A stretch of DNA of 13,005 nt from Candidatus Hadarchaeales archaeon (lineage in GTDB: Archaea > Hadarchaeota > Hadarchaeia > Hadarchaeales > Hadarchaeaceae). Positions 1-13,005 of the stretch are shown in pieces; positions within the stretch are counted from its first letter, which is position 1, and each line of letters starts with the position of its first letter. The translations under genes were made by a program, and so were the position numbers. The stretch spans positions 1-13,005 of the forward strand of contig JAVZGN010000024.1 of assembly GCA_038872135.1 (NCBI GenBank), read 5' to 3'. The notes beneath the pieces were generated by a model that was not told where the DNA came from, searched no databases, and worked only from the letters and a program-made list of their open reading frames with translations.

Positions 1-101
1 AAAATCAACTGCGAATCTCTGGTTTTTGATAATTACAGAGGATCAGCTATGGGTCCTCTTGAGGGCTCCATCTAAGTCCACCTGCGGGAGTACTGGGAGC
101 A

Positions 102-116
102 CGAAAACATTTATAA
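102..116 (+). promoter_or_regulatory. Archaeal BRE/TATA promoter of the pilin gene
   Basis: CGAAAA (102-107) followed by TTTATAA (110-116); GGTGA ribosome-binding site at 141-145 before ATG 150. Confidence 0.65.
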
Positions 117-149
117 GGGGGTGGATAAGGTTTTTCCGAAGGTGATAGA

Positions 150-800
150 ATGAAGAGATGTCTGAGAAAGGAGGAGAGAGGGATTTCACCGGTAATTGCA
201 ACGATTCTGCTGATTGCTTCAACAGTCGCCGCTGCAAGCGTTATCGCCGTCTATGTTTCTGGGTTGTACGTCGGAACTACGAGGGTTGTTGCCGGAGACA
301 TTGATGCATCCGTTCTTGACTGCGACAATGGGCCTGGAGAGAGTTATGTCAACGAAAATGTCACGATAACTTTCAAGACAACCCAGGGTTATCTCAGAAA
401 CGTTGGCGACCCCGACAGAGGCCTTACGGTAACTTTCAGGAGTCAGAGACGCGGATGGGGACCGATTGTAGCTGACGTTAAGGGGCAGACGAATTATGCT
501 CAAGGATGGGTGAAAAAAGATGGTGTTTTCACAGTTGCTACTGGTCAATACATCGTCTGGAGGCTATATATCCCAATAACATCCGCAGGCAGGCTAGAGC
601 AGGGAACGAGAGGCTATCTTTACGTAGCCTCTTCTAATGGAGTAAACGATACCGTAGATAACGCTAGGAAGCTATCCGCCACCACCAAAATCCTCTGGGA
701 CGATGAGGATGACTGGGAGATCCAGGTCTCCTGCTATGGTGACTCCTTCTCAACCTCGTTCGGGACAGTAAGACTCATGGGTAGCAACTGGATTGCATAA
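150..800 (+). CDS. Archaeal type IV pilin-like protein (class III signal peptide)
   Basis: N-terminus MKRCLRKEERG|ISPVIATILLIASTVAAASVIAVYV: short charged leader, RG cleavage site, SPVI motif and hydrophobic helix typical of archaeal Pilin_N proteins. No Glu at +5, unlike archaellins. Beta-rich globular domain with NVT and NDT sequons and two Cys. Confidence 0.85.
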   Translation: MKRCLRKEERGISPVIATILLIASTVAAASVIAVYVSGLYVGTTRVVAGDIDASVLDCDNGPGESYVNENVTITFKTTQGYLRNVGDPDRGLTVTFRSQRRGWGPIVADVKGQTNYAQGWVKKDGVFTVATGQYIVWRLYIPITSAGRLEQGTRGYLYVASSNGVNDTVDNARKLSATTKILWDDEDDWEIQVSCYGDSFSTSFGTVRLMGSNWIA

Positions 801-806
801 GAAAAC

Positions 807-834
807 TTTTTCTTTTCTATTTTTTTACATTTTT
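807..834 (+). terminator. Oligo(T) archaeal intrinsic terminator after the pilin gene
   Basis: TTTTTCTTTTCTATTTTTTTACATTTTT directly after TAA at 798-800. Confidence 0.6.
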
Positions 835-1132
835 CAGTGTCAGCAGTAATGGTTATTTTCACTTCTCCAGCAACCACCTCCAGAGAGGGGTGACCATCAC
901 CATTTTCTCGTCCTACTTTCCTCGTCTTCACGCCATTTACATCACGATGAGCATGTTCCCATACCGAACTTAGCCTTCAGCGTGACCTCGATTTCCGCCT
1001 CTTCCCTTTCGGACAGGGACCCATATCGCCAGTCACTTCTCAGAAAGAGCAAGCGTGACAAATACTAGGACATGATCGAAAGCATCACACAGTCCGAAGA
1101 CGACTAAATGCCCAACTTCAGATGAAAACAAA

Positions 1133-1145
1133 TGATAATATATCA
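1133..1145. promoter_or_regulatory. Inverted repeat TGATA-N3-TATCA overlapping the likely hypD TATA region; candidate operator
   Basis: Perfect 5-3-5 palindrome 18-30 bp upstream of ATG 1163. Confidence 0.35.
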
Positions 1146-1162
1146 CAGCCATATTGATTTTG

Positions 1163-2374
1163 ATGAAAAATTTCGATGCGCGGGATTCGATAAAAACCTT
1201 TAGAGAGAACATCCCCCTCCTCCACAGCCTCAGAAGCATCATCTGGAAGTATGCGGAGAAAATCATGGAAAAGGAGACCCCGCCAATAAAGATCATGAAC
1301 TTCTGCGGCACCCATGAATGGGCCACCGTCCACCACGGCATCAGAAAACTTCTTCCCCCTTCAATAGAGCTTGTGGCCGGCCCGGGCTGCCCAGTCTGCG
1401 TTACCCCAAGTTATTATGTTGAAGTCCTCATCAGGCTTGCCTCTGAAGGGGTGAGGGTCTACACCTATGGAGACTCTTTCAAGCTGAGGACCACCGGGGA
1501 AAATCACCCCACAAACCTTCAGGAGGCCAAAGCCGACGGCGCAGATGTCAGAGTCGTCTACAGCTTCCTCGACGCCATCAAAGATGCCAGAGCCAGCGGC
1601 AAAGAGGGTGTGTTTTTTGGCATAGGGTTTGAAACAACTGCCCCCAGCTATGCCCTGGCGTTAAGGGATGGAATGGTCCCAGATAACCTGAAGCTCCTCT
1701 CCTCCCTCCGGCTCACCCCTCCCGTGATGAAAAAGACGGTCAAAATTCACCAGGAGAGAGGCCTCCTCCAGCTGAAGGGGATAATCGCCCCAGGTCATGT
1801 TTCCACGGTAATCGGGGCAAAGGAGTGGGCCTTTCTGCCGAGAGATTATGGCCTCCCAACAGTTGTAGCTGGCTTTGAACCTGTGGATGTGATGATGGCG
1901 ATTGCGATGATTCTTCAGATGATCAAAAACAGCAAGCCCGCGGTGAAGGTTGAATACCGGAGACTCGTAAAGTGGGAGGGAAACGAAGAGGCCCTGAAAG
2001 CAATGGATGAGGTTTTTGAGAGAGTCTACGCTGCGTGGAGGGGGATAGGCATGATTCCCAGAAGCGGCCTCAGGCTGAAAGGGAAGTTTCTCGAAAGCGA
2101 CGCTCTGAAACACTACGGTTTCGAGGATGTCGCCCCGAGCAGCTTTATCTACACCCAAGCCCAGGATGATGGCGCAAGGAAAGATCTCCCCCCGGGATGC
2201 CGATGTGGAGAAGTTGTTGTGGGTACGGCGAAGCCAACCGACTGTCCCCTCTTCATGAAGAAATGCACCCCTGAGAAACCCTGGGGCCCCTGCATGGTCT
2301 CATCTGAGGGAACCTGCGCCGTCTGGGGAAGGGAAATTGGAGGAGGAGAAAATGTGCCTGGGGGTCATGGCTAG
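1163..2374 (+). CDS. hypD: [NiFe]-hydrogenase maturation protein HypD
   Basis: Motifs CGTHE, GPGCPVC, GFETT, PGHVS and GFEP, plus C-terminal [4Fe-4S] region CRCG...C-PLF...CTPEKPWGPCMVSSEGTC. ATG 1163 preferred over TTG 1154. Confidence 0.96.
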   Translation: MKNFDARDSIKTFRENIPLLHSLRSIIWKYAEKIMEKETPPIKIMNFCGTHEWATVHHGIRKLLPPSIELVAGPGCPVCVTPSYYVEVLIRLASEGVRVYTYGDSFKLRTTGENHPTNLQEAKADGADVRVVYSFLDAIKDARASGKEGVFFGIGFETTAPSYALALRDGMVPDNLKLLSSLRLTPPVMKKTVKIHQERGLLQLKGIIAPGHVSTVIGAKEWAFLPRDYGLPTVVAGFEPVDVMMAIAMILQMIKNSKPAVKVEYRRLVKWEGNEEALKAMDEVFERVYAAWRGIGMIPRSGLRLKGKFLESDALKHYGFEDVAPSSFIYTQAQDDGARKDLPPGCRCGEVVVGTAKPTDCPLFMKKCTPEKPWGPCMVSSEGTCAVWGREIGGGENVPGGHG

Positions 2375-3134
2375 AGTTGACGAAATCTGCGGAAAAACTG
2401 CAATGGTAAACTTTGGAGGGGTTAGGAAGGAAGTGATGCTCGCTACCAGCGGAATTTCCAAGGGAGATTTTGTCATGATTCATGCGGGGATGATCATCGG
2501 AAAGCTGAGCAGGGAAGAATTTCTCCAAAACCTTTCCATCTACTGCGACCTGCTGGCCCAGAATTATGAGGACTCGGGAATGGAAAGAGAGGAAGCCAGG
2601 AGAAGAGCCACAGAGGAAGTCCATAAATTGCTGCAGTCCCTAGGAATAGATGAAGATCTCCCGCCAGTTGAGAAAGAGGTGGAAGAGATGGAGGAGGAAG
2701 AGAAACTCCCGGAAAATGCATTCAGAGGTAGATACAGGGTAACCCTTTCCGATACCGACTACCTTCAGGTAATGCACTACACAAATTACCTGAGATACTG
2801 CGAGAGGGCGCAGCAGGAGCTCCTGAACTCCATTGGGATGGGTTACTACACCCTAATCCACAGGTATGGGGTTTTCATCCCAACGGTTGAAACCGCCCTC
2901 AAGGTGAAAGGGCCAGTGAGAATAGACAATGAGATAGAGGTTGTGGTGTGGGTGGAGGAAATCGGCAACAAGCACTTGAAATTCAAATCGGTGATAAAAA
3001 ACCTCACCTCCGGAAAAAAAGTCGCAGAGTGCACAACAGTTTCCGTCTGCGCAGATGTTGGGATGACAGAGTCGATGCCCCTCCCCGCTGAGCTAAAAGA
3101 AAAAATCTCCAGATATCTGGCGACAACTACTTGA
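2352..3134 (+). CDS. hypC: HypC/HupF-family chaperone fused to a YbgC/4HBT-like hotdog-fold acyl-CoA thioesterase (260 aa)
   Basis: AGGAGGAG at 2341-2348 then ATG 2352 gives MCLGVMARV...VNFGGVRKEV...GDFVMIHAG (HypC Cys2 and His). A helical/acidic linker follows, then RYRVTLSDTDYLQVMHYTNYLRYCERAQ...KGPVRIDNEIEV, a hotdog thioesterase signature. Overlaps the hypD 3' end by 23 bp. Confidence 0.88.
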   Translation: MCLGVMARVDEICGKTAMVNFGGVRKEVMLATSGISKGDFVMIHAGMIIGKLSREEFLQNLSIYCDLLAQNYEDSGMEREEARRRATEEVHKLLQSLGIDEDLPPVEKEVEEMEEEEKLPENAFRGRYRVTLSDTDYLQVMHYTNYLRYCERAQQELLNSIGMGYYTLIHRYGVFIPTVETALKVKGPVRIDNEIEVVVWVEEIGNKHLKFKSVIKNLTSGKKVAECTTVSVCADVGMTESMPLPAELKEKISRYLATTT

Positions 3135-3924
3135 GAGGCAGAAGCTCCTTTAGGCTTCTTCCAGTCGCCTGAGGATTTTTTCTCACCTTTATTATCTCCG
3201 CCATGATGCTCACGGCAATCTCCTCAGGGGTCTGAGCTCCTATATCCAAGCCTATCGGGGCGTGGAGCCGCCTGAGGGCCTCCTCCCCAAAGCCCTTTTG
3301 CTTAAGCCCCTCCAAAAGCATAAGGACCCTTCTCCTGCTCCCCACCATCCCAATGTAAGTAGCATCCGTCCGCAGAAGGAGTTCAACAGCATCCTCATCC
3401 GCCTTGTGCTCTGTGGCCGCAACAGCATAGGTTGCCCTTCCAACTTTAATCTTTGGCAAAGCCTCTTGTGCAGGTTCCCTGATCACTTCCACCCCATCTA
3501 TCTCCTCCTTCATGAGTGGATCGATCACGGTGACCTGAAAGCCGAGAAATCTTCCAAGTTTCGCCACGGCGGCCCCGACATTTCCTCCCCCCACTACAAG
3601 CAGCTTCTCGGGAATGATGACATCAATGAAAACATCAACGTTTCCACCACACCTCATCCCCACACCGCCGGCCTCCTCCTCAAGAAGGGTGGTTGAGATC
3701 TGCCTGGGCTTCCCCTCCTTTATCGCCCTCACGGCTTCATCCACCACCCCTCTCTCCACACATCCCCCGCCAATCGTCCCTATTGTCTCCCCATTTTCGA
3801 GAACGATCATCTTTGCTCCGACTTTTCTTGGAGTTGACCCAACCGTCCTGATTATGGTCACCAGGGCAAATGGAGTGCCAGACGACATGAGGTCGTTCAT
3901 TTTTGTCAGGAGGAGGTGCTCCAT
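3127..3924 (-). CDS. xdhC: XdhC/CoxI-family molybdenum cofactor insertion chaperone
   Basis: ALVTIIRTVGSTPRKVGAKM, GTIGGGCVE, GMRCGG, Rossmann-like VVGGGNVG, YIGMVGSRRR and APIGLDIGAQTPEEIAVSIMAEII. Start at ATG 3924 (or GTG 3927) avoids overlap with mre11 and has TTATAA 24-29 bp upstream. Confidence 0.92.
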   Translation of the reverse strand: MEHLLLTKMNDLMSSGTPFALVTIIRTVGSTPRKVGAKMIVLENGETIGTIGGGCVERGVVDEAVRAIKEGKPRQISTTLLEEEAGGVGMRCGGNVDVFIDVIIPEKLLVVGGGNVGAAVAKLGRFLGFQVTVIDPLMKEEIDGVEVIREPAQEALPKIKVGRATYAVAATEHKADEDAVELLLRTDATYIGMVGSRRRVLMLLEGLKQKGFGEEALRRLHAPIGLDIGAQTPEEIAVSIMAEIIKVRKNPQATGRSLKELLPLK

Positions 3925-4006
3925 CACCTGAAATTCTTTTTCCGGAATTATAAGGTAAGCGCCTGCCATTGCAAATGATTTTATGAAAACACTCAAAGAT
4001 AAAGCG
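3925..4006. promoter_or_regulatory. Divergent promoter region xdhC / mre11-rad50
   Basis: TTATAA at 3948-3953 positioned for xdhC; TTTTATGAA at 3979-3987 positioned for a near-leaderless mre11 start at 4007. Confidence 0.45.
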
Positions 4007-5305
4007 ATGAAAATAGCAGCCATCGCCGACCTTCATCTGGGCGTGAAGTGGGGGACTCAGAGAGAGATGGACGCCTTCGAGCAGGCGAAAGAAGCATTTG
4101 AGAGGGCAATCGATGCTGGTGCCGACCTCATCCTGATCCTCGGAGACATCTTCGATAGGCCTGTCCCAAGTCTCGAGGTGTGGAACAGTGCGCTGAGGAT
4201 CCTTTCAATCCCAGCCACAAAGGGGAGATGCAGGATAAAGCTGGAGAGTGCTACAGACAAACCTCTGGAGGAGATCTCCCCCCTAGCCTTCACCGGCACC
4301 CCTGTTGTGGCCATTCACGGAAACCACGAGCGGAGGACCAAAGGCCTTACAAACCCTGTTGCAGCCTTGGAGGCCGCAGGACTCCTCATCCACCTCGAAG
4401 CTGGAAAACTTGTGTTTAGGAAAAATGGAGAGAGGGTTGCAATCTGGGGCATGAGCAACTACCCAGACCAGTATGTGAAGGAAAATCTCAAAACATTGAA
4501 CCCAAAGCCCGAAAAAGGGGCCACCAACATTTTTGCCTTCCACCAGTCGATAGGGCAGTTTGTCTACTCTGAAGATGAAAAATCTATTCTCGATATCTCC
4601 GACCTCCCGCGAGGTTTTGACATATACTTGGATGGCCATGTTCACTGCAGAGGAGAAGCAGCTGTCGATGGCCGGCCACTGCTGATTCCCGGAAGCACAG
4701 AGAGAACTCAGCTCCTCCTTGCCGAAGCCGAAAACCCCAAGGGCTTCTACATGATAGAAACCGGAAATGAAATAAAATACAACTTCGTGGAGCTACATTC
4801 ACCCAGAGATTTCTTCTATGAGGAGGTGAAGTTCGAGGACGCCACGCCGCTCGAGATTCTAAACACGGCGAGGGCGAAGATCCAAGAGCTGCTCAAACGA
4901 CACAGAAAAAACACATTAAAGTCGCCCATAATCAAACTGAAGCTCCTTGGAACTCTTGCAAAGGAGGTGTCGAGAGCTGACATCGATGAGCGCCAGCTGA
5001 TCGAGGAATTTTCCAAAGAGGCCATCGTAGACATAAGGAAGGATGGTCTGATATCTCCTGGGCTCGAGGAAAAACTTCTGCACCTCAGGCAGGTGAAGGA
5101 GAGGAAGCTCTCAATTGATGAAGAAACGATAGTGATATTGGAAGACCTTCTGAAGGACACGTCCTACCGGGAGTTTTTTGACCTCAGGGCAATCTATGAG
5201 CTGGTTGTGGAGAAGCGGGAGGAGGAAGCCCTAAGAAGAATTTTGGAGGTAATTGAGCAGAAAACCCTCGCGGAGGTGGGAAGGCCAGATGATAACAAAA
5301 GTTAG
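4007..5305 (+). CDS. mre11: DNA double-strand break repair nuclease Mre11 (SbcD family)
   Basis: Metallophosphoesterase motifs ADLH, GDIFD, GNHE, FHQ and GHVH, PGS; lies directly upstream of rad50. ATG 4007 (MKIAAIADLH) preferred; alternative 3983. Confidence 0.92.
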   Translation: MKIAAIADLHLGVKWGTQREMDAFEQAKEAFERAIDAGADLILILGDIFDRPVPSLEVWNSALRILSIPATKGRCRIKLESATDKPLEEISPLAFTGTPVVAIHGNHERRTKGLTNPVAALEAAGLLIHLEAGKLVFRKNGERVAIWGMSNYPDQYVKENLKTLNPKPEKGATNIFAFHQSIGQFVYSEDEKSILDISDLPRGFDIYLDGHVHCRGEAAVDGRPLLIPGSTERTQLLLAEAENPKGFYMIETGNEIKYNFVELHSPRDFFYEEVKFEDATPLEILNTARAKIQELLKRHRKNTLKSPIIKLKLLGTLAKEVSRADIDERQLIEEFSKEAIVDIRKDGLISPGLEEKLLHLRQVKERKLSIDEETIVILEDLLKDTSYREFFDLRAIYELVVEKREEEALRRILEVIEQKTLAEVGRPDDNKS

Positions 5306-7700
5306 GCTGAAGAACTGGAAATCCCACGAGGAGACGACCATAGTTCTCGGGGACGGGACAAATGTTCTGGTCGGGATAATGGGGGCTGGGAAAAGCTCTG
5401 TGTTGGATGCGATAACCTACGCCCTTTTTGGAACGCTCCCGGCTGTAAAAACGCGCAGGCTCAGGCTGGAGGATCTCATAACCTCTCGCCCAGTTCCCAA
5501 GCAGAGGGCCGATGTCGAGGTTCAAATCTCGACGGAAAAAGGGGAGTATCTTGTGAGAAGGGCGATAGAGAGGGGTCGCGGGACGGTCCTTGCTGAGCTC
5601 AGGAAGGCCACGGGAGAGCTCATAGAGGGTGGGAGTTCCGACCGCGTAACGGAGAATGTGGAAAAAATCCTAGGAATAACTGCAGATATCTACGAGAGGG
5701 CGGTCTACGCCGAGCAGAACCAGCTGGACTACTTTCTCACCATTCCGAAAGGGAAGAGGATGGAAAGCATTGATGAGCTTCTTGGAATAAAAAAGCTTGA
5801 GGAGGGAAGAAAAAATATCGGAACTCTCGCAAACAAAATAGGCCAAAGGGCAGATGAACTTAGAGCGCAAATTCAACAGATGAAGGGAGATCCCTCTCTA
5901 GCTAAACTTCCCGCGCTTGAAGAGGAAATCTCAAAACTTGAAGATGACCTCTCGAGGAAAAACTTGGAGCTTCAAAGCGTCGAAAGGGAGCTACAAAAGG
6001 TCTCCGAGAGCTATGAAGCCATGGCGAAGGTTGCAAAAGAGATATCTGAGCTAAAAACCAAGCTTGCCTCCCAGGAAGCGACTGTTCAGGTGCTGAAGAA
6101 AAACAGGGAAGAACTCGTAGCTATGCTAAAGTCCTATGCCGAGATCCCCCTTCAGGACCTCCTGAATAAGTCTAGGGAACTTCAGGAGAGGTATCTCCAG
6201 AAGGCGGCGGCTGCGGAGGAAATGTTCTCAAAGTTCACATCAGCATCGCTTGCACTGAGAACTCTCGAAGATGAGAAAAGAGTGGTGGAGGAGAAGATAG
6301 AGACACTGTCGGCTGAAATTCAGGAAAAGCTATTAAAGAAAAATGAGCTCGATAGTCTCCCGGAAAAACTTGAGGAGACTGTGGCTGAACTAAGAAGCGT
6401 CTACATAAATTCTGAAAAAGCTATTGCCGAGATGAACGCGCGCCTCGATACTCTCTCGAAATCTCTGGAGGAACTCTCGGCTGTCGAAGCAGTTTGCCCC
6501 GTGTGTGAGAGCCAGCTTTCAGCTGAAAAGAAAGATGAGCTGATTGAGAAAAGAAGGAAAGAAATTGCTGATGTGAAGGAGAGAATCACGAACCTTTTAA
6601 AGGAAAGAGATAGCAAAAAGGCGACGCTGGACAAATATGAAAGCATCCTTCAGAAAGCAAAAATTTTGGAAAACGAGATAAAAAATCTTCAGGAAAAAGA
6701 AGGGGAACTCTCAGCCTTAAAAACCCGTCTTGAAGAAATCCAAAAGAAGCTCGGGGAAGCAAGAGAAAACATCACAAAGATTGAAGCAATGGTCACTCAT
6801 GCTAAGAATGAAAAGGAAGCAGCAAACAAGGAAATGATCGAATTCAATCAAATAGTTGAGAAAAGGATGATGCTGGAGAAAACTAAGAATGATCTTGCAA
6901 CTGCATCCTCGCTAGAAGAATCGACGAGGAGAAGATTGGAAGAAGTGTCGAAAAACTACAGCGAGGAGGAGTTCAAAAAGATCGAGGATGAAAGGAACAG
7001 CCTCACTGGCAGGGAGAACTGGTTAAAGGCCGAAATTCAGGGCATCCAAAAAAACTTGGACACGAAGAGAGAGCTGCTGAAATCAATTCAACAAAAGCTG
7101 TACCAGATAAAATACTCGGAAGCAAAATTCGCCAACCTCCAGAAGGCAGAAGAAGCGTTGAATGCCTTTCAGCGAGCACTGGCCGATGCTCAGATCATCC
7201 TCAGAAGGAGATTTCTGGGAACCGTCAATGAAGTCATGAAAGATCTCTGGGAGGCAATATACCCCTATGGAGATTTTGTTGGCATTCGGCTGGCCGTTGA
7301 AGAACCGCAGAGCGACTATGCTCTCCAGCTCAAGGACAGGAGTGGTGAGTGGAGAAATGTTGAGGGAGGAGTCAGCGGTGGTGAGAGGACCGAGGCCTGT
7401 CTAGCCTTCAGGATAGCTTTGGCCATGGCTCTCGCCCCAAATCTGAGCTGGCTTGTTCTTGATGAGCCAACCCACAATCTTGATGAAAAGGCAGTTGAAG
7501 AGCTGGCGAAGGTGATGAGAGAGAGACTTCCCGGCATCGTCAAGCAGATAATCCTGATAACTCACGATGAAAAGTTTGAGGCCGCCGTCAGCGGTCATCT
7601 CTACAGATTCAACAGGGATAAGGCGAGTGATGGTCCAACAATAGTCGAGCACATAACAGCATCGGGGATGTTTGGCGGCGGGCTATCTCAAAAGTTTTGA
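5289..7700 (+). CDS. rad50: DNA double-strand break repair ATPase Rad50 (SMC/SbcC family, 803 aa)
   Basis: GGAGGTG RBS before ATG 5289; Walker A GIMGAGKSS, Q-loop YAEQ, long coiled coil with central zinc hook CPVC, signature SGGE, Walker B LVLDEPT, H-loop ITHD. Confidence 0.95.
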   Translation: MITKVRLKNWKSHEETTIVLGDGTNVLVGIMGAGKSSVLDAITYALFGTLPAVKTRRLRLEDLITSRPVPKQRADVEVQISTEKGEYLVRRAIERGRGTVLAELRKATGELIEGGSSDRVTENVEKILGITADIYERAVYAEQNQLDYFLTIPKGKRMESIDELLGIKKLEEGRKNIGTLANKIGQRADELRAQIQQMKGDPSLAKLPALEEEISKLEDDLSRKNLELQSVERELQKVSESYEAMAKVAKEISELKTKLASQEATVQVLKKNREELVAMLKSYAEIPLQDLLNKSRELQERYLQKAAAAEEMFSKFTSASLALRTLEDEKRVVEEKIETLSAEIQEKLLKKNELDSLPEKLEETVAELRSVYINSEKAIAEMNARLDTLSKSLEELSAVEAVCPVCESQLSAEKKDELIEKRRKEIADVKERITNLLKERDSKKATLDKYESILQKAKILENEIKNLQEKEGELSALKTRLEEIQKKLGEARENITKIEAMVTHAKNEKEAANKEMIEFNQIVEKRMMLEKTKNDLATASSLEESTRRRLEEVSKNYSEEEFKKIEDERNSLTGRENWLKAEIQGIQKNLDTKRELLKSIQQKLYQIKYSEAKFANLQKAEEALNAFQRALADAQIILRRRFLGTVNEVMKDLWEAIYPYGDFVGIRLAVEEPQSDYALQLKDRSGEWRNVEGGVSGGERTEACLAFRIALAMALAPNLSWLVLDEPTHNLDEKAVEELAKVMRERLPGIVKQIILITHDEKFEAAVSGHLYRFNRDKASDGPTIVEHITASGMFGGGLSQKF

Positions 7701-9029
7701 AAGCTCCCTCACGGTTTTCTCAACAATCACTTTGGCGTTCCCTAGGTAGGCGGAGGGCTGTAAAAATGCTGAGAGTTCCTCTTCAGAAATCCTCCTCGTC
7801 ACTTCCCTCTCCTTCCTGAGGACCTCAAAAAATGAGAGGTTCTGGAGGAGAGCTTTCGCCGTGCAGCGCCTCAAGAGCTTGTGGGCCTCCTGCCTGTTCA
7901 TCCCCCGCTTGGTCAATTCTATCATCAGGGCCTCTGCCATATTGAGCCCTCTCGTCATCTCAAGATTCTTCTCCATTCTTTCTGGGAAAACCCTGAGTCC
8001 CTGAAGAACGAATATCGCGGTCGACAAAATCTCATCGAGGAGGAGAAAAGACTGTGGGAGAAGGATCCTTTCGCAGGATGAATTTGTCAGGTCCCTCTCA
8101 TGCTCTATAACAACATTTTCCAGCGCCGCGGAAACCTGTGACCTGAGAACCCTTGCGATGCCGCAGATTTTCTCACATCTTATGGGGTTGCGCTTCTGTG
8201 GCATCGTGCTACTTCCTATCTGCTTCTCTGCAAAAGGTTCGCTGACCTCTCCTATCTCGGTCCTCTGGAGATTTCTTATTTCCCGGGCAATTTTGTCAAA
8301 GGTGCTCGCCACCAACCCGAAAAATGTGATGAGTTCAGCGAATCTGTCCCTCTGGACTATCTGTGTTGAATCCATCGCCGGCAAAAGCCCCATCTCTTTC
8401 ATCACAAGCTCCTGAATCTTCAGTCCCTTCTCGCCCCAAGCCGCTCCCGTCCCAACTGCCCCGCTCATTTTTCCCACCAGGACTCTCGGCTTGAGCTGTT
8501 GAAGTCTCTCCAAATGCCGCCCAATTTCCGCCGCCCAGATAGCGACCTTCATCCCAAAAGTTATCGGAACCGCATGCTGGCCATGGGTTCTGCCCACCAT
8601 CAATGTGTTTTTGTGCGTGACCGCAAGCTTGAGGAGAATTCTCAAAATCTCTTTCATCTTTTTTTCGATGATAAAAAGTCCATCTCTGATCTGAGTTGCC
8701 ATTGCGGTGTCTAAGATGTCATTGCTCGTTGCACCAAAATGGACATATCTTCCGGCGGGCCCAGCAGCCTCGGCAAGAGCCAAGACCATCGCCATCGTCT
8801 CGTGGTGGACCTCCTTTTCCAGCTGGGAAATTCTCTCCACGCTCACCTTCTTAAGGGAGGCCGCCGAGGCTATTTTCGCTGCATCGGAAGCTGGGATCAT
8901 CCCGAGAGCGGCGAGAGCCTTAGCGAGAGCGGCTTCAACATCCAGCATCCTCTGAAATCTAGAGGTATCGGTGAAAATCTCCCGCATTTCTTTGCTACCA
9001 TATCTCCCTTCTATTGGATGAACCGCCAT
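7683..9029 (-). CDS. purB: Adenylosuccinate lyase
   Basis: RYGS N-terminus, HFGATSNDI, GRTHGQHA, GKMSGAVG and fumarate-lyase signature SSTMPQKRNP, HERDLTNS. Start MAVHPIEGRY at 9029 (GGAG upstream) preferred over 9059. Confidence 0.96.
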   Translation of the reverse strand: MAVHPIEGRYGSKEMREIFTDTSRFQRMLDVEAALAKALAALGMIPASDAAKIASAASLKKVSVERISQLEKEVHHETMAMVLALAEAAGPAGRYVHFGATSNDILDTAMATQIRDGLFIIEKKMKEILRILLKLAVTHKNTLMVGRTHGQHAVPITFGMKVAIWAAEIGRHLERLQQLKPRVLVGKMSGAVGTGAAWGEKGLKIQELVMKEMGLLPAMDSTQIVQRDRFAELITFFGLVASTFDKIAREIRNLQRTEIGEVSEPFAEKQIGSSTMPQKRNPIRCEKICGIARVLRSQVSAALENVVIEHERDLTNSSCERILLPQSFLLLDEILSTAIFVLQGLRVFPERMEKNLEMTRGLNMAEALMIELTKRGMNRQEAHKLLRRCTAKALLQNLSFFEVLRKEREVTRRISEEELSAFLQPSAYLGNAKVIVEKTVRELSKLLR

Positions 9030-9078
9030 CTTCCGCTCCAACTCCACAGGTTTCCTCATAAAATAAAGCTTTTGAAGA

Positions 9079-10125
9079 TCAATCGATCACTTCAAGGCGG
9101 GAAAGGGCCTTCCTCTGCTCTGGCGTTATTTCAATCGGATGGGGTCGCTCCATGATCTCGGCTTTTTTTGCTTCCCCAAAAAGGAGGGTGGAGAAATACC
9201 TAAAACCGTGGTCGTTCAGCATCGTCACAATTCTCTTCAGCTCCGGATGCTTTCTGTGAAGCTTCAGACAGCACTCAACATTTGCGCCGCTCGAAATCCC
9301 AACAAAAAGACCCTCATCCCTCGCTATTCTCTTGGTCATCCAGATTGCCCTTTCAGAGGAAACTGTGATCACCCCATCCATGAGCGAAAGATCTAAAATT
9401 GAAGGAATGAAACCATCGCCTATCCCCTCGATGTTGTGACTGCCCCACTGCTGCTTGGAGAGAACCGGGCATTCAGAGGGCTCGCACACATATACTTTTA
9501 CATTTGGATCTTTCTTCTTCAGATATTTTGCAACCCCTGTGATGGTGCCACCGGTTCCAGCAGTAGCCACAAAAGCGTCTATTTTCCCCTCCATCTGCTC
9601 CCAGATCTCTGGCCCAGTTGTTTCATAGTGGGCCCGAACATTCATTGGGTTGTTGAACTGGTCGACCCAGAAGTAGTGGTCGGGGTCTGAGCTTACCAGC
9701 TCCCTCGCCTGCCTAAGGGCGAGATCAACATCAGATTCAGCGCCTGGAACCGTGAGAATCTTGGCTCCAAATGCCCTTATCGCCTTCATCCTCTCCTCGC
9801 TCATTCCCTCAGGGATGATGATCAGCACAGGAAAACCGAAGTATGCCCCAAACATTGCTGTGGAAATTCCTGTGTTCCCAGTGGTGCTTTCGACAATCGT
9901 CATCCCCGGCCTCAGCTTTCCCTCGGAAATGGCCTGTGTTAGAATCTTCACCAAAATTCTGTCCTTCAGGCTGCCCGAGGGGTTCATGAACTCCGCCTTC
10001 CCGAAGAGCTCGAGATCGGGAAAGCCCGCAAGCTTCGGTAGTCTGTTGAACCTTATGAGCGGGGTGTTTCCAACGAGCTCGGTTAAGCTTTCCACGGGCT
10101 TCCTGAACTGCTCCACTTCACGCAC
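9079..10125 (-). CDS. PLP-dependent cysteine synthase / cystathionine beta-synthase family enzyme
   Basis: VGNTPL, KAEFMNPSGSLKDR (PLP lysine), STTGNTG, QFNNP, GTGGT, HNIEGIG, GISSGA. Start GTG 10125 or TTG 10128. Exact activity cannot be called. Confidence 0.9.
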   Translation of the reverse strand: MREVEQFRKPVESLTELVGNTPLIRFNRLPKLAGFPDLELFGKAEFMNPSGSLKDRILVKILTQAISEGKLRPGMTIVESTTGNTGISTAMFGAYFGFPVLIIIPEGMSEERMKAIRAFGAKILTVPGAESDVDLALRQARELVSSDPDHYFWVDQFNNPMNVRAHYETTGPEIWEQMEGKIDAFVATAGTGGTITGVAKYLKKKDPNVKVYVCEPSECPVLSKQQWGSHNIEGIGDGFIPSILDLSLMDGVITVSSERAIWMTKRIARDEGLFVGISSGANVECCLKLHRKHPELKRIVTMLNDHGFRYFSTLLFGEAKKAEIMERPHPIEITPEQRKALSRLEVID

Positions 10126-10128
10126 CAA

Positions 10129-10158
10129 TTATTATAATAGGTGGCTTAAATAAATGAG
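10129..10158. promoter_or_regulatory. 30-bp bidirectional promoter between the cysteine synthase-like gene and the beta-propeller gene
   Basis: Palindromic TATTATAATA at 10130-10139 and CTTAAATAAA at 10145-10154, each about 20-28 bp from the opposite start codon. Confidence 0.5.
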
Positions 10159-11364
10159 ATGAAAGTAGCGGTCATCGTCGTCCTGCTCCTTCTCTCGGCG
10201 GCAGGGGTGACGGAAGGCTGGGAAGCATTCAGAGGTGATGTGGAAAGGAGGGGCTACTCACCCACAGAAACTGTGCCCCCGACACCGGAAATTGCTTGGA
10301 CGACATTTGCCGATGCCCCATCCTCGCCGGTGGTTGGAGGACTTCTGGTTTTTGTAGGAACAGGAGATGGTGAGCTTCTCGCCCTGGAGGCCCACAGCGA
10401 TCGCCCTGTTTGGAGATTCAAGGCAGGAGATCAAATATCAACCCCCACCTACTCAAATGGGAGGATCTACTTTGGATCGAGGGACAACAATGTCTATTGT
10501 GTGAGCGAGGATAACGGCAACCTTCTCTGGAAGTACCAAACAAATGGTCCCATCTACTCCTCGCCTGCTGTGCGTGGGAATGCTGTCTACATCACTTCAA
10601 CTGACAACAATGTTTATGCTCTCAATGCCTCTAACGGCTCACTTTTGTGGAAGAAGGGGCTTGGGGCAAAAATCACATCATCCCCGGCGATCAGCGGGGA
10701 CAGGCTCTATGTGGGGACCTGGAAGGGAACCATGTGTTCTCTCGATGTCTCCACTGGCGAGGTTAAATGGGAATTCCGCCCCGAGATCTCAGGAGAGCGT
10801 GAGAACTATCCAATAGTTTCGACGCCGGCCGTGAAGGGAGAGATTATTTTTTTCGGAAGCAACAACCACTACTTTTACGCCATTAACGCTGCCGGGGAAA
10901 AACTCTGGGAGTTTGAAGCAGGCGATAAAATCCCATCTTCTCCTTCGGTGGCGGAGAATGTTGTTTATTTCGGCGCCGTGGATGGTTATGTGTATTCACT
11001 TTGGGTTGAAAATGGCGATTTGCGATGGAAATTTCAGACAGGGGGAGAAATTCACTCATCTCCTGCAGTGACGGGGAAAGAAGTTGTAATCGGCTCAGCA
11101 GATGGCTATCTCTACAACATCTCGGAAAATGGGGAGCTAAATTGGAAAATCAACGTTGGGGCCATCATGAACAACTCTCCGGCGCTGGCCTATGGAAAGG
11201 TGTTCATAACGACCGCAGATGGAAAAATTTACTGTATTGGGGACTGGGGAAAGCCGGGCGGTGATTATCTCTGGCAGGGGCTTATTTATCTCGGCATCTC
11301 AGCCTTCTTCCTGTTGCTTCTCCTAGCCTACAGACACTTCATACCAGAAAAATCTAGGGGCTAG
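10159..11364 (+). CDS. Secreted, C-terminally membrane-anchored PQQ-like (BamB-type) 8-blade beta-propeller protein
   Basis: Signal peptide MKVAVIVVLLLLSAAG; WEAFRGDVERRG N-terminal motif; eight SSP-x-V...GS-DG-YA...G-W repeats; C-terminal TM helix LWQGLIYLGISAFFLLLLLAY followed by a basic tail. Confidence 0.88.
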   Translation: MKVAVIVVLLLLSAAGVTEGWEAFRGDVERRGYSPTETVPPTPEIAWTTFADAPSSPVVGGLLVFVGTGDGELLALEAHSDRPVWRFKAGDQISTPTYSNGRIYFGSRDNNVYCVSEDNGNLLWKYQTNGPIYSSPAVRGNAVYITSTDNNVYALNASNGSLLWKKGLGAKITSSPAISGDRLYVGTWKGTMCSLDVSTGEVKWEFRPEISGERENYPIVSTPAVKGEIIFFGSNNHYFYAINAAGEKLWEFEAGDKIPSSPSVAENVVYFGAVDGYVYSLWVENGDLRWKFQTGGEIHSSPAVTGKEVVIGSADGYLYNISENGELNWKINVGAIMNNSPALAYGKVFITTADGKIYCIGDWGKPGGDYLWQGLIYLGISAFFLLLLLAYRHFIPEKSRG

Positions 11365-11502
11365 CAATTTCTTGTGCAAAAGGACGGGGAACGAAGTTGC
11401 TACATGACCGTTTGCCCTTCTTGAGATATTTGGTTAAACACCATCGAGCAAAAAGTAAGTTAAATTATTAAAAATAACATGACATAATATGGAACTAACA
11501 TT

Positions 11503-11721
11503 GTGAAAGCAGTGGTGGATCTGGACGAAAGAACAGAGTGGTGAACATTGTAAAAGCAAAGTATGGTCTGAAAGACAAGTCCGAAGCCATCAGAAAAATC
11601 GCGGAAGAATATGAAGAAATGTTGCTCGAACCAGCATTGAGACCAGAATTCATCAAAAAAAATGAAAATTCGTCAAAGGGAAAAAGTCGTTAAAGACCTC
11701 AAGAAAAGATATGGGCTGTGA
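11503..11721 (+). pseudogene. Frameshifted DUF2683-like antitoxin
   Basis: Manual reconstruction across two frameshifts (about 11533 and the A8 run 11655-11662) gives VKAVVDLDER/RVVNIVKAKYGLKDKSEAIRKIAEEYEEMLLEPALRPEFIKK/MKIRQREKVVKDLKKRYGL*, which matches the archaeal DUF2683 pattern from recognition. Stop overlaps the toxin start (TGATG). Confidence 0.75.
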
Positions 11722-11984
11722 TGTACTCGCTGGAGATCAGAGAAAGCGTTGCCCGCAATTTTCGTAAACTTGCGAAGACAAGCGCCAGATGCTGGCCGTG
11801 GTAAAAAAGATAGAACAGGTCTGTGCCAATCCTTACCACTTCAAACCGTTGAGAGCACCTATGCAACATCTGAGGCGGGTGCATGTTGGGGGGTGTTGTT
11901 CTCGTGTACTCGGTAGATGGGAAGCGCAGAGTTGTGACGATAGAGGAATACGCACACCATGATGAGGTTTACCTGCGCAGATGA
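11721..11984 (+). pseudogene. Frameshifted RelE/StbE/YafQ-superfamily toxin
   Basis: Reconstruction across two frameshifts (about 11775 and next to the G6 run 11888-11893) gives MYSLEIRESVARNFRKLA/DKRQMLAVVKKIEQVCANPYHFKPLRAPMQHLRRVHVGG/VLVYSVDGKRRVVTIEEYAHHDEVYLRR*. The KPLR, RRVH and HHDEVY motifs are typical of archaeal RelE-like toxins. Premature TAA at 11802-11804. Confidence 0.8.
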
Positions 11985-12354
11985 GTTCAAGCCCGCCACC
12001 TGTTATCGAGTCCAAAGGTGAAGGCACTAAGAGTACTGATAAACATGAGGCGACTTGATCTGTTGAAAGAGATAAGGGGTAGCATCAGCCTTTAAGTTGA
12101 GCAATGAGACGAACACCAAGTGATATGCGCTCTGAGTAAATGAGCAAATTGGCGAAGAAATCGATGGAGTTATGGTCTACATCGCTGTTTTTGGATTTGA
12201 CCTTCATGAATAAGCTGACAGTTGTTGAAACAACCGTTAACCCGACATCCATCCGACCTGGAAAACTTTTCGGATGAAATGGCTGCTCCGATTCGAAAAG
12301 CTAGGAATTTCCTCATTGCACTTATGCGTGCTCTACATGCATTTGGAATTCCAG

Positions 12355-12448
12355 TGGTGGGGTCGCCGGGATTTGAACCCAGGTCACCGGCTTTTCCGCG
12401 CTCAGCGCCCCGAAGCCGGCAGGATAGACCATGCTACCCCACGACCCC
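12355..12448 (-). tRNA. tRNA-Pro(CGG) with 16-nt intron at 37/38 and encoded CCA
   Basis: Minus strand GGGGTCG TG GGGTAGCATGGTCTATCCT G CCGGC TTCGGG [GCGCTGAGCGCGGAAA] A GCCGG TGAC CTGGG TTCAAAT CCCGG CGACCCC A CCA folds into a full cloverleaf. Confidence 0.96.
12393..12408 (-). other. Archaeal tRNA intron with bulge-helix-bulge motif
   Basis: U32-U33-C34-G35 pairs with intron CGGA (one G-U); 3-nt bulges GG|G and AA|A; intron stem CGC/GCG closes a UGA loop. Confidence 0.9.
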
Positions 12449-12470
12449 GACCAGAACTCTGATTGTCAAG

Positions 12471-12484
12471 TTTAAGAATTTCTG
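12471..12484. promoter_or_regulatory. Shared TATA element between tRNA-Pro and the HAD gene
   Basis: TTTAAG at 12471-12476 reads CTTAAA on the minus strand (preceded by CAGAAATT), 23-28 bp before the tRNA, and is 26-31 bp before ATG 12502 on the plus strand. Confidence 0.45.
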
Positions 12485-12501
12485 CCTGAAAGAAGAAACT
12501 G

Positions 12502-13005
12502 ATGATAAAAGCGGTATCTTTCGACCTTGACGGGACCTTGGTCGATGGAAAATTTGTCGATTCAGTGTGGTTTGAGGAAATCCCGCGCCAATACTCCTTG
12601 AAACATGGAGTTCCTCTGAAAACCGCCCTGAGCAAAATAAAAAGAGAATATGCAGCGGTTGGGGATGGCAGACGGGAGTGGTACGACATAAATTTTTGGA
12701 TAAAAAAATTCAAGCTGGACGTCGACTACCTGCAGATCTTCCGCAACTGCCTTCCTTATCTGAAGTTGCATCAAGATGTCATCCCAGTCCTCAGGAAGTT
12801 AAAAAGGAAATATAAATTGATCCTCGTCACGAACGCCGCGAGAGAATTTCTAGAGTTTGAGATAAAACATCTGAAGATCAGAAAATTTTTCCAATTTACA
12901 TTTTCTTCCATCTCCGATCTTGAAACTATAAGAAAGAATTGGAGGCTTTACCTAAAGGTGGCAAAAATAGTCGGGGTGAAACCGGAAGAAATGGTCCATG
13001 TTGGA
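12502..13005 (+). CDS. HAD-superfamily hydrolase (subfamily IA), truncated by window end
   Basis: Open frame MIKAVSFDLDGTLVD (motif I DxDGT)...LILVTNA (motif II)...RK (motif III)...KPEEMVHVG (start of motif IV). No stop before 13005, so absent from the ORF track. Confidence 0.9.
   Translation, partial: MIKAVSFDLDGTLVDGKFVDSVWFEEIPRQYSLKHGVPLKTALSKIKREYAAVGDGRREWYDINFWIKKFKLDVDYLQIFRNCLPYLKLHQDVIPVLRKLKRKYKLILVTNAAREFLEFEIKHLKIRKFFQFTFSSISDLETIRKNWRLYLKVAKIVGVKPEEMVHVG

Follow-up and report, generated by a model that had tools for sequence, protein, structure and literature searches.

A recurrent archaeal fusion of the hydrogenase maturation protein HypC to a hotdog-fold thioesterase domain

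The gene that follows hypD in a hyp locus of a Candidatus Hadarchaeales archaeon encodes HypC and a YbgC-like hotdog domain as a single polypeptide. The fusion is genuine, and neither an artefact nor a chance join, since the same architecture recurs in 58 of 59 database matches and in 20 species-representative archaeal MAGs (pattern scan; among the best 80 of 217 matches). It is the sole HypC of its genome, its putative catalytic aspartate is conserved without exception, and its hotdog domain has been lost repeatedly in close relatives. In the canonical mechanism, an iron is held jointly by Cys2 of HypC and by its partner, the [4Fe-4S] scaffold protein HypD; Fe(CN)2CO is assembled on it, and HypC next delivers the Fe(CN)2CO iron to the hydrogenase large subunit. 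The fusion would thus tether a thioester enzyme to the assembly site of the cofactor, and the question that occupies most of what follows is what such an enzyme might do there.

The fusion gene

The window (the whole stretch of 13,005 nt that was analysed, contig JAVZGN010000024.1; all coordinates are on its plus strand) holds the fusion gene at 2352..3134 as an unbroken frame of 260 codons and a stop, as the initial annotation had it. Its ATG overlaps the 3' end of hypD, which lies upstream (1154..2374; Pfam HypD, E 1e-123, residues 32-391), by 23 nt, and this bears out the coupling of the two genes that had been proposed. The hypD coordinates take in the longest possible frame, from a TTG at 1154; its true start is uncertain. 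In the ORF listing the open frame of the fusion runs further upstream, to a TTG at 2337, whereas the start favoured by the family alignment is the Met-Cys one at 2352. From the N-terminus the protein runs through the HypC barrel, a hairpin of helices and an acidic tether to the YbgC-like hotdog domain. Both of the domains that had been read from the letters alone are intact: Pfam places HupF_HypC (PF01455) at residues 1-63 with 58.7 bits (cut-off 28.5) and 4HBT_2 at residues 130-252 with 56.7 bits (cut-off 25.5).

The window is present in sequencing runs labelled hot springs metagenome, none of those listed being an RNA run, and a possible source run spans all of it. Independent contigs, from another study's run, extend over 2200-2672 and 2685-2842 and show zero indels, so that the linker indel which the initial annotation had named as a refuting find is not seen in those two stretches. 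None of these contigs bridges 2673-2684, and they support the junction only in part.

The HypC half

The protein starts MCLGV. Its beta-barrel (residues 1-53, 2352..2510; Pfam PF01455) has strands at residues 5-52 in the AF2 model, and residues 1-66 match the HypC of Thermococcus kodakarensis (2z1c/3vyr) in phmmer. The cut-off of PF01455 is passed, whereas the score with NCBIfam TIGR00074, 40.1, lies under the cut-off of 48. The codons of Cys2 (2355-2357) and of the IHAG histidine, His44 (2481-2483), are where they had first been placed. The His of the barrel's xHxG motif is a defining feature of HypC, and H44 is invariant in the 33 aligned fusion sequences (33/33); Cys stands at position 2 in 20/20 loci, with ATG or GTG as the start codon in 19 of them and ACG in the remaining one (L024).

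What follows the barrel had been described as a helical and acidic linker of about 55 residues. Helical and acidic it is, but it is in fact a confidently modelled hairpin spanning residues 54-96 and, beyond that, a tether of about 20 residues. The hairpin segment (residues 54-99, 2511..2648) has its two helices at 54-74 and 79-96, with a block-mean pLDDT of 85-89 in the AF2 model, and is also retained by 11 HypCs of 96-116 aa that have no hotdog; it is a trait of this extended HypC lineage more than a linker. The acidic, flexible tether (residues about 100-120, 2649..2711, delimited by AF2 pLDDT and alignment) drops to a pLDDT below 50 at residues 108-115, varies in length in the alignment and has a mean pairwise identity of 0.22, with 0 of 21 columns invariant; the corresponding identity of the barrel is 0.50.

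The Met-Cys start, the xHAG His and the succession of barrel and helix are those of HypC/HybG/HupF proteins (T. kodakarensis 2z1c, 3vyr-3vyu), and like them the fusion pairs with hypD and occupies the hypC slot of the hyp operon. The matched solved HypC chains, in contrast, have only 74-103 residues, where the fusion has 260 aa and adds a second helix that makes a hairpin, the tether and an enzyme domain.

The hotdog half

The hotdog domain (residues 121-255, 2712..3116; Pfam 4HBT_2, Foldseek) resembles YbgC-type enzymes, with a Foldseek E of 2.6e-11 and target-normalised TM scores of 0.83-0.90 to 5v10, 1s5u, 2egi and 5kl9. CoA and acyl-CoA complexes of YbgC-type enzymes are among the fold matches, and so are SgcE10 (4i4j), CalE7 (2w3x) and DynE7 (2xem), which are hotdog thioesterases acting on protein-bound thioesters. 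The fold, the Asp of the D-T-D motif and the length of about 135 aa are shared with YbgC/4HBT class I (1s5u/5kl9/5t06, 5v10, Aquifex 2egi, Thermus 1z54); unlike these, the domain is joined to HypC, is archaeal, lacks a tol-pal context, has Q139 in place of Gly and carries about nine family-specific invariant residues.

The D134-T-D136 motif lies at 2751-2759, again as originally read, with the putative active-site Asp136 at 2757-2759. D136 aligns with the EDTD of 5v10 and the ETD of 1z54 and is conserved in 33/33 fusion rows and in 103/103 stand-alone homologues. The Asp of the family is an active-site residue, and in a related Pseudomonas enzyme it has been proposed as the nucleophile (PMC516016). 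The hotdog domain is the most conserved part of the fusion (mean pairwise identity 0.61; 28 of 135 columns invariant), and the active-site Asp with its neighbours is the strictest-conserved stretch of the entire protein. Fold, D136 and this conservation together point to an apparently working thioesterase.

Its pocket is of a particular kind. Nine residues that are invariant in the fusions occur rarely among the 103 stand-alone homologues (number of these in brackets): L132 (2), Y137 (5), L138 (6), Q139 (7), T144 (6), C150 (9), H170 (6), T178 (0) and H208 (5). (The comparison leaves out one fusion row, P0061, which reads DYLQA for DYLQV.) The position of Q139, which is Gln in 33/33 fusions, is Gly in 81/103 stand-alone homologues. 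Because these residues are so rarely found outside the fusions, the signature suggests a specialised substrate. The domain also departs, in a by-eye comparison, from the PROSITE pattern PS01328 as quoted in PMC516016: R129, V130, T135, D136, V140 and Y146 fit it, whereas Q139 (for G), M141 (for V) and Y143 (for H or F) do not, and departures at three positions mean that the chemistry may be other than simple hydrolysis. Scores with NCBIfam TIGR00051 (YbgC/FadM; 53.2 against a cut-off of 68.7) and TIGR02799 (YbgC equivalog; 52.7 against 141.35) are below threshold, and as judged from its sequence the domain is a member of the superfamily and not a YbgC orthologue. Where it sits relative to Cys2 is not fixed by the AF2 model (pTM 0.55); a complex prediction with HypD, HypC residues 1-100 and the hotdog domain (117-260) as scored partner gave 0.00 against a mark of 0.32, a score that speaks neither for nor against contact.

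Genome and locus context

A second hypC and a hypX were looked for in the organism's own genome (1.08 Mb, 91% complete), as the initial annotation had advised. The fusion is its sole HupF_HypC match, and the profile search found no match in it to ECH_1, the crotonase-family domain to which the C-terminal half of HypX belongs. In 10 of the 11 genomes checked (this one and 9 of 10 others with the fusion) the fusion is likewise the only HypC match, the tenth other genome having an additional, frame-split hypC. The same 11 genomes hold 6 ECH_1 matches, in open frames of 259-301 aa, and no two-domain ECH_1 frame of HypX size. The organism also has hypF, hypE and hypA, and two group-4-like [NiFe] large subunits in which both Ni-Fe cysteine pairs are retained. 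Given the PF01455 score, Cys2, His44, its status as the only HypC, the neighbouring hypD, these hyp genes and the [NiFe] clients, the fusion is predicted to act as the organism's HypC, with putative HypD binding and carriage of Fe(CN)2CO.

The gene hypD lies immediately upstream of the fusion in 12/20 loci. In loci L019-L021 the fusion stands between hypD and hypE, in an operon made up of a pair of hdrA-like genes, mvhD, the small- and large-subunit genes, hycI, hypD, fusion, hypE and hypF. In 8/20 loci the fusion adjoins a block for a 2-oxoacid:ferredoxin oxidoreductase, a class of enzymes that makes acyl-CoA; these eight all belong to one related lineage, a single HypD clade, so that they count as one observation, and the block as a source of acyl-CoA is a lead only. 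An XdhC-like neighbour was considered as a conserved partner and set aside: it follows the fusion solely here and at one other locus (L017), in the same genus.

Recurrence and loss

Recurrence across archaeal MAGs was among the checks that the initial annotation had proposed, and the fusion came through it, being kept across two phyla. In a HypD tree every fusion-linked HypD, that of the window included, falls into one clade ('type A'). Among the fusion-linked rows of this tree are nested, at least three times, "extended HypC" forms that have no hotdog and end inside the tether. The 12 genomes with a hotdog-less extended HypC keep hypD and hypC, and not one has a match to PF13279 or PF03061 (4HBT-type); in 8/8 fusion genomes there is exactly one 4HBT-type thioesterase match, and that match is the fusion. 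The hotdog domain has therefore been lost repeatedly, at least three times, and without replacement in these close relatives. Relatives with an unlinked thioesterase, a circumstance that the initial annotation had named as refuting its case, did not turn up: the hotdog-less relatives carry none. The same losses make the domain an accessory rather than a universal step, and the "new arm" of cofactor assembly that had been proposed is not required. Natural pairs with and without the hotdog exist, some of them within one genus.

One candidate for a split form of the protein, P0060 (152 aa, the thioesterase part alone), was rejected; it falls into one 90%-identity cluster with a 270-aa protein called HypC by its source, which points to a truncated gene call.

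The architecture had been offered as one not known to be described, and a search of the literature open to searching, judged by titles and the openings of abstracts, likewise found no published description of a HypC-hotdog fusion. In the matching passages of PMC12727194 the sole mention of a thioesterase concerns an alpha/beta-hydrolase cluster. The HypC-hotdog design is conserved and seemingly undescribed.

What the hotdog domain may do

The reading that we prefer, while reckoning it somewhat likelier to be wrong than right, is that the hotdog is a thioesterase on a tether and strips acyl adducts from the N-terminal cysteine of HypC. Cys2 of the barrel would join HypD in holding the iron for Fe(CN)2CO, and the fusion would then deliver it to a large subunit, the two group-4-like ones being its presumed clients. 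The YbgC-type hotdog, with its remodelled pocket, would be kept near the scaffold by the tether of about 20 residues and would hydrolyse acyl thioesters at the assembly site. Its likeliest substrates would be acetyl or formyl groups carried by HypC's reactive N-terminal cysteine, or else acyl-CoA nearby. Hydrolysis would leave thiol and amine available to bind iron, or restore them to that state: an accessory quality-control step from which some hot-spring lineages would profit and which others could do without.

An editing role is suggested by analogy. Type II thioesterases have such a role, and in polyketide and non-ribosomal peptide synthesis, too, a thiol carrier is followed by a tethered thioesterase; the likeness is one of analogy only, the HypC thiol being an iron-binding cysteine side chain and not a phosphopantetheine arm. 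Two things make editing chemically plausible: the hotdogs acting on protein-bound thioesters that are found among the fold matches, and the Cys2-dependent adducts of +26 Da and +28 Da on E. coli HypC, which PMC10847431 discusses as acetyl-derived and formyl. The same paper reads those adducts as possible intermediates, not as damage. We infer catalysis and substrate, and also direction, that is, whether an adduct is cleared or loaded; a productive role, in which the domain loads or converts an acyl group, would fit the same data equally well in most respects.

In its specific form that productive role strikes us as unlikely. The hotdog would bind formyl- or acetyl-CoA and either transfer the acyl group to Cys2 by way of an acyl-Asp or convert it at the scaffold to CO, and would be an equivalent of HypX for anaerobes, though an optional one. 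The larger claim, that the domain is a dedicated pathway to the CO ligand, anaerobic and optional, in which a CoA-borne formyl or acetyl thioester is placed or converted on Cys2 at the HypCD iron site, we hold to be improbable to the same degree. Its attraction lies in the problem that it addresses. According to a 2025 review, which agrees with the background given in the initial annotation, HypX makes CO via formyl-CoA, the anoxic source of CO is still the most pressing open question, and formyl-CoA is a candidate precursor whose origin is being asked about; Haase et al. 2024 (PMC10847431) suggest that an acetyl or formyl group on Cys2 may be what the precursor starts from. HypX, as the review has it, joins a formyltransferase-like (N10-formyl-THF transferase-like) domain to an enoyl-CoA hydratase-like one; like the fusion it is an accessory, non-universal maturation factor, and it uses CoA-thioester chemistry at the HypCD step, but the domain of the fusion is a hotdog and not a crotonase, and HypX is not fused to HypC. 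The nucleophilic Asp proposed for the Pseudomonas relative (PMC516016) would permit acyl transfer, and a remodelled, family-specific pocket, 11 fusion genomes devoid of a HypX-sized two-domain ECH_1 frame and the oxidoreductase beside the fusion in some loci would all suit a CO route. That adjacency, however, is the property of a single lineage, and the repeated losses weigh against any such route, since the 12 hotdog-less genomes have no 4HBT-type enzyme and still keep hypD and hypC. To our knowledge most anaerobes with [NiFe]-hydrogenases do without a hotdog domain, and we know of no hotdog-fold decarbonylation. For the suggestion, made at the outset, that the hotdog supplies the CO precursor, we found nothing in support. 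Were a CO route true nevertheless, the making of the CO ligand would rest on thioester chemistry in the absence of oxygen just as, with HypX, it does in air, and lineages that have no hotdog would use a slower route, HypCD-intrinsic or spontaneous.

YbgC-type hotdogs are homo-oligomers, and the matched solved hotdog entries list 2 to 12 chains per sequence, so that the domain might have no catalytic part at all, serving merely to assemble HypC into dimers or tetramers or to dock HypD, HypE or the large subunit. A bivalent HypC could be of help in that HypCD binds the HypE dimer two at a time (2025 review). We nonetheless think this quite improbable, because conservation is strictest at the active-site Asp and its neighbours, which a role confined to interfaces does not need.

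It would be about as surprising if the two halves had nothing to do with one another, a housekeeping short-chain acyl-CoA thioesterase having been fused to hypC through loss of a stop codon and being merely co-expressed with it. In favour of this, the fusion is the sole 4HBT-type domain of these small genomes, and loss of the domain appears to be tolerated. But the fusion has been maintained over two phyla with its junction and tether conserved, and the thioesterase is not met with by itself: no stand-alone copy of the subfamily is found among the best 80 of 217 matches, in which the 20 fusions are followed by a protein of 23% identity, and the best stand-alone relative in an exhaustive search is 39% identical. 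That the hotdog is a sensor that binds CoA or acyl-CoA and gates HypC by the state of carbon and energy metabolism is very unlikely, for although a ligand-binding fold on a flexible, dispensable attachment would lend itself to that purpose, sensing does not need an invariant catalytic Asp, and we found and know of no regulatory precedent for YbgC-type domains.

Implications

Repeated loss tempers expectations, in that the hotdog domain cannot be a universal step of hydrogenase maturation. What the fusion offers is a thioester enzyme tied to the very cysteine that bears the adducts in E. coli, and with it a reagent that is small, soluble and open to testing; ready-made comparisons exist in the natural pairs of which one member has the hotdog and the other does not. 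If, as we tentatively prefer, the hotdog clears adducts from HypC, these would be a form of damage with which cells have to cope; should it instead make or convert them, they would be intermediates. Either answer would inform the work on E. coli HypC.

The fusion gene and its recurrence

The fusion gene (2352-3134, + strand) consists of one open frame, 260 codons long, encoding a HupF_HypC domain (residues 1-63) and a 4HBT_2 domain (residues 130-252), both above their Pfam gathering scores, and its ATG is overlapped by 23 nt by the 3' end of the upstream hypD (1154-2374, + strand; Pfam, E 1e-123). The uninterrupted HypC-thioesterase frame overlapping hypD described in the initial annotation is thus borne out. 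At its 3' end the gene overlaps, by 8 nt, a convergent XdhC-family gene (3127-4023, - strand; Pfam XdhC_CoxI and XdhC_C), beyond which lie genes with Mre11-type phosphoesterase and Rad50-type domains (Pfam). The best NCBIfam match of the XdhC-family gene, 'XdhC family aldehyde oxidoreductase maturation factor', scores 208, below the cut-off of 350; an XdhC homologue also follows the fusion in L017, a locus from the window's genus, and in none of the other 18 fusion loci.

Recurrence across archaeal MAGs, a check that the initial annotation asked for, is found. In a collection of 5.8 billion proteins, 58 of 59 matches (143-455 aa, 40-100% identity) carry both Pfam domains. The lone exception, P0060, is probably a truncated gene call, because a 270-aa protein named HypC falls in its 90%-identity cluster. 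Exhaustive phmmer searching of 1.84 billion cluster representatives places at least four full-length fusion clusters (50% level) among the 150 best matches listed, where the nearest stand-alone hotdog relative has 39% identity. A pattern scan of species-representative genomes locates the full fusion at 20 loci (L011-L030) among the best 80 of 217 matches; the other 60 of these align only in part, and at low identity, with bacterial thioesterases. The 20 all come from MAGs whose titles read Hadarchaeota/Hadesarchaea, Geoarchaeota, Nitrososphaeria/Nitrososphaerota, Desulfurococcales, Sulfolobales or Thermoproteota, and the carriers found are all uncultured. At every locus, Cys occupies position 2 and the protein carries the motif [D/E]-T-D-Y-L-Q-V-x-H-Y-T-N. 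(In L024, at 7968-8003, the Cys codon is preceded by ACG, and the frame back to the upstream stop contains no ATG, GTG or TTG; the start may be non-canonical, or the sequence in error.) Contigs from a separate study's run span most of the fusion gene with no indels, 2673-2684 being bridged by none. The fusion is a real, conserved domain architecture of a well-known chaperone, and apparently one undescribed in the open-access literature searched.

The fusion as the cell's HypC

The fusion is the cell's HypC. It is the sole HupF_HypC match in its own genome (1.08 Mb, 91% complete), so that the search for another hypC called for at the outset yields none, and likewise in all five Sulfolobales/Desulfurococcales-type MAGs and in four of five further fusion genomes; the fifth has an extra hypC split over two frames. 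That extra locus (L114/L115; G006:C18:12436-12626), whose two open frames encode 43 and 36 aa, may be a pseudogene or reflect misassembly.

Besides the fusion, the own genome carries hypF, hypE and hypA; it also encodes two hydrogenase modules, Complex-I-related and group-4-like, and the large subunit of each retains the RxCGxC and C-terminal CxxC motifs. In the second of these (L159; G000:C1, 7112-10759) a CCG-domain (HdrB-like) gene lies between the 30-kDa and large-subunit genes, and the small subunit carries a fused 4Fe-4S dicluster domain. At 14576-15760 (- strand) of L159, hypA adjoins a gene for a ParA/NUBPL-type P-loop ATPase, which may be an archaeal stand-in for HypB.

Immediately upstream of the fusion lies hypD in 12 of the 20 loci; in L019-L021 the operon order is two hdrA-like genes, mvhD, small subunit, large subunit, hycI, hypD, fusion, hypE, hypF. 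In the other eight, hypD lies elsewhere in the genome (five of five genomes checked) and the fusion adjoins a 2-oxoacid:ferredoxin oxidoreductase block. This conserved six-gene block (L023, 213-5108, and L024-L030; eight Desulfurococcales/Sulfolobales-type MAGs) encodes the three oxidoreductase subunits (alpha, beta and gamma), a protein of 176-205 aa that weakly matches glutaredoxin, one of 380 aa that resembles (by atlas features only) membrane thiol-disulfide transporters of the DsbD/CcdA type, and a DUF1286-like protein; in some loci it is inverted relative to the fusion, with adjacency retained.

Fold and active site of the hotdog

The AlphaFold2 model (mean pLDDT 86.4, pTM 0.55), made from a 33-sequence alignment of the fusion family, begins with a beta-barrel (residues 5-52), followed by a helical hairpin modelled with confidence (54-74 and 79-96), an acidic tether of low confidence (~100-120) and the hotdog (124-255). 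The nearest sequence match of the barrel is Thermococcus kodakarensis HypC. Foldseek likens the hotdog to YbgC-type thioesterases (target-normalised TM-scores 0.83-0.90), and structures of E. coli YbgC bound to CoA and to acyl-CoA are among its matches. Hotdog enzymes that cleave protein-bound thioesters also figure there, and the layout of the fusion (thiol-bearing carrier, ~20-residue flexible tether, thioesterase) may be likened to that of carrier-thioesterase modules.

The hotdog is the most conserved region of the protein: mean pairwise identity is 0.61 for residues 121-255 (28 of 135 columns invariant), 0.50 for the barrel (1-53; 4 of 53), 0.39 for the hairpin (54-99; 3 of 46) and 0.22 for the tether (100-120; 0 of 21). 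Dillon and Bateman (PMC516016) assign the active-site role in YbgC-like and 4HBT class I enzymes to an Asp; D136 aligns with it, and visual comparison with the PROSITE pattern that they quote shows the fusion to retain the Asp and deviate at three positions. All 33 fusion rows compared (P0061, which reads DYLQA, was left out of this and the following comparison) keep D136, as do the 103 stand-alone homologues, without exception. Around it lies a signature invariant in fusions, whose residues recur in few of the same 103 homologues: L132 (2), Y137 (5), L138 (6), Q139 (7; Gly instead in 81), T144 (6), C150 (9), H170 (6), T178 (0) and H208 (5). NCBIfam scores the fusion under the cut-offs for YbgC/FadM and HypC alike, so that it would be classed as a member of both superfamilies and an orthologue of neither named protein. 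To judge by its conservation and by the residues around D136, the hotdog looks active but specialised.

An optional accessory domain

Among 66 genomes of the window's phylum (absences rest on incomplete MAGs), eight have the fusion, 12 an extended HypC (hairpin kept, hotdog lacking; the match reaches only ~residue 97-127 of the fusion), 35 a shorter HypC match and 11 no match; none of the 66 has a stand-alone match to the hotdog half. Within the window's genus the fusion is in two genomes and absent from two. HypD identity to the window copy is bimodal, 57-67% in 21 other genomes and 42-48% in 38, and the closer group takes in every other fusion genome (seven), every extended-HypC genome (12) and two more. 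Two distinct HypD types thus occur within one archaeal family, even one genus (g2), the closer type pairing with extended or fused HypC, whose gene immediately follows hypD in the loci examined; this co-occurrence, tied to HypC form, suggests transfer of a hypD-hypC module, or old paralogy with differential loss.

In a maximum-likelihood HypD tree (40 rows of translated tblastn segments, seven duplicate loci dropped) all fusion-linked rows, from both phyla, and all extended-HypC rows form one clade (support 100/100), in which the fusion-linked rows are basal and paraphyletic and well-supported branches require the extended-HypC label to change state at least three times. Extended HypCs (96-116 aa) retain the hairpin and end within the tether, some with an acidic remnant. 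Because of this nesting, these endpoints and the shared pocket signature, the economical reading would be a single origin of the fusion followed by at least three losses of the hotdog, with the root assumed between the two HypD types. L147 (G069) and L149 (G067), in the fusion-type HypD clade, have short HypCs (69-72 aa) without the hairpin, which are either reduced further or predate the hairpin.

Hotdog loss is uncompensated by another 4HBT-type domain: PF13279 and PF03061 have exactly one match each, the fusion, in all eight fusion genomes and none in the 12 extended-HypC genomes (79-95% complete). The relatives with an unlinked thioesterase that had been envisaged as counter-evidence are therefore not seen among these 12. 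The distribution shows the hotdog to be an optional accessory, not a missing universal step.

What the hotdog may do

A 2025 review singles out the origin of CO under anoxic conditions as the most pressing of the open questions and considers formyl-CoA among candidate precursors; Haase et al. 2024 (PMC10847431) describe Cys2-dependent adducts (+26 Da and +28 Da) of E. coli HypC, discussed as acetyl-derived and formyl, and as possible intermediates. Given both, thioester chemistry at Cys2 is plausible. Since genomes can do without the hotdog and its fold catalyses hydrolysis by default, we tentatively favour editing or resetting, in which the tethered domain would strip acyl groups off the N-terminal cysteine or deplete adjacent acyl-CoA. 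An N-terminal cysteine should, on general chemical grounds, be intrinsically reactive toward thioesters, and more so in hot habitats; sequencing runs containing the window DNA are labelled hot springs metagenome.

A productive role, the hotdog loading or converting a formyl or acetyl thioester towards the CO ligand, is improbable. HypX, likewise, is needed only under oxic conditions (according to the 2025 review), and no HypX-sized ECH_1 frame occurs in the 11 fusion genomes checked (incomplete MAGs). The remaining rivals are sensing by the hotdog, a role limited to oligomerising HypC and, lastly, unrelated co-expression of the two halves.

The new arm of cofactor assembly proposed in the initial annotation survives in part: the fusion is intact, recurrent and the sole HypC match in all but one of the genomes checked, repeated uncompensated loss speaks against a universal arm, and supply of a CO precursor is doubtful. 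The fusion is a concrete experimental handle on the acknowledged question of where CO comes from under anoxic conditions.
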